This document shows, piece after piece, positions 1 to 64,000 of a DNA stretch of 64,000 nucleotides. The DNA lies in the sequence record PQ821640, one strand, 5' to 3'. The notes under the pieces are model-generated. The model was not told the DNA's origin. It saw only the letters and a list, made by a program, of their open reading frames with translations, and searched no databases. The stretch is from Escherichia phage SD2. Position numbers and translations under genes: made by a program. How positions within the stretch are numbered: the first letter of the stretch is position 1; every line of letters begins with the position of its first letter.

Positions 1-835
1 CTTTTAAAGATGCAAACGGAACTATTTCAAGGATCTTTTGTGCAAAACTCAATGCTTCACGATAAGAGTTGAAATATTTACGTACACGGTAACGACCTTC
101 CAATTTAGCAACACTCACGCTTACACCTGCTTCAATGAGTGAAGCATAGATTGGCATTTCACTTTCTGTCCACTCAAAGCTAACTTGTGTTCCTTTACAA
201 CTTTGTGCTCGCAAAGTCACTGTTAACATTTTTCTTTCATCTACTGCACAATTGATGCTGTGCCAGTGTGGATAAGCAAAATGATAATCTTTATCCTCTA
301 AAAGTTTAAAACCATTTTGTCCGAATTGTTCAAAGATGTTGTTGATTCTTTCTTGATTAATACCGCGTGAACTTGCTTCAAATACACAAGTAGGAATGCC
401 ATATTGTAAACTGTATGCCATTTCTTTTTCCATAGCAGCTTCACGGTTTTCAACAATATCCAACACCCATAACTTCTGTGCTTTTTCAGAACGTGTACGT
501 TGCCCCAGTTTAGAAAAACCTTCTTTATCATCGAATTTGTTAGTGATCCCTACTCGGAAGCCTAAATCTTTTCTCCACATTAGGTATACCACCATCTGAT
601 CATCTTTCAGAACATAAGGTGAAGCCCAAATACGATGGTTATGTGTCATATCTAAAGTCTTACCTTTAGCAGTAATAACATTCCTACCTTTTGTACGTGT
701 AGATAAAGTCTTATTTGTTACTTTTCTAAATGTAACTTTACCGTTAGAATAAGACTCTACCTTATCACCTATTTGCAGGTCTTTCATTGTAACCTGACCA
801 TTTTCGGTATTAAGTACCGTGTTTTCTGACACACA
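1..835 (-). mobile_element. putative intein (Hint domain, partial) inserted in helicase motif III
   Basis: Insert starts CVSENTVLNTENGQVTMKDLQIGDKV (block A-like, Cys1); TxxH block-B-like KGKTLDMTHNHRIW about 64 aa later; remainder of helicase motif III not seen before window edge. Confidence 0.5.
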
Positions 836-1597
836 TTGGAATTCATCACCAACTACCACAATTTGTTTTGCAGATTTAGCATTTCGCAGAATAGACAAGA
901 ATGCAGGGTTAACATCCTGGAATTCATCCCCAAAAATAATGTCATAACCAAGATCAGCACCAGACAATTCAAACAATTTTACATAGGTGTCGTGCGTCAT
1001 CAAAGTATCTGTGTTAGGGTCAATGCGCTCTCGCCACAATTGTTTTGCATACTTAACTACTTCTGTAATTAGTTTGTGTTCGTTAATACCTTTTCTTTTA
1101 ATATCTGCAAGATGTACACTAGGAAAATGTTTACGGCTGATAAAAGGATCATCCGAAAATTCAAACTTACCTACGGTTTGCTTGATCATTAAACCAATCA
1201 TAGCACGAGTTAAAAGTGTTTTCCCTCGTTTATCAATAAGATTATTAATCTTAAATTTCTTTGCTATCTCACTACCTGTACCTGCAACGTTAACATACTG
1301 TCCTTCTGGTCGGGACAGTTTTGCACGTAAACGATGATCCAGGAATTGATAGCAAATGGAATGCAATGTACGGCATTCTACATTTGGTGGCATCTTACGC
1401 CGTGCTTCTTCTGCCATGCTTTTATTGAAAGCTAAGTAAAGAATGCGATCTTCTGTACTGTTAGCCAGCAAATAAAGTGTTGACGTTTTTCCTGATCCAG
1501 ATTTAGCTTGGATAGTTAAAAACCGATGATCTGGAAAAGCCTCCTTAATAGCTGTTTGCTCTTCTGTTGGAGTAAAACTCAACTCTTTCTTAGCCAT
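1..1597 (-). CDS. UvrD/PcrA-like SF1 helicase, N-terminal part, interrupted by an intein; ORF runs off the window start
   Basis: Hand translation from ATG at 1597 stays open to position 1. Walker A AKSGSGKTST, motif Ia LAFNKSMAEEAR, motif II FGDEFQDVN, motif III VVVGDEFQ followed by Cys255 starting a Hint-like insert. Not in ORF track because no stop in window. Confidence 0.75.
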   Translation of the reverse strand, partial: MAKKELSFTPTEEQTAIKEAFPDHRFLTIQAKSGSGKTSTLYLLANSTEDRILYLAFNKSMAEEARRKMPPNVECRTLHSICYQFLDHRLRAKLSRPEGQYVNVAGTGSEIAKKFKINNLIDKRGKTLLTRAMIGLMIKQTVGKFEFSDDPFISRKHFPSVHLADIKRKGINEHKLITEVVKYAKQLWRERIDPNTDTLMTHDTYVKLFELSGADLGYDIIFGDEFQDVNPAFLSILRNAKSAKQIVVVGDEFQCVSENTVLNTENGQVTMKDLQIGDKVESYSNGKVTFRKVTNKTLSTRTKGRNVITAKGKTLDMTHNHRIWASPYVLKDDQMVVYLMWRKDLGFRVGITNKFDDKEGFSKLGQRTRSEKAQKLWVLDIVENREAAMEKEMAYSLQYGIPTCVFEASSRGINQERINNIFEQFGQNGFKLLEDKDYHFAYPHWHSINCAVDERKMLTVTLRAQSCKGTQVSFEWTESEMPIYASLIEAGVSVSVAKLEGRYRVRKYFNSYREALSFAQKILEIVPFASLK

Positions 1598-1598
1598 T

Positions 1599-2075
1599 TC
1601 AACCTCTCTTAATTTGTTTAACAAGCATAGGAACAAAATCTCGTTTTAAAATTTGTTCAATAATATGATCAGGTAGCTGTTGGAAATTATAATTAAACGC
1701 TACTGTCTCACCTTTAGGTGTTTCTACCCGCACATATAGCATGTTACGAAGTTTATCCACTTGTGCTGTATATTCTAAACCATGTAATTGATGCATTGCA
1801 AACATCAAATCATCAGTTTCAGTTTGGAATCTATCCCTTGTTTGCATCAAGGATAAGGTAAAAGGTAGATTTTCCCTAAGAGCCACCTTCTTAGGAATTA
1901 GTGAAGGGAAATACTCCCCAATAACTTCCTGTGTAAGCTGAATACACTCTTTTTCAAGTTGGTTTTGTTCCTTAAGTTCACAAACACTTTTTTGTAAAGT
2001 GTTAACCTCTTTTTGCAAAGCTGCTAGTTGAGCACTTAACTTTCTTTTTTGATTACGACCAAAACGTTTAGACAT
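1599..2075 (-). CDS. hypothetical protein (coiled-coil N-terminus)
   Basis: 158-aa ORF; SD AGGGGGA upstream of ATG at 2075; tightly packed with neighbours. Confidence 0.7.
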   Translation of the reverse strand: MSKRFGRNQKRKLSAQLAALQKEVNTLQKSVCELKEQNQLEKECIQLTQEVIGEYFPSLIPKKVALRENLPFTLSLMQTRDRFQTETDDLMFAMHQLHGLEYTAQVDKLRNMLYVRVETPKGETVAFNYNFQQLPDHIIEQILKRDFVPMLVKQIKRG

Positions 2076-2083
2076 ATTTCCCC

Positions 2084-2599
2084 CTAGTAAAACCCCTTAA
2101 CAATTTGTATTAACTCGGCACAACGGTTGACCAACTTTTCATCGTACAATACACGTTGTGGCATATGTTGTATAATATACTCCATTTGCTCATGCCATGT
2201 CCACTTTTCTTTTTTGTCCGGGATAACATCACTAGCACGAGAATTATCTTTTAATGTTTGTATAATCCAATTGCTTGGAAAGTGCTCTCCACCTTTTTTA
2301 AATGGTTTATAGTGGCCTAGAGTGAATTGAGAATCCCCTGTTAGAGCACCCAATTTATTTAGATGGATAATCAAACTACGAAACACGTAGTATTCATAGA
2401 TGTTATCCACCGTATAGCAAGCATAATATTTCAAGATGCCCTTATCTCGCGGATACTTACCAACATCCAGATTACACCAGTTGACATTTTCTGGATCATA
2501 GTTGTGTTCCTTAAGCCATATTTCTCTTTCATCAAAGTCTGGGTATATTACCGCCCTGCTTACAGAGTCAACAAGTGGAGATTGAGCATCAAAAAACAT
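2084..2599 (-). CDS. hypothetical protein
   Basis: 171-aa ORF; SD AAGGAA upstream of ATG at 2599. Confidence 0.7.
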   Translation of the reverse strand: MFFDAQSPLVDSVSRAVIYPDFDEREIWLKEHNYDPENVNWCNLDVGKYPRDKGILKYYACYTVDNIYEYYVFRSLIIHLNKLGALTGDSQFTLGHYKPFKKGGEHFPSNWIIQTLKDNSRASDVIPDKKEKWTWHEQMEYIIQHMPQRVLYDEKLVNRCAELIQIVKGFY

Positions 2600-2620
2600 T
2601 ATATTTTCCTTATTGGTTTA

Positions 2621-2986
2621 TTAAACGTTTTCTAAATCTTTTAAGGCATTACCCAACGTTAGAACAATAACATCGTTTGCTGCCTCTTCCCCATTGATAT
2701 TGGTGAAATTTGGTGTGACAAAAGTAACCATATAAAACTCGTCCACCTGGAAGACAGCAATAACACCGTCCATCTTAACATCTTGACGAAAGGAAAAACC
2801 AATCATCTTCTCTTGCAAAGGCATATCCCCTTCCTTCATTACTGCCAGGGAGTTTTCAGGAATGTTATATTTATCTGCTCCGATGTAGATGTACGTAATG
2901 TTATCTTTATCGTGATGATACAGGGTTGCTTTTTCCATATCTAAACCTGACAGATCAAATACGTTAATTTCTTGTGTAGTCTTCAT
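2621..2986 (-). CDS. hypothetical protein
   Basis: Track ORF 2621..3061 trimmed to ATG at 2986, which has GGGAGGA SD. Confidence 0.6.
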   Translation of the reverse strand: MKTTQEINVFDLSGLDMEKATLYHHDKDNITYIYIGADKYNIPENSLAVMKEGDMPLQEKMIGFSFRQDVKMDGVIAVFQVDEFYMVTFVTPNFTNINGEEAANDVIVLTLGNALKDLENV

Positions 2987-3350
2987 AAATATCCTCCCAA
3001 ATCCAATAATCATCTGTGTAAGTAGGATGCCTTTTATCCCACTCTGTTCTAGCCCAAGCAACCGCTGCTACCAATACATCACCATGACAAGGTTGAGGTG
3101 AGCAGAAGCAAACTAAGTCTTTCCCTTCTAATTCTAACAAATCCTCAAGAGTGATTTTACCACAACGAATTTGTTCCCACAACCACTCTTTATATCTTTG
3201 TATAGTTGATCCTCGTGGTTCATCATCCTTTAACTTAAAAGGATTTGCAAACTTTGAGGCTTTTAACCCCATATGAGGCATAGCTCTGCCAATGTACACT
3301 GCACCTTCAGGTATTACTTTACCTAAATGGTAGAAATTTAATACTTTCAT
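2964..3350 (-). CDS. DUF4326-like protein
   Basis: Track start 3374 is TTG; first ATG at 3350. Motifs VYIGR, NPF, LVCFCSPQPCHGDVL recalled as DUF4326 family. Confidence 0.55.
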   Translation of the reverse strand: MKVLNFYHLGKVIPEGAVYIGRAMPHMGLKASKFANPFKLKDDEPRGSTIQRYKEWLWEQIRCGKITLEDLLELEGKDLVCFCSPQPCHGDVLVAAVAWARTEWDKRHPTYTDDYWIWEDIYEDYTRN

Positions 3351-3351
3351 A

Positions 3352-3702
3352 TTAACCCAAACACATCTGTGCAATCAAGCCCTGTATAAATTTATTAGCT
3401 TCTTTACTGTCGTAATCAGTTTCTTCTGGATATCCATCTCCATCGTACACAACTGTACCTTCAATATACCCTGCCTCAATTAAGGCACGGATCATATCAA
3501 ATTGCCAGCATGAGTTACCAAATGGACGTTTACCATTAAAACACTCTTCTTCTCTCCATAACGTAGAGAGTAGTTGTCGGAAATATTCCCGTACAGTGAC
3601 AGTACCAAGATCTGAATCCTCAAACATAACATCCAGGGCATCAGGATTGCTTTTCTCTACATAAGGAATATATTTAACACCATTAATAGTTACATCAAGC
3701 AT
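3352..3702 (-). CDS. hypothetical protein
   Basis: 116-aa ORF; AAGGAGA SD; stop of upstream gene overlaps start (TAAATG). Confidence 0.7.
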   Translation of the reverse strand: MLDVTINGVKYIPYVEKSNPDALDVMFEDSDLGTVTVREYFRQLLSTLWREEECFNGKRPFGNSCWQFDMIRALIEAGYIEGTVVYDGDGYPEETDYDSKEANKFIQGLIAQMCLG

Positions 3703-4065
3703 TTATTTCTCCTTATCATCATATTCTAGGAACATATCTGCACGATATGCTTTACGCTCTTCAAACTTAGCAGGATCTACAACAATAAGCAATACAAGGT
3801 TAACATCTAAATACTTCTTAACAAATAGAAATAAATCTTTTCCACAGTTAAAACCTACACCAGTATAGGCATCCCCATATTGATCTACTGATTTAATCTT
3901 CTTACTAACCGTACACTCTATGCTATTCTTTTCTTCTTGGTATAAGGCTTTCCCACCCCAATATGTAAAGAATTTAGTACCGTCAGCACCAAGTTTAAAA
4001 CCTTCTGTTGCATGTCCAGCAAATGAAAGTAAACATAACCAAGTGATCATCAGGTACTTTAGCAT
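3703..4065 (-). CDS. hypothetical secreted protein (signal peptide)
   Basis: Start moved to Met19 (MLKYLMITWLCLLSFAGHA signal-like); overlaps stop of upstream gene. Confidence 0.6.
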   Translation of the reverse strand: MLKYLMITWLCLLSFAGHATEGFKLGADGTKFFTYWGGKALYQEEKNSIECTVSKKIKSVDQYGDAYTGVGFNCGKDLFLFVKKYLDVNLVLLIVVDPAKFEERKAYRADMFLEYDDKEK

Positions 4066-4066
4066 T

Positions 4067-4549
4067 TTAACCACCCAATTGCAAATGTTTAGAAAGAACA
4101 ATATCCCACTGATCACCACAACCGTTATCTATGCGGAACATAATGTACGTATCATCTTCTTCTACAACATATAACACCTCATAGGAATTACAACAGCCTT
4201 CCCAATTTTTAACAGCCTCTGGTGTATCATGTGTAAAAATTTCATTACCATCATACGACCAAAACAAAGGGGTGAGGTTTTCGAACGTCAGTAAAGTAGG
4301 GTTTACTTCATCTTTAACTGCTTCCTCATATTCTTTATGTGTTTGTACTGCTTTAGTTAGTGTACTCATGTCTATCTCCTTTTCTCCTTCTTGACTATGA
4401 AGGATAGCGAACTCTCTAAACTCCACCTCACGCCATGTTTTCAGGTAGTGCTTTATAATTTGATCAACATCTGCCTGTTCAACGTTACTTTTCAAGCAAT
4501 AGTAGTCATGGTCTTCACCCATTCTACCCCATATGCTATACATTGTCAT
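4067..4549 (-). CDS. hypothetical protein
   Basis: 160-aa ORF in operon-like array. Confidence 0.7.
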   Translation of the reverse strand: MTMYSIWGRMGEDHDYYCLKSNVEQADVDQIIKHYLKTWREVEFREFAILHSQEGEKEIDMSTLTKAVQTHKEYEEAVKDEVNPTLLTFENLTPLFWSYDGNEIFTHDTPEAVKNWEGCCNSYEVLYVVEEDDTYIMFRIDNGCGDQWDIVLSKHLQLGG

Positions 4550-4817
4550 CTGATTGATCCTTCACATTGTTCTTGGCATACACAGGAATAACATCATGGT
4601 GATCTTTATTACTTTCGTCTGTTAAAGCCCAAAACAACTTACCTGCCGGATGTTTAAAGATGTAAGCAATAGGTTCCTCTTCCTGTGCTTCTTTGCTACG
4701 GATGCCATCCCGCCAGGCAAGCCAAGTGTAGATCATCATCTCTTGACGTTCTTCTTCATTAGGCCACAGATGGGGTAGAAAGTTTTTATCAAACCATTGC
4801 TTAAATTCTTCAGTCAT
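4536..4817 (-). CDS. hypothetical protein
   Basis: 93-aa ORF; GGAG SD upstream of ATG at 4817. Confidence 0.7.
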   Translation of the reverse strand: MTEEFKQWFDKNFLPHLWPNEEERQEMMIYTWLAWRDGIRSKEAQEEEPIAYIFKHPAGKLFWALTDESNKDHHDVIPVYAKNNVKDQSDDNV

Positions 4818-4827
4818 AGTCTACTCC

Positions 4828-4992
4828 TTAGCGTACAAAGTTAACTTCTGCTTCTTTCAACTTTGACACTTCTACATAACCACCATGATCATCTTTAATC
4901 CATTCTTTTCCTTTACGGATGATAACAGGGTAGGTAGAGTGAGTAAGTTTAGGTACAGATCTTTTTGTTTTAGTGATAGAAATGTTTTGCAT
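4828..4992 (-). CDS. small hypothetical protein (54 aa)
   Basis: Hand-translated MQNISITKTKRSVPKLTHSTYPVIIRKGKEW...; GGAG SD; below track cutoff. Confidence 0.4.
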   Translation of the reverse strand: MQNISITKTKRSVPKLTHSTYPVIIRKGKEWIKDDHGGYVEVSKLKEAEVNFVR

Positions 4993-5052
4993 AGTAGTCT
5001 CCTTAGTAAATTTTACATAGAGTCTAGATTATTTAGTAGGTAGAGTCAATAA

Positions 5053-5319
5053 CTAATTACTGTTAGATCTGTACTCTGTCTTCCATTCACAATGGTAAAC
5101 TTCAACAGGTTCTAACTTCCAGTGTTCAGGAACTAGTTCAGGACAATATCTACAAAAGAGAAATAGATAGATAACTAAGACAGGTATTAAATAGTAAAAT
5201 GGTATACGATCATAACCATACTTACGAGATAACATGTAGACATATAGATAGGGTATAACAATTAATCCTATAACTATAAGTAAGAAGAGAAGTATAAACC
5301 TTAGTGTAGTAACATCCAT
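5053..5319 (-). CDS. hypothetical membrane protein
   Basis: 88 aa with long hydrophobic stretch; AGGAGA SD. Confidence 0.6.
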   Translation of the reverse strand: MDVTTLRFILLFLLIVIGLIVIPYLYVYMLSRKYGYDRIPFYYLIPVLVIYLFLFCRYCPELVPEHWKLEPVEVYHCEWKTEYRSNSN

Positions 5320-5397
5320 AGTATTCTCCTATACAGTAATATACTCTGTTCCTGCCCCTCCATGAGTGACAGGAACAATATCTATAGAGAATACTAA

Positions 5398-5458
5398 CTC
5401 GCTTCGCTCGTCACCTTTCAGGTTTAGGGTAGCATGTTTTTCTGAAAAAGTCAATACT
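5398..5458 (+). repeat. about 60-bp element, first copy (see 30747..30805)
   Basis: Same orientation on the plus strand although flanking genes are on the minus strand. Confidence 0.6.
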
Positions 5459-5483
5459 CTCCACAAAACTTTACAAAATACTT

Positions 5484-5756
5484 TTACATAGGTACAACAG
5501 AGTCTGTTTTGAAGTCGTACATATGATTTACACCTGTGATTTTTGACATAGAGATTGCACGTTTAGCACCTGCAATTACCTGGTCTGTCTTCTTAATCTC
5601 TTCACGGAACTTACGTACAGTTAGAGAGAAGAAACGATGATCCATCCATTGACGATTCACACGATCACGCTTGAAGTGACGGAAATCTTCAATCTGTTTA
5701 TTGCGCAATCGGCGCAGTACATGCAATAATTTATAGTAAGGGTGTTTATTTTTCAT
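5484..5756 (-). CDS. hypothetical basic protein
   Basis: 90-aa ORF; GGAGAA SD. Confidence 0.6.
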   Translation of the reverse strand: MKNKHPYYKLLHVLRRLRNKQIEDFRHFKRDRVNRQWMDHRFFSLTVRKFREEIKKTDQVIAGAKRAISMSKITGVNHMYDFKTDSVVPM

Positions 5757-5759
5757 AAT

Positions 5760-6188
5760 TTATTCTCCAAATCGAAAATCGTCAATATCATCAAACCATA
5801 CACAATGGCGAGTCCTTTCTTTTTCTGTTGCAGACATTGTTTCAACAGCTTTAGGACTAAGCACAACAGGAATGTAACGAACAGGTCGTTCATAATAGTA
5901 GCCATACTTTTCTGTATTAGCTGCCTCAAAGACTTTACGGCGTTCTTCAAGATCTTCTATGGTGAATCCTACCATATAACCATCATGTTTGCTACCCCAT
6001 CCTTCCTCACTTTCAACAATCGGGATATAAAAGCCGTTACGCGTCCCTGACGCTGGTTCCTCTTGAGCCTGAAGGCAAGCCTCCCATCCTGCTTTAAAGA
6101 CGTTATAGAGCGATTTACGCACGTTATGAGTGCCGCTTTCGCTTGCTGGATAGAGTTCATTAAACTTGTCTTGGATTTGTTGTGTCAT
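5760..6188 (-). CDS. hypothetical protein
   Basis: 142-aa ORF; AAGGGG SD. Confidence 0.7.
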   Translation of the reverse strand: MTQQIQDKFNELYPASESGTHNVRKSLYNVFKAGWEACLQAQEEPASGTRNGFYIPIVESEEGWGSKHDGYMVGFTIEDLEERRKVFEAANTEKYGYYYERPVRYIPVVLSPKAVETMSATEKERTRHCVWFDDIDDFRFGE

Positions 6189-6331
6189 ACTCGCCCCTTA
6201 GTGATTATTTGACCAGCTAAACAAATAGCTTGTAGTACAATAAAGAAGTAGCCTAATTTTACACTACCCAATACCCAGAATGCAATGTTTGCAAACAAAC
6301 AAAAAGTAATATTAAGTCTAAAGAATAACAT
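6185..6331 (-). CDS. small hydrophobic protein (48 aa)
   Basis: Hand translation MLFFRLNITFCLFANIAFWVLG...; start abuts upstream stop; stop overlaps next start (ATGA). Confidence 0.35.
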   Translation of the reverse strand: MLFFRLNITFCLFANIAFWVLGSVKLGYFFIVLQAICLAGQIITKGRV

Positions 6332-6532
6332 TTAATCCCCTTCATATTTAGGTAAAGGCATATATGCCACAATGGGAGGGTAATCAAAGTGAAAATGATG
6401 GTTCACCACAATAATCTTACCAGACATACTTTTATGCACTTCACAATACCCTTTTCCACCATCTTCCATTACCACCACATACTCACCTAGTGGGATATCG
6501 TATGGATCTTCTACTTTTACCCATTCTGTCAT
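6332..6532 (-). CDS. hypothetical protein
   Basis: Track ORF 6332..6598 starts at GTG with no SD; internal ATG at 6532 has GAGGAG SD and ATGA overlap with upstream small ORF. Confidence 0.55.
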   Translation of the reverse strand: MTEWVKVEDPYDIPLGEYVVVMEDGGKGYCEVHKSMSGKIIVVNHHFHFDYPPIVAYMPLPKYEGD

Positions 6533-6684
6533 TTTGTAGACTCCTCGTAGTAAGGTAAAGCCCTGATCAGTTGTTCTGAAGTGCCATTTTGCACCCACGT
6601 AACACCATTGTCAACAGAAACATACCCTTTTTTGTCAATAAATTTACGCAGACAGCCAGTGAACTTATTTTTGTAGATAACCAT
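6529..6684 (-). CDS. small hypothetical protein (51 aa)
   Basis: Hand translation MVIYKNKFTGCLRKFIDKKGYVSVDNG...; AAGGAG SD. Confidence 0.4.
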   Translation of the reverse strand: MVIYKNKFTGCLRKFIDKKGYVSVDNGVTWVQNGTSEQLIRALPYYEESTK

Positions 6685-6696
6685 CTTTACTCCTTG

Positions 6697-7050
6697 TTAC
6701 ATCCACAGGTTATGAAAATACTTAGCAAACAAAATACGACCTTCTAAACGATCTTGCCGTTGTTTTTCATTAACTTCTTCTGGTGGAGTTGAGTCCTTAA
6801 AAGAAGACTCCATTTTTTCAAGAATTTCTAACCAGTGTTCTGCTGCTCGTTCTTCCATATAAGGTAGATAGTCACCTTTAGCGTGTGGGTACATCCGACG
6901 AAGTAACCCACTAGGAATTTTAACATTGTTTGTGGCTATCACTTTTGCACGATACGCAGAAAGTGCATTGTAGATCAGTTTACTTAGTGTCACATCCAGA
7001 TCAAGAAGATCACTCTCTTCAAATTGAATTTCATCGTGTACAATTTTCAT
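6697..7050 (-). CDS. hypothetical protein
   Basis: 117-aa ORF. Confidence 0.65.
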   Translation of the reverse strand: MKIVHDEIQFEESDLLDLDVTLSKLIYNALSAYRAKVIATNNVKIPSGLLRRMYPHAKGDYLPYMEERAAEHWLEILEKMESSFKDSTPPEEVNEKQRQDRLEGRILFAKYFHNLWM

Positions 7051-7334
7051 CGTGCCTTCTCCCGATCTGCATCTAATTTCAACAAGAAATCTGTATACTC
7101 TTCCGAACCTTGGTGTAAAAACATGTGATAAGAGCTTACCAGTTTCTTCGTTGTCGTATAACGTTCCATTTCCCCAACAACACCTCCACCTAGTGTGTAG
7201 AGCACAATACCTTCAACTCCAACATAGGTTACTACTTCAACCAAGTCTGTGTTATCCCAATAGTAGTTAGGTGACACAATAAGATCGCCCACTGCCAGTT
7301 TAATGTTTGCTACTTCGTCTTGTGAATAATACAT
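7047..7334 (-). CDS. hypothetical protein
   Basis: 95-aa ORF; 4-nt overlap with neighbour. Confidence 0.65.
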   Translation of the reverse strand: MYYSQDEVANIKLAVGDLIVSPNYYWDNTDLVEVVTYVGVEGIVLYTLGGGVVGEMERYTTTKKLVSSYHMFLHQGSEEYTDFLLKLDADREKAR

Positions 7335-7346
7335 TTGGTTCTCCTC

Positions 7347-7640
7347 TCACATTAAGACACGTTTTGTGTTGATGGGAGCATCATCAAACATGTTAAGAAC
7401 ATTGTCAAGCAGTTTTACTAATTCATTTGTAATTTGTTCCCTTGAACGGGAGGAAGTGAGCACTTTGCTTTCACCAACAATATGCATAACTTTTATAGGA
7501 GCATCTAAAATGATGTTGTGCTGACGATCCTCTTCAAAAGAAGCCAACCATTTCTCATTGTTACCGTGCAAGGCTACAATCACACCAAAACCGTTAATTG
7601 TTTCAGAAATATTCTTAGTTGCTAAAGTAATGTTCATCAT
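7347..7640 (-). CDS. hypothetical protein
   Basis: 97-aa ORF; first gene of the leftward block next to the divergent region. Confidence 0.65.
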   Translation of the reverse strand: MMNITLATKNISETINGFGVIVALHGNNEKWLASFEEDRQHNIILDAPIKVMHIVGESKVLTSSRSREQITNELVKLLDNVLNMFDDAPINTKRVLM

Positions 7641-7696
7641 CTACCTCTTTTGTTACGATACACACAGAGTACCAGAAACTAATTTCAGATCAAGTA

Positions 7697-7724
7697 TTGA
7701 CATACTGTTTTATTGTGCTAATCT
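7697..7724 (+). promoter_or_regulatory. sigma70-like promoter (TTGACA-16-TAATCT)
   Basis: TTGACA at 7697-7702, -10-like 7719-7724, upstream of ORF starting 7757. Confidence 0.5.
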
Positions 7725-7756
7725 TAATGCATACACAAATGAGAGGAGATAAACGA

Positions 7757-8308
7757 ATGCAAAACACCGATCTGACTTGGGTAGAAGCCAAAGAAGCAAT
7801 GTTAAAAGGCAAACGTGTTAAACATAAATACTTTTGCGAAGGGGAATGGTTTGAAATGCGTAACCAATCCCTTGTAGACGAAAAAGGAAATAACATGGAA
7901 CAATGGTTCAAAAATGAAATTTGGCAGGGAACAGGTTGGTCTATAGTTGAAGATCAGCCTAACTCAAGCGCACTGTTTAGCCCTATTATGTATCGCGTCA
8001 TCGGTGCTTTAGTTGTTGATCACGGGATTGCAGTGGAAAAAGAATGCTGGGAAGAGGTATCTTTTTTCAACCTGGCTTCTTATGCAAAAAGCCATATGCA
8101 CTTGTTTGAAGAAGGGGGTGAATTTGTTCTTCGTATGCGCTATGGCAAAGAATTCAGATTACCACTTGATAATGATGTAGACACTGTTGTAAAATGGTTA
8201 GCAGAGCATTATGCTTACGATGCAATTTGTGGTCGCAGCTTCGGTAACGAACGCTGGGACATGATTTGTGAAAAATATGATTTTGAGCCGGAATACGGAG
8301 TTTTATAA
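7757..8308 (+). CDS. hypothetical protein with DUF2829-like N-terminus
   Basis: Track ORF began at TTG inside the promoter; ATG at 7757 has GAGAGGAG SD. N-terminus TWVEAKEAMLKGKRVKHKYFCEGEWFEM. Confidence 0.6.
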   Translation: MQNTDLTWVEAKEAMLKGKRVKHKYFCEGEWFEMRNQSLVDEKGNNMEQWFKNEIWQGTGWSIVEDQPNSSALFSPIMYRVIGALVVDHGIAVEKECWEEVSFFNLASYAKSHMHLFEEGGEFVLRMRYGKEFRLPLDNDVDTVVKWLAEHYAYDAICGRSFGNERWDMICEKYDFEPEYGVL

Positions 8309-8559
8309 TGTTAAGTATCAAACCTAAAATGATAACAGCAGATGAAGCAGACTTTATTTTCAAATGTGGACGTGTATGGAGAGAATTCACAAAAGGGAAT
8401 GAAGTGGTTGTTGTTGTCGAACACAAGATATCTATCCAGGATCTGTTTGGACAATATGTTGATGTTATTAAATTAGGTATTGACAAGGGTTTAGTTGAGG
8501 TGTTAACATTAGATCAAGTTGAAGCAGAGCACCTCGATAAAGTGGTGGTTGAATTTTAA
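8308..8559 (+). CDS. hypothetical protein
   Basis: 83-aa ORF; start overlaps upstream stop. Confidence 0.6.
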   Translation: MLSIKPKMITADEADFIFKCGRVWREFTKGNEVVVVVEHKISIQDLFGQYVDVIKLGIDKGLVEVLTLDQVEAEHLDKVVVEF

Positions 8560-8579
8560 AATACAGACGGGAGAAAGGT

Positions 8580-8753
8580 ATGAGTTTCTTTGTTACAGTA
8601 TTTATGGCTATCTGGATTGTAGTCTCACTCGTTCTTTTCCTGGTGGGTTGTCTGGAAGAGATTAAGAAAGCAGTTATTTGCGGTTTCTTTGGCTTTATTA
8701 TCTCTCCTGCCTGGATGTGGTTCTTCATTATGATTGGTTTCCTTAAAAGGTAA
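8580..8753 (+). CDS. small membrane protein (57 aa)
   Basis: Hand translation MSFFVTVFMAIWIVVSLVLFLVGCLEE...; GGGAGAAAGG SD. Confidence 0.5.
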   Translation: MSFFVTVFMAIWIVVSLVLFLVGCLEEIKKAVICGFFGFIISPAWMWFFIMIGFLKR

Positions 8754-8767
8754 GTGAGGAATAAAGA

Positions 8768-9205
8768 ATGAGTAAAACAAACGCAATCGCAGATAAAGCA
8801 ACGGATGTACTTCTGAACATGGTTAACGTCACTATTCAAACAATGAGTGATGTTGTGGAGTTTGGAAAACAACAAATTCCAGAAGTAATCCATCAATTAC
8901 TAGTGTGGAAAGCAGTATCCGCAGGTTTATGGCAACTTTTTAGTATTTGCTTTATGTTTATTACTTTTATTGCTGTGCGGAACCTCGTAAAAGCAATTAA
9001 AGATAAAGAATGCCTGTGGTCACGAGATCGCTATGGTGAAGTATCTGCTTTACCTATTGTTGGTCTTGTTGTCTGTGCTTTCTTTTTCTTTTTAGGATTT
9101 GTTATTTTCTTTTCGAATTTTGATTGGCTAAAAATCATTATTGCACCAAAAGTGTATCTGATTGAATTTGCTGCTGATTTAATTCGTTCATCTCAACAAA
9201 AATAA
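8768..9205 (+). CDS. hypothetical membrane protein
   Basis: 145 aa with several hydrophobic segments. Confidence 0.7.
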   Translation: MSKTNAIADKATDVLLNMVNVTIQTMSDVVEFGKQQIPEVIHQLLVWKAVSAGLWQLFSICFMFITFIAVRNLVKAIKDKECLWSRDRYGEVSALPIVGLVVCAFFFFLGFVIFFSNFDWLKIIIAPKVYLIEFAADLIRSSQQK

Positions 9206-9216
9206 AAGGGGTTAAA

Positions 9217-10344
9217 ATGAAATACACGATTTATGGTGATATTGTAAGTGTAAATAAAGATATGGGTGTGGAATCTAATTATCTTCCACCTGGATTCTAT
9301 ACTGTTAGTCGTGATCCCCTTGGCAATTATTTTTTAAGCCGTGGTAATCTAACAGGTGTACCGGATGTTCTGTATGGTGAAACAGAAAAACGAGCAAATC
9401 ACGTTATCCGTACATTCCATCGCCGGAGTGCACAAGGTAAAAATACAGGTTTGCTTCTGACAGGAACTAAGGGCAGTGGTAAAACTATGTTAGCCAAGCT
9501 CATTAGTCGTGACCTTGTAGAAGAAGGTATTCCAACTATTATGGTTACTCAAGCCTACAGTGATGCTAATTTCATTGAACTTATTAGCAAGATCACCGAC
9601 AAAGCAGTGATTATTTTTGACGAGTTTGATAAAGTGTATGAGAAGAAACAAGATCAAGAAGCACTTCTCACTTTGTTAGATGGTACTGGCAGTGGTAATA
9701 AACTGTTTATTCTAACTAAAAACAGTGGCTTTATCTCTGAATTCTTTCTAAATCGTCCTAGTCGTGTGTTTTATAATTTTAATTATGATAAAATCTCACT
9801 AGAAACTATGATTGACTATTTAGATAAAAACCTGGATAACAAAGCACACTTTGATAATTTCCAAAGACTTTGGGATGTAAGTTTAGAGTTGTCCTTTGAT
9901 GTGATCCAAGGTATAGTAGAAGAACTTAATTTCTACCCTGATTTATCCTTTAAAGAATGCATCTCTATGATGGGCGTTTCTTTGGGTGGTGGTAATAAAT
10001 GGGATATCAGCAGCGTTGTTATTAATGGAAAACTTCAGAAAGTTAGCTGGGTATCTAGTTGGCATAACTTCACACCTGCAATCTTTTTAGGTGGTTCGTG
10101 CACACTAGACGTGTACTTGTCATCTCCAAGTGATGCAGACTCTAAAGAAGCCCTTGCTAATAGCTCTTACGTGGTTTTTGATGATGAAGGCGATGCTCGA
10201 ATTCCATTGAATGCGACAAAAATGAAAGCAGATCTTATTACAGGCGGTAAAATCGTTGTGTTTAGTGATGATCCAGAAGATTCTTTCCGTATTGTTCTGG
10301 AACCAACTATCACCAATGGTGCAACTTTGGCAAGTGTGTTTTAA
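9217..10344 (+). CDS. AAA+ family ATPase
   Basis: Walker A GTKGSGKTMLAK; Walker B VIIFDEFD. Confidence 0.75.
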   Translation: MKYTIYGDIVSVNKDMGVESNYLPPGFYTVSRDPLGNYFLSRGNLTGVPDVLYGETEKRANHVIRTFHRRSAQGKNTGLLLTGTKGSGKTMLAKLISRDLVEEGIPTIMVTQAYSDANFIELISKITDKAVIIFDEFDKVYEKKQDQEALLTLLDGTGSGNKLFILTKNSGFISEFFLNRPSRVFYNFNYDKISLETMIDYLDKNLDNKAHFDNFQRLWDVSLELSFDVIQGIVEELNFYPDLSFKECISMMGVSLGGGNKWDISSVVINGKLQKVSWVSSWHNFTPAIFLGGSCTLDVYLSSPSDADSKEALANSSYVVFDDEGDARIPLNATKMKADLITGGKIVVFSDDPEDSFRIVLEPTITNGATLASVF

Positions 10345-10360
10345 GTAAGCCAGCAAATAA

Positions 10361-10385
10361 AAACCCGCTTCGGCGGGTTTTCTTG
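10361..10385 (+). terminator. rho-independent terminator
   Basis: CCCGCTTCGGCGGG hairpin followed by TTTTCTT. Confidence 0.75.
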
Positions 10386-10418
10386 CATTAATGCCAGATT
10401 TAATAAGAGGAGTAGTAG

Positions 10419-11408
10419 ATGGCAGCACCAAAATCATGGGAACAATATAAAGAAGAGTGTATACCAATAGCAGAGAGTAAGCAAATCCAAATCTTAGGAT
10501 GGACGGGACAATGGAAAGGGGTCCACACAAAACTTGATTTGTTGTGCCATTGTGGTTATAAATGGGATACTACAAGTATTAACAGTTTTAAATGTGGTAG
10601 CGGTTGTCCACAATGTAGGAGGAAGAATATAAGGAAGTCACAAACAATGTCCGACGATCAACATATTGCAGATTTCTTTTCTACAGGGGAATTTAAGGAA
10701 GGCACTATCTTCACTAACACAGGAACACGGGGTAAAGGATGTAGGAATATTATCTGGATGGTTGAATGTCCTGTTTGCTCTCATGATGAATATGTTCAAG
10801 CAGGTGTTTGTGATGGTAAATTTTACTCTGAAGGAGATAACCTTAAACGAGGGTATATTCCGTGTCGTTGTGGGAACTATCGGTATACAGAAGACCAGAT
10901 CACCTATAGGGTAAAAAAGGAAGTAGAAGGGAAAGGGTATGTCTGGGTAGATTGGATTACCAAACCCTCTTCTATAGGTAAGTTTAAATATCTTTGTCTT
11001 GTGCATGGTGAGCAGATAGGGAGTGCTAATAATTTATTAAGCCTCGGTCGAGGTTGTCCTATGTGTGCTGGTCATAGTCAGCAGCAGTTATATATTAATA
11101 TTGTTAAGGATGATAATATTATAGTTGCTCTTAAGTTTGGTATAGCTAAAGATAGTGATAGGCGATTAAACATTCAAAATAGCCGTAATCTGTTTTTTAT
11201 GGAACGTATTTGTTTATATGATTTTAGCACAGTGAAACAGTGTAAGGCTGCTGAAAGAGCTATAAAGAAAAAATTAAAAACTGGTATTTTAACAGCAAGA
11301 GAGTTGAAAGACGGTCATACAGAAACAGTAAGTGTTTCTGATTTGGAAAATCTTCAAAAAATTATTACACAATATGGTGGCAAGTTAGTATACAATAAGG
11401 AGGTGTAA
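10419..11408 (+). CDS. Cys-rich zinc-ribbon repeat protein, C-terminal T5orf172/GIY-YIG-like region
   Basis: Repeated CxxC pairs (CHCGYKW, GCPQC, CPVCSHDEY, CRCG, GCPMCAGH); AGAGGAG SD. Confidence 0.65.
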   Translation: MAAPKSWEQYKEECIPIAESKQIQILGWTGQWKGVHTKLDLLCHCGYKWDTTSINSFKCGSGCPQCRRKNIRKSQTMSDDQHIADFFSTGEFKEGTIFTNTGTRGKGCRNIIWMVECPVCSHDEYVQAGVCDGKFYSEGDNLKRGYIPCRCGNYRYTEDQITYRVKKEVEGKGYVWVDWITKPSSIGKFKYLCLVHGEQIGSANNLLSLGRGCPMCAGHSQQQLYINIVKDDNIIVALKFGIAKDSDRRLNIQNSRNLFFMERICLYDFSTVKQCKAAERAIKKKLKTGILTARELKDGHTETVSVSDLENLQKIITQYGGKLVYNKEV

Positions 11409-11960
11409 ATGCGGATTACTGATAAGTATGTGTTCTTCTTTTCAGCAAAAGATGAATTTAGCAACTGGTATCTATCATCTTTTATTGAACCTTTAGCACC
11501 CAAGTATAATAATTCTATTACAAGTTCTGTTGAATTTACTTGTGTGGAACAATATATGATGTGGAGAAAAGCATGTTTGTTTTATGATTACAGTATTGCA
11601 TCTTCTATTTTAACCGGAGATCTAAGATATACAGGAGAAAAAGAACAAGCATATTATAAGCGACTAGGCAGATTAGTTAAAGATTATGATGAAGATACCT
11701 GGACTTCTTTACGGGAGAAGATTGTCAAACGTGGTTTGTATCTTAAATACACACAAAATGAAGATCTCAAAAATAAACTTATAACCTACGCAGATAAGGA
11801 GTTCGTAGAGGCAAGCCCTTATGATTCTATTTATGGTATCAAAATGGGGATGTGGGATCGTGACGTGGAAAATAAGGACTGTTGGAAAGGACAAAATCTT
11901 TTAGGAAAATGGCATACAGACCTTGCTGTTTATCTAAAAGCACAATCTGATATTTCCTGA
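11409..11960 (+). CDS. NADAR (YbiA-like, DUF1768) domain protein
   Basis: FFFSAKDEFSNWYLSSF, EQYMMWRKA and GQNLLGKWHTDLAVYL align with my recollection of E. coli YbiA; AAGGAGG SD. Confidence 0.7.
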   Translation: MRITDKYVFFFSAKDEFSNWYLSSFIEPLAPKYNNSITSSVEFTCVEQYMMWRKACLFYDYSIASSILTGDLRYTGEKEQAYYKRLGRLVKDYDEDTWTSLREKIVKRGLYLKYTQNEDLKNKLITYADKEFVEASPYDSIYGIKMGMWDRDVENKDCWKGQNLLGKWHTDLAVYLKAQSDIS

Positions 11961-12020
11961 TATTTTGAAAATTTTTATTTTTATAAAAAGGGGTGTGGGT
12001 TTCATGTACGGAAATTCACC

Positions 12021-12041
12021 CTCTGAATAATATATTCAGAG
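12021..12041. repeat. perfect inverted repeat CTCTGAATA-ATA-TATTCAGAG
   Basis: 9-bp stem, 3-nt loop, read directly; overlaps a second palindrome CAGAGTA...TACTCTG (12037-12062). Confidence 0.6.
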
Positions 12042-12174
12042 TAAATATTATTTTGTACTCTGTTAATAAATTATTTAATTTGTTTGTTGGATTATGATAT
12101 CTGGTTTTTAAAAGGCATACTATCTCTTAACTACTACTTATAACAGAACAGTAAAATCATTTTTATAAAAAGGA

Positions 12175-12382
12175 CAAAATTATTTAAAGTTTTTACAGAT
12201 TTTTGGATACAAATTTTGAAAATGAAAAGTTCAAGTTTGGTCAAAATTATTTAAAGTTTTTGTATGTATTTCTATCCAGATTTTGAAAATGAAAACTTCA
12301 ATTTTTTAAAAATTCCCCAGTTTATTTAAAGTTTTTTTACCTTTTTCCGTAGAAAAATCAAAAATGAAAAGTTCAATTTCGT
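12175..12382. repeat. three tandem direct repeats of about 68 bp
   Basis: Each unit begins TTATTTAAAGTTTTT and ends TTTTGAAAATGAAAAGTTCAA; AT-rich, non-coding. Confidence 0.7.
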
Positions 12383-12400
12383 GTTTTTATGGGTATGCGT

Positions 12401-12515
12401 ATGATAATCATTCTCATTTGTAAATGAGAATCATTATCATTTAATTATGTAAATGATAAGCATTCTCACTAAGAGAATGAGAATCATTAGCAAATGAGAA
12501 TTTTTCTCATTTGCA
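12401..12515. promoter_or_regulatory. cluster of five or more Fur-box-like dyad motifs
   Basis: ATGATAATCATTCTCATT, AATGAGAATCATTATCATT, ATGATAAGCATTCTCA, GAGAATGAGAATCATTAGC, AATGAGAATTTTTCTCATT; compare E. coli Fur box GATAATGATAATCATTATC. Confidence 0.45.
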
Positions 12516-12772
12516 GAATAACGCGCAGGGGCGGTGTTTGTCTCGCGCTCCCGTGTCCCCTCGCCATACAATAAGAATAGCATAACCAACAACAAAAGCA
12601 AGCGATTATTTTTATCTTTACATTTCTTTACAAATTTATTTTAGACGAGCTACCGGCGATCAACCTTCCAACCAGTGCCCCTGGTATGTTAGCCCCGCCT
12701 TTACGCCGTGGGGGTGGCGCTTCCTCTTCTGTATGTAAAACAGTATAAGCCCGATCCCTGGGCTTGTCAAGA

Positions 12773-13039
12773 TTATTTTTTGTTTTCTTGCCAGGATAGG
12801 ACACCTAACCAAAAATACATGTCGCCCCGTGCCCCTGGCGGGATCTTGCTTTCCCCGCCGCCACTGCAAGCCCATAAATAACCATTTACGAACGTATCAA
12901 AGTGATCTATCTCTTCCACCTTATGATCGCCCAGGTTGAGAACGGTTTCAACCTTTAAGCCCGTTGCGCTTGCTACCTGGTGCACCGTGCCGCCTTGCCA
13001 GCCCAATGAGTGCATGAGATGTAAAGGAGTATTTGTCAT
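12773..13039 (-). CDS. hypothetical protein inside a GC-rich, compositionally atypical segment
   Basis: 88-aa ORF on the opposite strand to the surrounding plus block, within 12520-13130 which is visibly GC-richer; overlapping track ORFs in other frames judged spurious. Confidence 0.4.
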   Translation of the reverse strand: MTNTPLHLMHSLGWQGGTVHQVASATGLKVETVLNLGDHKVEEIDHFDTFVNGYLWACSGGGESKIPPGARGDMYFWLGVLSWQENKK

Positions 13040-13149
13040 GGTATCGCCCTTTCTTTGATGTGCGCCCTGGTTGGCGCGGTAGAAAGATAATAGCCGTTTC
13101 CTTTATAGATAGCAAGCAAAAAAGAAATGAAAAAAGATTAAAAAAATGG

Positions 13150-13209
13150 TTGACGTTCCTCACCTGGTAGCGTAGTATTCATCTTGTCGAGGGGCGGCAA
13201 TAGTGCCGC
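13150..13209 (+). promoter_or_regulatory. promoter (TTGACG-17-TAGTAT) plus 5' hairpin GCGGC-AATAGT-GCCGC
   Basis: Read directly; upstream of ORF 13234. Confidence 0.6.
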
Positions 13210-13233
13210 TCATAACAGAAGAGAGAAATAATC

Positions 13234-13506
13234 ATGGCATCATATAGCGCATCAATGATCGTAGCTGGCATCACTGGTAAACCTATGCGCGGTGGCGGAT
13301 CTTTCGCTAACATCAATATTGATGGACGTTTATCCCTGGACGCAGCGATCACAGTGGCACGGGAAACGTTTAAAAAAGAATGTAATTTCAATAAACAAGA
13401 TTATCTCGGTTTCGCTATTGAAAAAACCGCGCGATTTGTGGATTATAAAAGCCCGAAAATGATCGACACTACACTAAAAGCGCAAGATGTAGCGTTTTTG
13501 CTTTAA
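13234..13506 (+). CDS. hypothetical early protein
   Basis: 90 aa; preceded by promoter-hairpin cassette. Confidence 0.7.
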   Translation: MASYSASMIVAGITGKPMRGGGSFANINIDGRLSLDAAITVARETFKKECNFNKQDYLGFAIEKTARFVDYKSPKMIDTTLKAQDVAFLL

Positions 13507-13509
13507 GTC

Positions 13510-13569
13510 TTGACACTGAAAAATAATTTGGTAATATATACTCCATAAGGCGGGAAATGGTTTCCCGCC
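13510..13569 (+). promoter_or_regulatory. promoter (TTGACA-16-TAATAT) plus hairpin GGCGGGAAA-TGG-TTTCCCGCC
   Basis: Perfect 9-bp stem at 13549-13569, read directly. Confidence 0.65.
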
Positions 13570-13591
13570 AAAACAAAGAAAGGGTAACACA

Positions 13592-13954
13592 ATGAGCAAG
13601 CAAATCAATACTATCATGTTAAACCTGGTATCTTTCCGCGATGACGTGAAAAACCTTTCGCGTGATGCAGTGGATGCACGGATCGAAAGCTATCGCACAC
13701 AGATCGCAACGTTACCGCTGAAACGTGATCAACATGCCGCTAATATGATGCTTGATGCTATGATTAAAAAGATGATTCAATGTGATCTTACCCTGGCTTA
13801 TGAATATGCTGGCGATCTCTTTGTAACATATAGCAAGCCCGTTCCAGGTATGAGCACCACGGAAGAATTGCATGCCTTAAATCTGCGACAAGATGCATGG
13901 GATAACATGCGCCGTGTTATGGTATGGGTAGAAAGCGGTAAAATTTACGAATAA
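13592..13954 (+). CDS. hypothetical early protein
   Basis: 120 aa; AAGGG SD. Confidence 0.7.
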   Translation: MSKQINTIMLNLVSFRDDVKNLSRDAVDARIESYRTQIATLPLKRDQHAANMMLDAMIKKMIQCDLTLAYEYAGDLFVTYSKPVPGMSTTEELHALNLRQDAWDNMRRVMVWVESGKIYE

Positions 13955-13960
13955 AAACGG

Positions 13961-14014
13961 TTGACATTGCACTAAAACCTGATAAGCTATCTTAAAGCGG
14001 GAATTGTTCCCGCT
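13961..14014 (+). promoter_or_regulatory. promoter (TTGACA) plus hairpin AGCGGGAA-TTG-TTCCCGCT
   Basis: Read directly; -10 weak. Confidence 0.5.
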
Positions 14015-14032
14015 TACATAGGATAAAACTTT

Positions 14033-14179
14033 ATGAAACAATATGTAATGAGTATTCATACCAAAAACGGCGCTACTGTTACGACTCCGGCACGGTTTGC
14101 ACTTGTAAACCGTTGCAAGAGACTAAAACGAGAGTTAAAAAATAACCGTGCAACGGGCTTTAAACGCTGGGGAGGATAA
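14033..14179 (+). CDS. small basic protein (48 aa)
   Basis: Hand translation MKQYVMSIHTKNGATVTTPARFALVNRCKRLKRELKNNRATGFKRWGG. Confidence 0.5.
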   Translation: MKQYVMSIHTKNGATVTTPARFALVNRCKRLKRELKNNRATGFKRWGG

Positions 14180-14181
14180 TC

Positions 14182-14442
14182 TTGTTTTTTCTAAAAGTTT
14201 TTGATAATGTGATCGCTTTTGAACATGCTACAACGTTCGACCTGGCGAGATACGCTATCAGGTTTAAAGATAATGTTTATCCCCGTGCTGGCGGCGGTTA
14301 CACTATTTTTAATCATCGCAACGCGCAACTGACTGATGTAACTAATCCAGATCCTGGAGTGTATCGCATAGGCTGGCTACCGTCAAAAGACGCGGCAAGC
14401 ATGTTTAAGTTATGTAAACTACTAACAGAAGAGGCGAACTAA
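14182..14442 (+). CDS. hypothetical protein, TTG start
   Basis: GGGAGG 6 nt upstream of TTG; no in-frame ATG near the start. Confidence 0.45.
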   Translation: MFFLKVFDNVIAFEHATTFDLARYAIRFKDNVYPRAGGGYTIFNHRNAQLTDVTNPDPGVYRIGWLPSKDAASMFKLCKLLTEEAN

Positions 14443-14443
14443 C

Positions 14444-14998
14444 ATGGGGCGTGAATATGTGATCCAGTCCTGGGTAAAGCATGACGCAAATGATCCGCGC
14501 ATAATACCAGATGACATGATCGATCACATGGTGGGGTATAGCGGGGAGCAGATAGGAAATCGAGCGGCAAAGAGCAACGGCAACACCAGAACGAGATCCG
14601 TTCGCCCTGGATGGCTGGCAAATGGTAACGCTGACATTGCAAGCGCCGCAGATCCAAGCGATGACGCTAAAAATAATCCCTTGTATAACATTGATCCGGC
14701 TTTTAAGGTGTTGGAAGAGTATCCCGCTAAATTAGCCGCACTAGATAAAGCATACGAAGAAAAACGGGTGGCATGGACTGTATACAACACCGCTAAAATG
14801 GTGCTAGATGCAAAATTGATTAAAGCCCAGGAGAAGATCAATAAACTTGTTACCATAGCGCAAGAGGAAGACCAGGACGACCAGGAGGAAGAGGAAGAAA
14901 TCATGCCTATCCTGGAAGAGGAAGAGATCCAGCCATACATGCCGACGGAAGAGGAAAAAAGACAAGCCTTAAAAAATTATAAAAATTGTATTGTGTAA
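14444..14998 (+). CDS. hypothetical protein with acidic C-terminal tail
   Basis: 184 aa ending in an EDQDDQEEEEE-rich tail. Confidence 0.7.
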   Translation: MGREYVIQSWVKHDANDPRIIPDDMIDHMVGYSGEQIGNRAAKSNGNTRTRSVRPGWLANGNADIASAADPSDDAKNNPLYNIDPAFKVLEEYPAKLAALDKAYEEKRVAWTVYNTAKMVLDAKLIKAQEKINKLVTIAQEEDQDDQEEEEEIMPILEEEEIQPYMPTEEEKRQALKNYKNCIV

Positions 14999-15001
14999 GG
15001 C

Positions 15002-15057
15002 TTGACATATGCAAACAAGCCCCGTAATATGTACCACATAGAGCGGGGCAACGCCCC
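15002..15057 (+). promoter_or_regulatory. promoter (TTGACA-17-TAATAT) plus hairpin GGGGC-AAC-GCCCC, no ORF directly downstream
   Basis: Followed by a second promoter rather than an RBS. Confidence 0.55.
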
Positions 15058-15079
15058 ATAAGGTGAAATAAAAAATCAC

Positions 15080-15108
15080 TTGACACCTGAAATCAGTAAG
15101 CTATAATG
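15080..15108 (+). promoter_or_regulatory. sigma70 consensus promoter (TTGACA-17-TATAAT)
   Basis: Perfect -35 and -10 hexamers. Confidence 0.65.
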
Positions 15109-15144
15109 CTTATATAAATTAAAGCGTTACTAAGGAATAAAATC

Positions 15145-15510
15145 ATGGCTAAAAATATTAATGTTTCTGCTTATGCTACCCTGGCTAATACTGCTAAAAT
15201 TGAACTATCCAGCATTGAAGCGGTACATATTAGCGCCCGTCGCTGGTTTCAAAAGTCTTATGGTAATACTTATTTCTCTTTGATGGTTGACGTTGAGATC
15301 GGCGGTAAACTGATTGAAGTCGTTAACGTTCCGTTTCATTATGGTTATGGTGATCATTTTGATACCGTTGCCCTGGAAGAGTTTAGCAAGGTTATCAACC
15401 TGGAAGGTAAAGAGTTTTCAAATTATGCTTATCTTTCCCGTTTTTGCCGTGATAATGGGATCGCTGTATACAGTCATGCAAGCGATGTTAAACGTAAAAA
15501 AGATTTATAA
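15145..15510 (+). CDS. hypothetical early protein
   Basis: 121 aa. Confidence 0.7.
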   Translation: MAKNINVSAYATLANTAKIELSSIEAVHISARRWFQKSYGNTYFSLMVDVEIGGKLIEVVNVPFHYGYGDHFDTVALEEFSKVINLEGKEFSNYAYLSRFCRDNGIAVYSHASDVKRKKDL

Positions 15511-15516
15511 AAAGCA

Positions 15517-15576
15517 TTGACAGCACGAATAAAAAGAGTAAAATGTTTCATATCAGGACGGGGGAACGGTTTCCCC
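15517..15576 (+). promoter_or_regulatory. promoter (TTGACA-16-TAAAAT) plus hairpin GGGGGAA-CGG-TTTCCCC
   Basis: Read directly. Confidence 0.55.
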
Positions 15577-15599
15577 TCCTAACAAAGAGAGAAATAAAA

Positions 15600-15782
15600 A
15601 TGGCTAAATGCACTATTTGTAAGAAAGAAATAGTATTAGTTCCAAGCGCCCGTGAACGTGCCGCTAAGTTCGGTGGCAAACCGTCAGACTATACGAAAAT
15701 GTTTACTACCCATGCAGCTTGTCAAGTAGCAAAACGTTCACAAGAAAGCGTAGAATTAATGCGTAAACTTTCCAAAAAATAA
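15600..15782 (+). CDS. small Cys-containing protein (60 aa), possible zinc ribbon
   Basis: Track ORF started inside the promoter; ATG at 15600 follows GAGAGA; CTICKK...HAAC. Confidence 0.6.
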   Translation: MAKCTICKKEIVLVPSARERAAKFGGKPSDYTKMFTTHAACQVAKRSQESVELMRKLSKK

Positions 15783-15785
15783 GTA

Positions 15786-15844
15786 TTGACAAAGTATTTT
15801 ATTACTATATAATGGTTTACATCGAGAGCGGGAATAGTTCCCGC
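15786..15844 (+). promoter_or_regulatory. promoter (TTGACA-16-TATAAT) plus hairpin GCGGGAA-TAG-TTCCCGC
   Basis: Read directly. Confidence 0.65.
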
Positions 15845-15868
15845 CTCACTGAAAAAGAGATTAACATC

Positions 15869-16108
15869 ATGGCTAAATCTAAAATGTACAACGGTCACAA
15901 AAATAAAACTCATTGGAATGTAAGCCTTTGGATTAATAACGATCCAGGTTTTTATAATATGGCAAAAGAATTTATAGCCGTGAACAACAATAAAGATAAC
16001 GCCGCGCGTGAAATGATGTCATTACTTAACGAAATGGGCCAAAATACTACGCCAGATGGCTATAAATTCAGTAAAACCAGTATCCGCGCCGCTATGGTAG
16101 GAATGTAA
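15869..16108 (+). CDS. hypothetical early protein
   Basis: Start trimmed to ATG after the hairpin (MAKSKMYNG...). Confidence 0.65.
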   Translation: MAKSKMYNGHKNKTHWNVSLWINNDPGFYNMAKEFIAVNNNKDNAAREMMSLLNEMGQNTTPDGYKFSKTSIRAAMVGM

Positions 16109-16117
16109 TAAAAGCAG

Positions 16118-16177
16118 TTGACAACGTTTTTTAATCTGGTATAGTTTATCACATAGGGCGGGAAATGGTTTCCCGCC
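16118..16177 (+). promoter_or_regulatory. promoter (TTGACA-16-TATAGT) plus hairpin GGCGGGAAA-TGG-TTTCCCGCC
   Basis: Read directly. Confidence 0.65.
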
Positions 16178-16199
16178 AAATGAAAGAAAGGTTATCATT

Positions 16200-16427
16200 A
16201 TGGCTATCGTTATTGTTCGCGTATCCGGCACGGTTGGAATCTCCCAGGTAGTAGCAGTTATCACCGAGAAGAAAGGGGATGATCTTCACTCCTCCTTGAA
16301 TAGCTGGGCGGTCGCTAATTTCGGGCAATGGTCGAGCGTTGAGTATATCGAATCCTACCAGGTGCCAACGATTAGCCTAACCGATCTGAATGTTGATCGC
16401 TTATTGTGCCTGGATGGATTAAACTAA
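16200..16427 (+). CDS. hypothetical early protein
   Basis: 75 aa. Confidence 0.65.
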   Translation: MAIVIVRVSGTVGISQVVAVITEKKGDDLHSSLNSWAVANFGQWSSVEYIESYQVPTISLTDLNVDRLLCLDGLN

Positions 16428-16435
16428 AAATAATC

Positions 16436-16491
16436 TTGACAAGATAACTAAAATCAGTAAAATGTAATGCATAGGGCGGCAATAGTGCCGC
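16436..16491 (+). promoter_or_regulatory. promoter (TTGACA-16-TAAAAT) plus hairpin GCGGC-AATAGT-GCCGC
   Basis: Read directly. Confidence 0.65.
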
Positions 16492-16514
16492 TCATAGTAA
16501 GAGAGATTATCAAA

Positions 16515-16730
16515 ATGGCTAATATCCGCACACTGTTAAAAAATGCAAGTCAAGTTTTATTTTCAGATGACGAGTATTTCAACAAAGACATTACAGGCGT
16601 GAAAAATTTAAAAGACGTGAAGGATGTTATCGGTATCCGTGGATCTTTACGTAAAGGTGACATATACGGTAACAAGGTGCAATATAAACTATCAAAAGAT
16701 TATGATTTTACTTTGACAATTATTTCATAA
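16515..16730 (+). CDS. hypothetical early protein
   Basis: Start trimmed to ATG at 16515 (MANIRTLL...). Confidence 0.65.
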   Translation: MANIRTLLKNASQVLFSDDEYFNKDITGVKNLKDVKDVIGIRGSLRKGDIYGNKVQYKLSKDYDFTLTIIS

Positions 16731-16737
16731 AACTACT

Positions 16738-16797
16738 TGCAAACCTGGTAAAATAAAGTAAACTATATTCATTAAGGCGGTGGAATAGCCCACCGCC
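16738..16797 (+). promoter_or_regulatory. promoter-like region plus hairpin GGCGGTGG-AATAGC-CCACCGCC
   Basis: 8-bp perfect stem; promoter hexamers less clear (TTGCAA, TAAACT). Confidence 0.45.
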
Positions 16798-16820
16798 TAA
16801 CAAAGAGAAGAGGAAACATC

Positions 16821-16991
16821 ATGATCACTTTCGCTACCCGTGAAGCCGCTCGCAACGTTGCACGTAAAGTTAACGCCGCCAACCTGGGCGCTACGCTTAA
16901 AGCCCCGGTGAAAGATGAATCAGGAAAATGGATCTTTCCTGGTCTGCGTCACGCTGATAAGCTGGGGACATTAACGTTAAAAAATAAATAA
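16821..16991 (+). CDS. small hypothetical protein (56 aa)
   Basis: Hand translation MITFATREAARNVARKVNAANLG...; GAGGAAA SD. Confidence 0.55.
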   Translation: MITFATREAARNVARKVNAANLGATLKAPVKDESGKWIFPGLRHADKLGTLTLKNK

Positions 16992-16998
16992 TATCCGC

Positions 16999-17027
16999 TT
17001 GACAGTAGCATCATTTATAAGTAAAGT
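16999..17027 (+). promoter_or_regulatory. sigma70-like promoter (TTGACA-17-TAAAGT)
   Basis: Read directly; no hairpin of the usual type. Confidence 0.45.
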
Positions 17028-17121
17028 AACAACAACGGCGGGAAAATTATTGGTTATATATTGCAAGCATGATCATAACTTTGGCAAAATATCATAACGT
17101 AGCGTAATCGAGAGGAAAAAC

Positions 17122-17259
17122 ATGAACGCATCACAGCAGATCGAAAAATTCAACCGCAGCAAGGCGCGTAAAAATTGGAACGAAGAGATCACCAAGAAAG
17201 GCGATAAGCGGAACAAAACAAAAAGAGATCGCAGCACAAAAAGACACTGGAACGAATAA
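17122..17259 (+). CDS. small basic protein (45 aa)
   Basis: MNASQQIEKFNRSKARKNWNEEITKKGDKRNKTKRDRSTKRHWNE; GAGAGGAAA SD; terminator immediately downstream. Confidence 0.5.
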   Translation: MNASQQIEKFNRSKARKNWNEEITKKGDKRNKTKRDRSTKRHWNE

Positions 17260-17262
17260 CAA

Positions 17263-17287
17263 AAAGGGCGCAATAAGCGCCCTTTTA
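17263..17287 (+). terminator. rho-independent terminator
   Basis: GGGCGC-AATAA-GCGCCC then TTTT. Confidence 0.75.
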
Positions 17288-17377
17288 GCTTATATAGAGG
17301 CTTGTTACCCATAGGCAATGGTAACGCCAGGGCAAGCCTATAAATCAACGTTAGACGGCTTTACAGGAGCTTTAAAA

Positions 17378-17560
17378 ATGAGATTAGAAGAAATAAGCAA
17401 GGCACTAGCCCAGGGGCAAAGGTTATGCGCCCGATATCGTGATCAATATGGCTTTATAACTAGCGGCGTGATCCTGGGGATTGAAGGCAATAAAATTTTT
17501 ATTGACACGTTGAAAAACGTTGTATATAGTGACAATATAATCTCAATAAAACATATATGA
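17378..17560 (+). CDS. hypothetical protein (60 aa)
   Basis: Start at ATG after CAGGAG SD; track ORF begins earlier at 17318. Confidence 0.5.
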   Translation: MRLEEISKALAQGQRLCARYRDQYGFITSGVILGIEGNKIFIDTLKNVVYSDNIISIKHI

Positions 17561-17568
17561 GGCAAGAA

Positions 17569-17970
17569 ATGAAAAAATTATTGATCGCTGGTTTAATCTC
17601 TTTTGGCATGGTTGGAACATCTAGCGCGGCGATATCCTCCACAGTAGCAGAATTAAGCGCCGTTGATGCAATGGAAAACGTCATGATCATTAATAACGCG
17701 ATCCCCGATGAAATCATGGAGGATTCACACATGATCGCTTATGGTGCTGTTACACAATTAACGGCAAAAATAGATAAATCTATTGTTAATGGCTTAAATG
17801 AAGATGTACCATGTGAAATTATTACCAGTGTGCTAACGACTCAAAATTTTACGCCGTGGCTAAAAAGTATTCAAAAGGTACACAGCACCGCCGCAGATCG
17901 TAGCAATGAAAAACTAGTGTCAGCACTTGCAACGTATACCCTAGCAAAATGTACCGAGATAAAAGGTTGA
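17569..17970 (+). CDS. hypothetical secreted/periplasmic protein
   Basis: MKKLLIAGLISFGMVGTSSAA signal-peptide-like N-terminus; GAGG SD. Confidence 0.65.
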   Translation: MKKLLIAGLISFGMVGTSSAAISSTVAELSAVDAMENVMIINNAIPDEIMEDSHMIAYGAVTQLTAKIDKSIVNGLNEDVPCEIITSVLTTQNFTPWLKSIQKVHSTAADRSNEKLVSALATYTLAKCTEIKG

Positions 17971-17993
17971 CAATATAGAAAGCACGTTATAAG
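17967..17993 (+). promoter_or_regulatory. sigma70-like promoter (TTGACA-15-TATAAG)
   Basis: Read directly. Confidence 0.45.
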
Positions 17994-18015
17994 ATACACA
18001 ACAAAGGAGAACCAC

Positions 18016-18318
18016 ATGAACGGCATAGCTAAAACGTTTTTTCTTTTTTCTGGTGTAAATGATCCATCAATAAAAGTCGATAGTGTAAAAGAAAACAATA
18101 CTATCACCGCTAAATTGTTTCAAGATGAAACAAATAACGTGCTAATCATTAATCTTAAAGAAATAACGAAAGGTTATTATACTATTGCTTACCATGCGAT
18201 CTATCATGCGGGTACTAGTGAGGAAGTGCAAACAAGCAACAACGAAAGCGCGGCGCTACCTGGTGATCTGGTGCTGGGCGTTATCAGTTTAATTGTCAAT
18301 GATTTTTTTAAGGAGTAA
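18016..18318 (+). CDS. hypothetical protein
   Basis: 100 aa; AAGGAG SD. Confidence 0.65.
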   Translation: MNGIAKTFFLFSGVNDPSIKVDSVKENNTITAKLFQDETNNVLIINLKEITKGYYTIAYHAIYHAGTSEEVQTSNNESAALPGDLVLGVISLIVNDFFKE

Positions 18319-18322
18319 AACC

Positions 18323-18418
18323 ATGCCCTATTTACATTTATTTTTCGGTATCTTATTGACAGGATCTTTTTTCTTCTGTATGCTTGTTTCTATTGTAAAC
18401 CACGTTTTAAGACATTAA
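18323..18418 (+). CDS. tiny hydrophobic peptide (31 aa)
   Basis: MPYLHLFFGILLTGSFFFCMLVSIVNHVLRH; AAGGAG SD. Confidence 0.3.
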   Translation: MPYLHLFFGILLTGSFFFCMLVSIVNHVLRH

Positions 18419-18427
18419 GGAAACAGC

Positions 18428-18547
18428 ATGAAAATTATTCCCGTACAGTATAGCGTAATAAATCCAGCATATGAGGAAGGAAGGAAAACAAGCATGGCTT
18501 TATGTTGTATTACTACTATAGCCATGTTATTATATATTGTGTTTTAA
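18428..18547 (+). CDS. tiny membrane peptide (39 aa)
   Basis: MKIIPVQYSVINPAYEEGRKTSMALCCITTIAMLLYIVF; AAGGAAA SD. Confidence 0.3.
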   Translation: MKIIPVQYSVINPAYEEGRKTSMALCCITTIAMLLYIVF

Positions 18548-18576
18548 TAGGTTTTATAGTTGTACGCTTTAAAGGC

Positions 18577-18604
18577 TTGACAATTTTTTGTTATGCTTTA
18601 AAAT
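18577..18604 (+). promoter_or_regulatory. sigma70-like promoter (TTGACA-16-TAAAAT)
   Basis: Read directly. Confidence 0.45.
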
Positions 18605-18647
18605 ATATCTTGAAAACGGCAAAGGCCGCAAACAAAAGGGTAAAATT

Positions 18648-18971
18648 ATGAAATCTGTGATCGGTGTTTATTTGGATAACTCTGATTTTTTCTATCATCG
18701 TGCGCGTTTCCTTGATGCGATTGAAATGATAGAATCAGGCTTTAAAGAGTATCGCCTTGCACATGATGACCTGGAAGCATTACAGGGCAATAGTGTTTTT
18801 ACATTGCAAGCTAAAGCACTATGTAAAAGCCGGATCGACATTGCGAGCAAAAAGATAGAACGCGGCATGTCCTGGTTACGCACCGCAGAAATTAACATGG
18901 GGCAATGGTACGGCGAAAACTTAGAAAATAAACTCACTTTTGTAAATGTAGAAAATCTTAAAGATTATTGA
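18648..18971 (+). CDS. hypothetical protein
   Basis: Start trimmed to ATG at 18648. Confidence 0.6.
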   Translation: MKSVIGVYLDNSDFFYHRARFLDAIEMIESGFKEYRLAHDDLEALQGNSVFTLQAKALCKSRIDIASKKIERGMSWLRTAEINMGQWYGENLENKLTFVNVENLKDY

Positions 18972-19033
18972 TTGACAGCACGCCTGATAAGGAGTATATT
19001 GTATCTCATAGAGCGGGGAAATGGTTTCCCCGC
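18972..19033 (+). promoter_or_regulatory. promoter (TTGACA-17-TATATT) plus hairpin GCGGGGAAA-TGG-TTTCCCCGC
   Basis: Read directly. Confidence 0.65.
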
Positions 19034-19053
19034 CTTAACAGAAGAGATAAGAT

Positions 19054-19338
19054 ATGAAAATCACAAAAGCACTTTTCAACTATGCAGCACGTCGCGGATT
19101 ATGCTTATCCGTTGAAAATTTAGGAAAAGAAGATTTTTTGTGCTTTTGGGAGCTTGAGAATGATAATGAGTGGATCTTCTCTTATTCTATCTGCAAAGAT
19201 CAAAATGGTTGCTTGTTAACCTGGCACGGTAATATCTATTTGCCGGAAGAAATAAAACAAGAATTACCAGGCACGATCATGACTGAGAAACAGCTTAAGG
19301 AAGTGATCAATTTTGTAAGGCAAAACATTAAAAAATAA
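19054..19338 (+). CDS. hypothetical early protein
   Basis: 94 aa. Confidence 0.7.
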   Translation: MKITKALFNYAARRGLCLSVENLGKEDFLCFWELENDNEWIFSYSICKDQNGCLLTWHGNIYLPEEIKQELPGTIMTEKQLKEVINFVRQNIKK

Positions 19339-19339
19339 T

Positions 19340-19400
19340 TTGACAGTAGGCAAACAACGTAGTAAAGTTTACCACATAGGGCGGGAAATGGTTTCCCGCC
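19340..19400 (+). promoter_or_regulatory. promoter (TTGACA-17-TAAAGT) plus hairpin GGCGGGAAA-TGG-TTTCCCGCC
   Basis: Read directly. Confidence 0.6.
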
Positions 19401-19418
19401 AGAATAGAGAGAACTAAA

Positions 19419-19523
19419 ATGATTATTCTTACCATGATGTGCGCGGCGGTTATTATTCCTTTGATAACGCTTATTGTTTCTGAGATCGATGATCTTCTCT
19501 TTGAAAGAAGTTTAAAAAAGTAA
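19419..19523 (+). CDS. tiny membrane peptide (34 aa)
   Basis: MIILTMMCAAVIIPLITLIVSEIDDLLFERSLKK. Confidence 0.4.
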   Translation: MIILTMMCAAVIIPLITLIVSEIDDLLFERSLKK

Positions 19524-19585
19524 TTGACAACGGCTAATAAGCTGATAATATGTATCACATAGGGCGGGGCAATAAGGCAACGCCC
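19524..19585 (+). promoter_or_regulatory. promoter (TTGACA-17-TAATAT) plus weaker hairpin GGGCG...CGCCC
   Basis: 5-bp stem with long loop. Confidence 0.5.
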
Positions 19586-19603
19586 ACTAATGAGGGTAGC
19601 ATC

Positions 19604-19708
19604 ATGTTAGAGAAAATTTTCACGGTTGTAATAGTGGGCCTGGCGTTATCGGTTGGAGTGATTGCAACTATGGCTAACATGATCCTATCTTCCCACGGTA
19701 TCGGCTAA
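19604..19708 (+). CDS. tiny membrane peptide (34 aa)
   Basis: MLEKIFTVVIVGLALSVGVIATMANMILSSHGIG. Confidence 0.4.
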   Translation: MLEKIFTVVIVGLALSVGVIATMANMILSSHGIG

Positions 19709-19722
19709 AAGAGAAACACAAC

Positions 19723-20109
19723 ATGAAAACAGAAATCATTATTGAAATCATCAACGGTTATAAAGAAGCCTTTATTTTTGCTGAATCAGCAAGGGATCAT
19801 GAAGGTAATTTTATTGATAACTTAGACGATTATGATTTTTCAGATCAAGCCCATCAACGGATCATTAATGACGTAGCGGCTTATTGTGATGCCAATGATG
19901 CTGCTATCTCTGAGGCAATGAGCGACGGCGCAACAGCAAACCAGATCGGGAATGATTTACATTTTACCCGTAACGGTCACGGCGTAGGTTTTTGGGATCG
20001 CCCTGAAATATACACTACTAACACCGCCAACCGCCTAACAAATGCAGCTAGATTAATGCCATCGGTGCATGCTTACATTGGTGAAGATAATTTGATTTAT
20101 ATTGAATAA
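19723..20109 (+). CDS. hypothetical protein
   Basis: 128 aa. Confidence 0.7.
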   Translation: MKTEIIIEIINGYKEAFIFAESARDHEGNFIDNLDDYDFSDQAHQRIINDVAAYCDANDAAISEAMSDGATANQIGNDLHFTRNGHGVGFWDRPEIYTTNTANRLTNAARLMPSVHAYIGEDNLIYIE

Positions 20110-20115
20110 AAAGTG

Positions 20116-20174
20116 TTGACACCGATCCCCAATATGGTATTATTTACCACGTAGGCGGGAAATGGTTTCCCGCC
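20116..20174 (+). promoter_or_regulatory. promoter (TTGACA-16-TATTAT) plus hairpin GGCGGGAAA-TGG-TTTCCCGCC
   Basis: Read directly. Confidence 0.65.
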
Positions 20175-20198
20175 AGGTAATCAAAAAAGGTAAACATT

Positions 20199-20588
20199 AT
20201 GCGCAACCTGATTTCTGTTTCTAACGTTGAAAAATTTCAATCCTTGCAGGGTATCATTAACAACGTAGCGCCTTTTTTAGTCAATGGCTTGATTGCAAAG
20301 ATGAAAAATAAACATCATGCGGCATGGTCTGCTTATTGCTTTGATAATGATGAAAAAGCGGCTGAAATGATGTTAAATATGCTTTTGGATAGTGTAGAAT
20401 CATCTTTACCGGAAAACATCGCAGAAGAGATCACCTATCGTTATAATATGGCGATCACTTACCAGGAGGTTGCGCAATTCAACATGATGGATGATGACGA
20501 ACAACAGGATCAAGAAATGTTCTGGGAGTATGCAGATCGTCAATCGGCTTTTGATGAAAAGTTAGCGATGTATTATAACGAATATTAA
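20199..20588 (+). CDS. hypothetical acidic protein
   Basis: 129 aa. Confidence 0.7.
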   Translation: MRNLISVSNVEKFQSLQGIINNVAPFLVNGLIAKMKNKHHAAWSAYCFDNDEKAAEMMLNMLLDSVESSLPENIAEEITYRYNMAITYQEVAQFNMMDDDEQQDQEMFWEYADRQSAFDEKLAMYYNEY

Positions 20589-20602
20589 TACACGGTAAAA
20601 GA

Positions 20603-20630
20603 AAGGGGCGCACTAAGCGCCCTTTTTTGT
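20603..20630 (+). terminator. rho-independent terminator
   Basis: GGGCGC-ACTAA-GCGCCC then TTTTTT. Confidence 0.75.
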
Positions 20631-20973
20631 ATTCTTTTTTCACGATGGAAACAACACGTAAAGAATAGGCGTAAAGGTGGCGTAAAACAGCCTAAAACCG
20701 ATTATAACCGCTTAAACAAGGTAGGGATGATTAATCACCTTACCAGGATGAAAAAGCCGTTATAAAGCTATCTAGAGCGTTTAAAGCACATAGGAAATAA
20801 TTTGCTTTTTATCTTGCCTTTTATTCTGCTTTTGATTATTATTATGGAACGGGCGGCACCTGGGAGCAGGGGAAGATAATCACCGGACGATCTTATTATA
20901 TATTGATAGCTTCCACCTATCAAACAACAAAACATTAAAGAAATAAACTATCAAATCTTTACAATCTCACCTA

Positions 20974-21033
20974 TTGACACCGGATCGCCCTTATACTAAG
21001 ATGTATCACGTAGGCGGGAAGTGGTTTCCCGCT
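20974..21033 (+). promoter_or_regulatory. promoter (TTGACA-17-TAAGAT) plus hairpin GCGGGAAG-TGG-TTTCCCGC
   Basis: Read directly. Confidence 0.55.
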
Positions 21034-21051
21034 CAATATAGGAATCATATC

Positions 21052-21282
21052 ATGATCGAACAAATTAAACGCGCTGAGGCTATTAACGGCAATGTGATCT
21101 ACTCTGTCAGCAATAACGAAAAAGGCGTACCTTATGCAGCGGTGATAGTACAGCCTGACGGTGATTATTGGTTTACTGTATACGGATCTTATTCTTTTGG
21201 GCGTCCAGTACATGATAAAATTTTGAAAGTAGCTAATCCCACTGGGAAGAATATCACAGTAGAAAAATTCTTTGAAAAATAA
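21052..21282 (+). CDS. hypothetical early protein
   Basis: Start trimmed to ATG at 21052. Confidence 0.65.
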   Translation: MIEQIKRAEAINGNVIYSVSNNEKGVPYAAVIVQPDGDYWFTVYGSYSFGRPVHDKILKVANPTGKNITVEKFFEK

Positions 21283-21357
21283 CTTGCTTTATAGCCTCTG
21301 TTAATTTATAGTTATCGTGTAGGGCAAGCAATTTTAAACGGTAAACGAGGAATCTCC

Positions 21358-21741
21358 ATGAGCAATATCATCAACCTGGCGGCTACTGTAAACGGTAAAG
21401 ATTTTAACGGCGCTGTAGATCGTGATCCTATGTGGTACTTGTCAGTATTTAAAGGCGATCTGGTTGAAGTTAGAACAACCGAAGGGTATAGCGATGATTA
21501 TAAATGCGAGATCCATTTACATAACTGGTACACGGGGAAAACTTATGCGCTAAACCATGCGTTTATCGGGAAAATTGAATATCGCGAGATGATCGACGAA
21601 GAAACGGGGCAAGATTTTAGCGATTATGTTTATATTCGTTCAGAAACATTAGCCGAACGTTTGATCGAGAAAATGAAAGCAAAAAATAAAATTAATTTAG
21701 CTCATTGGCTTGATATAACAAACGATCCGGCTTATAAGTAA
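21358..21741 (+). CDS. hypothetical protein
   Basis: 127 aa; GAGGAA SD. Confidence 0.7.
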   Translation: MSNIINLAATVNGKDFNGAVDRDPMWYLSVFKGDLVEVRTTEGYSDDYKCEIHLHNWYTGKTYALNHAFIGKIEYREMIDEETGQDFSDYVYIRSETLAERLIEKMKAKNKINLAHWLDITNDPAYK

Positions 21742-21751
21742 ATAACATTTC

Positions 21752-21785
21752 ACACCAGGGCGCACAAAGCGCCCTTTCTTTTTTA
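21752..21785 (+). terminator. rho-independent terminator
   Basis: AGGGCGC-ACAAA-GCGCCCT then TTCTTTTTT. Confidence 0.75.
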
Positions 21786-21988
21786 CCTAAATAAAGATGA
21801 TAGCTTTTACCTATCAAAAACGTTCACCGAAAAAAGTGAATAGATCGCGGTATCGAGCTAATCAAGGAGCAGATGAACAACCATACCATGAAGATCATAA
21901 GGCGCTTACAACGTGTTTTAGACCGCTTATTTTTAATTTCTTCATGTAACTATCTGGCAAAAACAGCCTTTTTCTTGTCTTTCCTCTT

Positions 21989-22065
21989 AAATGATAATCA
22001 TTCTTATTTATAGCTGATTATTTATGCAATAAACTGAATAATGTAATAATGATAATCATTCTTAA
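21989..22065. promoter_or_regulatory. two direct copies of AATGATAATCATTCTTA (Fur-box-like)
   Basis: At about 21989 and 22047 inside an AT-rich non-coding region. Confidence 0.45.
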
Positions 22066-22890
22066 CTTAAGACCATCTAACCTATAAAATAATAAGTTAT
22101 CTAACTAAATTAAAACTAATTATCTCACCTTTATTTATAACTTACTGTTACTATCTCATTGATAACCTTATATTAAACAACAATAACTAATATAAATTAT
22201 TACTAAGCTAAATATAATCTATCTAACCTTTAAAACTATAATTATAATCTATCGAATTGTTGCACAAAGTAACTATTAAATTGTTAGTAACATTACTAAA
22301 TAATTAATATCCTATCTATTTATGATCTAATCTTTACCTTCCTATTTATTACCTAAATAATCATTTCATACCGTAATCATTTCATACAATAATTATAACA
22401 AGAAATATAATTAACAAGCGTATCATTAGCAGCCTATGCCGGACACATAGGCGGCTAATAATAACGCAACTACACACCCCACATAATAACCATCACCGAT
22501 AGTTATTATTTGTGCTTATGTAGCTTGCAACAACTGCAAGCGCAACAATATACATGGTATATTGTATTCCCTTACATTGTTGCGGTGCGTTATTATTAGC
22601 TAATGTTTGGAACATTGGCTATAATATAAGCTATCCAATAATAAACATAGTGAATAATAACCCTGATGATCATAATGCGCCACCTTCCAGGGGGCGCTAT
22701 GTGAACACAAAGAAATCTTTCTTGTCAAGAAAAATATTACCATTATTGCGCAAAATTATTTACATCTGAATAGATGGTTTTTCATACTATTGCCCCATAT
22801 AGCCTATCATTTGTTGAGCCTACTTTCTTAAAAGCGCAATAAATTAGAATTATCTTGATTTTTAGGGCGTTTTATAGTATAGAAAATATG

Positions 22891-22915
22891 CAAATGATAA
22901 TCATTATCAGTTATC
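22891..22915. promoter_or_regulatory. Fur-box-like site AATGATAATCATTATC
   Basis: 16 consecutive matches to the E. coli Fur consensus as I recall it. Confidence 0.5.
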
Positions 22916-23070
22916 TTCCACGGGTGGCACTATTTCACGCAGGATCATTTCATTTGGCAAGGTGTATATAGATGTTTAGACTTGCCAAGCCATTGATTTG
23001 CTTAGAATTTATCTGTTTTGTTGTGAGTAATGCCTTTCTTGCTCAGAAAATAATCAAAAGTCTTATAAGT

Positions 23071-23114
23071 CATTGAATGATAATGCAAATGATAATAATT
23101 CTCATTGATATTTG
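23071..23114. promoter_or_regulatory. degenerate tandem Fur-box-like motifs
   Basis: GAATGATAATGCAAATGATAATAATTCTCATTGATA. Confidence 0.4.
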
Positions 23115-23512
23115 AGGGGGACGGTCAGCAGAAATCGGGGGGCGCTGAAAATCGCGTTAAGCACCTCTCGCAAGCGAGCAGTATTTTGCGGCAAGTTATT
23201 GATATTATTGACTTTACGCTTATGAAAAGGGGGTGTGTCGAAATAAATCGGGTATACCGGAAAATTTTTGTGGCATAGATATTTATTTGTCTATATTATG
23301 TACAAAGGGGTGTGTTAAAAATATTAGGTATATATAGAATAATTGATAGGGAAATCCTATACTAAATCCTTCATTATTGCAGCGGGTGAAAGACAGAATC
23401 GAAGATGCAAATAATGCTTGCATTGGATAGAAATGTCTGTATAGTGGTTTGCATACCGCGCACGACGCGTTTCCATTTTCAATAAAATGTTAGCATTATG
23501 GGGAGGTAGAAA

Positions 23513-23980
23513 ATGAGCGAAAAACCAGTGAGAGCTTCCACAATATTGGAAGCATACCTGCAATGCGTTGTAGATTACGTCAAGAGAAACTCCAGCCTAC
23601 TGGACGTCTACCGTGCAGATGATGGCGATGTTGGTATTGTCTATGTGAAACACACTTTATCCGCGCGTAATGAGGTTTTCCGTGCAAGTATGTTAGGGTG
23701 TGATCGTGTTCGTGTGAACTATTTAGACCCGAACTATCGCCATGCTCTTGAAGATATTGAAGATTATCTTCCTCGCTGCCCGACAGGTAATGCAAAAGTG
23801 GCAGAAGAAGCCCCACAAGGTGTTGATTATCGTGTAGCCTTGTGGAAAAAGGCACGTCAACTACAAGTGCTGAATGAAATGAAAGAAGAGATTGAAAAAG
23901 AACTGAAAGAAGATTTTGGTATGCTTCCAAAAGACGCTTTGAAATGGTATGATGAACTAGGAGGAGAAAGTTATGAATAA
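23513..23980 (+). CDS. hypothetical protein
   Basis: 155 aa; GGGGAGG SD. Confidence 0.7.
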   Translation: MSEKPVRASTILEAYLQCVVDYVKRNSSLLDVYRADDGDVGIVYVKHTLSARNEVFRASMLGCDRVRVNYLDPNYRHALEDIEDYLPRCPTGNAKVAEEAPQGVDYRVALWKKARQLQVLNEMKEEIEKELKEDFGMLPKDALKWYDELGGESYE

Positions 23981-24149
23981 AGGAACTACTGTATATTTAG
24001 TGACTAAGAACACCCCAGGTTGGAATCAGTGCACAACAACTCCGTATAAGATTTGTGCAACATTGGAACTAGCACGACGTGCAGAAGCAGAAGTTGATGC
24101 TATGCGATACAGCTATGGTGAAATCATTCCTTTTACTCTTCAACAATAA
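23973..24149 (+). CDS. small hypothetical protein (58 aa)
   Basis: MNKGTTVYLVTKNTPGWNQCTTTPYKICATLELARR...; GGAGGAG SD; overlaps upstream stop. Confidence 0.45.
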   Translation: MNKGTTVYLVTKNTPGWNQCTTTPYKICATLELARRAEAEVDAMRYSYGEIIPFTLQQ

Positions 24150-24160
24150 GGATTTGTGTA

Positions 24161-24613
24161 ATGTTTGAAATTGGTAAAGTGTATCGTTTTAAGAACGCAT
24201 CTTATATCCGTAAGTTTGCTAATATGTCTGAGTGCAATAGCAGGATTGCTTCTTTCTTAGGTGATTCCTATTTTCGTGTATTAGATGTGGATGACTGGTA
24301 TGGTGTCACTGCTTTGCAATCCTTAGCAGGAGAACAAGAAATTATCGCTCAAAATGAAGGAGACTTTCTTCAGTGTTACACGTTGCTTGCAAAAAGTGAG
24401 TTTGAATACTTTGTAGAAGTATTAGAAGAAGCACCAAAAAGTAAACACGAAGAGAAATACCTGCTTGTAGTGGATGGAGTTCCGATCATGGAAACCATCT
24501 CCCGTGAGGAAGTTGAAAAAGAGGCAAAACGTTACAAACTGGATCGTACACAGAGTGTAGTCGAAGTCTATTCTCTTGTTGGTGTTGCAGATATTAATGT
24601 GACCATTGTATAA
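24161..24613 (+). CDS. hypothetical protein
   Basis: 150 aa. Confidence 0.7.
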   Translation: MFEIGKVYRFKNASYIRKFANMSECNSRIASFLGDSYFRVLDVDDWYGVTALQSLAGEQEIIAQNEGDFLQCYTLLAKSEFEYFVEVLEEAPKSKHEEKYLLVVDGVPIMETISREEVEKEAKRYKLDRTQSVVEVYSLVGVADINVTIV

Positions 24614-24825
24614 TATATATGTAATGACAGATACATTCTTCGTGTATCTGATAAGTCTCCTATGTTTGACTGGCGGGGCTGGTGGCTACTGGCTCCGATG
24701 CAAGGTCTGACTGACGTGGAAAAGGAGGCTTATGTGTATACAAAAGAAGAGATAGAAGATAGCCTTTATTTGACAGATAATATTAAGAATGGTATCTTTG
24801 AGTGTAAATTGAAAGGAGAGGAAGA

Positions 24826-25125
24826 ATGACTGTTACAGAAAAACTGCGCTGTATTGCAAAGCAAAGTGGGGAAGGCTTATGGTTTCCTATTGATGAAGTT
24901 ATTCAAGACTGTTATGATCAGGCAAAAACTGGCAAATACTCCAAGGCATTTAAACCATCTGTTTTCGGTTTGGATGACTACCCGACAAATGAACAAGCAA
25001 AGAAACGTCAAGTTGATTTGATTGATCTTGCTATGGAAGCACTACGAGAGCGTGGACTTAGTAAGGTGTATGCTTTAAACACCAAAGAAGGTTTTGTAGA
25101 TTCAGTGATCGTAGACTGGCATTAA
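24826..25125 (+). CDS. hypothetical protein
   Basis: 99 aa; AAGGAGAGGAAG SD. Confidence 0.7.
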   Translation: MTVTEKLRCIAKQSGEGLWFPIDEVIQDCYDQAKTGKYSKAFKPSVFGLDDYPTNEQAKKRQVDLIDLAMEALRERGLSKVYALNTKEGFVDSVIVDWH

Positions 25126-25134
25126 GGAGAAGCC

Positions 25135-25503
25135 ATGCAAGAGAATAATAAAGTGTGTAACATGAAAAGCAGCCCCTATTTGCTACAATTTTATGAGTGG
25201 TGGTTGGAACAAGAAGATACAAACTTTAGCAAAAAGCATTATGGTCTTTGCACGTGTCTTGTAGACTTCTTATACAACATTGCTTGGATAAAAGATGTTG
25301 AGAATGTAGCAAACCTTCAAGCCTCTGTACGAGAGGAAATGAAGGAACAGTTTAAGAAAGCAGGTTTGAACCATTTACATCCATTTAATACAGATTTCTC
25401 ACATTACTTTACAGAAACAGAGTTAGGCATTGCACACCTTAACAAAGAACGTGTACAATGGGTGATTGATCGTATTCGTGATATGGAGAAATACAATGGT
25501 TAA
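25135..25503 (+). CDS. hypothetical protein, paralog of 26127..26711
   Basis: Shares LLQFY, LHPFN and HLNKxRxxWV motifs with the 26127 ORF. Confidence 0.7.
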   Translation: MQENNKVCNMKSSPYLLQFYEWWLEQEDTNFSKKHYGLCTCLVDFLYNIAWIKDVENVANLQASVREEMKEQFKKAGLNHLHPFNTDFSHYFTETELGIAHLNKERVQWVIDRIRDMEKYNG

Positions 25504-25714
25504 GTTTAAAACTTTCTGTGCAATCTCTGTTTGTCTTATTCTTGCATACGTGTTATTCTCTGGTATCATTCGTTTAGGTGATCATATGGCAAGAGAAGCT
25601 CGTGAAAGTGAAGCTAAAAAAGAACAGTGTATTGTGTTCAAGCATCAAAGAAATGCTGAAAAGTTTCTCGCACTTGATTGCAATCGTTATGTATCTTATC
25701 AAATGTATGAGTAA
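25496..25714 (+). CDS. membrane-anchored small protein, paralog of 30205..30429
   Basis: N-terminal TM helix then C-x3-KH-x3-AE-x-FL; start trimmed to ATG at 25496. Confidence 0.6.
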   Translation: MVKFKTFCAISVCLILAYVLFSGIIRLGDHMAREARESEAKKEQCIVFKHQRNAEKFLALDCNRYVSYQMYE

Positions 25715-25723
25715 GGAGGATTT

Positions 25724-25948
25724 ATGGTAAAACGTCTGGAATGGGATGCGTGTACTGCTCACGCTTGTCACTGCGATATTGTGGAAGATCCTAATGGAGA
25801 AATGGTGTATTATGAGAACTACGAAGCATTGCACAATGCTGTGATTGCTTTGCTGGATGATATTAGCTCACGCTACCCAGGACAACAATTCACGTGTCCA
25901 CATATTCAACTGTTAGCCAAACTTACGGAGTATCCAAGTGTTCCATAA
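25724..25948 (+). CDS. hypothetical protein, paralog of 31078..31341
   Basis: Shares CDIVxDPxGxxV motif. Confidence 0.65.
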   Translation: MVKRLEWDACTAHACHCDIVEDPNGEMVYYENYEALHNAVIALLDDISSRYPGQQFTCPHIQLLAKLTEYPSVP

Positions 25949-26126
25949 TATGGGTGTCCCTGAACAACTACTCTTTATTGTAGGACTAGTAGGCTTATTG
26001 GCGGCTGGAGCTAAAGCCGCTTCTCACACGCGTCACATAATGTTAAGATTTCTATTCCTGCTCCCTTCTATCCTCGTACTACTAGTCATACTGATCGATA
26101 ACATTTTTCACAATTAAGGAGAGGTC

Positions 26127-26711
26127 ATGAGTAAAATTATACCAAGCAGTTATGAATTATTGCAGTTTTATGTATATTATATAGACTGGGTTACTAGATC
26201 GAATGTTAAAGACAATGCGATGTTTAGTAAAAGCATCTGTTTAACGGAAAGTATCTTCCGTTATTGGCACACAGGCAGAAAGTGTACACACAGTGAAGCT
26301 ATGCGCATTGTAGGTGAATACCTGGAGCAATTGCAAAAAGCAGAACTTCCTGTCCTTCACCCATTCAACGAATCTAAAGAAGAATTAGAACAAGAGTGTA
26401 GGGAAGGTAAGTGCCATTTGAATAAAAAACGTATTGAATGGGTAAGGCAACGTTTAGCCGATGCAGGAAAGACTCCTAGTGACTCTGACTATACGTGGTA
26501 CGATGTAGAGGGTTTAGTTCAAGGTTTTGAGGCTTGTGCTATAGATAATACCAACTTTGCCAAAATTTTATGCGAGGTTTATGATCTGGCAGATAAAATC
26601 CGAAATCAAGGATGGAAACAAGAGCATAAAGAATCATATGAACGTCTTGACAAGATTTTCAAACAGATCTATTCTAACCACAAAGAGATGTTCCAAATGG
26701 AGGATGTGTAA
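26127..26711 (+). CDS. hypothetical protein (paralog family)
   Basis: 194 aa; GGAGAGG SD. Confidence 0.7.
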   Translation: MSKIIPSSYELLQFYVYYIDWVTRSNVKDNAMFSKSICLTESIFRYWHTGRKCTHSEAMRIVGEYLEQLQKAELPVLHPFNESKEELEQECREGKCHLNKKRIEWVRQRLADAGKTPSDSDYTWYDVEGLVQGFEACAIDNTNFAKILCEVYDLADKIRNQGWKQEHKESYERLDKIFKQIYSNHKEMFQMEDV

Positions 26712-27394
26712 TGAAAGAGATTATGTTTGAAGGTCATCGTTACGAAGTCCCAGACAATGCAAATTTCATGGCTCGTGATATCACTGGAGATGTGTTCTGG
26801 TTTGAAGATGAACCTGTGTTTTCGAACAAACACTGGTTTTCACAACAATCTTCTTCTGAAAATATGACTTTTGGCTACGTAGAACCTAAAGTCTGTTGCA
26901 GAGCAGCTTCTTCTTTGGTAAAAATTTCCCAGGATGATCAAGAAAATACTCCAGATGTTGTTAGTGCACTACTGAAGTACATTGCAGAACTTGAGAAGAA
27001 AATTAAAGAAGCAGAAACTAAGGTGAAAGCACGATCAGCAATCATTGAAGCTATGTCTGAACGTATTTTAGAACTAGAAGATTTGTGTGGAGAGGCTTAT
27101 CAAGTGGTTGGTGCACTGGCTTGTGAAGCACAAATGTTTGAAACTTCAGAGCAAGTTTCACATATGTTAGATAATTTAAGTGAATGTAAAATGATTCATG
27201 ATGATGTATTGCCATTCTGTTGCAATGTTAACAAAACAGAGCAAACAGAAGATTCAGAAACAGTTTATGTTCCGCTAATGTGTGTTCCAGATCATCTAAA
27301 AGGTGTATTCTCTTGTAAATGGTCACTGTTGAGCGTTACTAATTGTGGTGAAAACTATTCTGCTAACATTGAATTGCTAAAACACGTTAAATAA
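26711..27394 (+). CDS. hypothetical protein with coiled-coil segment
   Basis: 227 aa. Confidence 0.7.
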   Translation: MKEIMFEGHRYEVPDNANFMARDITGDVFWFEDEPVFSNKHWFSQQSSSENMTFGYVEPKVCCRAASSLVKISQDDQENTPDVVSALLKYIAELEKKIKEAETKVKARSAIIEAMSERILELEDLCGEAYQVVGALACEAQMFETSEQVSHMLDNLSECKMIHDDVLPFCCNVNKTEQTEDSETVYVPLMCVPDHLKGVFSCKWSLLSVTNCGENYSANIELLKHVK

Positions 27395-27404
27395 GGAGAG
27401 TAAG

Positions 27405-27809
27405 ATGTGGTCTGTTAAAATCAAATATAATGCGCAGTATTATGGTGGAAAACCTTACGAAGTTGTTATTTGTGATTGTATCTCTAAAGACGTTGCACAG
27501 CTTTGTGGCGCTGGTGTTAGTGAAGCTATGAACAAAATGCATAATTCTACTGTGCGTTTCCTGGATCGGGATATTCCAGAAGATGTAAATGACTATGGTT
27601 ACGAAGTTATTTACAGTGAAGGTAAGAAGCTCTCTATTGAAGATGCACTTAAAGCACTACCTGCTATGTGCAACCCGACACCAGAAGCAGTTAAAGAGAT
27701 TTTACCAGAATCCAACCCCGATGAATATGCTTCTATGGTTGCTTCAGATATGTGGAATCTCTGTCGAGAAACTATGATTAAAAATCTTGTGGAGATGGCA
27801 CATGAGTAA
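27405..27809 (+). CDS. hypothetical protein
   Basis: 134 aa; AAGGAGAG SD. Confidence 0.7.
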   Translation: MWSVKIKYNAQYYGGKPYEVVICDCISKDVAQLCGAGVSEAMNKMHNSTVRFLDRDIPEDVNDYGYEVIYSEGKKLSIEDALKALPAMCNPTPEAVKEILPESNPDEYASMVASDMWNLCRETMIKNLVEMAHE

Positions 27810-28020
27810 AACGCACTTTATACATCCGTTTGATCCAAAGAACAAGGCGGTCATACACCGCCGTTGGACTGAAACGCGCATTACAAAATGTCCTGTGCCA
27901 GCAGCACAGGAATATAACAAAACATATAAAGCAGAATTCGTGGAGTACACCTTTGTGAATAACAAAGGGAAGGAGGTTTATGTTCCAGAATACTGCCTTT
28001 GGATAAAATGGGAGGAATAA
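27802..28020 (+). CDS. hypothetical protein
   Basis: Start trimmed to ATG at 27802; overlaps upstream stop. Confidence 0.6.
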   Translation: MSKTHFIHPFDPKNKAVIHRRWTETRITKCPVPAAQEYNKTYKAEFVEYTFVNNKGKEVYVPEYCLWIKWEE

Positions 28021-28187
28021 TGCAAACATTTTTTATCGACAAGTTCAACAAAAATATGAACACGTGGATGGCAACATTCACTATGCAATTTGCGTCATTT
28101 AAAGAGGCTCAAGAATGGTGCGATCAACACAAGGATTTTGATTTTTACTATCAAATTAATCCAAATCTCTCTCCAGAGGAGAAATAA
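28020..28187 (+). CDS. small hypothetical protein (55 aa)
   Basis: ATG at 28020 after GGGAGGA; TAATG overlap with upstream stop. Confidence 0.5.
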   Translation: MQTFFIDKFNKNMNTWMATFTMQFASFKEAQEWCDQHKDFDFYYQINPNLSPEEK

Positions 28188-28188
28188 T

Positions 28189-28533
28189 ATGTTGGCTGAT
28201 ATTGAAATCCTTATGTACCGACAAGGTATGATCAAGATGTGGCTGGATTCTTTTAGCAACATATACTGCACAGTGCGATCAGCAGAGGAGCGTAAAACGC
28301 TTATTTTATCTGCTATTATTGATAAACAACGTTTCTTCAAAGAAGTTTTGCAAACAGGATTCTCCGATGCAGGAGTAGAGATTGCAACTCTTAGTCTTGG
28401 GGTGCTGTCTTACTTGGAGTCCGTTGTTTTATATGTCTTCTCTTTAGAAGAAGACTTGCAATTGGAAGCATTAAAACTTATTCTAAATGCTGCAATTGAC
28501 ATAGAACAAAATCGAATTGATTCTTTTGAATAA
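28189..28533 (+). CDS. hypothetical protein
   Basis: Start trimmed to ATG at 28189 after GGAGAA. Confidence 0.65.
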   Translation: MLADIEILMYRQGMIKMWLDSFSNIYCTVRSAEERKTLILSAIIDKQRFFKEVLQTGFSDAGVEIATLSLGVLSYLESVVLYVFSLEEDLQLEALKLILNAAIDIEQNRIDSFE

Positions 28534-28549
28534 AAATAAGGAGAAAACT

Positions 28550-29008
28550 ATGCAAGAGGTTAAACATTATCCACATGGTCGTAGTTTTGTAGCTGTATGG
28601 CATGTTCCTGCTCGTAATGAACTGTTTTGTGCATCTTTTCATTATAAAGATGGACAATATTTCACCTATGACGAAACGATGGATGATTTTATCCCAGAGT
28701 GCGATCATGGGTATACACCAATGTTCTTTAAACGTATGAAAGCTCGTTTCTTCGTTACAGATGTTGATGGTGAACCTACTTGGCACATCGAAGAAGATTG
28801 GCAATATTCTGTGGATATTAAAGAAGCCCCAGAATGGGCTACACTGCTGGTACACGTCAAAACCCCTACCCTTGACGTTATGGCGTGGGTTAATCATGAT
28901 GATACCCATTTCCAATACATAAATAGTAGCACAGAAATTTCTGGTGAGATTATTGGTCGTTGGAAACCTACGAATCAGGTTGCTATTGTTGGATATAAGA
29001 CAGTATAA
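28550..29008 (+). CDS. hypothetical protein
   Basis: Start trimmed to ATG at 28550 after AAGGAGAA. Confidence 0.7.
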   Translation: MQEVKHYPHGRSFVAVWHVPARNELFCASFHYKDGQYFTYDETMDDFIPECDHGYTPMFFKRMKARFFVTDVDGEPTWHIEEDWQYSVDIKEAPEWATLLVHVKTPTLDVMAWVNHDDTHFQYINSSTEISGEIIGRWKPTNQVAIVGYKTV

Positions 29009-29009
29009 T

Positions 29010-29204
29010 ATGAAAAATAGCGTAGACTGGGATGATTTATCCGATTTTGAAAAATGGTTCTTAGGTAGTGGTTGTTATGCAGATGGGGATCTCGAAAGAG
29101 ATCCTTCTGGAAACTACACTATGCCATTAACCCAAGGTTTTTATGAGTGCTGGTGCGCAGCACAAGACAACGTACTGAATAAGGAGACAACACAATGCAA
29201 TTAA
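29010..29204 (+). CDS. hypothetical protein (64 aa)
   Basis: Start at first ATG after upstream stop. Confidence 0.5.
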   Translation: MKNSVDWDDLSDFEKWFLGSGCYADGDLERDPSGNYTMPLTQGFYECWCAAQDNVLNKETTQCN

Positions 29205-29434
29205 ACATCGGACAACCAATTTTTGATGCAGATACTGGTCAATATGCAGTAATTGTTGCTCGTATGAGCGGTGATGATTTTATTGTTTCAGAACTACTTG
29301 AATCAGATCCGCAACTGCGCGTAGTATGTGACCTATATCTTCGAGACGAAAGTGATCGCATTGCACTGAAAGAAGATGGTATGCTCTACTACACCTGGAC
29401 TAGAGATCCTGGGGTAACGGAGGTAGAGGTATAA
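29195..29434 (+). CDS. hypothetical protein
   Basis: 79 aa. Confidence 0.65.
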   Translation: MQLNIGQPIFDADTGQYAVIVARMSGDDFIVSELLESDPQLRVVCDLYLRDESDRIALKEDGMLYYTWTRDPGVTEVEV

Positions 29435-29733
29435 TGGTAAGGAACAGGGGTTTACATAAAAGAAGACACCTTACTTACTGGCATCGTAAAGTACATGAAC
29501 CTGTATCAAAGAAAGAATGGCAATACCTGCCTTATGGAAAGGAGCGAAGAAAGTATTTGTTAGCTCATTTAAGGGTACATGGTTCGCTTCCTGTTAACAG
29601 TAAGTGGCAATTGCAAACAGCTTATGACGAAGATATGAAATATTTGTTAAAGAGAGGCATTATTTGCCTTGTTAAGATAGGGCGATGGAAATCTCGTCAA
29701 TCCTATATCGTACTTAAACAGGAGAAACCATGA
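29434..29733 (+). CDS. hypothetical basic protein
   Basis: 99 aa. Confidence 0.65.
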   Translation: MVRNRGLHKRRHLTYWHRKVHEPVSKKEWQYLPYGKERRKYLLAHLRVHGSLPVNSKWQLQTAYDEDMKYLLKRGIICLVKIGRWKSRQSYIVLKQEKP

Positions 29734-29981
29734 ATATCAAAGATGTTGTAGCATACGTAGCAGATGAAGTTAAAAACCATACAAGTTTACTGAAAGTAAT
29801 GGTTGTGGTTAAAAATGGCATTGGACAAGTAAACGTACAACATGTCTTATCTGATACTGTATATAATGTGTTTGAATGTAAAGACACACCTCATGGAGTA
29901 CGTGTGGTGTATATTGATAACAATTTCAAAGAGTGTGTGAGACATACCTTAAAAAATGAGCTAAGGATCACAACCTTATGA
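29730..29981 (+). CDS. hypothetical protein
   Basis: 83 aa. Confidence 0.65.
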   Translation: MNIKDVVAYVADEVKNHTSLLKVMVVVKNGIGQVNVQHVLSDTVYNVFECKDTPHGVRVVYIDNNFKECVRHTLKNELRITTL

Positions 29982-30151
29982 GTTATTATGTTGTACCTTA
30001 TGCCAATAAGTGGAGAGTAAGAGAAACTTGTTTTCTATTCTCCTGGTGGGCTACATTCGGAGATGGTTGTGGAAATGATACAGGAAAGCCTGTAGAGTAT
30101 GACACAAAAGAAGAATGTGAACAGTGGATAAAATTAACACAAAGATGTTGA
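29978..30151 (+). CDS. small hypothetical protein (57 aa)
   Basis: MSYYVVPYANKWRVRETCFLFSWWATFGDGCGND... Confidence 0.45.
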   Translation: MSYYVVPYANKWRVRETCFLFSWWATFGDGCGNDTGKPVEYDTKEECEQWIKLTQRC

Positions 30152-30176
30152 CACGATCTTAACTTCTTGTTAGTAT
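30148..30176 (+). promoter_or_regulatory. sigma70-like promoter (TTGACA-17-TAGTAT)
   Basis: Read directly. Confidence 0.5.
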
Positions 30177-30204
30177 CAATGTGTACTAACGATAAGGAGG
30201 GTTT

Positions 30205-30429
30205 ATGAAGTCTGTAAACAAGTTGCAACAATTTTTGTTATCAACAGCAATCTTTTTGCTTTTGTTAATTGGTATTCTGTATGGTGCATCTAACTTATAC
30301 AATCTACACAACAATGTAGAACATAACATAGAGAAGTGCACCATTCTAAAACACAATAAACAAGCAGAAGATTTCTTAAAGAATAAATGTTACAACTACA
30401 TTGATTATGAGGAGACAAATAATGATTAA
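30205..30429 (+). CDS. membrane-anchored small protein (paralog of 25496..25714)
   Basis: AAGGAGGG SD; TM helix then CTILKHNKQAEDFL. Confidence 0.65.
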   Translation: MKSVNKLQQFLLSTAIFLLLLIGILYGASNLYNLHNNVEHNIEKCTILKHNKQAEDFLKNKCYNYIDYEETNND

Positions 30430-30664
30430 AGAATTAGGCATGCGAGTATACAGTGAGTGGACTCCAAGCAATGGCCCAGGAGTTGTTGCAGCTAAGTGTA
30501 TCAATGGTCGTATTGAGTACCTGGAAGGTTATGAAGATAATGAAGAGTTAGTAGATTATGCTAAATCTTTTATTGAAGATGATACAGACTTTATTGTATT
30601 ATATGATACAGGAGAGTTAGAGTATGGATATGATGGAGATGGGGATATCTTTGAACTTCAATAA
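30422..30664 (+). CDS. hypothetical acidic protein
   Basis: Start trimmed to ATG at 30422 after GAGGAGA. Confidence 0.6.
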   Translation: MIKELGMRVYSEWTPSNGPGVVAAKCINGRIEYLEGYEDNEELVDYAKSFIEDDTDFIVLYDTGELEYGYDGDGDIFELQ

Positions 30665-30746
30665 GAGTAGTAAGTAAGATATAAAGAGTGTATAGTTAGT
30701 AACATTACATATACTCTTTCCATGTATAACATGGAATATTCTCTAC

Positions 30747-30805
30747 CTCGCTATCGCTCGGTATATAAGATTAGGGTAGCATGTTTTTTACGAAAAGTAA
30801 AACTG
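30747..30805 (+). repeat. about 60-bp element, second copy of the one at 5398..5458
   Basis: CTCGCTATCGCTCG...TTAGGGTAGCATGTTTTTT...GAAAAGTAAAACTG versus CTCGCTTCGCTCG...TTAGGGTAGCATGTTTTTC...GAAAAAGTCAATACT. Confidence 0.6.
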
Positions 30806-30859
30806 TTTGTACCGATTGATAGCAGGTTTTTAATAGATTTTATCTATGAGGAGTAGAAA

Positions 30860-31078
30860 TTGTACAAATTATATAAAGCAAAAGATAAGTTTACGGGTAA
30901 TACATCTGGTTTCTATGTAACACCTCGTGGTGTTGCTGTGTTCGATTGGATCTCTGGTACTCCAGATCGTGAAATGATCTCTCTTGTAAAACTGTCGGAA
31001 CAAGAGTACACTTACGGTGACATTACAACATTCTATTCTCGTGCAGAAAATCCAAAACTGATCGCGGAGTGGGAATAA
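30860..31078 (+). CDS. hypothetical protein, TTG start
   Basis: GAGGAG 7 nt upstream of TTG. Confidence 0.5.
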   Translation: MYKLYKAKDKFTGNTSGFYVTPRGVAVFDWISGTPDREMISLVKLSEQEYTYGDITTFYSRAENPKLIAEWE

Positions 31079-31341
31079 TGGTTACACGATATGGCTTAGA
31101 GGTGTACAGCCAAGGTGCTGCTGGTCAGTGTGATATTGTACCAGATCCAGAAGGGGATTATGTTCTTCTTGCTGATTACAATAAGCTAGAAGAAAGACTT
31201 CTGGCTGTGTATGCTAAAGAAAACAAAACAATCTGCCCTTATTGCAGTGGAATGGGTTGGGTGGTTGCAGATGTTGGACAAATGTACGAATGTGTGCCTT
31301 GTAAAACCACAGGATTTATTGAAAAGGATACTGACAAATGA
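31078..31341 (+). CDS. hypothetical Cys-containing protein (paralog of 25724..25948)
   Basis: ATG at 31078 overlaps upstream stop (TAATG); CPYCSG...CVPC. Confidence 0.6.
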   Translation: MVTRYGLEVYSQGAAGQCDIVPDPEGDYVLLADYNKLEERLLAVYAKENKTICPYCSGMGWVVADVGQMYECVPCKTTGFIEKDTDK

Positions 31342-31586
31342 CTGTAGCAGATAAAATGAGAGAACTGGCAGAAAACGCAGAACTTAACAAAGCAAAGGAT
31401 AGTCTACAAAATATCTACTCGTATATTGAGAGAGCAGCTAAAGATGGAGACAGAGAAGTTGCTATATATACGCTTTATCCAACTTTTGTAAAAGTTAACT
31501 TGGATGCTGAAGGTTTTTCAACTTTTATTGATACAGAAACATCTCATTACGACGAAAACTTTACTCGAATAGTTATTCGATGGTAA
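31338..31586 (+). CDS. hypothetical protein
   Basis: 82 aa. Confidence 0.65.
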   Translation: MTVADKMRELAENAELNKAKDSLQNIYSYIERAAKDGDREVAIYTLYPTFVKVNLDAEGFSTFIDTETSHYDENFTRIVIRW

Positions 31587-31691
31587 ATTTCTGACATTTA
31601 TACGCCCTGGCTACCTGGGCGTAATAAATTCAGCTTATATTTGATCCGCGCCTTCGGCGCTTAGGCAAAGCCACGCCACACAGGAGGGTTT

Positions 31692-32102
31692 ATGTTCAAA
31701 TGGTTAAAAGGGTTTCTAACATCTTTGGCAGAACCTAAGCAAGATGTTATTAAAAGCTCTATCACAGGAAAACCGCTTGTTATAGTCACAGGCGGCTTTG
31801 GTCATGGGTTTTCTCTTAAACAAACAGATATAGGTTTACAGGGGTGTCTGATTAGCTTTAGAATCACTCAATTAGGAGATAATAGACAAACAATCTTAGA
31901 TCTTTTCAATGGGGAGTTTGATGATTATTTATCTAAGAGGGATAAAGAACGTCTGATCGAGCATATAAAACACCGCTATGAGCGTGGTGGTTACTATTTA
32001 GAGACAAAACGTAATTCACAAGGTGATCTTGACATAGTTAGCATAGCGTGGGATAATGAATTTAAAACTAAACTTGGTAAACTTCTGGAGGAGTTATGGT
32101 AA
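31692..32102 (+). CDS. hypothetical protein
   Basis: 136 aa; AGGAGGG SD. Confidence 0.7.
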   Translation: MFKWLKGFLTSLAEPKQDVIKSSITGKPLVIVTGGFGHGFSLKQTDIGLQGCLISFRITQLGDNRQTILDLFNGEFDDYLSKRDKERLIEHIKHRYERGGYYLETKRNSQGDLDIVSIAWDNEFKTKLGKLLEELW

Positions 32103-32278
32103 ATATTAAAACAGGTGATATTGTACGTCTTGCCAGCGAAGAAATGTTAATGACTGTAATGGTATCTACTTACGATACTTGCGAAGTGGTGTGGTTTGAT
32201 GTTAATGAGCAACTACAGAAAGCTACATTTGATAAACGTATGCTTCGTAAAGTTGAAGAAGTGAAGGAGGAAGAATAA
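32096..32278 (+). CDS. hypothetical protein (60 aa)
   Basis: Overlaps neighbours by a few nt. Confidence 0.55.
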   Translation: MVNIKTGDIVRLASEEMLMTVMVSTYDTCEVVWFDVNEQLQKATFDKRMLRKVEEVKEEE

Positions 32279-32279
32279 T

Positions 32280-32492
32280 ATGGGAATGTTGCTTCGTGTT
32301 TTTGTGTTTCTTATGTTCTGGATTATCGTTGGTAACGGTATTGTATTTTTGATTTTTCCTGAAGTGATGACAGGTAATGAAAATAAGGCAGTGCCTTACA
32401 TTATGCTTATCGGTTACGGTATTGGTACACTTGGACTACTGTTTGCTGATTGGTTAATCAATACTTTGTTCTCTAAGTACAGGAACAACTAA
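32280..32492 (+). CDS. small membrane protein
   Basis: 70 aa, two hydrophobic segments. Confidence 0.6.
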   Translation: MGMLLRVFVFLMFWIIVGNGIVFLIFPEVMTGNENKAVPYIMLIGYGIGTLGLLFADWLINTLFSKYRNN

Positions 32493-32493
32493 T

Positions 32494-32766
32494 ATGTCGG
32501 AAAACTTACCTAATGTTTTCTTTTGTTTTGTAGATGGTGTTACACAAGAAATTATAGTTGACGAAGAAGGTATGTTTACTTATTTTGCATCTGAAGAAGA
32601 GGCAAAACTATCAGCTATGAAATGTATAAGCCAAATGTCAGTACCTGCTGTCAACAGGTTCGGTATTGCCCAGGTGTATAAAACAGTAACAGAGTTTACA
32701 CCAGATCGAAAACTAACTTTTCTTAACGTTCACTTTGTTTGTAAGTTTAGTGAACTACGACATTAA
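32494..32766 (+). CDS. hypothetical protein
   Basis: 90 aa. Confidence 0.65.
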   Translation: MSENLPNVFFCFVDGVTQEIIVDEEGMFTYFASEEEAKLSAMKCISQMSVPAVNRFGIAQVYKTVTEFTPDRKLTFLNVHFVCKFSELRH

Positions 32767-32780
32767 AAGCAGGAGTAAAA

Positions 32781-33380
32781 ATGAAAGAATATTGGAGTGG
32801 TGAGAAGGGCTTGCTAAAGCCAGGGATGCTTTTGCGAGTAAAGAACATGTTGATCACACAAGATTACATAATGCCTAATCCTGGAGCATTAGTAGAATTC
32901 CTTACTGCGCGAGATCAACCTGGGGTTGGTGAAATGTGGATTGTAACGTGGATATCTCTCGATAGTAAATTGCGCGTTGCTCCTATTGACCCAAAACACT
33001 TGGAATCTCCTTACGCCAGCATTGATTCTCGGATCATAGATTTGGCTAGAGTTTATAAAGCTAGGACTGGTGTAGAATTAGATGTAGAAATTTTAAATCA
33101 ATGTATTGACTTCTTACCTGAAAAAGTGCATAATGCACAACAAGAAGATAGCAGTTTAGAAGTTATTCTTCTGAATGATGGGATGTTCTCTGGTTTAGCA
33201 TCTGTAGATTTTCCAATAACATTAAGATTGTTACCTGGAGAATACGTACTGGATGAAGATACTATTGCTATATCCTCTAAAATTTTAGAACTCATTCCAG
33301 GTGCAAGGTGTGTTGGTGATACATCTTCCTTGCTGTTTACTCTGAATGAAGAAGCCGTTATAGTTAAAAAGGAGAAGTAA
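32781..33380 (+). CDS. hypothetical protein
   Basis: 199 aa; AGGAG SD. Confidence 0.7.
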   Translation: MKEYWSGEKGLLKPGMLLRVKNMLITQDYIMPNPGALVEFLTARDQPGVGEMWIVTWISLDSKLRVAPIDPKHLESPYASIDSRIIDLARVYKARTGVELDVEILNQCIDFLPEKVHNAQQEDSSLEVILLNDGMFSGLASVDFPITLRLLPGEYVLDEDTIAISSKILELIPGARCVGDTSSLLFTLNEEAVIVKKEK

Positions 33381-33485
33381 ATGATGACGTTTATTGTTGG
33401 TGTTGTTGTTGGTTATTTTGGTCACAAGTATCAGGATGTTATCATCGCTAAAGTTGACGAAGTAATCGAAAAATTTAAACACTAA
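33381..33485 (+). CDS. tiny membrane peptide (34 aa)
   Basis: MMTFIVGVVVGYFGHKYQDVIIAKVDEVIEKFKH; GGAGAAG SD. Confidence 0.4.
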   Translation: MMTFIVGVVVGYFGHKYQDVIIAKVDEVIEKFKH

Positions 33486-33536
33486 TTTTCTAAAAGGCTG
33501 TACTATTGTGCAGCCTATCTTTCAAAGGAGAGTAAA

Positions 33537-33710
33537 ATGTTCAAAGATACCAATTATAAATGTGTACATTGTGGTAAATCTTTTGGTGATCACCAAGCTA
33601 AGACGTTCAATTGTCCACGAAAAGGGCGAGGTAGCTTTAAAGGTTTTAATCCATCCCACGTTTATTCTCCCAACTACGAGAAACCAGAAGAAGAAAAATT
33701 TGTAATCTGA
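33537..33710 (+). CDS. small zinc-ribbon-like protein (57 aa)
   Basis: MFKDTNYKCVHCGKSFGDHQAKTFNCPRKG...; AAGGAGAG SD; replaces overlapping track ORF 33508..33705. Confidence 0.5.
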   Translation: MFKDTNYKCVHCGKSFGDHQAKTFNCPRKGRGSFKGFNPSHVYSPNYEKPEEEKFVI

Positions 33711-33719
33711 GGAGGCAAT

Positions 33720-34007
33720 ATGGAACTAGTACAAGAAGTTTATGAAAAACTAAAAGAAGAGAGTCTTGATTGGCCTGAACATGCTCTTATTGTCGTCAAA
33801 GATACTAATGGTGAAATAAAATTCTCAAGTGTGAGTGAAGACGATGTTGTTTTAAGTCCTACAGGATATTATATGAGAGGTGTTACGTGTCTGTTCAACA
33901 CCAAAGTGTATCCTGAAGTTAAACTTAGTTACGGTGAACCTGATCATCCAGAAATCGTTACACGTAATGAATATGAAAATTATTATTTTGCTCGTGAAAG
34001 CAAATAA
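33720..34007 (+). CDS. hypothetical protein
   Basis: 95 aa; GAGGAGG SD. Confidence 0.7.
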   Translation: MELVQEVYEKLKEESLDWPEHALIVVKDTNGEIKFSSVSEDDVVLSPTGYYMRGVTCLFNTKVYPEVKLSYGEPDHPEIVTRNEYENYYFARESK

Positions 34008-34015
34008 GGAAAACT

Positions 34016-34339
34016 ATGCAAAAAATAAATACTGGTTCTCGTCCTAAACAGAAGCAAACAAAAGCAAGGGTATCTTATGTTGATAACTCTTGTTATAATT
34101 TCAAAAATGTTAAAGAAGTTATCATTGATGAAAAAGAAGGTTTGATTCACATTTCATCTGAACGTTTGAAAGGTAGTGTTACTCTTCGTGAGAATGTATC
34201 TATACCTATGAAAGTTGTGGTTACACTCTGTGTTGATAAGCCAGATGTTGTTAACTACTATGTGTTCCGTGATAGTTGTATTTCATCACATAATAAGATT
34301 TTTAAATCTTCGCACGTTAAAACAAAACACATTGTATAA
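34016..34339 (+). CDS. hypothetical protein
   Basis: 107 aa; AAGGAAA SD. Confidence 0.7.
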   Translation: MQKINTGSRPKQKQTKARVSYVDNSCYNFKNVKEVIIDEKEGLIHISSERLKGSVTLRENVSIPMKVVVTLCVDKPDVVNYYVFRDSCISSHNKIFKSSHVKTKHIV

Positions 34340-34344
34340 CACAT

Positions 34345-34370
34345 AAACCCGCTTCGGCGGGTTTTCTTGT
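34345..34370 (+). terminator. rho-independent terminator (same module as 10361)
   Basis: CCCGCTTCGGCGGG then TTTTCTT. Confidence 0.75.
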
Positions 34371-34424
34371 ATATACGCTCTTTATCTGTTATAAACACTT
34401 TTACCATAAACAATAGGAGGTATT

Positions 34425-34646
34425 ATGTCTGTAGTTGTAGAAGGTAGTATTGGTTTCTTAGTAGATAACCCTCACCCTTTCGTGGTTAAGGTTCATATTC
34501 AAGAAAAGGTAAGCAACAATACGTGGCTGTGCTTGTTAGATAGTAAGATACACTCTTATACAGAGGTTTATCTTCACACTTGGCAAATTGGTACAATAAC
34601 AGCAGAGGATGAATTGATAATTGAACTATATGAACGAGATCTATAG
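34425..34646 (+). CDS. hypothetical protein
   Basis: 73 aa; AGGAGG SD. Confidence 0.65.
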   Translation: MSVVVEGSIGFLVDNPHPFVVKVHIQEKVSNNTWLCLLDSKIHSYTEVYLHTWQIGTITAEDELIIELYERDL

Positions 34647-34727
34647 ATGACTTTATTAGAGAGTATAGTAGTGTTAATCATCTTTATCATTGTTGTCATA
34701 GGATATTTTACAGAAGACTAAAATAAA

Positions 34728-34759
34728 GCCCCTAGAATCGCTTCTAGGGGCTTTTGTTT
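34728..34759. terminator. bidirectional terminator at the convergence of plus and minus blocks
   Basis: GCCCCTAG-AATCGCT-TCTAGGGGC flanked by A-run upstream and T-run downstream. Confidence 0.7.
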
Positions 34760-34821
34760 GTATTAGGTAGGGAAACGTATTACTAAAATAAAAAGTGCGT
34801 TAGAATGCGTTACAGGAGGTT

Positions 34822-35079
34822 TTAGGAATGCATAAAATCTTCTTCAGGGCAGGTTGAGAGATAAGAGATGCACGTTGGGACAACAACAACATTGTCTTTA
34901 AGGTTTTCAACCAAGCCTTTTGTAATCCCAGCCACTGCCCCGTTAATATCTGCTTGACGGATACCAAAGCCTTGTTGTGCGGATAGATAACAAAATCCCT
35001 CACCTTTCTGTTGATTGTTATTGAAGTAATAAACGTAGTGCATCATAAAATGGTCTTTAACGATTTGTTCTGTGGTCAT
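34822..35079 (-). CDS. hypothetical protein
   Basis: 85 aa; AGGAGA SD. Confidence 0.55.
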   Translation of the reverse strand: MTTEQIVKDHFMMHYVYYFNNNQQKGEGFCYLSAQQGFGIRQADINGAVAGITKGLVENLKDNVVVVPTCISYLSTCPEEDFMHS

Positions 35080-35090
35080 AATATTCTCCT

Positions 35091-35114
35091 ATAAGAAAAG
35101 GGGCTTTCGCCCCC
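35091..35114 (-). terminator. rho-independent terminator
   Basis: GGGGC-TTTC-GCCCC with T-run on the minus strand. Confidence 0.6.
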
Positions 35115-35123
35115 TTGGTTAAG

Positions 35124-35936
35124 TTATTTAGTCAAATGATCTTCTATCATTTTTATGAAAGCAGGATTGCTAAAAGCATCTGCGGCCTTTTCTCGATAAA
35201 CAAAGACTCCTCTATCTTCGTAAAGAAGAGTTTCTTCGTAATTAATTCCTGGGTTAACAACAATCATTTTTGTACCCATATTAAGTGCAGGGAATAATTC
35301 CCAATTAAAATTGATAACTTGGTTTGAACATCCTACTACTACAACCAAATCTTGCATGGTCAAAGTATCAAACAAGTGAGCCATATCTGCATACAAAGGT
35401 GCAGCCTCACCAAAAAATACAACATTAGGCTTCACCCAGTTGTAATCATCTATGTTTATACTGTTGTAACCAATATCTACCAGTGTTTTGTAATCCCCAG
35501 GATGCATACGGTAAACTACTTCAGGAAGATATCCGTGCACGTGGATAACAGAATCCCTGTCTACACCTGCTCGCTCTAGTAGATCATCAACGTTTGTTGT
35601 CAAGTTTACTACTTGGTTAGGATATTCCTTAAACCACTTTGCTATTTGAATATGTGCAGCATTAGGTTGTACATCTTTAAGCTCAACACGTCTTTTGTTA
35701 TAAAATTCGTGTGTTTTGGCATACAAATCCATACCGTTTTCGTCTACACCACCAACCACTGGAAGATCTGGTGATGTTCTCACACGATAACCTGCTTGGA
35801 AAGCTCCAATATCGCAGATCTCTTCTAAATCCCATTCTTCCCATAAGGCACGACCACTATCTGTGTCTGTTCGGAATGTTCGAATCCCACTGTCTGCACT
35901 TAAACCAGCTCCACTAACAAAAATTACTCTTCGCAT
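35124..35936 (-). CDS. Sir2-family (sirtuin-like) NAD-binding protein, no Cys4 zinc module seen
   Basis: GAGLSADSGIRTFR, TTNVDDLLERAG, HVHG, PNVVFFGE, VVVGCS match sirtuin core motifs as I recall them. Confidence 0.75.
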   Translation of the reverse strand: MRRVIFVSGAGLSADSGIRTFRTDTDSGRALWEEWDLEEICDIGAFQAGYRVRTSPDLPVVGGVDENGMDLYAKTHEFYNKRRVELKDVQPNAAHIQIAKWFKEYPNQVVNLTTNVDDLLERAGVDRDSVIHVHGYLPEVVYRMHPGDYKTLVDIGYNSINIDDYNWVKPNVVFFGEAAPLYADMAHLFDTLTMQDLVVVVGCSNQVINFNWELFPALNMGTKMIVVNPGINYEETLLYEDRGVFVYREKAADAFSNPAFIKMIEDHLTK

Positions 35937-36493
35937 TCAATATCCTCTTCGTAATCATCATACCAAGAAGATGCGTCGTAACGCTCTTCCTCTTCAAAAT
36001 CCCAATTAATTTCTACTCCAAAATCTAAAAACAATTTAACAATGTTTTCTGTAGAATAGTATTTATCATAAGCGTTAGCTAGTTCCCAATACTTATCACT
36101 CAATTTTTTATAATTAGGATCATTATAATCATGAGCTACTTTATCACCATAATCATACATCTCTTGTTCAGCTTTAAGCATAGCTTCTGGTGTAAGAAGA
36201 TTAGGGAACGGACGATTTCTTTCTTTTAACTTAGAAGCAATCCAGTTTGCAACATTCGCCACTTCACCATCTCGATTATCACCTAAACAACTTGCATAAT
36301 CTCCATCTTCGTAAGTGCCTAAATCCCCACTGACTTCATGTACAATAGATGAATACGATCCACACGTTTCACAATCTGAAAAAGTGTCTACTGTTGTAAT
36401 ATCAATAGATAAAACTGGTAAAGCCATAGCTTCTTTCACACAAGCCTCCTCATATAATAACATATCATCAAAACCCATATATCCTCCAGACAA
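35924..36493 (-). CDS. hypothetical acidic protein
   Basis: 189 aa. Confidence 0.7.
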   Translation of the reverse strand: MSGGYMGFDDMLLYEEACVKEAMALPVLSIDITTVDTFSDCETCGSYSSIVHEVSGDLGTYEDGDYASCLGDNRDGEVANVANWIASKLKERNRPFPNLLTPEAMLKAEQEMYDYGDKVAHDYNDPNYKKLSDKYWELANAYDKYYSTENIVKLFLDFGVEINWDFEEEERYDASSWYDDYEEDIECEE

Positions 36494-36520
36494 ATAAAGC
36501 CCCTGGTTGGGGGCTTTGGT
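36493..36520 (-). terminator. rho-independent terminator
   Basis: AGCCCCCAACCAGGGGCT hairpin with T-run on the minus strand. Confidence 0.6.
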
Positions 36521-36533
36521 TAAGTTTTACGGA

Positions 36534-37145
36534 TTATACCAGACTTTTAAGGTAGTTGTCAAGTGCTTCTTGATCACCTTGACAAACATAGCAACGGAAG
36601 TCTTGAGCAGAAGGTTCTTTGTCCTCTTCCCAATCCCAATAGACAGTACCTTTGTAGCGTGAACCTGGGAACTCGAAGTACGCTACATGGGTAATATGGT
36701 GTGGGCCACCCCAAAACTCTGTAAAAGTAAATTGAGGATACGCTGCTTTAACTGTATTTTCAAACCAAGTTTTACGATCTAATGCTTCGTTTATAAAATA
36801 AGCATGGCGTTCCATTTCATCCCAATCTTTCCAAACGCATTTTTCATCCAAAGAAAAAACAAAATTCTCACTGTTAAAATCGTCTGTATCTGATTCCAAA
36901 ATATCATAATCATGTGCGCTAGGTATCCACCATCCAGCTTCTAATAGTGCTTTCGCAGGTACAAAACCTTTTTCAGCGTATTGATCAAATTCTTTTACTC
37001 TACGTACAGTGCAGTATTCATCTTCACCACCAATGTCCAGTATACAAGCGCCTTTGCGTCTTGCTGCAAGACCATGTGTATCAAAAACTACAACACTACC
37101 TTCACCATCTTCACGATCTACTTGATATGCAACTTTTTGAGTCAT
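36534..37145 (-). CDS. hypothetical protein
   Basis: 203 aa. Confidence 0.7.
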   Translation of the reverse strand: MTQKVAYQVDREDGEGSVVVFDTHGLAARRKGACILDIGGEDEYCTVRRVKEFDQYAEKGFVPAKALLEAGWWIPSAHDYDILESDTDDFNSENFVFSLDEKCVWKDWDEMERHAYFINEALDRKTWFENTVKAAYPQFTFTEFWGGPHHITHVAYFEFPGSRYKGTVYWDWEEDKEPSAQDFRCYVCQGDQEALDNYLKSLV

Positions 37146-37268
37146 ATTACCCCCAATGTATATGGGAAATTAACCAAAAGATAAATTCCCAAAAACACCA
37201 ACCAAGAAAAGTTAATGGAATTATAAAAGCTATCAAAGCAGTCTTCCAGCCTTTCCACAATGTTTCCA

Positions 37269-38258
37269 TCATTCCTCCATACACTTAAGAATATGTGCAA
37301 TGACAGGTATAGTCCAACCATTACCTAACATCTTATATGCTTGTGTGTTACTACTTACTTTAAAGTAATCATCTGGAACACCTTGTAAGCGGCAACACTC
37401 TTTAACCGTTAACTTTCTATAATGCACACCTTCACTCAATTTTTCAAAGGCATCCAGATATCTTCCAGGTGGAATGTAAGCTAATAGTACGTCTTTCGGC
37501 ACAGTCGTGAGGCAACGAGTTTTTTCACTGTCCTGAACTTCCAAGCAATGTACCAAACGATCAGTTTTAGATGTACTACGTTTGCCATTTTCATTAATTC
37601 TACGCCCATATATTGCCGCTGGATAAAAAACCAGTTGTCTGCGACTCTTTTCAAAATACTGTTCTATATTACCACCTTTGGCATAATTTGCATCTATGCA
37701 ATACGCCTTGTCCCTGTCTACAATACTATCATCTTCAATGATATCTTGCAACACTTCATTGGTAATATCCCAAGGCTTTATTTCCCAATTGCACCAGTAT
37801 AAACGTTGTCTATTCTGTGCCGTGAAATCTGCGGAGTTAATGAACACAGGATCAACACCTAAGTAACTTGTGATCACGTTTTCCCACTCCACCTTCATCT
37901 TAACGTTTTCAAGCATGAACTTAACATTAGGGTTAAACTTTTTAATATGTTCAAGGATTTCAACATATTCAAAGAACAGTTTAGATCGCGGATCTTGAAA
38001 GTTCAAACCCTTACCAGAAGAAGAGAAGCCTTGGCACGGACTACCACCTAGCAAAAGATCAATTTCTCCCCACGGGATATCCCATTCTCTCCATTTTGTA
38101 ACATCACCTAATTGAACAATATCTGGAAAATTGGCTTGGCTTTCAGCTATGGCAAATTTGTCCAACTCTGAAGCATAATACTTATCTACTTCAATACCTG
38201 CACTTTTTAGTGCAAGCATTCCTCCTGACATACCATCAAAAAGACTTAAAACTTTCAT
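37269..38258 (-). CDS. DNA (cytosine-5)-methyltransferase
   Basis: Motif I FDGMSGG, motif IV GGSPCQGFS, motif VI ENV. Confidence 0.9.
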   Translation of the reverse strand: MKVLSLFDGMSGGMLALKSAGIEVDKYYASELDKFAIAESQANFPDIVQLGDVTKWREWDIPWGEIDLLLGGSPCQGFSSSGKGLNFQDPRSKLFFEYVEILEHIKKFNPNVKFMLENVKMKVEWENVITSYLGVDPVFINSADFTAQNRQRLYWCNWEIKPWDITNEVLQDIIEDDSIVDRDKAYCIDANYAKGGNIEQYFEKSRRQLVFYPAAIYGRRINENGKRSTSKTDRLVHCLEVQDSEKTRCLTTVPKDVLLAYIPPGRYLDAFEKLSEGVHYRKLTVKECCRLQGVPDDYFKVSSNTQAYKMLGNGWTIPVIAHILKCMEE

Positions 38259-38671
38259 TATTGCTTCTTCTCCTTAACACTAGCTGGTAATTCTGCCTTA
38301 AGGCAGAAGTTTAAACGGTAAGCCTCATTTTCATTTAAAAGTACAGATTCACACGATAACCAGAACAAGAGATCCTCAATACTAGGACTGTGAAGCCAAC
38401 AGTGCAGAAGAGAATGTTGTTCTATATCAATGTAATTTAGCAACAAGCCTTGTAAGGCGTAACTAGTTCCTGTCGTTTTTGCTTTTTCAAGGATGATATT
38501 GTGTTTACTAACAACCTTCTTTCTAAGACCAAACCATTTATTAACAACAACAGTCTCTTCTTGTAGTTGTTTTCTTATTTTCTCACATTCTTTAACTACA
38601 ATCTGCATCTTATCCACTGCTGATTGAAGTTGTTCTTTTGTTGGGTTTACAAAATAGTCACTATAATACAT
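38258..38671 (-). CDS. hypothetical protein
   Basis: 137 aa; sigma70-like promoter immediately upstream on the minus strand. Confidence 0.65.
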   Translation of the reverse strand: MYYSDYFVNPTKEQLQSAVDKMQIVVKECEKIRKQLQEETVVVNKWFGLRKKVVSKHNIILEKAKTTGTSYALQGLLLNYIDIEQHSLLHCWLHSPSIEDLLFWLSCESVLLNENEAYRLNFCLKAELPASVKEKKQ

Positions 38672-38726
38672 ACTAATCTCCTCTTCTGTTTTTGTGTAGT
38701 TTATTCGAAAAAACTGGTGTTGTCAA

Positions 38727-38747
38727 CAAAAAACCCGCCGAAGCGGG
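38727..38747 (-). terminator. rho-independent terminator (reverse complement of the 10361/34345 module)
   Basis: Minus strand reads CCCGCTTCGGCGGG then TTTTTTG. Confidence 0.75.
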
Positions 38748-38753
38748 TTTATA

Positions 38754-39011
38754 TTATTCTACAGGAATTTCTTCACCAAGAGAAACTTCCAAACGGAATG
38801 CTTTACTTTCAATACATTCACTACCTTTTAAGAAATCGAATTGCACTATAGACTGACTTAATAGAATAGATAGAATCACATCGCAATCTTCACTAGGAGC
38901 CAGATGTTTGTATTCTTCCTTCAAGGTAACATCATAAAAACATAAATCCCCTACTCCTAGTTCATCCCATCCTTCCCACGCATCTACAAAGTTAAACTCT
39001 AAACCTTTCAT
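38754..39011 (-). CDS. hypothetical protein
   Basis: 85 aa. Confidence 0.6.
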   Translation of the reverse strand: MKGLEFNFVDAWEGWDELGVGDLCFYDVTLKEEYKHLAPSEDCDVILSILLSQSIVQFDFLKGSECIESKAFRLEVSLGEEIPVE

Positions 39012-39532
39012 ACAACCTCCTCGTAATTGTTATTGTGTTTTACTGTCTCAACATACAATAAAGATTCCATCTGTAAGACATTACCAGAAATAATAAATCC
39101 ATAAGCCATTTCAGATGTGTCTATATCATACGCCCCGTCTTCCGGTTTAGCAAAGTGTAAAACTATTTCATCTGGGTTTTCTTCATCCCATATTTTAGAA
39201 ATTTTCCGAACCAGAATATTAGCTAAAATAGTTGACATTCGGGATAAAGCTGTATCCTCGTATCTTTTAAAACCTAACCAATAGAGGTTAAGAATTTCTA
39301 CTTCTTCTTGTGTTAAGTTTTTGTCTAAAGTAATCAGATCTGTAGGATACATCGTTTTTGTTGAATCTACTATTACAAAACCTGGAGTGTTATGAAAAAC
39401 AATCTTAACTTTATCACGTATGAAGTTTAAACCTTGTGCCTCAACTATATATTGTATTGTAGGTACAATATCGTTTGTTACATCAATAAAGCTATCTTTA
39501 ATGACGCTTATATTATTTCTGGACAAGACCAT
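39008..39532 (-). CDS. hypothetical protein
   Basis: 174 aa. Confidence 0.7.
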   Translation of the reverse strand: MVLSRNNISVIKDSFIDVTNDIVPTIQYIVEAQGLNFIRDKVKIVFHNTPGFVIVDSTKTMYPTDLITLDKNLTQEEVEILNLYWLGFKRYEDTALSRMSTILANILVRKISKIWDEENPDEIVLHFAKPEDGAYDIDTSEMAYGFIISGNVLQMESLLYVETVKHNNNYEEVV

Positions 39533-40091
39533 TCTCCTCTAAAATAGGTTTAATAAATTCGAAGATTTGTTTTTTACTTTTACCTCGAATATTAAAACAA
39601 GGAACATTAAACTTTTTAGCCAACATCCAAGCTGTTCTTGTACCACCTAAAGGATCTCCATTTTTATCTGTATTTGCACAAGCTAAAAGAAAACAAGATG
39701 GTTTTGGATTCTCAAGATCTCTGCCAAGAACTTGGTGGATATTCCTTTGATGTAATTTTTTAGCACCTTGAGATAATCTGTCCCAAGCAGGATGCAATTC
39801 TTTTGCATATTGCAAGGTTAGAGCATAGTTTACACTATCTGGTCTGTCAAGAACAATAACCTCTCCCTCTATCTCATTACCTTTAAACGAAGGCCAAGGA
39901 ATGTATATTTCTTTCTTTGTATTGTTTCCACTATCATATACCCCGCATTCAAATGCGGAATCTGCGCCTTCTGCTTTACCAGATCGTAAAATGAACCATG
40001 TAGATAACCATTTGGCAACAGCTACCATAGTGTCCCATTCTTCGTCTGTAATATCTCTGCTACCAACACCTGTGTAGAATAAATCGCTCAT
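39513..40091 (-). CDS. putative SLOG/DprA-like Rossmann-fold protein
   Basis: Track ORF trimmed to ATG at 40091 (AAGGAGAA SD); GVGSRD and SGKAEGADSAFECG resemble DprA/LOG-type motifs; tentative. Confidence 0.5.
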   Translation of the reverse strand: MSDLFYTGVGSRDITDEEWDTMVAVAKWLSTWFILRSGKAEGADSAFECGVYDSGNNTKKEIYIPWPSFKGNEIEGEVIVLDRPDSVNYALTLQYAKELHPAWDRLSQGAKKLHQRNIHQVLGRDLENPKPSCFLLACANTDKNGDPLGGTRTAWMLAKKFNVPCFNIRGKSKKQIFEFIKPILEENGLVQK

Positions 40092-40101
40092 GGTTTTCTC
40101 C

Positions 40102-40422
40102 TTAACAAGTAATATTGGGAATAATACTGGGAGTAACAATTGGAGTAATAGGGTACGTAAACCAAGGGCTTCCAATTTCCCAAGGACTATAAGGTGTACG
40201 AGGATCAAATGGAGGCGTTACTTGAGGCTTTTTCCAAATCTCCGCTAGTTGTTTCTTCCATTTATCCCTTGCTGTATCGTTATCTTCATCCAACTGTTCG
40301 TCATTATCTTTTATTTCTGATTTTGGAAATAAAAGCTCTTTGACTAACTCAACGTCTTCCGTTTCAATAGTAGTTTCTTTCGTAATATTCCCTACCGTCT
40401 CTTTAATTGTGACTTTATACAT
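40102..40422 (-). CDS. hypothetical protein
   Basis: 106 aa. Confidence 0.6.
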   Translation of the reverse strand: MYKVTIKETVGNITKETTIETEDVELVKELLFPKSEIKDNDEQLDEDNDTARDKWKKQLAEIWKKPQVTPPFDPRTPYSPWEIGSPWFTYPITPIVTPSIIPNITC

Positions 40423-41168
40423 TAGTCCTCCTCTAAAGTAGAATAAAATTGTAACGTATTTGAATCATCAAAATATGCAAAGGTTAAATTACCATTGAAC
40501 ACAGATCCAGTATCCATATATACCCTATTACTGCTAATTACAGGTTTAGGAACATAAGAATGCCCGTGAAATACATAATCTACTCCTGAAACTCTAGGAA
40601 GAAGAATCCCTTCAAGGGCGCAATCTATCATATCACGATCCCACATTAAAGATTCTGTGAATCGAGATACTTGTTCTTTATTCATATTCGAACAAAATGG
40701 CAAAACTTCCGTCACTGGTAGATGTTCCAAAACTGAAGGATATCCTCCGTGAATAAAGCCTAGTTTCATATTACGATAGTTGACAACAAGTACAACAGGT
40801 AAATCTTCTAGCATCAAAGCAAGAGCAGTTGCACCTTCTTCTCCACACTCATTTAGAACTGTATGGCCTCCGTTCTGAAACCAACATTCGTAATATCGCC
40901 TATCACCTTCTAGCAACCCTTTAATCATCATATCTTCGTGATTTCCACGAATAGCATAGCGATTTAGCTTTCTGGTGAATTCAACGGTACAACGAAAATT
41001 CTGCTTGCCGCGATCTGTAAGATCTCCTAAAGATACAACAACATCTTGATCTCGAATACCTAAAGTATTAACACCTTTCTGGTATAAATCAAAGCAACCA
41101 TGTAAATCACCAATAATAAACAGGTCTTGATCATCTTTTACACTAATTTCTTGATATACTAGCATCAA
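40422..41168 (-). CDS. Ser/Thr protein phosphatase (calcineurin-like metallophosphoesterase)
   Basis: GDLHGC, GDLTDRG, GNHE motifs. Confidence 0.8.
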   Translation of the reverse strand: MMLVYQEISVKDDQDLFIIGDLHGCFDLYQKGVNTLGIRDQDVVVSLGDLTDRGKQNFRCTVEFTRKLNRYAIRGNHEDMMIKGLLEGDRRYYECWFQNGGHTVLNECGEEGATALALMLEDLPVVLVVNYRNMKLGFIHGGYPSVLEHLPVTEVLPFCSNMNKEQVSRFTESLMWDRDMIDCALEGILLPRVSGVDYVFHGHSYVPKPVISSNRVYMDTGSVFNGNLTFAYFDDSNTLQFYSTLEED

Positions 41169-41491
41169 CTCTCCTCAAAATCCATAAGTATAAAGATATT
41201 AACTTTACCTTCTATATTATGTTCTACAACAAGATCTGCAAATTCTTTGTAGGCTTTTTCTTCTATTTGCTCAATGTGAGACGCTACATCTTTGTATATA
41301 GCGTCACCATCTACTTTAACAAGGAGGAATAGAGATCTTACCTCAATCTCTTTATTTTTACGGGGTAGAAAATCGACGGCTTCTTGTATACGCCAGCCGA
41401 GATACCCTGGAGTCCTTTGAATATCCTCCAAATGACTTTCTAAGATTTCCCTTCCTTTGTCTATTAAAGCCTGTTCTGTCGTTATTTTCAT
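41165..41491 (-). CDS. hypothetical protein
   Basis: 108 aa. Confidence 0.65.
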   Translation of the reverse strand: MKITTEQALIDKGREILESHLEDIQRTPGYLGWRIQEAVDFLPRKNKEIEVRSLFLLVKVDGDAIYKDVASHIEQIEEKAYKEFADLVVEHNIEGKVNIFILMDFEES

Positions 41492-41501
41492 CCCCTTCTC
41501 C

Positions 41502-42074
41502 TTAATGTGTTAATGAAACTGCGTAACTAAACACAGGTTCAGATATTACATCGGCTACAGTAATAAAAACGTCCTCATCTTGCGTTGTTTCTACACGACA
41601 TACAGTTACACCATTTACCACAAATTCAACGCAATGTGGAATATCTTCACAAACGAATGTAGTGTAAGTAACACCCAAAGCATCATACAAAGATTTAACA
41701 GTATTTGCAAGTGCCGCAGTTTCTTCTTTTTCTGAAACAATGAATGCTGTAACAACAAGATTGTTTGCATAGTTTAGACTGTCCTCTATAGCCAATGATT
41801 TACAAGGTAGTAATGCAAAATATTTACCTGGTTTAATCAGACCTGCTTCCCATTGATTCAAAATTGCCTGGGATGGTTTAGTAATATAAAACAGATTTTC
41901 ACTTGGGTTATCAATATTACTTCTGGCAATACAACGTGAAGGATTATTAATATCAAACACATGATCAAAATCTACACAAACTGGTAAACTGAAAGGTGTA
42001 AATTTTTTACCTAATAATCCTACTGCTGACAATATGTTTGCTGTGCTTATCTTCCCGTTAAAAGCTAAACGCAT
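41502..42074 (-). CDS. hypothetical protein
   Basis: 190 aa. Confidence 0.7.
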   Translation of the reverse strand: MRLAFNGKISTANILSAVGLLGKKFTPFSLPVCVDFDHVFDINNPSRCIARSNIDNPSENLFYITKPSQAILNQWEAGLIKPGKYFALLPCKSLAIEDSLNYANNLVVTAFIVSEKEETAALANTVKSLYDALGVTYTTFVCEDIPHCVEFVVNGVTVCRVETTQDEDVFITVADVISEPVFSYAVSLTH

Positions 42075-42085
42075 ATTTAACTCCT

Positions 42086-42289
42086 TTAACTAGCAACCGT
42101 AACTTCCGAACTTTCTTCTTTCGTACTATCTACGATATGCCTGGTGGCAATATACGAGACTTGCCAGTTACCATCTGGTGTAGTCTCAATAAGTACCCTA
42201 TCTACTTCGAGAAAATGCAAAAATTCAACCATCGCTCGCTTCGATAGGAATTGTTTTTTAACAGTCTCCTCAAAAGATTGAACTGCCAT
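42086..42289 (-). CDS. hypothetical protein
   Basis: 67 aa. Confidence 0.55.
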   Translation of the reverse strand: MAVQSFEETVKKQFLSKRAMVEFLHFLEVDRVLIETTPDGNWQVSYIATRHIVDSTKEESSEVTVAS

Positions 42290-42298
42290 GTTTCCTCC

Positions 42299-42961
42299 TT
42301 ATTTAATATCCAATTTTGCACAAAGACGTTGTACCGCTTTGGCATCGAACAAACTCCCACGAATAGTTCTCTTTCCTGATTCATTCAGATGCTTTGCAAT
42401 CGTCATATATGGCGTTTTACAAGCTCTGTATGCAACTAAAGAATCTTTTAAAGAAAGCGCAAACTCTTTTGAGCGTTTTGCTTCTTCTGTTTTCGTATAA
42501 TCTGTTCTTTTGTATTTAGGGTTTGCTGCACCAAGAAGCGTTCCCTTCGCTTTTGCTACCTTAAGGCTCTTCTTAACACGATCAGATATTGCACGAGCCT
42601 CTTCTTCTGCCAGAACTGCTAAAATATTTATTATCATATTTTCAGCGGAGGGCATAGTTGCTATCCGTACATTAATCATCTCTAACAAGGTTGCAACAGA
42701 AGCTGTGTTACGTCCCAGACGGTCAACCTTAGCAACAACAAGTGTAGCACCTGTTTCTTTGCAAAGATTAACAGCTTTTACAAGCTCTCTACGTTGCTTC
42801 CAATCGCCTTTACCAGAATAAAACTCTGCAAAGCTACCTACAATAGTATAATTTTCTTGTGAATCCAGGAAGCGTTGGATATCTGCTTCCTGTGATTCTA
42901 TACCATACTGGTTGCCTTGTTGTTTCTTCTTAGAAAGTCGATGATACAGTACAAACTTCAT
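42299..42961 (-). CDS. small serine recombinase (resolvase/invertase family)
   Basis: N-terminal YHRLSKKKQQ with catalytic Ser, VAKVDRLGRN motif, C-terminal HTH-like segment. Confidence 0.85.
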   Translation of the reverse strand: MKFVLYHRLSKKKQQGNQYGIESQEADIQRFLDSQENYTIVGSFAEFYSGKGDWKQRRELVKAVNLCKETGATLVVAKVDRLGRNTASVATLLEMINVRIATMPSAENMIINILAVLAEEEARAISDRVKKSLKVAKAKGTLLGAANPKYKRTDYTKTEEAKRSKEFALSLKDSLVAYRACKTPYMTIAKHLNESGKRTIRGSLFDAKAVQRLCAKLDIK

Positions 42962-43018
42962 AACACCCTCCTGTTCTGTTGCAGGAAGTATGCACTACCT
43001 TAATGTTAAAGTCAACAG

Positions 43019-43234
43019 TTAAGTAGTGGTAATATCATCCTCTTGAATATCAGGGTCAACTTCTGCAAAGATAGCCTCTACAGGAATTTCTTCACCTGCT
43101 ATTCTAGAAAGAAGCACTGAACCAATAGCTTTTGCGTGTTCTTCGGATTCCGCATAAACATTAGTTCCTGTGTCTTTTTTCTTAGTTTCGTTAAAATATA
43201 CCAGATAGTAATTGTATGCCATTATTCTTCCCAA
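43019..43234 (-). CDS. hypothetical protein
   Basis: 71 aa. Confidence 0.55.
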   Translation of the reverse strand: MGRIMAYNYYLVYFNETKKKDTGTNVYAESEEHAKAIGSVLLSRIAGEEIPVEAIFAEVDPDIQEDDITTT

Positions 43235-43473
43235 TCGTTGTTACGAGCACTTTCAAGAACCTTGACAACTTCTGCGTACTCTACAGCTAAACCAGCACAC
43301 ACTTCAGCTTGTTTTGCAATTGCTTGCTTAAAGAACATAGCGATTGCAACACTCTGTGTTGTGTGAATGTTATCTGCTTTAGTTGATACATGAAGATCAA
43401 AATCTTCTTCATCAAAGGTGAGTTCCATAGTAACAATAAATTTCTCGGTCATAAAAATGCTCCTCTTAAACAA
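43222..43473 (-). CDS. hypothetical protein
   Basis: 83 aa. Confidence 0.6.
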   Translation of the reverse strand: MFKRSIFMTEKFIVTMELTFDEEDFDLHVSTKADNIHTTQSVAIAMFFKQAIAKQAEVCAGLAVEYAEVVKVLESARNNDWEE

Positions 43474-43975
43474 AATAGAAAGGTTGAGTTAAACCCAGCC
43501 TGTTTTTTGGGTCGTAGACGTACCAAGCATATGCTGTCTTGTCAGTACCACCTGCAACAAAAGATGGTCGTTCAGAAAGAACAATCAAATTTGTTGGTGG
43601 ATTCTGTTTATGGAATTCCCTTCGTTTAATAGACTCTAGGAACCCAAGACGCAACAAGTATATGCAAACGTCTGCTTCTTTTAAGCTCTTTTGCAAGAAC
43701 TCAAGTGCAAGTCTGAATGGTGGATTTGTGATTATAATATCCGGCTTAGTATGCCATTCGTGGTTAAAATAATCCTTCCCTTCTTCTAACTCACAATATT
43801 CTGATCCTTCTGGAAAATATTGATAAATTGCAGCAGCAGCGCCTTTACATGGTTCTGCAAAAATAAAACCTTCTTCTTTAAGGTTATTAAAATCTATTAC
43901 ACTAAATAATGCATTTATACATTTTTGTGGAGTAGGATAGTAATCAGTTGGTGGACGATCATACTTATTTGCCAC
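43466..43975 (-). CDS. DNA N6-adenine methyltransferase (phage type)
   Basis: Catalytic NPPF in DIIITNPPF and an N-terminal Tyr/Pro-rich segment. Confidence 0.75.
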   Translation of the reverse strand: MANKYDRPPTDYYPTPQKCINALFSVIDFNNLKEEGFIFAEPCKGAAAAIYQYFPEGSEYCELEEGKDYFNHEWHTKPDIIITNPPFRLALEFLQKSLKEADVCIYLLRLGFLESIKRREFHKQNPPTNLIVLSERPSFVAGGTDKTAYAWYVYDPKNRLGLTQPFYFV

Positions 43976-44393
43976 TACTTAAAATCTCCTCTTTTGTGAT
44001 TTCAGGGTTTTCTTCAAAAACCATAATATCTCTTAAGAACGTTAATTCTTCCATAGATACTGGTATTGTATCTTCTTCTGTTTTTCGTTTACATAAGTCG
44101 TCAAGAAAGTTTTTAACGCTTTCTGACACATCATAAAATTTCAACAGTTGATAATCACAGGAGGAGATCCTATCTAGTTCTAACATTCTTTCTAAGATAT
44201 TTTCTGTGTTGCCGTACAACACACGAACTTCTCCGAAAGGGTTGACTAAATATTGTGAAGTTCTGAACCATCCCTTTTTAGATACAGTGTAACGCTGTTC
44301 TGCTAAACTTTCAATAAAATTTTTAGCCCTTTTACAGTTTTGTTCTAAAGAGTAGTAGGCTTTTTCTACAAAGATTACAGGTACTGGTAACAT
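43965..44393 (-). CDS. hypothetical protein
   Basis: 142 aa; AGGAGGA SD. Confidence 0.65.
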   Translation of the reverse strand: MLPVPVIFVEKAYYSLEQNCKRAKNFIESLAEQRYTVSKKGWFRTSQYLVNPFGEVRVLYGNTENILERMLELDRISSCDYQLLKFYDVSESVKNFLDDLCKRKTEEDTIPVSMEELTFLRDIMVFEENPEITKEEILSSGK

Positions 44394-44407
44394 ATCTCCT
44401 CCTAATA

Positions 44408-44424
44408 ACCCCCGTGAGGGGGTT
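44408..44424 (-). terminator. intergenic hairpin (possible attenuator or processing site)
   Basis: AACCCCC-GTGA-GGGGGTT; no clear T-run. Confidence 0.35.
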
Positions 44425-44433
44425 TATGTTAGA

Positions 44434-45087
44434 TTAATTATCAGAGGATACTTTATCAAGTTTTTCAGAGACTGTCAATACTTTTTCTTGTGATTCTTTC
44501 ATTTCTGCTAAAATACTTTCAGCTTCATCACTATCAGGATCACCAGTCAACAGCATACTAATTAGTTGCTCCTTGCTGAAGTTCAGAATATCTTCCGCTG
44601 TTAGCTCCAGTTGTTCTTCAATCTCTTCGACAAAAGTTTCACCGCCTGAAAAAGCATCTCGTAGTTTTGCAACTTCCATCGCTTCTTCTGGGGTTGCCCC
44701 AGCGTCTAAAGCTGCTAAAGCAAAATCTGCCCCACTACCAACAGCATAGTAATCTTCAGTTAAAGGATATGCTCGCGTTGGATTATTACCCTCGTGCATA
44801 TAAATTTTACCGTCTGGGTGAACAACCAATGCCACAAACTCTTCATCTTCTTTATCAGGATCTGACTGGATCACCAAGCCTGGGATTGTCTCTTGTGCTG
44901 CCTGGCACTGTAAGTTTTGTTCGAACCAAGAAAAGAAAGTCAGGATAGAAGACAGACGTCCTGCACCACCAACAAGGTAATCCCCAATTTTACGCACTTT
45001 CTTGAAATTTAAAGTGTCTACTCGATTACCTACTGTTACTTTACCGTCAGATAGAATTTTGTTATGTGTTGCAATAATTGTTGTCAT
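44434..45087 (-). CDS. HslV-like N-terminal-nucleophile peptidase with acidic C-terminal extension
   Basis: MTTIIATHNKILSDGKVTVGN, FxxVRKIGDYLVGGAG and AVGSGADFALAAL resemble E. coli HslV as I recall it; Thr2 as putative nucleophile. Confidence 0.7.
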   Translation of the reverse strand: MTTIIATHNKILSDGKVTVGNRVDTLNFKKVRKIGDYLVGGAGRLSSILTFFSWFEQNLQCQAAQETIPGLVIQSDPDKEDEEFVALVVHPDGKIYMHEGNNPTRAYPLTEDYYAVGSGADFALAALDAGATPEEAMEVAKLRDAFSGGETFVEEIEEQLELTAEDILNFSKEQLISMLLTGDPDSDEAESILAEMKESQEKVLTVSEKLDKVSSDN

Positions 45088-45578
45088 TGTACTTCCTCCT
45101 GTAGTGTTTTAAGGACTGCTTTACCACCGCTTACATACTTACGTAGGTAATCAATAGCTCTTAGTGTTTCTTTATCCACAAGAATTTTATTGGTTCTTGT
45201 TAGTGGATGATTTAGTAAATCACTGCAATTTCTTACTAACATAGATTTCTTGTGAAAGATACTGCTAAGAAAAAGAAGTTTAGAATCTTCTTCATCAATC
45301 AGGAGTAATTCTGAATTAGACCCAGCTACATTTATTATACACTCAAACAAGCCTTCTTGACTATCAGATAATTCCTGGTAATATTTAGTTAGCCAATCCT
45401 CTCCTTTTAACCAACTAAAAAACATCTGAACTTTTTGCAAAGTTGTCATGTTCTCTAAACGAAGAGATATTTCTTTTTCAATCTTGTCAATATAAATCTG
45501 TCTAAACTCATTCGGCTTAACTAAGCCAGCTTGATAGCATTCATCAATACCATTGCGATCAATCTCAATTAGCGTCAT
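45084..45578 (-). CDS. hypothetical protein
   Basis: 164 aa. Confidence 0.65.
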   Translation of the reverse strand: MTLIEIDRNGIDECYQAGLVKPNEFRQIYIDKIEKEISLRLENMTTLQKVQMFFSWLKGEDWLTKYYQELSDSQEGLFECIINVAGSNSELLLIDEEDSKLLFLSSIFHKKSMLVRNCSDLLNHPLTRTNKILVDKETLRAIDYLRKYVSGGKAVLKTLQEEVQ

Positions 45579-45614
45579 TTAACCTCCATAATAGGCATCC
45601 TTGCCTTGTAATTA

Positions 45615-46367
45615 TTAATATACTTCCGTGATGAACTGAGACAAACGGGAACGTTGGTTATCAGCAGTTGTCATTTCAACATAACCAATAAAATCTACAA
45701 TAGCTTCCCTTTCTCCTTCTTCGTTAATAGGAACAACACGATCTAACAAATCACCTAACCCGTTAGCTCTTCGTTTAATTGCATATGTTTGATTAACATC
45801 GCCCATAATGACAATACGTGTATTAAGACCTGCTCGCTCAAGGAGAAGTTTTACTGTGTTTGGTGACATAAGTTGAACTTCATCAATAAGAATAATGCTG
45901 TTATCCCACGTAGCACCTAGTGCATAGTTCGGAATATTAAGTTCAATTTTGCCACTTGCAATATCGTTTTCCAATTTATTTGCAGTCATAAACTGTTGGA
46001 AAATTCTTTTAGTTGACTCGTAGTGTGCTGCTAGTTTATCAGTCTTATCTCCAGATAAGAAACCGATTTGGTCATCACCTACTTCTGTCGGGTTTTTAAG
46101 GAAAATCAACTTTCTGAAGTCACCAGCTTTAAGCATTTGCAATGCTTTCCATAGTGCTGTTGTCGTTTTTCCTGTTCCTGCTGGGGCATTCACAATGGTT
46201 AAATCATTCCAAACCATGCTTCTTACAATAGCTTCTTGATTCCCAACAGGGGTAAATTCATCAAGACGGTAATCATCATTTCCTACTGCTTTAGCCGCAT
46301 AACGACTGGCACGTTTGTCATCATTGGCTGCTGATTGACGACGAGCCTTTGCGGTTTTATTTCCCAT
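45615..46367 (-). CDS. phoH: PhoH-like ATPase
   Basis: Walker A APAGTGKTTTA, Walker B ILIDEVQ. Confidence 0.85.
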   Translation of the reverse strand: MGNKTAKARRQSAANDDKRASRYAAKAVGNDDYRLDEFTPVGNQEAIVRSMVWNDLTIVNAPAGTGKTTTALWKALQMLKAGDFRKLIFLKNPTEVGDDQIGFLSGDKTDKLAAHYESTKRIFQQFMTANKLENDIASGKIELNIPNYALGATWDNSIILIDEVQLMSPNTVKLLLERAGLNTRIVIMGDVNQTYAIKRRANGLGDLLDRVVPINEEGEREAIVDFIGYVEMTTADNQRSRLSQFITEVY

Positions 46368-46379
46368 GTTTGCACTCCT

Positions 46380-46405
46380 TATAAAAGGGGCTTTCGCCCC
46401 TTTGT
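46380..46405 (-). terminator. rho-independent terminator
   Basis: GGGGC-TTTC-GCCCC then T-run on the minus strand. Confidence 0.7.
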
Positions 46406-46906
46406 TTAGTTATAAGCGTCTAATGTTCCAGTTTTAAGCACCTGAATTACACGCTCTGCGCGATTAGGCGTTTGGCGATACCATTTACTTTTACGTAAAT
46501 TTATAGAGGCTTGAGTATAATATGAATTACTCACTAAAGTCAAGCTATTTTTGAAAGATTCTGCACCTTTCAATCCCATTTGAAATACCATATTAATAAT
46601 AGCCATTTTACGATTAGGACTTACTTTATCGTAAATAGGAGATAATATGGTGCTTGAATGGATTTGTTGTATCGCTTTCTTTACGTCACTCTCAAAGATT
46701 CTTCTAGCTTCCGCTTCAGTAATAACTCCATTGGTTTTTCTACCTACTAAGTTATCAAGAATGCGTATAGCTTCTGCTTTATCTTTGAGTTTTGTCAGAA
46801 GGTGTCCAATACCAACTGTCCAATACCCTTCGGTATCAGGATATACAGTTAGCTTTAGTCCTTCATCAAAACGTAACATATCAAACACATCAACTACTTT
46901 AGCCAT
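46406..46906 (-). CDS. T4-type lysozyme (GH24 endolysin)
   Basis: DEGLKLTVYPDTEGYWTVGIGHLL closely matches the T4 lysozyme N-terminus as I recall it. Confidence 0.9.
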   Translation of the reverse strand: MAKVVDVFDMLRFDEGLKLTVYPDTEGYWTVGIGHLLTKLKDKAEAIRILDNLVGRKTNGVITEAEARRIFESDVKKAIQQIHSSTILSPIYDKVSPNRKMAIINMVFQMGLKGAESFKNSLTLVSNSYYTQASINLRKSKWYRQTPNRAERVIQVLKTGTLDAYN

Positions 46907-46918
46907 GTTTTCCTTATA

Positions 46919-47062
46919 TTAGTCGCCCTCCCCATGATCTAGCTCTTGAAACAGTAGGTGTTCAGGAGACATTTCACGTTTAGGCTTCGTCTTTTTAGTT
47001 TGGGACTTAAGCTCTGTTGCCAAAGCACGAGAAAAGATCTTACGTTTCTGTTTACCTTTCAT
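46919..47062 (-). CDS. small basic protein (47 aa)
   Basis: MKGKQKRKIFSRALATELKSQTKKTKPKREMSPEHLLFQ...; GGAG SD. Confidence 0.4.
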   Translation of the reverse strand: MKGKQKRKIFSRALATELKSQTKKTKPKREMSPEHLLFQELDHGEGD

Positions 47063-47066
47063 ATTG

Positions 47067-47333
47067 TTACTCCGCAATCTGAGCCATGAATTCACGTAGT
47101 TCAGAAAAACCTCCTACGTGGGTTAGCTGTTCACCATCTTCCACAAAAATCTGAGGAAATGTGCGTGGTAGAACACCTGTTTTCTCTAAAACCAGATTCT
47201 GAATCTGATCTAAAGAATAGTCTTCATCTAAGGTAAGATATTTAAAATCCTGTTCACGCTGTTCTAGTAGAATCTTAGCGTTAGTGCAGAAAGGACAATT
47301 TGGTTTACCGTAGATAATAAAATTCATTTTCAC
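47067..47333 (-). CDS. glutaredoxin-like protein
   Basis: CPFC active-site motif in IIYGKPNCPFCTNAK. Confidence 0.85.
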   Translation of the reverse strand: MKMNFIIYGKPNCPFCTNAKILLEQREQDFKYLTLDEDYSLDQIQNLVLEKTGVLPRTFPQIFVEDGEQLTHVGGFSELREFMAQIAE

Positions 47334-48160
47334 TCCTTGTTTAAAAGTATAGTTAAAGTTCTTACAATACCGCTATCAACACTTCGCGGATTTAAAGTAG
47401 GATCTGTTTTTAAATAAGATGTTGCTGGTCTGACTGCTTTGGAATTATAGGTTGAAGCAGATACAGGATTAACTGTAACAGATAAATCTATAACAAGAAA
47501 TATCTTTCGTGCAAAATCATACCAAGAAATATAATCTGCACCTGCATAGTGTACAATTTTACTATTTACACCATCTTTTACAAGTTTAAAAATTGTTTCT
47601 GCAAGATCAGGTGCATAAGTAGGACATGACAAATGATCACATACTACATTAAATTCTTTTTGACCACCGTTGTAGCGTTCCAACATAGTTTTCAAAAAGT
47701 TATGTCCAAATTCACTATAAACAGAAGCTGTTCTGATAATAAGTGCTGTAGGACAAACTGTTTGTACTAAAGTTTCACCTAATTGTTTACTGTAACCGTA
47801 GGTGTTCAAGGGGTTTGTTTTACTATCTTCTGTGCCAGCAACATGCCCATCAAAAACATAGTCTGTTGAAATATGTACAAACTGTATCAGTAAATCATTA
47901 CATGCTTTGGCAATGTTTGTTGCACCGTATGCATTAACATTTATACAGGTGTTAACATCTTCTTCAGCTTTATCTACTGCCGTGTAAGCCGCACAATTCA
48001 CAACAACATCAGGCACATGCTGTACAAGACTATTCATAACATCTTTAAAGTTGGTAATGTCTACATCACTTGCTTCAATCAAAATAACATCTTCGGGCGC
48101 AACTTTTGCCAAAGACTGTCCTAATTGACCTTTTGAACCAAAGATTAAAAATTTTGTCAA
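47330..48160 (-). CDS. rmlD: dTDP-4-dehydrorhamnose reductase
   Basis: N-terminal Rossmann FGSKGQLG; last gene of an rmlB-A-C-D array; overlaps rmlC by 4 nt. Confidence 0.8.
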   Translation of the reverse strand: MTKFLIFGSKGQLGQSLAKVAPEDVILIEASDVDITNFKDVMNSLVQHVPDVVVNCAAYTAVDKAEEDVNTCINVNAYGATNIAKACNDLLIQFVHISTDYVFDGHVAGTEDSKTNPLNTYGYSKQLGETLVQTVCPTALIIRTASVYSEFGHNFLKTMLERYNGGQKEFNVVCDHLSCPTYAPDLAETIFKLVKDGVNSKIVHYAGADYISWYDFARKIFLVIDLSVTVNPVSASTYNSKAVRPATSYLKTDPTLNPRSVDSGIVRTLTILLNKE

Positions 48161-48711
48161 AATATGATCTCCTTTAGTGTTTTGGCTTGCTGATCTTTTT
48201 GTGACAAGATAGGTTTAAAATTAATATCATTAAAGATTAAATCAAAACCCCAATCAATATTGATATCTGGATCATTCCACGCAAGACTACACTCTGAAGT
48301 CGGATCGTAATATTCTGTACATTTATATTCAAAATCAGCAATGTCACTAATCACAACAAAGCCATGAGCGAAACCAGGAGGAATCCAAAATTGTGTTTTA
48401 TTCTTTTCAGATAAGAGAACACCTACCCATTCTCCAAATGTTGGACTACCAACCCTAATATCTACAGCAACATCATAAACTTCACCACGAACACAACGTA
48501 CTAACTTCCCTTGTGGGTTTTTCTTTTGAAAATGAAGCCCACGTAGAACTCCTCGAATAGAACGTGAGTGGTTATCCTGGACAAAGTTTTGTTTACCTAT
48601 GTATTGATCATATAAAGCCTGATTAAAACTTTCTAAGAAAAAGCCACGTTCATCTCCGTAAACGTCAGGTTGAATGATCAACAAATCTTCGATTTTTGTT
48701 GCTTGAATCAT
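48157..48711 (-). CDS. rmlC: dTDP-4-dehydrorhamnose 3,5-epimerase
   Basis: Cupin-type RmlC sequence; operon context. Confidence 0.85.
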   Translation of the reverse strand: MIQATKIEDLLIIQPDVYGDERGFFLESFNQALYDQYIGKQNFVQDNHSRSIRGVLRGLHFQKKNPQGKLVRCVRGEVYDVAVDIRVGSPTFGEWVGVLLSEKNKTQFWIPPGFAHGFVVISDIADFEYKCTEYYDPTSECSLAWNDPDINIDWGFDLIFNDINFKPILSQKDQQAKTLKEIIF

Positions 48712-48723
48712 TTAATTCCCCCT

Positions 48724-49593
48724 TTATTTTAATTTAAGTAAATACTTACCGTAGTCTGTTTTACTTAAAACCTCTCCAGAATTTTTTACAGAATCTAAAG
48801 TAATCCATTCATTTTTAAAAGCAATCTCTTCCAGGCATGCAACCTTCATACCTTGTTGCTTTTCTATTGCATGAACAAATTGAGATGCCTCCATAAGACT
48901 TTCATGTGTTCCTGTATCCAGCCAAGTGAAACCTCTTCCTAGTTTACAGACACGTAAAGTTTTTTCTTTCCAGTACATCTCATTTATATCTGTAATCTCT
49001 AACTCCCCTCTAGCAGAAGGTTTAACGCTCTTAGCTTTCTGTATAACAGAATTATCGTAAAAGTACAAGCCTGTGATTGCGTAGTTGCTTTTTGGTGCTT
49101 TTGGTTTTTCTTCAATACTCACCACTGTACCTTCAGAATCAAACTCAACAACACCAAATCTTTCAGGATCATTTACGTGATACCCAAAAATATTAGCTCC
49201 ACCATTCTTTTCAATATGTTCTTTAGCAGAATCTAAAATGCTACCAAAACTCTGACCAAAGAATAAATTATCACCTAGCACAAGTGCTACAGAATCTTCA
49301 CCAATAAAGTTCTCACCAATAATAAAGGCTTCTGCTAAACCTTTTGGGCTGTTCTGTACTGCATACTGTAGGGAAATACCAAAAGAAGAACCATCACCTA
49401 AAAGATTTACAAAATTAATTTGATCTTCTGGTGTTGTAATTATTAGTATTTCCCTAATTCCAGAAAGCATTAGGACAGAGAGTGGATAATAAATCATAGG
49501 CTTATCGTAAATTGGTAATAGTTGTTTACTAAACCCTTTAGTAACTGGGTAAAGTCTTGTTCCGCTACCACCTGCTAAGATAATACCTTTCAT
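48724..49593 (-). CDS. rmlA: glucose-1-phosphate thymidylyltransferase
   Basis: [18 protein letters not shown] signature N-terminus. Confidence 0.9.
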
Positions 49594-49601
49594 ACTCCTC
49601 C

Positions 49602-50591
49602 TTAAACTTTATTTTCCCACCACTCTTTGTTATCTACATACCAATCAATGGTTGAATAAAGTTTTTCTTCAAATGTGCCTTTAGCTTTCCACCCTAATTC
49701 CTTTTCAATCTTATAAGGATTCACTTCATATCTTAGATCATGCCCAGGTCTATCTGTAACCATCTCAATTAGGCTACAAGCATCTGTTTCAGATGGATAC
49801 ACCGCATCCATATAATCACAAATCATATAGATTACATCAATATTAGTTCTAGGGTTTCTGCTCCCAATATTATATGTTTCTCCAGATTTGCCTTTAGTTA
49901 CTACTAGGTGTAATGCTTCTGCGTGATCGTCAACGTATAACCAGTCTCTTACTTGAAGACCATTGCCATAAACAGGGATTGGTTTATTCATCAAGATATT
50001 TGTTATCGTTTTAGGTATTAGTTTTTCTGGATGATGATATGCTCCAAAATTATTTGAACAATTTGTTATAACTGTCGGAATACCATAAGTACGATGCCAC
50101 GCTCTTACCAAATGATCGCTTGCTGCCTTAGATGCAGCATATGGACTACTTGGCTTATAAGGATTCTGTTCTGTAAACGGATAATCCCCTTCTTCCAGAT
50201 CACCATACACTTCATCTGTTGAAATATGATGGAACATTTTAAGATTTGATTTATCTCCCATTAAACGAACAGCTTCTAGAAGATTAAATGTCCCAACAAT
50301 ATTTGAATTTATAAAAACACTCGGTGATGCTATTGAATTATCTACGTGACTTTCTGCTGCAAGATGCATTATATAATCTGGATTAACATCTGCCACAATC
50401 TTAGCAGTTAACTGCGCATTTGTCAAGTCAACACGACAAAACTTTACATTGGGTGTTTCTGATAAATTTCTAGGGTCTGAAGCGTAACCCCATTTATCTA
50501 TAACGTAAATATCATTTTTAGTATTTTTAGCCAGGAAACGAACTACCGCACTTCCAATAAAGCCTAAACCACCTGTTACTAAGTATTTCAT
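49602..50591 (-). CDS. rmlB: dTDP-glucose 4,6-dehydratase
   Basis: GGLGFIGS Rossmann motif and YAASKAASD catalytic YxxxK. Confidence 0.9.
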
Positions 50592-50785
50592 TTAGTCTCC
50601 TTCCAATTATTCCCTTCAGTAAAAATAATACCTTCATAAAACAACCATCTGGAACCTTTTTCAACAGGAACAGGAAGCTCTTCTTCAGTAAAGTTATAAA
50701 CCTCTCTAGCATCTTCTAAAAGTGATGCAAATGTTTTTGGACTTACTGTTACGCGAGGAGCATTGATCAGTTGATCTAGCATCAT
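50588..50785 (-). CDS. hypothetical protein
   Basis: Track ORF 50588..50878 trimmed to internal ATG with AAGGAGG SD. Confidence 0.5.
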   Translation of the reverse strand: MMLDQLINAPRVTVSPKTFASLLEDAREVYNFTEEELPVPVEKGSRWLFYEGIIFTEGNNWKETK

Positions 50786-50798
50786 TCTACTATCCTCC

Positions 50799-51125
50799 TT
50801 ACCAAACGTGTTGAGAAATAATAGTTTCCGTTTCAATGTTATATTTTTCAAGAAGTTGTGCATAGGCTTCTTTTGCATTCTTATTTAGTTGCTCAAGATC
50901 TACAGCTACACTTCCTTCGCCACCTTCTAAATAAATCCCATATATGCAATAAGATGCATCAGCGTCATAGAAAGGTGAGATACGGCTTAAATCAAGACCT
51001 TCTTGTAAGAACCAATTAAAATCTCCATCAAATTCTTCTTCAATTCTAGGATCTTCTCCTACAGCCTCTTCCCATTTATTAAAAGGCGCACCCTGTAATA
51101 TACGCCATGCAATATCAATTCCCAT
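50799..51125 (-). CDS. hypothetical acidic protein
   Basis: 108 aa. Confidence 0.6.
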   Translation of the reverse strand: MGIDIAWRILQGAPFNKWEEAVGEDPRIEEEFDGDFNWFLQEGLDLSRISPFYDADASYCIYGIYLEGGEGSVAVDLEQLNKNAKEAYAQLLEKYNIETETIISQHVW

Positions 51126-51261
51126 TATCTTCCTCCTCTTCTTTTTCTTCCGTATGAACGAAACCTAAACCGTTACAATTCCAACAAGGAATAAATTGTT
51201 CCATACTAACAATAAAATTCCCAGTGCCACCACAGACAGGACAAATACTTACATCATCCAT
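51115..51261 (-). CDS. small zinc-ribbon protein (48 aa)
   Basis: MDDVSICPVCGGTGNFIVSMEQFIPCWNCNGLGF...; GGAG SD. Confidence 0.4.
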   Translation of the reverse strand: MDDVSICPVCGGTGNFIVSMEQFIPCWNCNGLGFVHTEEKEEEEDNGN

Positions 51262-51263
51262 TA

Positions 51264-51470
51264 TTAAAGCTCCTCAATCTTTTCTAACATCTGTTTTAAC
51301 TCATTCTCTGTTAACAGAATTTCTGTGATACCATCATAAGTTTCTACCATCAGAGTAAAACATTTTTCTCCATCTGAACACACAAAAGCGCCACCTTCAT
51401 CTTCTGTTAAGTCAGAATTAATATCTACATCAACAAAATCAATCATCTTTTTCTCCTTTGATAATTTCAA
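51264..51470 (-). CDS. hypothetical protein
   Basis: 68 aa. Confidence 0.6.
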   Translation of the reverse strand: MKLSKEKKMIDFVDVDINSDLTEDEGGAFVCSDGEKCFTLMVETYDGITEILLTENELKQMLEKIEEL

Positions 51471-51657
51471 ACTTGGCTACACCATTAACTATAATATGAC
51501 CGCATGACATAACTCCTAGCCAATGATCACCATTCTTTTTTAAACGTTTGCCGTAAACATCACAGAAACCATTCTGTAATTCGGAAGCCTCATAAGAGGC
51601 TCCCTTTTCGAAAACGTCTTTGAAGTCAGAAATTAATCCAACACAAAGTAGTTTCAT
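51439..51657 (-). CDS. hypothetical protein
   Basis: 72 aa; TAATG coupling with nrdB stop. Confidence 0.55.
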   Translation of the reverse strand: MKLLCVGLISDFKDVFEKGASYEASELQNGFCDVYGKRLKKNGDHWLGVMSCGHIIVNGVAKFEIIKGEKDD

Positions 51658-52742
51658 TAGAAGTCTAACTCCTCGTCATCACTTACATCTTTATTTGCTG
51701 AATTCAGTTTGTAAGCTGTAATTTGGATCTCCTGTGCTGCTGCTTGAATTTGATCTGGATTTAACCAAACATCCATCCAAGGCAGTGGACTTTTCTTCGG
51801 TGCACGGAATTTGTGTTTCATTTTCAGTCTGCGATAGATAGGTGCAGCATTGAAGTAAACCCAAAGTTTGAACAACTCTGCGTTACCACCAACGATAACC
51901 CTTCCTTCACTAAACAGATAGTCACACCAATCTTCCTCTTGTCCAACTACCGTGTCAAGAATTTCTGTCAGAACGTCGATATTATCTTCGTATACTTTTC
52001 TCCAAACAGGATCTTTCAGCAGTGCATCAATAATAGCATAATCCATTTTAACGTGCAATAGTTCATCCAACATAATTTTTTGAATGAGTTTAGCTGCACC
52101 TACAAACAGTTGCTGCTCTGCTAAAGCAAATGTTGCAGCAAAAGAGGATATGAATTGAATGCCTTCCAGACCGATAAGTGCAATCATTCCTTTCAGGATC
52201 AGTAGACGAAGGTTATCATCCTTCTCAATCAGACCTAGAGCATATTTATGTCCTGCTTCTGCCAGATCACTCATTACCTCTTCAACTATACCCATCCTTT
52301 GGAAGATTCTTTCATTCTCCATAATCTGATCGATAACTTCATTTGGATTAGGGATACACTGACGAATAATTTCAGAATATGTCAAAGCGTGTAAAACTTC
52401 CATTTCCGATTGCTTCATCATCATTGCACATGCTTCGTTGTTGCTTAAAAATGGTGCAAACAAAGTGATAATTGATTTAGCAAGTGAATCATTTTCCCAT
52501 TGGAAAGATAGGTTTTTGATCATAACATCATAGTTGCTTTTAGAACAAGCTACGAAATCTTTTCGTGTCTGATCTAAGTCTACTTCGTTTTCATCCCAAT
52601 CTTGCTGTTTTTGTAGTTTGTACAGACGATGCATTTCTGGGTATGTTACATTAATAGAATCAAAAATACCTAACTGTTCTCCCAAAAATACAGGATAGAA
52701 ACCTTCTTTGTAAGTGTCGTTGTATAAATTAATCGCTGCCAT
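51657..52742 (-). CDS. nrdB: ribonucleotide reductase class Ia beta subunit
   Basis: Di-iron ligand region (EVLHALTYSEII) and overall R2-like sequence; GGAGG SD. Confidence 0.9.
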   Translation of the reverse strand: MAAINLYNDTYKEGFYPVFLGEQLGIFDSINVTYPEMHRLYKLQKQQDWDENEVDLDQTRKDFVACSKSNYDVMIKNLSFQWENDSLAKSIITLFAPFLSNNEACAMMMKQSEMEVLHALTYSEIIRQCIPNPNEVIDQIMENERIFQRMGIVEEVMSDLAEAGHKYALGLIEKDDNLRLLILKGMIALIGLEGIQFISSFAATFALAEQQLFVGAAKLIQKIMLDELLHVKMDYAIIDALLKDPVWRKVYEDNIDVLTEILDTVVGQEEDWCDYLFSEGRVIVGGNAELFKLWVYFNAAPIYRRLKMKHKFRAPKKSPLPWMDVWLNPDQIQAAAQEIQITAYKLNSANKDVSDDEELDF

Positions 52743-53064
52743 TTAAATCCTCCACAATATCACACATTGCTTTTATTGTATCAATGTGTTTTCTCTCCAT
52801 ACCATTCTCTATGTAAGCCTTCTCTAATGCGTTCCATACACTCTTTGTGAGTAGTACAGTAACCTCTCCATCATATCTTGCCCTGGTTAAAGCATACCAG
52901 GTAGCTTCGGGATCATTGGAAGCCCATATTTCAACACTGGAAAATTGAAAACCTGCAATATAATGGCAACACCAATCGAATGTAAAATCTTTACTATCTA
53001 CCAGTGTATAATTTCCCCAACGTCTTTGTGGTGTTGCTCCAGGTAATACAACTAATGTAGGCAT
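52729..53064 (-). CDS. hypothetical protein
   Basis: Track ORF trimmed to ATG at 53064, which follows the nrdA terminator and an AAGGAGG SD. Confidence 0.55.
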   Translation of the reverse strand: MPTLVVLPGATPQRRWGNYTLVDSKDFTFDWCCHYIAGFQFSSVEIWASNDPEATWYALTRARYDGEVTVLLTKSVWNALEKAYIENGMERKHIDTIKAMCDIVEDLNGSD

Positions 53065-53074
53065 ATTCCTCCTT

Positions 53075-53096
53075 AAGAAAGGGGGACAAAGCCCCC
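53075..53096 (-). terminator. rho-independent terminator after nrdA
   Basis: GGGGGCTTTGTCCCCC then TTTCTT on the minus strand. Confidence 0.7.
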
Positions 53097-53104
53097 TAGT
53101 TTCA

Positions 53105-55366
53105 TTACATCTTACAAGCCTCACAACCAGATTCTTCATCTTCTTGAGCGAGTGAGGTTGCCGATTTTGTTCTACTATTTAGATAGTACAAAGATTTACC
53201 ACCAAGTTTTGCAAACTGAAGGATATATTGCATTTCTGATTTAATGGATAAACGACCACCTTCCATCTTAGAATAGTCAATCCACTTATCACATGATGCA
53301 CCTTGATCTAAGAATTTAGTCAATAATCCATATGCTTCAGCCATATCTTTATCTGGCGTATCCCAAGCCGATTGGTAAATATCTTTTAGTTTATCATAGT
53401 CTGGCACAATAAATAGGACATTACCTTTTTGGCTTTGTTTATAAACTATAGTATCACGTACAGGATACACAGAGTTAGTCGTATTACTTACGAGACTACT
53501 GGACTCATTCGGAGCAATAGCTGCTAATACACTATTTCGGATACCGCCTTGTGCAATGATATCTTGTCGTAAACCTTCCCAATCCATTTTAAGTTTAAAA
53601 TTGCCAATATCGTCTACAGCTTTAGCGTAGGTATCAATAGGCAACCATCCTTCAGGCCATTTGGTTTTATGCATCCATTCTGCATTACCCTTCTCTTTTG
53701 CCAAACGAAGAGAAGCTCTTGCTAACCAGTAATAATGCCTTTCTGCTAATTCGTGAATTAGTTTTTTGCCGTAAGGATCTGAATAAGTAACAAAATTACT
53801 TGCCAGATAATGTGCAAGGTTTGTAATACCTACACCGATAGACCTACGTGCTTTAGCAGTGATTTCGTTATGTTTAAACGGATACTGCATTGTTTCAATA
53901 ACATTATCAATAGTTAGAACTGTATAATATGCAACATCTTCATATTCTTCTGGTGTAACACGACCAGCTACAATAGAAGACAGGAAGCATAATGCCAATT
54001 CTTGATCTTCTGTATTCTCACCTGTGAAAAGATCAGTTATATTGTGAAATGCTTTCGTAGGTAAGAAAATTTCTTGGCACAAGTTTGACTGATAAATAAC
54101 ATCCTTAAACGGAGTATGCCTATTAGCATTATCCGCAAAGAACATATAAATACGTCCTGTCTCTGCTCTTTGTGTAATAATTTCTGCCAGAAGATCTCGT
54201 GCTTTTACAAACTTCTTCTTAATACGTTTGCGACTAACTTTTTCATATACTTCTTCAAACTCTTCCTCGCTTTTATAAAGCGCCTCATAGAGTTCTGGTG
54301 CTTCGTCATAACTAACTAGCATCCAATCTTTACCTTTTGCTGCACGGCGCAGGAAAGCATTGTTTACTACGATAGAGTAATCAAGTTTATCTACTCGTTT
54401 TTCACTAACAGTAGTTGGGTTTTTCAAACGTACCAGATCTTCAAAATCAGGTTCTAATATTGTAAACGTTACTGTTGCACTTCCACCACGACTTGCTTGT
54501 TTTGATGCTCCAACACTTGTCTCCATCCATTTCAGATATGGTAAAAGACCACCGTGAACAATACGGTTGTTCTTAACACCTTGTCCTGTAGCACGGGTTT
54601 GGAGGTTAACACCAATACCTGCATTATTCAATGTATATTCATGCGCAAGATAGTTAGCAATTGCTAAAGATTCTGCTGTATCATCTGCTCTAAACAGACA
54701 ACAAGAAGCACTACCTTTAATCTTAGTACGCAAAGTTGTTAAATAAGGCGATGGTAAATTAATCTTAAGATCACTTACGTAGGTATATAGACGTTTAATG
54801 TCTTCTACTCTGCGATCTTTTGGTTGAATTTCCATTACCTTCATTGCTACACCAATGAATAAAAACTGTGGTGATTCAAAAACAACATCATTGATCGCAT
54901 CTTTCACAAGATACTTATCAACCATCTGGCGCAGTACGGAATAACCATAAGTTAGGTTTTTATCGTGATTGACAATTTTACCAATCTCAATAATTTCTTC
55001 TTCTGTATAATCCATTTTTCCCCAATAGCCTTTACTTACAGACATATTGTAGAAATCCAGGAGGGAGGGGATATTGTGATATCCCCCATGAGCCTGTTTA
55101 TAAATCATACCAAGAAGTAACCGACCTGCCATATCACTATATGCCTGATCTTTCTTATCAATACATGCTGCTATCATAGCTTTATGTAAATCACGAGTAG
55201 GCACACCGTCGTAACAACGTTTAACAGCTTCAAGTTCAATTTCAGACCAATTTAATTTACCAGCAGCAAACTCTGACCATTTACGAAGTTTTTCTGGATT
55301 AAATTCTTCTTTCTTGCCGTTTGTTTTTGTTACATAACGGATAGATTTGCTTAGATACTGAGTCAC
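53105..55366 (-). CDS. nrdA: ribonucleotide reductase class Ia alpha subunit
   Basis: 753 aa aligning along its length with my recollection of E. coli NrdA; C-terminal CEAC pair; apparent GTG start with AGGAG SD. Confidence 0.95.
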   Translation of the reverse strand: MTQYLSKSIRYVTKTNGKKEEFNPEKLRKWSEFAAGKLNWSEIELEAVKRCYDGVPTRDLHKAMIAACIDKKDQAYSDMAGRLLLGMIYKQAHGGYHNIPSLLDFYNMSVSKGYWGKMDYTEEEIIEIGKIVNHDKNLTYGYSVLRQMVDKYLVKDAINDVVFESPQFLFIGVAMKVMEIQPKDRRVEDIKRLYTYVSDLKINLPSPYLTTLRTKIKGSASCCLFRADDTAESLAIANYLAHEYTLNNAGIGVNLQTRATGQGVKNNRIVHGGLLPYLKWMETSVGASKQASRGGSATVTFTILEPDFEDLVRLKNPTTVSEKRVDKLDYSIVVNNAFLRRAAKGKDWMLVSYDEAPELYEALYKSEEEFEEVYEKVSRKRIKKKFVKARDLLAEIITQRAETGRIYMFFADNANRHTPFKDVIYQSNLCQEIFLPTKAFHNITDLFTGENTEDQELALCFLSSIVAGRVTPEEYEDVAYYTVLTIDNVIETMQYPFKHNEITAKARRSIGVGITNLAHYLASNFVTYSDPYGKKLIHELAERHYYWLARASLRLAKEKGNAEWMHKTKWPEGWLPIDTYAKAVDDIGNFKLKMDWEGLRQDIIAQGGIRNSVLAAIAPNESSSLVSNTTNSVYPVRDTIVYKQSQKGNVLFIVPDYDKLKDIYQSAWDTPDKDMAEAYGLLTKFLDQGASCDKWIDYSKMEGGRLSIKSEMQYILQFAKLGGKSLYYLNSRTKSATSLAQEDEESGCEACKM

Positions 55367-55377
55367 TTCCTCTCCTA

Positions 55378-55638
55378 TTAATTGTGCATGTTTAGAACAT
55401 CTACATCATAACCGCCACGCATCTCATTATATAAGCCATTTGCGTATAGAAAACCTTCAAAATGATCTATACCTTCAAAACCTTTTGCCTTTGCTTTGCG
55501 GTCTGCTTCTTGTCTTTTTGGTGATAATCTTTTAGATGTATCAAGGATAACTGTTACATTGCAACCTAATGTTTCATCAAAATAGACTTCAATTTCACAG
55601 CCTTCATATTTATTACTTTCTGTCATTTGGCCTCTCAA
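55378..55638 (-). CDS. hypothetical protein
   Basis: 86 aa. Confidence 0.6.
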   Translation of the reverse strand: MRGQMTESNKYEGCEIEVYFDETLGCNVTVILDTSKRLSPKRQEADRKAKAKGFEGIDHFEGFLYANGLYNEMRGGYDVDVLNMHN

Positions 55639-56049
55639 TTAGAATTCAGAATCATCATCTCGTGATGGATCATGTTCATTTCCGAAGTCTTCCATTTTGA
55701 TATGAGAGCTACCCCAACCTGTAAAATCTTCTTCTCCAAAGTGCAAAATATCTACACCTTGATAGATTCGCTTATATTTATAGTCTTGTCGAACTGGGAA
55801 AGTATACAATGTAGTATTTGCAAACACCACACGTCGATTGTTGTTACTACGAATATTAACACCACGTTCTACTGTATAATGTCCATCGGTAGACATACCA
55901 AGCATTACTAATGCTGCTCGCAATGTGGTGTTATGATACTCGTGAGGAATTTTTCCTCCGTGCTTTTTAGCCATTTCTTTCCAGATCGGTGTAGCCTTAA
56001 TGGTAGACATACTTACGGTCGCCCAAATGGTTGTATTAATTAGTGACAT
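55639..56049 (-). CDS. hypothetical protein
   Basis: 136 aa. Confidence 0.6.
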   Translation of the reverse strand: MSLINTTIWATVSMSTIKATPIWKEMAKKHGGKIPHEYHNTTLRAALVMLGMSTDGHYTVERGVNIRSNNNRRVVFANTTLYTFPVRQDYKYKRIYQGVDILHFGEEDFTGWGSSHIKMEDFGNEHDPSRDDDSEF

Positions 56050-56146
56050 AAATTCTCCTTCTCTCTTTTAAGGAGAGCATAGCTCTCCTAACGTTAGCCT
56101 ATACTACACGAATCTCAATTAAAAGTCAACTATAATTTTAAGTTGA

Positions 56147-57118
56147 TCACCATTTTGTATGGTTCGTCAAAAGTTGACGATGTTGAATCCAACCACAGAA
56201 GTTTCCACTCCACAAACGATGTTTACGATCCATATGTGTAATACCTTCTTCCCAAGAGGAAGGGAACGGAGGAATATTAATACCACCTTTCTGTTGTTTT
56301 AATCCTGACAAATCCATTTCTTTCATTGGCGTTGCCTGGTGTTCAAACGGAGATGCATGTACCTTTTGTCCAGACAGCAAACGAGAATAGATATCCAATG
56401 CTTTATCTTTAGTATCATTCAACTTACGATAACTTACCTGAGCGCAACAAGAAGCTGAAATAGCTTTTGCTTCATCTTCTGTCAACATTTTCTCGTTGGA
56501 GAAGGTTTCACCCAAGAAATAACGGATCATACCAGTTTCTGGATCTCGATCACGATTAACGTAAGGTGTATGCCATTCCCCTGGGAAAAGAAGATATGGT
56601 TCAGAAGATTCATACAGTTTTTTAATTTCTTTAGCAAGAGCCTCAATAGTAGGATCTGCATCAGCATCTACGCGCAACCACAAGAAGTTTTCTAGCTCTG
56701 TAGTGGTTACTACAGTCTTCATACGCTGAAATGGTTCTAGTAGGCGGTTTGCAACCTGTTTATGATAACCAGCAAGGGCAAACTCTTCTGCAAAACGTGC
56801 AGCACTTAGCGCAGCCAAGTCCCACCATTCTTTTGCAGTGTAACCTGCATCAATCAGGGCATCGTGATCTGTGCCTTTATCTTGCATACCTGGTTGGTTA
56901 GCACCAAAACGATAAGGACGTGCTGGAGATTGCCGTACCATTTCAATCAGGGTTTTAACAGGGATAGCTCGACTTGATGCTGCATTACGAGAAAACAAAC
57001 GATGCGTCATCAATTCAGAGTGAATGATTCGAGGATATTCAAGTTCAAAGGTAACAATATCCTTACCTTCGGATGTTTGAGAGTGTGCAATAATTTTTGC
57101 TGAAATAGAATTTGTCAT
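56147..57118 (-). CDS. ThyX-family (flavin-dependent thymidylate synthase-like) protein with atypical THR motif
   Basis: VTFELEYPRIIHSELMTHRLFSRNAASSRA aligns with the ThyX FTF...RHRxxSxNxxSxR region, but the first Arg of RHR is Thr; 323 aa, longer than typical ThyX. Confidence 0.6.
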   Translation of the reverse strand: MTNSISAKIIAHSQTSEGKDIVTFELEYPRIIHSELMTHRLFSRNAASSRAIPVKTLIEMVRQSPARPYRFGANQPGMQDKGTDHDALIDAGYTAKEWWDLAALSAARFAEEFALAGYHKQVANRLLEPFQRMKTVVTTTELENFLWLRVDADADPTIEALAKEIKKLYESSEPYLLFPGEWHTPYVNRDRDPETGMIRYFLGETFSNEKMLTEDEAKAISASCCAQVSYRKLNDTKDKALDIYSRLLSGQKVHASPFEHQATPMKEMDLSGLKQQKGGINIPPFPSSWEEGITHMDRKHRLWSGNFCGWIQHRQLLTNHTKW

Positions 57119-57127
57119 TATTTCTCC

Positions 57128-57718
57128 TTAAGGTAGTAAAATACTTTCAATTTCTTCCCACTGATTATTTAAACCAGTGATAATTACATTAGGAAGTTTC
57201 TTTAACTCTTCCAAATATGGATCTTCGTAAATAGTGTTGAAATATATTTTCAACGTTTCATCTGGAAACAGGACAAGATTTTCAGCCCTATCGTCAATAG
57301 TTACATCGCAAGGTAATAAGTATTTTTCTTTTGTTGCGAAAAAACCATTACCAGATGTTCTACTAAAATCCACTTTATCTAAAGATCGTGTTACGTGTCT
57401 ATATTTAGAACTAAGGTGTCCACCCTTAGTGTGACTCGCTATAGATATATTAGCTCCATTTGCAATTATACGATGAACAACATCTGTACTATTAGGTACT
57501 ACTCCCATAGTATCATATAGATGTTGGTTATCCCAAAAAGAGTAAGGATCTACACCAAATTGCTTTTTAAAATCAGGGAAATATTTCGTAATATCATAGT
57601 GCACAGTTTTATGTGTCTTATCAAATTTGATATTAGATCTACTTACCGCATTTAACCAATTTAACCATTCTATATCCGCTGGAGCTATTACTAAATCCCA
57701 ATCACATACTAGACGCAT
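57128..57718 (-). CDS. putative HAD-type 5'(3')-deoxyribonucleotidase
   Basis: Track ORF trimmed to ATG at 57718 (AGGAG SD); DWD near the N-terminus (VCDWDLVIA) resembles HAD motif I; tentative. Confidence 0.45.
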   Translation of the reverse strand: MRLVCDWDLVIAPADIEWLNWLNAVSRSNIKFDKTHKTVHYDITKYFPDFKKQFGVDPYSFWDNQHLYDTMGVVPNSTDVVHRIIANGANISIASHTKGGHLSSKYRHVTRSLDKVDFSRTSGNGFFATKEKYLLPCDVTIDDRAENLVLFPDETLKIYFNTIYEDPYLEELKKLPNVIITGLNNQWEEIESILLP

Positions 57719-58265
57719 TATTTCTCCTGTTATAACATTTTCTACACATTGTTTCGTAAATGTCTTCTCCTCCAATAACAATCTGTTCTTTAGAGTCGAT
57801 AAGTCTAGCATTGAAAATAGCTTTTCTTCCACATTTACAAATGCTTTTCAATTCTGTAATTGAATCTGCTATGGCTAATAACCGTTCAGAACCTTCAAAC
57901 AATTCTGTAGCAAAATCTGTTTTAAGTCCATAGCAGAATACAGGAATATCGTAATTATCTACCACATCTCCAAGAATGTCAACCATATCTTTAGTTAGGA
58001 ATTGTGATTCATCCACAAATACTGCATCTACTGGATTTTCTTTAAGTTGTGTATAAATTTCCAGCATATCTTCTTTTGTTTTAACTGGTTTTGCTTCCTC
58101 TTTAATACCTATCCTGGAAGCAATAGCACCACCAGATCTGGTATCTAAAGCTGAAGTTAAAAGAAGAACTTTCATATTTCTTTCTTTATAGTTCCAAGCT
58201 GTTTGTAGAAGATGTGTGCTTTTACCACTGTTCATCGGACTATATCGGAAATAAAGTTTAGCCAT
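57702..58265 (-). CDS. tdk: thymidine kinase
   Basis: MAKLYFRYSPMNSGKSTHLLQTAWNYKERNM closely matches the E. coli Tdk N-terminus as I recall it; C-terminal CxxC pairs. Confidence 0.9.
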   Translation of the reverse strand: MAKLYFRYSPMNSGKSTHLLQTAWNYKERNMKVLLLTSALDTRSGGAIASRIGIKEEAKPVKTKEDMLEIYTQLKENPVDAVFVDESQFLTKDMVDILGDVVDNYDIPVFCYGLKTDFATELFEGSERLLAIADSITELKSICKCGRKAIFNARLIDSKEQIVIGGEDIYETMCRKCYNRRNNASSM

Positions 58266-58310
58266 ATTTTCTCCTCTAACGCTCCCGTTTGTGGGAGCGA
58301 TAATACTTTA

Positions 58311-58886
58311 TTATTTCTCTTCGTCAAGAAGAATTTTTACTATTTGTTTTCTTCGCTTACTTACTGTACTTTCTGGTGAAATTCCGCGCTTCGTTAGCCA
58401 ATTTTTATCCTTTTTAGACTGGCATAAAGCTATCGCTTCCTTCTCCGCTTTTGCTTCCCTGAATGTCATATCGTGCTTGTCAGCATAAGCTAGGATAGCG
58501 TTACACTGCTTACAAACTACACGCAGGTCGTCTTCTGTTACATACAATAGGCGTAAAACAAAACTTGGGATATCTTCATAACAGGTTAATGTACCTGCTG
58601 CATTAATATGGTCTACTTGAAAATCTTTCATACCTCCTGTATGTCCACACAATTCACATTGACAATTCCAAACCTGTTTCGGTTTGCCTGTTTTCTTATC
58701 TAAAACTACATTGCCATCTTTATCCAACCTATCGGCTTTAAATCGTACAGATTGGATCTTTTTTATCTTATTCGGGTGTCTCACCCATGCTTTCCTTAAG
58801 CAACCCCTTAAATATGTATAAAAGGCTGCTTGAGTTTTCCAAGGTGTTCCATCTCCCCAAATAACTTTAGGTTCTTTATTTTCCAA
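58311..58886 (-). CDS. HNH-family endonuclease
   Basis: CQCELCGH...FQVDHINAAG...CKQCN pattern. Confidence 0.6.
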   Translation of the reverse strand: MENKEPKVIWGDGTPWKTQAAFYTYLRGCLRKAWVRHPNKIKKIQSVRFKADRLDKDGNVVLDKKTGKPKQVWNCQCELCGHTGGMKDFQVDHINAAGTLTCYEDIPSFVLRLLYVTEDDLRVVCKQCNAILAYADKHDMTFREAKAEKEAIALCQSKKDKNWLTKRGISPESTVSKRRKQIVKILLDEEK

Positions 58887-59076
58887 TAGTGCTCACCTTT
58901 TTAGCTACATAATCTCCAGGTGGAATGTTATATTTAAAGAAAAGCATACGGTCTAAACCCGCCTTACACATGTTTTCTGGGATTGTGATTGTATATAGGA
59001 GTTTATCTCCACGTTTATTGTATATTTTATATACTTCACCCTCTCCGTATTGTTTACCGTGAGAAGCCATCCACAC
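58876..59076 (-). CDS. hypothetical protein
   Basis: 66 aa. Confidence 0.55.
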   Translation of the reverse strand: MWMASHGKQYGEGEVYKIYNKRGDKLLYTITIPENMCKAGLDRMLFFKYNIPPGDYVAKKVSTIGK

Positions 59077-59455
59077 TCTCCTTCAATTGTTCAATAGCAT
59101 CTGCTGCTTCAATATACTTACCTTTATACATTGCTTTTAAAGCCTTACGAACAAGATCATCGTCTGTGTATAAATCAATTAGCTGATTAGCTAACTCAAT
59201 TTTTACAGGATTTTTTAAGTTAGGGTAGGCTTCATACAACATATTGTAATATTTATCACTCAATTCTTTTTCAATATGAATAACGTGAATCGCTTTGTTT
59301 AGGTTGATCACACGATCACCTTTGTTTCGACAAGCATACTTAGCTAATTTAGTGAAACAAGGAGTTGCACCAATTAGATATGCAAGTTCCAAAGGTTGCA
59401 TACGCATACGTTTGTAGTGATCACCATCAATTTGAATATCCAGTGCTGTAGTCAT
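59054..59455 (-). CDS. hypothetical protein
   Basis: 133 aa. Confidence 0.65.
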   Translation of the reverse strand: MTTALDIQIDGDHYKRMRMQPLELAYLIGATPCFTKLAKYACRNKGDRVINLNKAIHVIHIEKELSDKYYNMLYEAYPNLKNPVKIELANQLIDLYTDDDLVRKALKAMYKGKYIEAADAIEQLKESVDGFSR

Positions 59456-59465
59456 AAATCCTCCA

Positions 59466-59490
59466 AAAATAAAGGGGCTTTCGCCCCTTT
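59466..59490 (-). terminator. rho-independent terminator
   Basis: GGGGC-TTTC-GCCCC then TTTATTTTT on the minus strand. Confidence 0.7.
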
Positions 59491-59493
59491 TTA

Positions 59494-60456
59494 TTAAATT
59501 CCAATAACAGTGTTTACACGCTTCTCTTTGCTACGCAAATTAACACGTCCACGAGACAGGCTATTACATGATGTGCATCTTAGCACTTGGAATGTACTAA
59601 CCGCTGTTGTGTAAACCTTACCAGGAACAACTTCAAGGTGCTCTTTACCGCAACGAGGACAACGAAGTTTTTCATCGTCATAGAATGCAGATACGTTAGG
59701 ATGTTGTGGAATCCACGCACGAAGTTTGATGTAAAGATCTCTAAGAGAAACAACATCACCATCATTGTATGTTTGCATACGGAAGAAGGCGTGTCTGTCT
59801 CCTTCACAACATGCTTTCCACAAAGGAAAACCTTCATTATCAAGTTTAAAGTTTTCTGTATCAAAATACAAACACATTTCTTTAAGCGCATTAGAAGGTA
59901 GTGCAAACTGCTTCTTAGCTGCCTTGAGTGTATCAATTACAACATAGTGTGATGGTGGCTCCATACCGTGAAAAGCAAAACGTTGGTTAATATAAGCCTT
60001 ATCAAACTTAATACCGTTGTGCGCGATCACAATATCTGCATCGTCAAGCAAGTGCCACAGATCTTGACATAATTCCCAATCATCTGTATGATCTATGTCA
60101 AACAGAGGGTAATTGCTAAGGTTCTTACCTTCTACTTCTCCTGTTTCTAAATCAGCAGATGAATAGGAAAGCAAGTAACCTCGACGAATAACTTGTTCAG
60201 GTGCAATAAAGGCTTTGAAACGTGAGAAGCTATACACAATCTCCGGTGCTGTCTCTACGTCAATAATTTTAATTACTGGCCCACCTTTATCTTGCGGAGC
60301 ACCGCGATGTGGTGAATTTACACGAGCTAAGTAATCATTTACTGTGCTCTTCTTAGTAGAACTTCCCAACACCTCTTGTGCAATCTTACGCGAAGAATAA
60401 CCTTGTGCTTTCATAGATACAATCAAGGCTTTCTGTTCGTCTGTTAATTTACTCAA
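59494..60456 (-). CDS. DEDDh-type 3'-5' exonuclease with N-terminal HTH and C-terminal zinc ribbon
   Basis: IIDVETAP (Exo I), VIAHNGIKFDKAYI (Exo II), TYNDGD (Exo III-like); CPRCG...CTSCN at the C-terminus. Confidence 0.65.
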   Translation of the reverse strand: MSKLTDEQKALIVSMKAQGYSSRKIAQEVLGSSTKKSTVNDYLARVNSPHRGAPQDKGGPVIKIIDVETAPEIVYSFSRFKAFIAPEQVIRRGYLLSYSSADLETGEVEGKNLSNYPLFDIDHTDDWELCQDLWHLLDDADIVIAHNGIKFDKAYINQRFAFHGMEPPSHYVVIDTLKAAKKQFALPSNALKEMCLYFDTENFKLDNEGFPLWKACCEGDRHAFFRMQTYNDGDVVSLRDLYIKLRAWIPQHPNVSAFYDDEKLRCPRCGKEHLEVVPGKVYTTAVSTFQVLRCTSCNSLSRGRVNLRSKEKRVNTVIGI

Positions 60457-61487
60457 TGTTCCTCCTGCTCTGAAATATATGCTTGTAGCATACTTTCAAA
60501 AGTTGTTTCATCATTCGCCCAACGTTTCATATATACCAACTGAAAAATTGTCTCTATCCATTCGTCAGTTGTCATCTCTACTTCTTCACCATCCCAAGAA
60601 GTAAATTTAACGCCATCTGGGAACCATTCATAATACTGATCTTTAACTGTCTGAAAAAGTTCAGCCTGTGTTTTACATTTGGAAATAAGATTAAAGCAAG
60701 TAATATCTCCAAACTTAACATCGAAATCTTGGTAAGGTCGAATACTATCTGTCTTATCGCCCATTAGCATTTGATAAGCTAACCAGTAACTACCCCAACC
60801 CTTAATTTCTTTTTTCTTACCTTTTTCTACGATCCAGATATCACCGATAGATTCATCAATCAGAATAATACAAGGATTTTTATAAACACCATCCTCTTTA
60901 TAAAAGTTAAAGAGTAAACTTGGTGTGTGCAAGCTATCTTTGTCGATAGATGCTACAATATGAGAAAACTTACCAGTTTCCTTGTAGGCTTTATACCCTG
61001 CATACCCATAGATTTCTAAAGCATCATCTGCCTCAATACCAGTAACAACGTCACCGTTATGTTTTTCAACTAGATAATCTTTAGTATCTGATAAATGGAT
61101 TGGTCTTAAATCTGATCGTTCTGATTTATATTCTTTTGGCATTTTGAAAGAATGCCGGAAGGTTTTTCCTACCCCGATGACACCGCAATACTTTTGAAGT
61201 TTTAGGTGATCCATCATCTGGGTTATTTTTGTCTTTGCAGCTTGAAACGTAAAAGAAATATTATCTGGGACTATTTGAACATCTTTTATTTCAAAATCTT
61301 CTCTAGAGAACAACTTTTTACCAGAAGCTTCGCGTTGCGCGTTAAGTGCTCCTAACCATCCTCCAATATTTTTTGAAGATTTACCCCAAAAATCTGTTCT
61401 TGTTTCAAACTCTTTTACATTACCGGAAGCCTTGTGTACAGCGTGGATTTTTCTTTGTTCTAAAGCTGAAGACGCTTGGAACGCCAC
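60453..61487 (-). CDS. putative 5'-3' exonuclease / flap endonuclease family protein
   Basis: MLMGDKTDSIRPY resembles the FEN GDxxDNIPG motif; tentative. Confidence 0.45.
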   Translation of the reverse strand: MAFQASSALEQRKIHAVHKASGNVKEFETRTDFWGKSSKNIGGWLGALNAQREASGKKLFSREDFEIKDVQIVPDNISFTFQAAKTKITQMMDHLKLQKYCGVIGVGKTFRHSFKMPKEYKSERSDLRPIHLSDTKDYLVEKHNGDVVTGIEADDALEIYGYAGYKAYKETGKFSHIVASIDKDSLHTPSLLFNFYKEDGVYKNPCIILIDESIGDIWIVEKGKKKEIKGWGSYWLAYQMLMGDKTDSIRPYQDFDVKFGDITCFNLISKCKTQAELFQTVKDQYYEWFPDGVKFTSWDGEEVEMTTDEWIETIFQLVYMKRWANDETTFESMLQAYISEQEEH

Positions 61488-61579
61488 TTGATCGTAGTCT
61501 ATTGCAAGAATTGTGTTCTCGTCAACATATTTGTGCAGGTCTTCCGGTTGGATTAAAATGTAACCGCTAATATTACCTC

Positions 61580-61795
61580 CTATTCATCATCATCTGAACT
61601 CTCTGTTGAGAATGTTCGTGTGTAGGGACACTGACGACTTGCAGAAACCTCTATAACCTTGTCGTACATACCGTTAGAGTAAAAACAGTATTTTGTACTT
61701 CCAGAAACTTGTTCTCCAGAATTAATTAAAGTTATTTGACCAGCATAAGAATAAGAACTGATTACTAAAAGTAAACCGACAAGAAGTTTTTTCAT
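61580..61795 (-). CDS. small secreted protein
   Basis: MKKLLVGLLLVISSYSYAGQ signal-peptide-like N-terminus; GGAG SD. Confidence 0.6.
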   Translation of the reverse strand: MKKLLVGLLLVISSYSYAGQITLINSGEQVSGSTKYCFYSNGMYDKVIEVSASRQCPYTRTFSTESSDDDE

Positions 61796-61869
61796 GGTGT
61801 GTCTCCTTAAAAGCCCACCTAACTAAGTAGGTAGGCATATTAACACATATTAAATTAGTAAGTCAAGTA

Positions 61870-62754
61870 TTATTTTTGAATAGTTGACTTGATAAGGTCT
61901 TGCATAATACCACGGATTTCGTTAAAGCACAGAAGGACAGATGCTTCAAAAGATCCTTCTTCATCATTAAAGTATTTAGGGAATTTAATACCACTCAACT
62001 TAAATTCTTTATCAACAATAAAGTTAACGAAACCGTCATATTCCAGGCCAATGGCAACAACGTGCTTACCATCTTCCATAAGTTCTACTGCACGAGATTC
62101 ATAAAGGGACTCTTTACTCCATACAACCACACCTTCCGAATCTTCAAGTTTAATATAATTACCCAGGGTCAGTCGTTCAGCCTCATGTTCTTCTAAGATG
62201 GTATCAAAACCTTTAATAATGGCTTCTTCGTGTACACTAAACGGCAGAACTGGGAAAGTACCCAACACCTCACGAAGAAATACAGCAATATCTTCACTAA
62301 TTTTCTTAGAACCATTAAGAACATAGGTAATACTGTTTTCAGTGTCTACAACAACATAGTTATAGAAATCATCTGCCTCTGTTTCTGGGAGCAGAGAAAA
62401 GACAATATCAGCCTCAATTGCTTTTTTGCTTTCTTTGTCCAAGAAGAACTCTTTAGTAGGATTTGCAGCAATAAACTCTTGTTCCATCTCCTGGAGTTTT
62501 TCATTAAGAATGCGTTTAACTTTCTTCTTGTTAACTTTCTTAACAGACTGCCCTACTTTAATAACCTCTAAACCAGAGAACACTTTTACATAGGAACCAT
62601 CATCTTCAAAACGAACAAGACCAATGGTATGTGCTTGTTGCCCCTGTGCCACAACAAAATCCAGCGGTTTGTCTGTTACTGTGTTCAGTGCTGAAATAGA
62701 CAGACCATCACCAGAAATCAGGGTTACGCAAGATTTGAAATTTTTAGCAAACAT
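61870..62754 (-). CDS. rdgC: RdgC-like recombination-associated protein
   Basis: Track start is TTG; ATG at 62754 has GAGGAG SD. SLLPETEADDFYNYVVVDTEN...LREVLGTFPVLPFS aligns with my recollection of E. coli RdgC. Confidence 0.6.
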   Translation of the reverse strand: MFAKNFKSCVTLISGDGLSISALNTVTDKPLDFVVAQGQQAHTIGLVRFEDDGSYVKVFSGLEVIKVGQSVKKVNKKKVKRILNEKLQEMEQEFIAANPTKEFFLDKESKKAIEADIVFSLLPETEADDFYNYVVVDTENSITYVLNGSKKISEDIAVFLREVLGTFPVLPFSVHEEAIIKGFDTILEEHEAERLTLGNYIKLEDSEGVVVWSKESLYESRAVELMEDGKHVVAIGLEYDGFVNFIVDKEFKLSGIKFPKYFNDEEGSFEASVLLCFNEIRGIMQDLIKSTIQK

Positions 62755-62764
62755 AGTTTTCTCC

Positions 62765-63043
62765 TCAAATAACAACTACAAAATATTTTACACCATCATA
62801 TTCGACAATATGATCAGGATATTTAAATCCTTTATAAGATTTACCAAACAGACTAACAGCTTCATTAGCTTTGTTTTGCGGATTACTCAACCACTGTTCT
62901 TCTGTGTAAAACTTAAATTCTGTTCTCTTACCTTCTTTTTCTAAACCAACAATTTCCTGTGTGATATCTTCAATACCTGCATTCTTCAAGGATTTAATTA
63001 CCTGACGCAAACCGTGTTTAAAGATATCTTCTGCTGTTAACAT
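62765..63043 (-). CDS. hypothetical protein
   Basis: 92 aa; GGAGG SD. Confidence 0.6.
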   Translation of the reverse strand: MLTAEDIFKHGLRQVIKSLKNAGIEDITQEIVGLEKEGKRTEFKFYTEEQWLSNPQNKANEAVSLFGKSYKGFKYPDHIVEYDGVKYFVVVI

Positions 63044-63056
63044 AATACCTCCAATA

Positions 63057-63072
63057 AGCCCCCGAAGGGGCT
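63057..63072. terminator. intergenic hairpin (possible terminator)
   Basis: AGCCCC-CGAA-GGGGCT; T-rich on the plus side only. Confidence 0.4.
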
Positions 63073-63079
63073 TTATTTC

Positions 63080-63802
63080 TTAAGCAATGATTGCTGCGAT
63101 ATTAGGTTTAACAAAGGTAGATGGCTTCATAATTTTACCTTTGTCATCAAAGAATACGTATACCTTTTGAACTTCGTTATATACAGCATGTACTCCAGTA
63201 TAAGAACCTTCTGCACGATCTTTGCTTCGCATCTCGATAGCATCACACTCTTTTTCAAGAGCTTCAACAATATCCTTAGTTTCCCAAATAGCCAGGAGTT
63301 GCTTCTTGGTAGGATACTTGGACTCATTGCTATTCAACACTTCACGCATAACCTTCTTCTCGTTATAAACAGAACGCACCAAAGTATCTCGTGCCATACG
63401 TGTAAGTGTAAGAGACATTAGGGCAAATTGCAAGTCATTTTCTACCATTTTATCAAATTCAATGATAACATCGTAAATGTTTTCTGCCAGAACATCTCCT
63501 GTCGGCATTTCCAGAGCTTTATCAACACCTTCTTTACCAAAGAACATAAACGCCAGGTAGGATGCTACCACAAAAATATCTGCTGCTGCATCAAGTAATT
63601 CAACGTGATCATTTTCCTGTGCTGCTGCTTGGAACTCTTTTAGTTCTTCTCGTACAAAAGAAAGTTGAGCTTCAAACATCTCTTGAGTAAACTCTGGAGT
63701 TACGCCACCACGTGCCTTAGCATTCCAAGCAACAATTTGATCGGCAGCTTTGATAAAGAAGCTATTGTCCACTTTTACTTGTTTGAAAAAATTCTCGATC
63801 AT
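63080..63802 (-). CDS. putative MazG-like nucleotide pyrophosphohydrolase
   Basis: EELKEFQAAAQENDHVELLDAAADIFVV resembles the MazG EExxE...D motif; tentative. Confidence 0.45.
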   Translation of the reverse strand: MIENFFKQVKVDNSFFIKAADQIVAWNAKARGGVTPEFTQEMFEAQLSFVREELKEFQAAAQENDHVELLDAAADIFVVASYLAFMFFGKEGVDKALEMPTGDVLAENIYDVIIEFDKMVENDLQFALMSLTLTRMARDTLVRSVYNEKKVMREVLNSNESKYPTKKQLLAIWETKDIVEALEKECDAIEMRSKDRAEGSYTGVHAVYNEVQKVYVFFDDKGKIMKPSTFVKPNIAAIIA

Positions 63803-63811
63803 TATTTCTCC

Positions 63812-63991
63812 TTATTTAAAATATTGTTCTAACAAAACACTAATGCGAACTACCGATTCGCCCATATACGCCCCAGCACAGAGGAAAACAACAAATCTAC
63901 AAAAATTGCAGTACCATTTGTTCACTGGAAACGAGGCTAACATTATAATTGCAATAGCAATTAACATCATAAGAAATGTTACTAATACCAT
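63812..63991 (-). CDS. small membrane protein (59 aa)
   Basis: MVLVTFLMMLIAIAIIMLASFPVNKWYCNFCRFVVFLCAG...; GAGG SD; below track cutoff. Confidence 0.35.
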   Translation of the reverse strand: MVLVTFLMMLIAIAIIMLASFPVNKWYCNFCRFVVFLCAGAYMGESVVRISVLLEQYFK

Positions 63992-64000
63992 ATTTACCTC

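Follow-up and report, generated by a model that had tools for sequence, protein, structure and literature searches.

An orphan NADAR-domain protein of Escherichia phage SD2 nearly identical to the published anti-DarTG1 factor AdfN^Bas60

The locus, its neighbours and its distribution

The window analysed here, a 64,000-nucleotide stretch of Escherichia phage SD2 (record PQ821640), carries a gene whose product is clearly a NADAR-domain protein and which follows an AAA ATPase gene and an endonuclease gene in a rightward array (Table 1). Identity of the region reaches 98.7% with Escherichia phage AV123 and 96% to 98% with many Justusliebigvirus genomes, and the window accordingly stems from a phage of this genus. 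Justusliebigvirus belongs to the Stephanstirmvirinae, the rV5/phi92-like myoviruses of Escherichia coli.

Table 1. Features of the NADAR locus, and residues of its product aligned with the active site of Phytophthora nicotianae NADAR (PnNADAR)
Feature	Position	Strand	Remarks
AAA ATPase gene	9217..10344	rightward array	first in the local order ATPase-endonuclease-NADAR
T5orf172 (GIY-YIG-related) homing-endonuclease-type protein	10419..11408	+	329 aa; Pfam, PHROGs
Shine-Dalgarno sequence AAGGAGG	11397..11403	+	5 nt before ATG; read from sequence
NADAR-domain CDS, orthologue of AdfN^Bas60	11409..11960	+	183 aa + stop; ORF, profiles, homology, model
PnNADAR E43, here E47	codon GAA 11547..11549	+	putative distal-ribose-positioning Glu; equivalent to C7 DarG1 E88, AdfN^T4 E36
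PnNADAR K50, here K54	codon AAA 11568..11570	+	putative pyrophosphate-binding Lys; equivalent to C7 DarG1 K95, AdfN^T4 K43
PnNADAR K75, here K84
PnNADAR G78, here G87
PnNADAR R79, here R88
PnNADAR Y84, here Y93
PnNADAR D86, here E95			substituted
PnNADAR W89, here W98
PnNADAR R93, here R102
PnNADAR E125, here E134	codon GAG 11808..11810	+	putative catalytic acidic residue; equivalent to SCO5665 E167
PnNADAR D130, here D139
PnNADAR W133, here Y142			substituted
Two adjacent stem-loops after the NADAR stop codon	11995..12041 (11995-12019, 12021-12041)	+	RNA fold

The NADAR start codon (ATG at 11409) comes immediately after the stop codon of the upstream gene (TAA, 11406-11408), and because the two abut directly, the arrangement suggests co-transcription and possibly coupled translation of the two genes. 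Beyond the NADAR stop codon, the two predicted stem-loops fold with a free energy of -22.8 kcal/mol (z = -2.25 versus shuffled sequences); they were unflagged by a consensus terminator scan and may, tentatively, represent the terminator of the ATPase-endonuclease-NADAR cluster. Searches for tRNA genes and Rfam families, covering both the window and the non-coding stretch past the NADAR gene, returned nothing above threshold, and the consensus promoter scan, with 29 promoter-like sites versus 26 expected, was uninformative. Since the promoter and terminator scans gave no usable signal, expression timing was read from gene position only. The leftward genes stop near position 7640 and the rightward ones start near 7697, which marks a divergent strand switch; the NADAR gene lies approximately 3.7 kb beyond it, within a rightward array of small genes of about 30 kb, which in Bas61 comprises some 85 genes, mostly small and of unassigned function. 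Such an array has the usual appearance of an early region, and early expression of the NADAR gene appears probable. The original prediction, which had put the gene at the head of the early region next to a Cys-rich zinc-ribbon protein, was thus roughly right about position, the early timing following from that position only.

The description of the neighbour held in part. The upstream protein is indeed adjacent and Cys-rich, with 17 cysteines arranged in CxC...CxxC pairs, but 'zinc ribbon' does not cover all of its domains: the Pfam CapR profile (PF21817) matches it in 3 stretches with 89.4 bits, corresponding to three CapR-type zinc-finger stretches, its C-terminal part matches T5orf172 with 21.5 bits, and in PHROGs it matches phrog_681, 'endonuclease' (E = 4.7e-68). 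The very same domain arrangement has been described by Barth et al. (PMC10448857) for genes of T5orf172 (GIY-YIG-related) homing endonucleases with repeated, recombining CapR DNA-binding modules. The length of the endonuclease varies from 329 aa here to 325 in Bas61, 390 in Bas62, 467 in Bas60 and 402 in Phapecoctavirus ukendt, and its identity ranges from 99.7% down to approximately 69% among phages in which the NADAR protein is at least 96.7% identical, with low values of about 69% to 84%. Two small genes separate the endonuclease from the NADAR gene in ukendt, and in Klebsiella phage FBKp34 the two are non-adjacent. A functional pairing of the NADAR protein with its Cys-rich neighbour was rejected on these grounds, namely the homing-endonuclease type of the neighbour, its variable length and identity, and its separability in ukendt and FBKp34. 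Judged from its domain content and distribution, the neighbour is a selfish gene and not a functional partner.

No ADP-ribosyltransferase (ART) or DarT domain was detected among the neighbours of the NADAR gene, i.e., the AAA ATPase, the CapR/T5orf172 endonuclease and the non-coding stretch. Because no ADP-ribosyltransferase gene lies nearby, the NADAR gene is an orphan, encoded by the phage without a cognate DarT/ART gene alongside.

The NADAR protein is well conserved among related phages. It is 100% identical in phages VEcB, AV123, BME3 and AMO3598, at least 96.7% identical at the amino acid level in 54 Justusliebigvirus-type records, including phi92 gp223, and approximately 57% to 64% identical in sister genera. 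The nearest relatives outside of the subfamily (40% to 46% identity) are found on jumbo-phage-like contigs of 310 to 455 kb, where the homologue lies beside genes for NAMPT, an NMNAT-like CTP_transf_like protein and a phosphoribosyltransferase. When bacterial chromosomal relatives or a donor were sought, all 3 of the long contigs examined (310-455 kb) looked like jumbo phages and not bacteria, and a bacterial donor was not found among them. In public databases, the approximately 55 records of the gene are mostly labelled 'hypothetical protein', with a few named 'GTP cyclohydrolase II' or 'DNA methyltransferase'; 'YbiA-like N-glycosidase' is also among the names in use. We regard the latter name and especially 'GTP cyclohydrolase II' as annotation carry-overs, the cyclohydrolase label most likely deriving from RibA-NADAR fusion proteins.

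Fold, active site and placement within the NADAR superfamily

The NADAR superfamily corresponds to Pfam PF08719, also known as DUF1768 and COG3236. In profile searches, the phage protein scored well above the thresholds of both the Pfam NADAR profile (124.6 bits, threshold 35.1; E = 5.8e-36, profile positions 9-154 of 163) and NCBIfam TIGR02464, the riboflavin biosynthesis intermediates N-glycosidase family (109.5 bits, threshold 73.7). In PHROGs, the protein matches phrog_1017 (E = 1.3e-49), a family of unknown function. The AlphaFold2 model, built on 35 homologues, has a pLDDT of 96.9 and a pTM of 0.91 and comprises 4 short strands and 7 helices, consistent with the alpha-helical core and small flanking beta-sheets of a predicted YbiA-like fold. 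A Foldseek search against the PDB at E <= 0.001 retrieved only PnNADAR (8BAU, TM 0.77) and E. coli YbiA (2B3W, TM 0.69-0.75). The FSNW-type and LLGKW-type motifs that had been pointed out at the N and C termini are literally there, at residues 17-20 and 164-168, and in the profile alignment they stand opposite the FSNF and NRLGYLL segments of YbiA. The profile matches, the fold and the catalytic residues hence agree with the NADAR-domain assignment of the original prediction.

Active-site residues were mapped through HMMER alignments to 8BAU, with the site of PnNADAR taken as defined in PMC11543638. All residues that contact ADP-ribose or participate in catalysis in PnNADAR are identical in the phage protein, save the 2 substituted positions, D86 to E95 and W133 to Y142. 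Across the alignment of 35 homologues, E47, K54, K84, G87, W98, E134 and D139 are invariant; the conserved NADAR set of S18, E47, K54 (a Glu followed 7 positions on by a Lys) and E134 is complete and equally invariant in the 35 homologues. The roles of the residues lining the ADP-ribose site have been described for PnNADAR by Schuller et al. (PMC11543638). Mutation of the Glu-(7)-Lys pair results in loss of function in both the C7 DarG1 of E. coli (E88/K95) and AdfN^T4 (E36/K43). The position of PnNADAR E125 is occupied by Asp in DarG1 (C7 D171) and by His in T4-type phage NADARs (PMC11543638), and in SCO5665, the exchanges E167D and E167Q each abolish activity (PMC12945103). Collectively, the NADAR protein of the window has all of the sequence features expected of an active NADAR and is predicted to be catalytically competent, with the roles of individual residues presumed by analogy with PnNADAR, C7 DarG1 and SCO5665.

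Four NADAR families are distinguished in the literature, namely, general NADAR, YbiA-type, T4 phage-type and DarG1 (PMC12945103). A profile of the phage family scored 127.7 bits against PnNADAR versus 64.8 bits against YbiA, and the DarG1 structure (8BAT) was not reached even at E <= 10. PADLOC returned no match to DarG, its only hit being a NADAR model of a candidate system, PDC-M42C, with 117 bits. A BLASTP comparison with T4 gp30.3 revealed no detectable pairwise similarity (E = 1.7), and hhalign gave a probability of 3% (E = 0.013) for an alignment that is weak but in register, with the His of T4 opposite Glu134. In the published tree, AdfN^Bas60 groups with bacterial NADARs that are neither DarT-associated nor YbiA-type, its acquisition being separate from that of AdfN^T4 (PMC11825919).

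By these profile and tree comparisons, the protein is placed in the general NADAR family, where it comes closest to PnNADAR, and outside of the YbiA and T4 gp30.3 branches. Membership in the T4 gp30.3 clade was rejected in view of the BLASTP and hhalign results and of Glu134 in place of His. The DarG1/BC4488 subfamily was rejected as well, given that Glu134 is not Asp, that there is no darT gene nearby and no match to 8BAT or to DarG in PADLOC, and that the N-terminal extension of DarG1 (beta1-beta2-alpha1) is absent: the profile match begins at residue 13 (profile position 9), and N-terminally the model places just the predicted first strand of the core, at residues 7-10. The features of YbiA-type proteins, Glu134 and the TIGR02464 match, are both present, yet they do not discriminate, being common to the general NADAR family. 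The designation 'YbiA-like' in the original prediction therefore describes the fold and the Glu-type active site accurately and the subfamily wrongly.

Relationship to AdfN^Bas60 and proposed function

The protein differs from bas60_0111 of phage PaulScherrer (QXV83846.1) by only 2 substitutions, T126A and A178T, both outside the active-site positions (181 of 183 amino acids and 548 of 552 nucleotides identical), and is likewise identical at 181 of 183 positions to bas61_0107; the bas60_0111 gene is syntenic with that in the window. PaulScherrer (bas60_), EmilieFrey (bas61_) and JohannJBalmer (bas62_) are members of the BASEL collection. The bas60_ locus tags led to the experimentally tested protein; the name AdfN^Bas60 was given to the NADAR of Bas60, Bas61 and Bas62 by Johannesman et al. 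(Nat Commun 2025; PMC11825919; preprint PMC11257639). When expressed ectopically in E. coli, AdfN^Bas60 neutralises DarT1 toxicity without phage and lets three heterologous phages, RB69, T5 and Bas25, form plaques again at full titre on DarTG1 hosts, but it is of no help to T5 against the thymidine-modifying DarTG2 (PMC11825919). The functional data for the clade were all obtained with the Bas60 allele, expressed ectopically. The near-identity of the 2 proteins ties the window gene to one with published in vivo evidence and supports the proposal, made from the nucleotide sequence, that the gene serves as a counter-defence against ADP-ribosylating host systems; protection against DarT-type toxicity, which had been set beforehand as a test, is on record for AdfN^Bas60 against DarTG1 only. 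Thus, the anti-DarTG1 function is, to all practical intents, a correct reading, but one already published as AdfN^Bas60.

Very probably, then, this orthologue of AdfN^Bas60 is a stand-alone NADAR, similar to an orphan antitoxin, which cancels DarTG1 by de-ADP-ribosylating guanine in DNA. DarT1 places ADP-ribose on the N2 of guanine in DNA, and NADARs hydrolyse this linkage (PMC11543638). During infection of a DarTG1 host, DarT1 would modify the N2 amino group of guanines in the phage DNA, leading to a replication block. The phage enzyme would then hold the ADP-ribose moiety through contacts of Lys54, Arg88, Trp98 and Arg102 with the pyrophosphate; Tyr93 would stack on the adenine, and the distal ribose would be positioned by Glu47. 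The N-glycosidic bond between ribose and guanine would then be hydrolysed, with Glu134 as the catalytic acid/base. Unmodified DNA would be restored in this way, just as it is by the host DarG1 antitoxin in uninfected cells. Hydrolysis of ADP-ribosylated guanine N2 (G-N2-ADPr) by AdfN^Bas60, the 2-residue variant, may be expected from its neutralisation of DarT1 in vivo, and defence against DarT1 would presumably be the main role of the window gene in its native phage. Cihlova et al. found that YbiA and T4 gp30.3 are active on G-ADPr in vitro, yet do not rescue cells from DarT1 (PMC11125620). The in vivo result for AdfN^Bas60 is meaningful because in vitro activity on G-ADPr does not guarantee protection of the cell; and because activity and cell protection come apart in YbiA and T4 gp30.3, the fold alone cannot give the physiological targets.

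We consider it possible, albeit tentatively, that the protein is a broader nucleic-acid de-ADP-ribosylase, in which the Glu-type E134 would enable removal of ADP-ribose from both cytosine and guanine, in DNA and/or RNA, and whose selective value would lie in countering ARTs of defences beyond DarTG1, whether pierisin/ScARP-like or belonging to defence systems as yet undiscovered. The substrate range observed for characterised members of the superfamily points in this direction: in DNA as well as in RNA, both C-ADPr and G-ADPr were substrates of Glu-type NADARs and of members of the YbiA family, while the activity of DarG1 (Asp-type) and of the T4 NADAR (His-type) was confined to G-ADPr (PMC12945103, 2026). 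Since the window protein has the Glu-type residue and groups with the general NADAR family, with a score of 127.7 bits to 8BAU and DarG1 out of reach, a substrate range wider than that of AdfN^T4 is plausible. Nevertheless, according to the table in PMC12945103, none of the known anti-phage systems ADP-ribosylates cytosine, and the in vivo phenotype recorded so far is confined to protection against DarTG1 (PMC11825919). This broader activity extends the explanation by DarT1 reversal and does not compete with it. Were it to hold, the NADAR, together with the genes for a macrodomain protein, a sirtuin and NAMPT elsewhere in the genome, would form a multi-layered toolkit acting on ADP-ribosylation and NAD+.

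The same genes bear on an involvement in NAD+ and ADP-ribose small-molecule metabolism, in which the substrates would be soluble ADP-ribose derivatives or N-ribosyl by-products, arising from NAD+ salvage or serving as immune signals, and not DNA adducts. The homologues with 40% to 46% identity on jumbo-phage-like contigs are encoded next to NAD+ salvage genes, a setting suggestive of different or further substrates, and the Bas61 genome encodes NAMPT, PRPP synthetase, a macrodomain protein and a sirtuin. In this lineage, however, NAMPT-type genes are located tens of kilobases away from the NADAR gene, outside of its cluster, the near-identical AdfN^Bas60 needs no phage factor to neutralise a DNA-modifying toxin directly (PMC11825919), and NADARs of this branch are not known to act on a soluble substrate. 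We accordingly regard such a metabolic role as improbable. Least credible of all is a housekeeping function as a YbiA-type N-glycosidase that destroys reactive intermediates of the riboflavin pathway, as implied by the database names 'YbiA-like N-glycosidase' and 'GTP cyclohydrolase II' and by the TIGR02464 score well above its cutoff. The family profile favours PnNADAR by the margin given above, the published tree places AdfN^Bas60 among bacterial NADARs outside of the YbiA group, no rib genes, either fused or clustered, are annotated anywhere in the Bas61 genome, and a lytic phage has no obvious need of riboflavin damage control. A riboflavin N-glycosidase as the primary function was rejected on the basis of the profile comparison and the lack of rib genes.

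The reversal of DarT1 modification by an AdfN-type enzyme remains our preferred interpretation. Our analysis confirms existing knowledge and does not extend it, showing that a reading of the bare nucleotide sequence recognised the anti-DarTG1 counter-defence gene correctly. The practical gain concerns annotation, in that approximately 55 records could be re-annotated as AdfN-type NADAR DNA ADP-ribosylglycohydrolases. For candidates for phage therapy from the rV5/phi92 group, resistance to E. coli strains with DarTG1 can be predicted from the presence of the gene.

Comparison with known NADAR systems

The closest known counterpart is AdfN^Bas60 itself, which shares with the window the gene, the genomic position and the phage genus, and in which the active-site residues are all identical; the tested allele differs from the one described here by T126A and A178T. 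The founding member of the NADAR-type anti-DarT factors is AdfN^T4 (T4 gp30.3). AdfN^T4 and the window protein are both phage-encoded orphan NADARs and both carry the Glu...(7)...Lys motif, whereas AdfN^T4 has a His in the position of Glu134. AdfN^T4 and AdfN^Bas60 alike reverse guanine ADP-ribosylation by DarT1 and leave DarTG2 unaffected, but AdfN^T4 is fully effective only during infection by Tevenvirinae; in uninfected cells, DarT1 is neutralised by AdfN^Bas60 and not by AdfN^T4 (PMC11825919).

With respect to cellular proteins, the closest solved structure is that of the NADAR of Phytophthora nicotianae (8BAU; 127.7 bits, TM 0.77, 28% identity), with which the window protein has in common the Glu-type catalytic triad and the ADP-ribose-binding residues; PnNADAR is a hydrolase of guanine-linked ADP-ribose without a link to DarT (PMC11543638). 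The general NADARs, including PnNADAR, SCO5665 and the sigma70-linked NADAR of E. coli, are cellular proteins, either eukaryotic or bacterial, whereas the protein described here is encoded by a phage and would serve in counter-defence. E. coli YbiA (2B3W; COG3236) resembles it in fold (TM 0.69-0.75), in the FSNF/FSNW and NxLG motifs and in the Glu at the catalytic position, but is more distant (64.8 bits), has a housekeeping function and failed to protect cells against DarT1 (PMC11125620). Finally, the chemistry and the substrate of DarG1 (PDB 8BAT), the DarT1-associated antitoxin of the BC4488 subfamily, are those that the phage enzyme would mimic, as published for AdfN^Bas60. DarG1, however, possesses an N-terminal beta-beta-alpha extension forming a basic groove for single-stranded DNA, a catalytic Asp and a gene adjacent to darT1, none of which is found for the window protein.

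NAD+-related genes in the neighbourhood of NADAR and beyond

Outside the Stephanstirmvirinae, the closest homologues of the NADAR protein are found on L008, L010 and L012, jumbo-phage-like metagenome contigs of 310-455 kb. The NADAR neighbours on these contigs comprise NAMPT, an NMNAT-like CTP_transf_like protein and a phosphoribosyltransferase, along with nucleoside 2-deoxyribosyltransferase-like proteins and GIY-YIG endonucleases. Collectively, the contigs represent a distinct and recurrent NADAR neighbourhood tied to NAD+ salvage.

Within the SD2 lineage, the window carries a gene for a phage Sir2-family protein of 270 aa (Pfam SIR2, 80 bits), labelled 'sirtuin family protein' in the Justusliebigvirus Bas61. 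Further genes of this lineage lie just beyond the window: bas61_0068, which encodes a putative macrodomain protein and adjoins a phosphoribosyltransferase gene, and bas61_0254 and bas61_0255, for PRPP synthetase and NAMPT. Together with the Sir2-family protein, these form a scattered NAD+/ADP-ribose toolkit. The putative macrodomain of bas61_0068 could be a candidate AdfM-like factor directed against the thymidine-modifying DarTG2.

Public annotation and the non-coding stretch downstream

Records of proteins 98-100% identical to the window NADAR are named inconsistently: the majority read 'hypothetical protein', with 'GTP cyclohydrolase II' in AV123 and KMB37, 'DNA methyltransferase' in Eryne, 'putative YbiA-like N-glycosidase' in the BASEL phages and 'NADAR family protein' as a further label. 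Several near-identical genomes were deposited under names of Campylobacter, Serratia or Salmonella phages.

Directly 3' of the NADAR gene, ~1.27 kb of the plus strand is devoid of a convincing ORF, which is unusual in a genome otherwise densely coding. A similar-sized gap follows the NADAR gene of Phapecoctavirus ukendt (L005, 4543-5805). The stretch divides into AT-rich repeats, a palindrome/iteron cluster and a GC-rich island. Its AT-rich part (22-26% GC) contains three copies of a ~70-79 nt unit with the core TTATTTAAAGTTTTT...TTTTGAAAATGAAAAGTTCAA. Rfam and tRNA scans of the stretch returned no matches above threshold, nor did the minus-strand ORF within the island match Pfam. Possible roles for the stretch are as an origin of replication or as a hub of regulation.

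Features of the window around the NADAR gene and the Sir2-family gene
Feature	Window position	Strand	Remark
AAA+ ATPase gene	9217-10344		375 aa
CapR/T5orf172 gene	10419-11408	+	T5orf172 homing-endonuclease type, 3 CapR Zn-finger modules
Stretch with no convincing plus-strand ORF	11961-13233	+	
Repeat unit copy 1	12159-12237		AT-rich part
Repeat unit copy 2	12226-12304		AT-rich part
Repeat unit copy 3	12301-12379		AT-rich part
Dense palindrome/iteron cluster	12396-12515		made of ATGAGAATCATT-like units
GC-rich island	12600-13100		GC up to 53.5%
88-aa ORF	12773..13039	-	inside GC-rich island
Sir2-family gene	35124-35936	-	

Genes upstream of NADAR

Both Justusliebigvirus and Phapecoctavirus keep the AAA+ ATPase (phrog_2376, E = 6.6e-108) directly 5' of the endonuclease-NADAR pair. 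Its name in public databases is either 'FtsH-like protease' or 'ATPase or Zn metalloprotease'; our domain search of the protein recovered an AAA domain only, and no protease domain.

Across phages otherwise near-identical in this region, the CapR/T5orf172 protein ranges from 325 to 467 aa, with identity falling from 99.7% to ~69%. Genetic exchange may have one of its boundaries at the gene for this protein, next to the counter-defence gene. Repeat recombination and mobility have been described for the homing endonuclease genes of ICP1 (PMC10448857), and the strong variation in length and identity fits the same processes here.

Follow-up and report, generated by a model that had tools for sequence, protein, structure and literature searches.

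What is the role of three long direct repeats that stand in a gene-free gap of a phage genome, ahead of a long series of small genes? The question is raised by a 64,000-nucleotide stretch of Escherichia phage SD2 (PQ821640), referred to here as the window, which belongs to Justusliebigvirus (phi92-like, subfamily Stephanstirmvirinae). Between positions 11000 and 14000 the window shares 96–98% identity with more than 50 Escherichia phages of this genus, and Phapecoctavirus and Klebsiella phages are more distant. Four records labelled 'Campylobacter phage' (MG065639, MG065645, MG065656 and MG065689) also show about 96% identity to these E. coli phages in the region, and their host labels look doubtful. 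The repeats sit in a gene-free gap of 1.27 kb (11961-13233), bordered on the left by a gene of the NADAR family (11409-11960; Pfam E = 6e-36) and on the right by the small genes, all of which lie on the plus strand. A first-pass annotation, made from the letters of the sequence, had described three tandem 68-bp direct repeats upstream of an early block and had proposed an array of protein-binding sites, either iterons or an enhancer-like element, rather than coding sequence. A description of these repeats was not found in the literature; the phage records examined carry no annotation of an origin or regulatory element at the locus, and the literature searched yielded none for these phages.

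The array consists of three units whose starts are spaced by 67 and 75 bp (Table 1). Each unit has a conserved core of 55 nt, composed of a 15-nt box A (TTATTTAAAGTTTTT, exact in all three), a variable centre of 24 nt and a 16-nt box B (AAAATGAAAAGTTCAA), and box B follows box A at a fixed offset of 39 nt in three of three units. The first-pass annotation had therefore seen three repeats in the right place with a period that needs correction (67 and 75, not 68), and its strict head-to-tail arrangement does not hold, because linkers of 12 and 20 nt separate the cores. The right-hand end that it regarded as conserved is so only over AAAATGAAAAGTTCAA; the TTTTG placed before it is missing from unit 3. 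The unequal spacing also explains why Tandem Repeats Finder reported just 2.0 copies (period 67, score 185); a direct-repeat search recovered three, with 72–73% identity over 79 nt. No other exact copy of box A exists in the 64-kb window, and a search for box B allowing two mismatches or fewer returned three sites in the window against 0.44 expected. Both boxes are likewise confined to the three units in the relative BME3, for which the complete genome (147,371 bp) is available. Chance is excluded as the source of the repeats by these observations, and the restriction of the boxes to one locus, in the window as in the 147-kb genome of BME3, points to a single cis-acting site and not to a class of promoters. 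The array is also very rich in A+T (Table 1), and its counterpart in BME3 is the AT-richest 200 bp of that genome, about 4.4 standard deviations over the mean (62.5%, sd 4.1).

Table 1. Positions of the repeat array and of the elements that surround it in the window
Feature	Position	Strand	Description
Inverted repeats	11990-12041		Two, directly 3' of the NADAR-family gene; flanked by ATTTTTATAAAAAGG
AT-rich maximum	12140-12340		80.5% A+T; ranks second among the 200-bp stretches of the window
Repeat unit 1	12180-12234		Box A 12180-12194; centre 12195-12218 (small dyad TTTG-GATA-CAAA); box B 12219-12234
Repeat unit 2	12247-12301		Box A 12247-12261; variable centre; box B 12286-12301 (one mismatch, G to C)
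Repeat unit 3	12322-12376		Box A 12322-12336; centre dyad TTTTTC-CGTA-GAAAAA; box B 12361-12376
Palindromes	12402-12509		Five of 15 bp, TGAGAAT-C-ATTCTCA type; starts 12402, 12425, 12454, 12478, 12495; directly after the array
GC-rich element	12516-12740	-	Conserved, non-coding, about 225 nt; in 245 phage records from two subfamilies
Sigma-70 promoter	12742-12770	-	TTGACA-17-TATACT (11/12); spacer is a GC hairpin
88-aa ORF	12773-13039	-	N-terminus helix-turn-helix-like; PHROG 19316, unknown function; divergent from the early genes
First early promoter	13150-13178	+	TTGACG-17-TAGTAT; serves the gene starting at 13234

Comparison with relatives indicated which parts of the array are under constraint. 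Among seven Justusliebigvirus genomes, a sample that is small and made of phages related to one another but gives a clear direction, variable positions numbered 0 of 93 in the boxes, 5 of 115 in the centres and linkers and about 10 of 89 in the flanks. This bears out the earlier idea of a constrained bipartite site with conserved ends and a variable centre. The variation in copy number for which the first-pass annotation suggested looking in homologous phages does not occur within the genus, where all phages examined have three copies; outside it, Klebsiella phage 05F01 has two units, both shortened, and Phapecoctavirus has two good units and a degenerate one, 138 bp in all. Klebsiella phage phi1_175008 is only about 69% identical over the region, and yet it keeps three units at 67 and 75 bp with the 39-nt box offset. 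In the sister subfamily Vequintavirinae, the homologous place is taken by three units of unrelated sequence (GTTCTCGATCG..TTTTCAAAATCGAAAACGTATTTTTTC..GAAAAAATTTTT), each with one to three GATC sites. Across the five genera compared, the spacings are 75 and 67 bp in PVP-SE1 and TH18, 76 and 67 bp in GAP31, 74 and 67 bp in BIS47, and 78 and 63 bp in CR9 and DU_PP_I, and the total span of the array is 141–143 bp in every case, against 142 bp in the window. A third repeat type is present in an rV5-like phage as five shorter copies that span 148 bp. Because the units are alike within a genome and different between lineages while their number and span are kept, the pattern is that of co-evolution with a cognate, lineage-specific protein. 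Judged from these alignments, it is not the turnover that sites for a conserved host factor are expected to undergo, and the putative binder is probably encoded by the phage and specific to the lineage. A scan of IMG/VR for the repeat pattern retrieved only three loci, each from a close relative.

The array is one part of a larger arrangement, since three repeats (about 142 bp), Fur-box-like palindromes and a GC-rich element of about 225 nt follow one another in both Stephanstirmvirinae and Vequintavirinae. The five palindromes of the window differ by one to three mismatches each from the Fur 7-1-7 consensus; between one and five stand after the array in the lineages compared, with zero to three mismatches. 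Such palindromes (TGATAATnATTATCA) are confined to two large gene-free regions of the window, at 12402-12509 in the first and at 21992-22064, 22895-22909 and 23090-23104 in the second, the match being perfect at 22895 and one mismatch away at 12402, 12425 and 23090, and two of them fall within the terminal repeat described below. The same palindromes are present in Vequintavirinae and T5-like phages, and the literature searched made no mention of Fur sites in these lytic phages. The GC-rich element reaches 82–87% identity even between subfamilies. The lengths of its indels are not multiples of three, its consensus fold has very little covariation (covariation term -0.13 kcal/mol), and neither the element nor the gene-free region as a whole has an Rfam match above noise. 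At the far edge of the element, a sigma-70 promoter aims at the array across both subfamilies; it matches the consensus at 9–12 of 12 positions in all 12 lineages compared, whereas candidates for a rightward promoter are weak and inconsistent between lineages (7–9/12, at shifting positions). Transcription of the element probably proceeds leftward, in the direction of the palindromes and the array, and the element is a candidate for an undescribed phage RNA that would serve as primer or regulator.

On the other side, the inverted repeats that follow the NADAR-family gene are probably a terminator region, inferred to form the left border of the array. The 15-mer ATTTTTATAAAAAGG is present twice (11977-11991 and 12159-12173) and brackets a hairpin-rich stretch between this gene and the array. 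The free-standing endonuclease genes beside the module differ by lineage, with a CapR plus T5orf172 protein in the window (10419-11408) and an HNH endonuclease in PVP-SE1, which suggests that homing endonucleases use the gene-free region as a landing site. To the right of the gap, each small gene has a near-consensus sigma-70 promoter (TTGACA-17-TATAAT type) followed by a conserved 5'-UTR hairpin, and the label 'early block' is therefore a fair one. The hairpin (GGCGGGAAATGGTTTCCCGCC and variants) is common to the early transcripts and lies between the consensus promoter and the ribosome-binding site, for example at 13190-13215, 13545-13570, 15040-15065, 19010-19035 and 20150-20175. The array is upstream of this block, as had been noted, but about 850 bp separate the two, and this interval is occupied by the palindromes, the conserved non-coding element and a minus-strand gene.

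Several explanations that would deprive the array of a role as a set of protein-binding sites, or would give that role to transcription initiation or packaging, can be weighed against these observations. Duplications are tolerated in AT-rich spacers, and the array might be a functionless tandem duplication in a gene-free spacer of this kind, or belong to a small gene or a structured RNA. Only one ORF lies over it, a 36-aa frame with a TTG start that overlaps unit 1 and is annotated in EmilieFrey; it is broken in phi92 by a 1-nt insertion in the centre of unit 1, and a small gene was consequently rejected, in agreement with the non-coding nature claimed at first. A structured RNA was rejected as well, with a folding z-score of +0.31 on both strands and no Rfam match. 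Lack of function is difficult to reconcile with three units of equal total span kept in two subfamilies despite complete sequence turnover, and with boxes that are invariant within the genus; this group of explanations is very improbable. Hardly more credible, and slightly less so if anything, is the proposal that the units are three tandem promoters driving the early block and read by sigma-70, sigma-28 or a phage-modified polymerase. Triple tandem early promoters exist in T7 (A1–A3) and N4, and box A contains TAAAGTTT, the exact -35 consensus of sigma-28. The corresponding -10 element (GCCGATAA) is nevertheless absent and the positions where it should stand are unconserved in relatives. For sigma-70, inspection by eye and a scan of the array gave nothing on the plus strand with a -35/-10 pair at 16–18 nt within the units and one weak 9/12 match on the minus strand in unit 2; inspection by eye gave no sigma-54 promoter either. 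Moreover, the motif precedes no other gene in the 147 kb of BME3, and the early promoters that the phage does have are of the ordinary sigma-70 consensus.

Three protein-binding repeats are also typical of terminase sites, and a few database records begin at or near the array, which would be expected if the small terminase subunit recognised it as a site of pac or cos type similar to the R sites of lambda cosB. The physical ends of the genome are elsewhere. The reference record of phi92 has direct terminal repeats of 343 bp annotated at both ends, which correspond to 22817-23159 of the window; seven accessions, from six phages, begin at the identical base (22817); and the record of BME3, whose ends were called with PhageTerm (PMC12210895), begins at 23158. 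The annotation of phi92, the shared record starts and the start of BME3 together place the genome ends in the gene-free region 21741-23513, 10.4 kb from the array. The terminal repeat of KPP-1 (Vequintavirinae) similarly falls in a different gene-free region, and most record starts are arbitrary. The resemblance to lambda cosB, with its three R sites for gpNu1 and an IHF site, lies in three spaced sites that would organise one nucleoprotein complex, and the difference in the 10.4 kb between the array and the mapped ends; a packaging site is thus as implausible as tandem promoters. The possibility that a T5-like terminal repeat of some 11 kb extends from the array to position 23158, suggested by three records that start at the array, was discarded in view of the 343-bp repeats of phi92, the six phages that start at 22817, the arbitrary nature of the other starts and an 8-nt gap at the junction of EC152. 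The linear record of this Enterobacter phage (PP681140.1) opens inside unit 1 and lacks 8 nt at its own end junction in comparison with GAP31; its start probably reflects a break that the repeats caused in the assembly and not a physical end. Besides the genome ends, the region 21741-23513 contains six short repeats of TATCTAAC/TATCTCA type (22080-22330) and a tandem repeat of 16 nt (22356-22393), and it includes the DNA that ranks second in the genome for AT-richness.

On the evidence of sequence comparison, the array is thus very likely a functional, non-coding element made of three bipartite protein-binding sites inside a larger conserved cis-module. The protein-binding part of the first proposal gains support from the constraint on the boxes and from the number and spacing kept in two subfamilies, although no binding protein was identified. 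The 88-aa ORF was rejected as the repeat binder because it accompanies each of the three repeat types and several lineages lack it, so that it does not co-vary with the repeats. The AAA+ ATPase encoded at 9217-10344 was rejected as an initiator since, among relatives with a solved structure, it comes closest to Cdc48/p97. The gene immediately upstream of the array in Vequintavirinae encodes a protein of about 274 aa whose function is unknown; the protein belongs to PHROG 12959 beside the common repeat type and to the divergent PHROG 12463 beside the rV5 type, and it has no homologue in the window or in BME3. This protein may be the cognate binder in that subfamily, which is a lead and not a result.

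The function that ranks first for these sites, and that is put forward tentatively, is the binding of a lineage-specific protein at a transcription-activated replication origin, of which the array would be the iteron and DNA-unwinding part. Host RNA polymerase would start at the conserved sigma-70 promoter (12770-12742) and transcribe leftward, first across the GC-rich element and then across the palindromes, to enter the array, which would be the most easily melted DNA of the genome. The duplex would then be opened by the combined effect of the protein bound at the three sites, the transcript, acting as R-loop or primer, and the negative supercoils left in the wake of the polymerase, and the T7-type primase-helicase and PolA-type polymerase of the phage would load. 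The uniqueness of both boxes, their invariance among variable centres, linkers and flanks, the geometry kept while the sequence is replaced, the AT-richness of the counterpart in BME3 and the conserved promoter directed at the array are all consistent with such an origin. The replisome genes are T7-like by annotation (primase/helicase, polymerase and SSB), and the primary origin of T7 consists of promoters followed by an AT-rich stretch. Among features regarded as origin-like hallmarks, GATC sites are present in the Vequintavirinae-type units and DnaA boxes flank the T5 counterpart of the module (10.1101/866236). In the genome paper of rV5, ICP1 is listed with the closest homologues of the DNA polymerase of rV5, and ICP1 replicates from discrete origins, the second of which, late and of the rolling-circle type, lies beside the pac site in a gene-free space of 1.3 kb (PMC7145576).

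Other observations do not fit an origin of known type. As in the iteron origins of lambda (ori), P1 (oriR) and SPP1 (oriL), several direct repeats stand in non-coding DNA once per genome, tied to the AT-richest DNA, with copies that are identical inside one genome and diverge between lineages; iterons are also used by the RepA_N protein of the PLE satellite (PMC7145576). The units of the array, however, are bipartite and 55 bp long at a spacing of 67 and 75 bp, and greatly exceed classical iterons of 17–22 bp at about 22-bp spacing; repeats at one non-coding locus and an AT-rich unwinding element are present, and short helically phased iterons are not. Consensus sites for DnaA and IHF were not found in the gap (11961-13233), with neither TTWTNCACA nor a one-mismatch TTATCCACA, and a cognate initiator gene was not found. 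The neighbouring AAA+ ATPase, with its resemblance to Cdc48/p97, is unlike DnaA, Orc or DnaC, and the lack of co-variation of the helix-turn-helix-like ORF with the repeat type also weighs against it as the initiator. GC skew tracks only transcription and gives no origin signal. The primary origin of T7 (phi1.1A/B and the AT-rich region), together with oriF/oriG of T4 and the priming by RNA II in ColE1, provides the closer parallel for a strong promoter that feeds into an AT-rich stretch in the company of a T7-like primase-helicase and polymerase, and transcription of the GC-rich segment could give a more stable RNA-DNA hybrid. A T7-type origin, though, needs no iterons; the AT-rich part here is made of precise repeats that are dispensable in T7, and the promoter is read by host sigma-70 and lies about 360–590 bp from the array. 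Finally, the look-alike module of T5 occupies the inner margin of the long terminal repeat, a position not believed to house origins (10.1101/866236).

Two other functions would make use of the same protein sites. The array could be the lineage-specific part of a boundary module of the type of T5 'Repeat Region 3', with its TATCTCA motifs, direct repeats and palindromes, which would mark the inner limit of a terminal early-gene segment of about 10 kb. Through proteins or DNA structures that assemble there, it would cause a pause in DNA entry or insulate or shut off early transcription. This is rather unlikely but draws on an extended likeness: T5-like phages (Tequintavirus records) match the palindromes by blastn, and in them a large untranslated region shows TATCTCAAAT motifs, then six to nine DRD direct repeats, then the same palindromes (AATGAGAATCATTCTCATT type), in the order found here, with DnaA boxes after the palindromes at the inner edge of the long terminal repeat. 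Davison (bioRxiv 10.1101/866236) has proposed that the T5 region acts as an injection stop signal. Between the array of phi92 and the right physical end lie about 11.6 kb, 7.8% of the genome, and the first-step-transfer segment of T5 amounts to 7.9%; small genes with strong sigma-70 promoters occupy the interval between module and end. Direct repeats and palindromes in an untranslated region are thus shared, while the paired DnaA boxes and the edge of a terminal repeat of about 10 kb are missing, the gap (11961-13233) being devoid of DnaA boxes and the terminal repeat measuring 343 bp; the phi92-like phages have instead three long bipartite units and a conserved GC-rich element. The genes between module and end run away from the module here and toward it in the T5-like records, and those up to the right end encode at most 184 aa, against about 550 aa for A1 of T5, a comparison by size only. 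The role of the T5 region is itself a hypothesis, and the shared palindromes may be mere sites for a common host protein. A broader form of the idea, in which the array is the phage-specific part of a composite cis-module (TATCTCA motifs, direct repeats and Fur-box-like palindromes) common to three groups of large virulent enterobacterial phages, the T5-like, rV5-like and phi92-like, and the repeats dock the control protein of each phage, is quite unlikely as judged from the sequences compared.

Alternatively, the array could be an architectural or activator-binding region for transcription that starts in or beside the palindromic operators, and a bound protein or intrinsic curvature would stimulate or gate a promoter, either a rightward operator-controlled one for the conserved element or those of the early block beyond. 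UP elements and curved DNA are known examples of AT-rich upstream regions able to activate promoters. The array is directly upstream of the palindromes, a promoter-like site in Vequintavirinae (TTGAAT-18-CAGAAT) has the palindrome as its spacer, and AA/TT dinucleotides show an 11-bp periodicity that just 0.6% of random windows reach, although this may be a by-product of the repeats. The promoter to be regulated is less apparent. Rightward candidates are weak and inconsistent beside the conserved leftward promoter, no sigma-70 site is found in or just after the array save a 9/12 site inside the palindromes, and the genuine early promoters, at a distance of more than 770 bp, are already near consensus. 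Regulation of this kind is accordingly an unlikely explanation, a little below a T5-type boundary in rank, and the putative replication origin stays the reading placed first, with some probability left for functions other than those named here.

In conclusion, a single, unique and strongly conserved cis-module has been defined in phages that are widely isolated and are candidates for therapy, the phi92-like and rV5-like groups, and the three repeats are its fast-evolving, lineage-specific part. The preservation of number and spacing under full replacement of the sequence offers a clean natural example of co-evolution between sites and protein. If the module is an origin, it would provide a handle for phage engineering, for the building of replicons and for understanding how the host is taken over. 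If it corresponds to the T5 repeat region, what stops the entry of T5 DNA would become testable by comparison of three phage groups, and, should it act as proposed for T5, DNA entry in two stages would be widespread outside T5 as well; the alternative would be that a host factor gates the early programme, possibly with iron acting through Fur. The value of the finding lies mainly in the conserved architecture that it reveals across phage subfamilies.

What the first reader, a model, noticed from the sequence alone, without database searches (positions are those of the whole stretch)
12401..12515. Cluster of Fur-box-like dyad motifs at the left border of the early block
Five or more overlapping copies of a roughly 19-bp motif built from GATAAT/ATTATC hexamers (for example ATGATAATCATTCTCATT and AATGAGAATCATTATCATT) resemble the E. 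coli Fur consensus GATAATGATAATCATTATC. They could couple phage gene expression to host iron status, or be operators or iterons for a phage protein.
Basis: partly seen in the sequence, partly recalled or inferred. Interest (0 to 1): 0.6.

Follow-up and report, generated by a model that had tools for sequence, protein, structure and literature searches.

The report
Host Fur-box array in phage control region
A virulent phi92-like coliphage carries five very strong binding sites for the host iron sensor Fur at the inner edge of its terminal early-gene block. The same boxes occur in its terminal repeat and in the long-unexplained palindromes of the phage T5 injection-stop region, so the role of host Fur there can now be tested.

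Summary
Window 12400-12511 holds five 19-bp dyads with consensus AATGA(G/T)AAT-N-ATT(C/A)TCATT. A matrix built without this phage finds 10 sites of 12 bits or more in the window, against 0.39 expected. Nine of them lie in two non-coding gaps.

The motif behaves as the Fur box. A matrix made only from phage boxes picks out exactly the three Fur-controlled ent/fep promoter regions in 50 kb of E. coli. A matrix from published iron boxes scores the phage sites like real operators.

The phage encodes no Fur homologue. The same boxes occur in unrelated enterobacterial phages, including T5 palindromes E, G and I. A host protein is therefore the likely ligand.

In the related phage UAB_1, strong boxes occur only in the 343-bp terminal repeat, 1.1 kb from the right end, and in this array 7.9% from the right end.

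The nearest box sits at a fixed 32 bp from a conserved GC-rich element that lies downstream of a leftward sigma-70 promoter.

Best reading: an iron-gated Fur–DNA barrier at the border of the early region. Fur binding is likely (about 0.85). The barrier mechanism is inferred (about 0.35). Nothing comparable was found in the searchable literature.

The parts
12159..12379 (.). Three A-tract-rich direct repeats with 67- and 75-bp spacing, immediately left of the boxes.
   Evidence: the repeat finder family D1, 72-73% identity. Annotated as repeat_region in phage alia. Analogous triple repeats stand left of the boxes in KP2025, ESCO5, FFH2 and GEC_vB_MG.
12400..12418 (.). Fur-type box 1, TATGATAATCATTCTCATT.
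   Evidence: 13/14 to the 7-1-7 consensus. 23.9 bits with the independent phage matrix. 15.6 bits with the published iron-box matrix.
12423..12441 (.). Fur-type box 2, AATGAGAATCATTATCATT. It is the reverse complement of box 1 apart from the centre base.
   Evidence: 13/14 and 16/19. 28.6 bits and 20.3 bits. The 19-mer is identical to T5 palindrome G at T5 9577. Inverted repeat I5.
12452..12470 (.). Fur-type box 3, AATGATAAGCATTCTCACT.
   Evidence: 12/14. 20.3 bits and 20.0 bits. Relatives alia and UAB_1 carry the better version TGATAATCATTCTCA.
12476..12494 (.). Fur-type box 4, AATGAGAATCATTAGCAAA. Weaker right half.
   Evidence: 12/14. 15.1 bits and 18.1 bits.
12493..12511 (.). Fur-type box 5, AATGAGAATTTTTCTCATT. 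This is the proximal box, at the conserved 32-bp offset from the GC-rich element.
   Evidence: 11/14. 21.9 bits. Offset 32 in every phage group examined.
12512..12524 (.). Conserved linker TGCAGAATAACGC between the proximal box and the GC-rich element.
   Evidence: Conserved as nnGAAT(A/G)nCGn across Stephanstirmvirinae, Vequintavirinae, Seunavirus and other viral contigs. In Vequintavirinae-type phages it can be read as a -10 (CAGAAT) of TTGAAT-18-CAGAAT with the box in the spacer.
12525..12565 (-). GC-rich conserved element with core GCAGGnnCGGTGnTTGTCTC. It probably forms the 5' leader of a leftward transcript.
   Evidence: Found in 21 IMG/VR stretches. Each copy folds into a hairpin on either strand, but RNAalifold finds no common structure. 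24 of 26 instances have a leftward sigma-70 promoter just to the right.
12574..12601 (-). Leftward sigma-70-type promoter P_B, TTGCTT-16-TATTCT. Inferred start near 12567, reading towards the boxes.
   Evidence: Coordinates. The hexamers are kept while the spacers vary in 24 of 26 element instances, with none on the other strand.
12615..12634 (.). Tandem TCTTTACA-N3-TCTTTACA direct repeat just upstream of P_B.
   Evidence: Conserved in KP2025, ESCO5, GEC_vB_MG and L042, and present next to Fur boxes in jumbo phage Muenster.
12742..12770 (-). Second leftward promoter P_A, TTGACA-17-TATACT.
   Evidence: 11/12 match. Equivalent promoters seen by eye in KP2025 (TTGACA-18-TATAAT) and GEC_vB_MG (TTGCAA-17-TATAGT) in the sequences.
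21990..22066 (.). Two more Fur-type boxes, at 21990-22008 and 22048-22066, about 0.8 kb before the terminal repeat.
   Evidence: 24.3 and 15.0 bits. 16.6 and 19.7 bits. Equivalent to UAB_1 146585 and 146643.
22817..23159 (.). Equivalent of the 343-bp direct terminal repeat, the physical genome end.
   Evidence: Mapped from the annotated terminal repeat of Salmonella phage UAB_1. The PD06 record starts, and the W22 and VEcB records end, at about the window position of the repeat's left boundary.
22893..22911 (.). Fur-type box inside the terminal repeat. Its core is a perfect 14/14 TGATAATCATTATCA.
   Evidence: 14/14 and 17/19. 22.1 bits. 21.2 bits, the best site in the window.
23079..23109 (.). 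Extended Fur-type site GATAATGCAAATGATAATAATTCTCATTGAT inside the terminal repeat. A G-rich segment follows it.
   Evidence: 13/14 at 23090. 25.1 bits at 23088. 11.4-14.9 bits in three registers.

Best explanation
The segment is an array of five high-affinity binding sites for the host iron-sensing repressor Fur (Fe2+-Fur).

It belongs to a conserved non-coding module. From left to right the module holds A-tract direct repeats, the Fur boxes, a 13-bp linker, a GC-rich leader element and one or two leftward sigma-70 promoters. The module sits at the inner edge of the roughly 10.7-kb right-terminal early-gene block. More boxes lie in and near the 343-bp terminal repeat.

Proposed mechanism: in iron-replete cells, pre-existing Fur dimers coat the array. 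They form a protein-DNA block 57-170 bp downstream of the leftward promoter P_B. The block stops leftward non-coding transcription, and read-through from the upstream operon, at the border of the early region. Under iron limitation apo-Fur leaves and the border opens.

What is shown: the motif identity, its enrichment, its conservation, its fixed spacing and the promoter orientation.

What is inferred: Fur occupancy, the roadblock or insulator effect and any iron dependence.

My confidence that host Fur binds is about 0.85. My confidence in the barrier mechanism is about 0.35. The figure below is a compromise.
For: Motif identity.
- Matches of 11-13 of 14 and 14-16 of 19 to the Fur consensus.
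- A matrix made only from phage boxes ranks as its top six hits, in 50 kb of E. coli, the fepB-entC, fepD-entS and fepA-fes promoter regions (11.6-20.5 bits). The next hit scores 6.1 bits.
- A matrix from 11 published iron boxes gives the phage sites 14-21 bits, against 14-23 for the ent/fep operators. Ten of the 12 best window sites lie in the two non-coding hubs.
- The best-conserved box positions are G4/C16 and the A7-A8/T12-T13 pairs, set in AT-rich flanks. This agrees with the base contacts reported for Fur: Arg57 to a guanine, Tyr56 to thymines and Lys15 in a narrow minor groove (PMC4506495).
- The same tandem pattern in bacterial chromosomes lies next to iron genes in 4 of 6 sampled loci. 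These encode a hemophore, a ferritin, an enterochelin esterase and a TonB-dependent receptor.

Host rather than phage protein.
- The same boxes occur in unrelated phages of enterobacteria.
- No Fur homologue is found in the phage.
- Ten early proteins have no recognised DNA-binding domain.
- The two halves of each box vary independently, as expected for a protein site and not for a hairpin.

Link to transcription.
- The proximal box keeps a 32-bp offset from the conserved element in all groups.
- 24 of 26 element copies have a leftward TTGnnn-16/18-nAnnnT promoter on the far side, and none has one on the other strand.

Border position.
- In UAB_1, boxes of 15 bits or more occur only at the terminal repeats, 1.1 kb from the right end, and in this array.
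Against: - No binding or expression data exist for any of these phages.
- In this phage no convincing promoter overlaps the boxes, so the classical Fur-operator geometry is absent.
- A roadblock 57-170 bp downstream of a start site is not a documented mode of action for Fur.
- The position of arrays relative to promoters differs between phages. In L043 the array lies just upstream of a consensus promoter. In Vequintavirinae the box lies in a promoter-like spacer. This argues against one simple transcriptional mechanism.
- No product of the leftward transcript is known, and its leader shows no conserved secondary structure.
- The restriction of boxes to the genome end and to a point 7-8% from it, as in T5, points at least as much to a DNA-end or DNA-entry function.
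Confidence: 0.5

Rival explanations
1. The arrays serve a DNA-entry or genome-end function, like the T5 injection-stop region. Fur is already present in the cell, so it could bind the arrays in the terminal repeat and at the 7-8% point as the DNA enters. It would then build a complex that pauses or organises transfer of the first segment, loops or insulates it, or protects the end. Iron-dependent transcription would be secondary or absent.
For: - In T5, palindromes E (9473), G (9577) and I (9612), plus a site at 9508, are the same boxes at 15-29 bits. They lie in the untranslated Repeat Region 3, at the calculated first-step-transfer shear point 9618 and next to the 7.9% nick (Davison, bioRxiv 10.1101/866236).
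- In UAB_1 the five-box array lies 11.6-11.7 kb, or 7.9%, from the right end. All other strong boxes are in or near the terminal repeat.
- Jumbo phage Muenster has an array 0.8-1.3 kb inside its terminal repeat.
- Both regions are large untranslated tracts with direct repeats and palindromes.
- The first-step-transfer stop in T5 needs no new protein synthesis, which fits a pre-existing host factor.
Against: - No two-step transfer is known for phi92-like phages, and which end enters first is unknown.
- The early genes next to the array are transcribed towards the right end, not inwards.
- The paired DnaA boxes typical of the T5 region are absent here.
- The terminal repeat is 343 bp, not 10 kb.
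- It is unclear how a cytoplasmic protein would stop DNA entry.
- The 7.9% coincidence rests on two phage groups.
Confidence: 0.2
2. The boxes act as a Fur sponge. As the genome replicates, its roughly 11 strong boxes per copy would pull Fur off the host chromosome, as in the classical Fur titration assay. That would switch on iron uptake and the iron-sparing response for the benefit of iron-dependent phage enzymes.
For: - The boxes score as high as, or higher than, native operators.
- There are about 11 per genome.
- The phage encodes class Ia and class III ribonucleotide reductases, which need iron.
- Reported Fur numbers of several thousand per cell (recalled from memory, not checked here) would be matched by a few hundred genome copies.
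Against: - A sponge needs no fixed spacing to a promoter module and no restriction to the genome end.
- T5 carries the same arrays but destroys host DNA early (abstract of bioRxiv 10.64898/2026.04.02.716235), so switching on host genes cannot be the purpose there.
- Titration would come late in infection.
Confidence: 0.1
3. The boxes are operators or iterons for a phage-encoded protein, for example a replication origin of the lambda type. Such an origin has 19-bp dyad iterons at about 23-bp spacing, an AT-rich unwinding region and activating transcription.
For: - Five 19-bp dyads are spaced by 17-29 bp beside an AT-rich repeat region, with promoters reading into them.
- Copy number varies from 1 to 5 between relatives, as for iterons.
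- Most early proteins are of unknown function, so a binder cannot be excluded.
Against: - The motif is the same in unrelated phage families and in bacterial iron promoters. That would require a shared phage protein with exactly the specificity of Fur.
- No Fur-like protein is found.
- Ten tested early proteins have no DNA-binding domain.
- The small leftward gene beside the region (12773-13039) is not conserved in Vequintavirinae, which keep the module.
Confidence: 0.1
4. The dyads act as nucleic-acid secondary structure and not as protein sites. They could form hairpins in the leftward RNA, or cruciforms or hairpins in single-stranded DNA, that terminate or stabilise transcripts or hinder passage of the DNA.
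For: - As a single strand, 12396-12519 folds into three hairpins at -30.2 kcal/mol, z = -7.8.
- Boxes 1 and 2 form a 19-nt, 95% complementary inverted repeat.
- Box 5 forms an 11-bp stem directly after the GC-rich leader.
Against: - Within boxes the symmetric positions show no more complementarity than independent half-sites would. For positions 6/14 the figure is 0.46 observed against 0.46 expected.
- No U-tracts follow the stems.
- What is conserved is the Fur consensus, not just any palindrome.
Confidence: 0.05

Closest known systems
Multi-box Fur operators of enterobacterial iron genes. Tested here: fepA-fes, fepD-entS, fepB-entC. Recalled from memory: the aerobactin iucA operator and the upstream Fur-box array of ftnA.
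   Same: The 19-bp/7-1-7 motif is the same, and matrices recognise both sets of sites in both directions. Both have several adjacent or 6-nt-overlapping boxes. Tandem boxes next to iron genes occur in many bacteria.
   Different: The array lies in a virulent phage, with no iron-related gene beside it. It does not overlap an evident promoter. It has five boxes at 17-29-bp spacing, and across phage arrays the preferred spacings are 29 and 23 bp. It keeps a fixed offset from a phage-specific GC-rich element.
Phage T5 injection-stop region: Repeat Region 3, with palindromes E-J and the DRC/DRE repeats.
   Same: The boxes are of the same type. T5 palindrome G is the same 19-mer as window box 2. Both lie in a large untranslated tract rich in direct repeats and palindromes. 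Both sit about 7-8% from a genome end, and both contain or lie near a terminal repeat.
   Different: T5 has paired DnaA boxes, a 10-kb terminal repeat and the A1/A2 system. Here there are no DnaA boxes, the repeat is 343 bp, and no A1/A2 homologue was recognised. The T5 palindromes have not been described as Fur boxes in the papers I could read.
Fur-regulated cargo genes of temperate phages. Read here: sitABCD on lambdoid phages (PMC6969025). Recalled from memory: stx1.
   Same: A phage-borne Fur box ties phage DNA to the host Fur regulon.
   Different: In those cases a single operator sits at the promoter of an iron-related or toxin gene. Here arrays lie in non-coding hubs and at the genome end of virulent phages, with no cargo gene.
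Lambda-type replication-origin iterons.
   Same: Several 19-bp dyad repeats at about 23-bp spacing, next to an AT-rich region, with transcription reading in.
   Different: Iterons are specific to each phage's own initiator. This motif is shared by unrelated phages and equals a host regulator's site.

Membership tests
Fur box / Fur operator | Match to the 19-bp consensus GATAATGATAATCATTATC, or to the 7-1-7 core TGATAATnATTATCA | tested here: met
   Five sites match at 11-13 of 14 and 14-16 of 19. One site in the terminal repeat matches 14/14 and 17/19.
Fur box / Fur operator | Scores like experimentally known operators with a Fur matrix, and the sites' own matrix finds known operators | tested here: met
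   The published-box matrix gives the phage sites 14-21 bits, against 14-23 for ent/fep. The phage-only matrix places its top six hits in 50 kb of E. coli in the three Fur-controlled ent/fep intergenic regions.
Fur box / Fur operator | Conserved guanine and thymine contact positions within an AT-rich narrow-groove context | tested here: met
   G4/C16 are conserved at 0.88, A7/T13 at 0.98 and A8/T12 at 0.93. The variable positions 6/14 are not among the contacts listed in the Fur-DNA structures (PMC4506495).
Fur box / Fur operator | Overlaps the -35/-10 or the start site of the regulated promoter | tested here: inconclusive
   Within the window array there are only weak 9/12 promoter-like matches made of the boxes themselves. 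Vequintavirinae-type relatives show TTGAAT-18-CAGAAT around a single box. In the terminal repeat an array follows TTGCTC-18-TTATAA (read by eye).
Fur box / Fur operator | Bound by Fe2+-Fur, with iron-dependent regulation | not testable with these tools
   This needs gel shift or footprinting, ChIP, and expression measurements in fur deletion or iron-limited hosts.
T5-type injection-stop repeat region | Large untranslated region with conserved direct repeats and palindromes about 8% from a genome end | tested here: met
   The gap is 1.27 kb, with three direct repeats and five dyads. It lies 10.7 kb from the inferred right end in the window, and 11.7 kb (7.9%) in UAB_1.
T5-type injection-stop repeat region | Paired DnaA boxes | tested here: not met
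   TTATCCACA does not occur, even with one mismatch, in 11961-13233 or 21950-23510.
T5-type injection-stop repeat region | Located inside a long (about 10 kb) terminal repeat that carries the pre-early genes A1, A2 and dmp | tested here: not met
   The terminal repeat is 343 bp by homology to UAB_1. Ten early proteins match only PHROG families of unknown function. Remote A1/A2 homology was not searched exhaustively.
T5-type injection-stop repeat region | Two-step DNA transfer that stops at the site | not testable with these tools
   This needs a blender/shear experiment or a time course of DNA entry.
Phage replication-origin iterons | Repeats bound by the phage's own initiator, and specific to that phage group | tested here: not met
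   The same motif occurs in unrelated phage families and at bacterial iron genes. No candidate binder was found.
Intrinsic terminators / structured RNA | Base-pair covariation, or a G+C-rich stem followed by a U-tract | tested here: not met
   There is no intra-box covariation. The stems are AU-rich and lack U-tracts. Rfam gives no hit better than E = 0.53.

The most novel reading that the evidence does not exclude
Arrays of host Fur boxes are a general, unrecognised cis-element of virulent enterobacterial phages. They would mark the genome end and the boundary of the first-entering or early DNA segment. Pre-existing Fur bound there would be the missing host component of the T5 injection-stop signal, and of an equivalent step in phi92-like and rV5-like phages. 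Genome delivery, or the start of the early programme, would then depend on the iron state of the host.
Probability: 0.12. Interest if true: 0.9.

Novelty: new variant of a known kind. Interest (0 to 1): 0.68.

Why it matters
The Fur box is textbook knowledge, and single Fur operators on temperate-phage cargo genes are known. Arrays of consensus-strength Fur boxes in the non-coding control hubs and terminal repeats of virulent phages were not described in any paper I could search or read.

If host Fur really binds these arrays, three things follow.
- A lytic phage would read, or exploit, the iron state of its host at the very start of infection. That matters for phage therapy in iron-poor body sites.
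- The conserved palindromes of the T5 injection-stop region, unexplained since 1987, would gain a concrete candidate ligand. Simple experiments could test it: fur deletion hosts, iron chelators and scrambled boxes.
- The module would be an example of a phage control region built from binding sites for host regulators.

Tried and rejected
- **Chance or AT-rich low complexity.** Rejected by dinucleotide and local-composition shuffles.
- **tRNA or a known RNA family.** ARAGORN finds none. Rfam gives only a spurious rpsL_ricks match at E = 0.53.
- **A conserved RNA structure for the GC-rich element.** Each copy folds alone. RNAalifold on 15 diverse copies gives no consensus pairs, so I do not claim a structured RNA.
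- **A phage-encoded Fur.** tblastn of E. coli Fur against the whole UAB_1 genome, the window and 12 kb of T5 gives only noise, E of 1.9 or worse.
- **A phage regulator among the early genes.** Ten early proteins match only PHROG families of unknown function. Pfam finds no DNA-binding domain, only DUF7249 and a sub-threshold Peptidase_C25 match.
- **DnaA boxes as in T5.** Absent from both hubs.
- **A coding explanation.** The 54-aa ORF at 12437-12601 on the minus strand overlaps the boxes. The number and spacing of boxes vary between relatives, so it is not a gene.
- **Literature.** Searches for Fur together with phi92, rV5, T5 first-step transfer, or the box sequences found only bacterial iron-regulation papers and the sit operon of temperate phages. 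Davison's 2015 review could not be retrieved.

Full report
**What the window is.** The region is 96-98% identical to phi92-like myoviruses (Stephanstirmvirinae, Justusliebigvirus). The best match is Escherichia phage W22. The finding lies in a 1.27-kb gap without conserved genes. On its left is the homologue of phi92 gp223 (ORF 11409-11960, + strand). On its right is the first small early gene (13234-13506, + strand). The record for phage alia annotates two 'repeat_region' features there and nothing more.

**The observation.** Both quoted strings are present. Five 19-bp dyads start at 12400, 12423, 12452, 12476 and 12493.
- Their 15-bp cores match the Fur 7-1-7 consensus TGATAATnATTATCA at 13, 13, 12, 12 and 11 of 14 positions.
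- Overlapping 19-mers, some shifted by 6 nt, match GATAATGATAATCATTATC at 14-16 of 19.
- I built a matrix from boxes of other phages only. With it the gap has 5 sites of 12 bits or more, against 0.005 expected. The whole window has 10, against 0.39 expected, and nine of the ten lie in two non-coding gaps.

It holds boxes at 21990, 22048 and 22893, plus a double site at 23082/23088. The core of the 22893 box is a perfect 14/14 match.

**Is it the Fur motif?** Four independent checks agree.
- A matrix made only from 33 phage boxes was run over E. coli MG1655 595001-645000. Its six best hits (11.6-20.5 bits) all fall in the three divergent promoter regions known to be under Fur control: fepB-entC, fepD-entS and fepA-fes. 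The next hit scores 6.1 bits.
- A matrix made from 11 published Gram-negative iron boxes (listed in PMC10665472) scores the phage sites at 14-21 bits and the ent/fep operators at 14-23 bits. Ten of the 12 best sites in the window lie in the two gaps, which make up 4.4% of the window.
- The most conserved box positions are G4/C16 and A7-A8/T12-T13, set in AT-rich flanks. They match the contacts seen in Fur-DNA crystal structures: Arg57 to a guanine, Tyr56 to thymines and Lys15 in a narrow minor groove (PMC4506495). The variable position (G or T at 6, C or A at 14) is not among those contacts.
- The same tandem-box pattern occurs in 93 bacterial genome stretches from many phyla. In 4 of 6 sampled cases the neighbouring gene encodes a hemophore, a ferritin, an enterochelin esterase or a TonB-dependent receptor.

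The box strings also appear in the searchable literature only in papers on iron regulation.

**Host protein or phage protein?**
- The phage encodes no Fur homologue.
- Ten early proteins have no recognisable DNA-binding domain.
- The identical motif, often as arrays, is present in unrelated phages of enterobacteria. These include Phapecoctavirus ESCO5, Klebsiella phage KP2025, Vequintavirus FFH2 and Seunavirus GEC_vB_MG. They also include T5-like Gostya9, T5 itself and the Klebsiella jumbo phage Muenster.
- The motif also occurs in 23 IMG/VR stretches, from contigs of 4 to 149 kb with stretch G+C of 21-54%.
- What the named phage isolates share is the host clade, so a host factor is the economical answer.
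- The two halves of a box vary independently. Complementarity at symmetric positions equals the expectation for independent half-sites. This fits a dimeric protein site and not a selected hairpin, although the array would fold into three hairpins as a single strand (z = -7.8).

**Anatomy around the array.** The layout is conserved across Stephanstirmvirinae, Vequintavirinae and Seunavirus.
- On the left are three A-tract-rich direct repeats (12159-12379).
- Then come one to five boxes.
- Then a 13-bp linker (TGCAGAATAACGC).
- Then a GC-rich element with the core GCAGGnnCGGTGnTTGTCTC (12525-12565).

The proximal box always starts 32 bp before that element. Further boxes follow at 61, 90 and about 119 bp in several phages, and at 49, 73, 102 and 125 bp here. 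Over all non-redundant arrays the spacing between neighbouring boxes peaks at 29 bp (30 cases) and 23 bp (14 cases).

The GC-rich core also occurs in otherwise unrelated viral contigs. In 24 of 26 distinct copies a TTGnnn-16/18-nAnnnT promoter lies within 72 nt on its right and points left. None points right, and 4% of shuffled segments reach the stricter cut-off of 8 of 12 matches.

In the window this promoter is TTGCTT-16-TATTCT (12601 to 12574), with an inferred start near 12567. A second, near-consensus leftward promoter lies at 12770-12742. The element is therefore most likely the 5' leader of a leftward non-coding transcript that runs into the boxes 57-170 nt later.

Each copy of the element can fold into a hairpin. 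RNAalifold finds no common structure, so I treat it as a conserved sequence of unknown role.

In Vequintavirinae-type phages the single box also sits exactly in the spacer of a rightward TTGAAT-18-CAGAAT promoter-like sequence, whose start would fall on the element. In this phage the corresponding -35 is poor (GCAAAT).

**Genome-wide position.** Salmonella phage UAB_1 belongs to the same genus and has annotated 343-bp direct terminal repeats. By alignment the repeat corresponds to window 22817-23159. Three other records begin or end at about that left boundary. The window therefore runs through the joined genome ends.

Across the whole 147,769-bp UAB_1 genome, boxes of 15 bits or more occur in only three places:
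- the two copies of the terminal repeat, at positions 77 and 272 of each;
- 1.1 kb from the right end, with two boxes;
- the five-box array 11.6-11.7 kb from the right end, which is 7.9% of the genome.

In the window the array is 10.7 kb from the inferred right end. The boxes thus bracket the right-terminal block of about 27 small early genes.

**The T5 parallel.** In T5 (AY587007) the same boxes coincide with annotated palindromes E (9473), G (9577, identical to window box 2) and I (9612), plus a site at 9508. They score 15-29 bits.

These palindromes lie in Repeat Region 3, the untranslated tract that holds the injection-stop signal. The calculated first-step-transfer shear point is 9618 and the major nick is at 7.9%.

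Davison's analysis calls the function of these conserved repeats impossible to guess and stresses the DnaA boxes. A 2026 paper still lists only repeats, palindromes and DnaA boxes. I found no paper that links them to Fur.

The parallel is suggestive but incomplete. The phi92-like hubs have no DnaA boxes, the terminal repeat is short, and no two-step transfer is known.

**Most likely mechanism.** I commit to the following. The array binds host Fe2+-Fur and forms an iron-dependent protein-DNA barrier at the border of the terminal early region. The barrier limits leftward transcription from the conserved promoter module and read-through across the border.
- Shown: the motif identity, its enrichment, its conservation in unrelated phages, its fixed spacing to the promoter module, the promoter orientation, and the restriction of boxes to the terminal region.
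- Inferred: Fur occupancy (about 0.85) and the barrier effect with its iron dependence (about 0.35).

The rivals are:
- a T5-like DNA-entry or genome-end role (0.2);
- a Fur sponge (0.1), which does not explain the fixed spacing and is pointless for T5, since T5 destroys host DNA;
- operators or iterons for a phage protein, or an origin (0.1);
- pure secondary structure (0.05).

Some background rests on my own knowledge and was not checked here. This covers the aerobactin and ftnA multi-box operators, the role of Fur in displacing H-NS at ftnA, stx1 regulation by Fur, cellular Fur numbers and the Fur titration assay.

**Verdict.** The feature is real and highly non-random. It is almost certainly a set of host Fur sites, placed in a context (non-coding hubs and genome ends of virulent phages) that the accessible literature does not describe. 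It is a new variant of a known kind. Interest is moderately high, because it offers a testable handle on the T5 injection-stop region and on iron sensing by lytic phages.

Noticed in passing
window 12525-12565; also L003-L027: A GC-rich element with the core GCAGGnnCGGTGnTTGTCTC is conserved from phi92-like to rV5-like and Seunavirus phages, and occurs in unrelated viral contigs. It almost always lies just downstream of a leftward sigma-70 promoter. Rfam has no match and no consensus structure was found. Its role is unknown.
   Followed up: partly
window 12615-12634; L032 about 1036-1057; L042 about 847-869: The tandem direct repeat TCTTTACA-N3-TCTTTACA lies just upstream of the leftward promoter P_B. 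It is conserved in several phage groups and also stands next to Fur boxes in jumbo phage Muenster. It looks like a binding site for a response-regulator-type protein. From memory it resembles OmpR sites; this was not tested.
   Followed up: no
T5 AY587007 (L036) 9473-9631; Gostya9 (L031) 1174-1420: The annotated palindromes E, G and I and the DRC repeats of the T5 injection-stop region are consensus-strength Fur boxes. In Gostya9 they continue into a run of 23-bp repeats carrying half-boxes.
   Followed up: partly
window 22817-23159: The window spans the joined genome ends. This stretch corresponds to the 343-bp direct terminal repeat annotated in Salmonella phage UAB_1. Several database records of related phages are cut at about 22817.
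   Followed up: partly
window 21950-22800: This is the lowest-GC stretch of the window (29%) and has no credible ORFs. It has many short repeats, for example TAATCATTTCATAC twice at about 22357-22386, and lies just before the terminal repeat. Its function is unknown.
   Followed up: no
window 11988, 23227, 23305: The motif AAAGGGG(G)TGTG occurs three times, on the + strand only. Each copy is in non-coding DNA, after the gp223 homologue or after the terminal repeat. It could be a phage-specific promoter or processing signal.
   Followed up: no
window 267-295: A perfect DnaA box (TTATCCACA, minus strand) directly abuts an isolated Fur-like site (16/19). Both lie inside the homologue of the UvrD/REP helicase gene. 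The pairing recalls the DnaA-plus-Fur arrangement in T5, but it may be chance.
   Followed up: no
all phage arrays (loci L003-L056): The spacing between neighbouring boxes is quantised at 17, 23 and 29 bp, in steps of 6 bp. That equals the hexamer unit of the classical Fur-box model. The cause is not explained.
   Followed up: partly
phage database hits H36, H54, H57, H74, H75: Several records named 'Campylobacter phage' (for example MG065656 and MG065639, both 146,366 bp) are 94-96% identical to this E. coli phage over the matched stretches. The host label is probably wrong, or the records are contaminants.
   Followed up: no
window 12742-13039: The lone leftward gene (88 aa, phi92 gp224 homologue, PHROG of unknown function) ends in a hairpin (12747-12765). 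That hairpin lies inside the spacer of the next leftward promoter (12770-12742), so terminator and promoter overlap.
   Followed up: no
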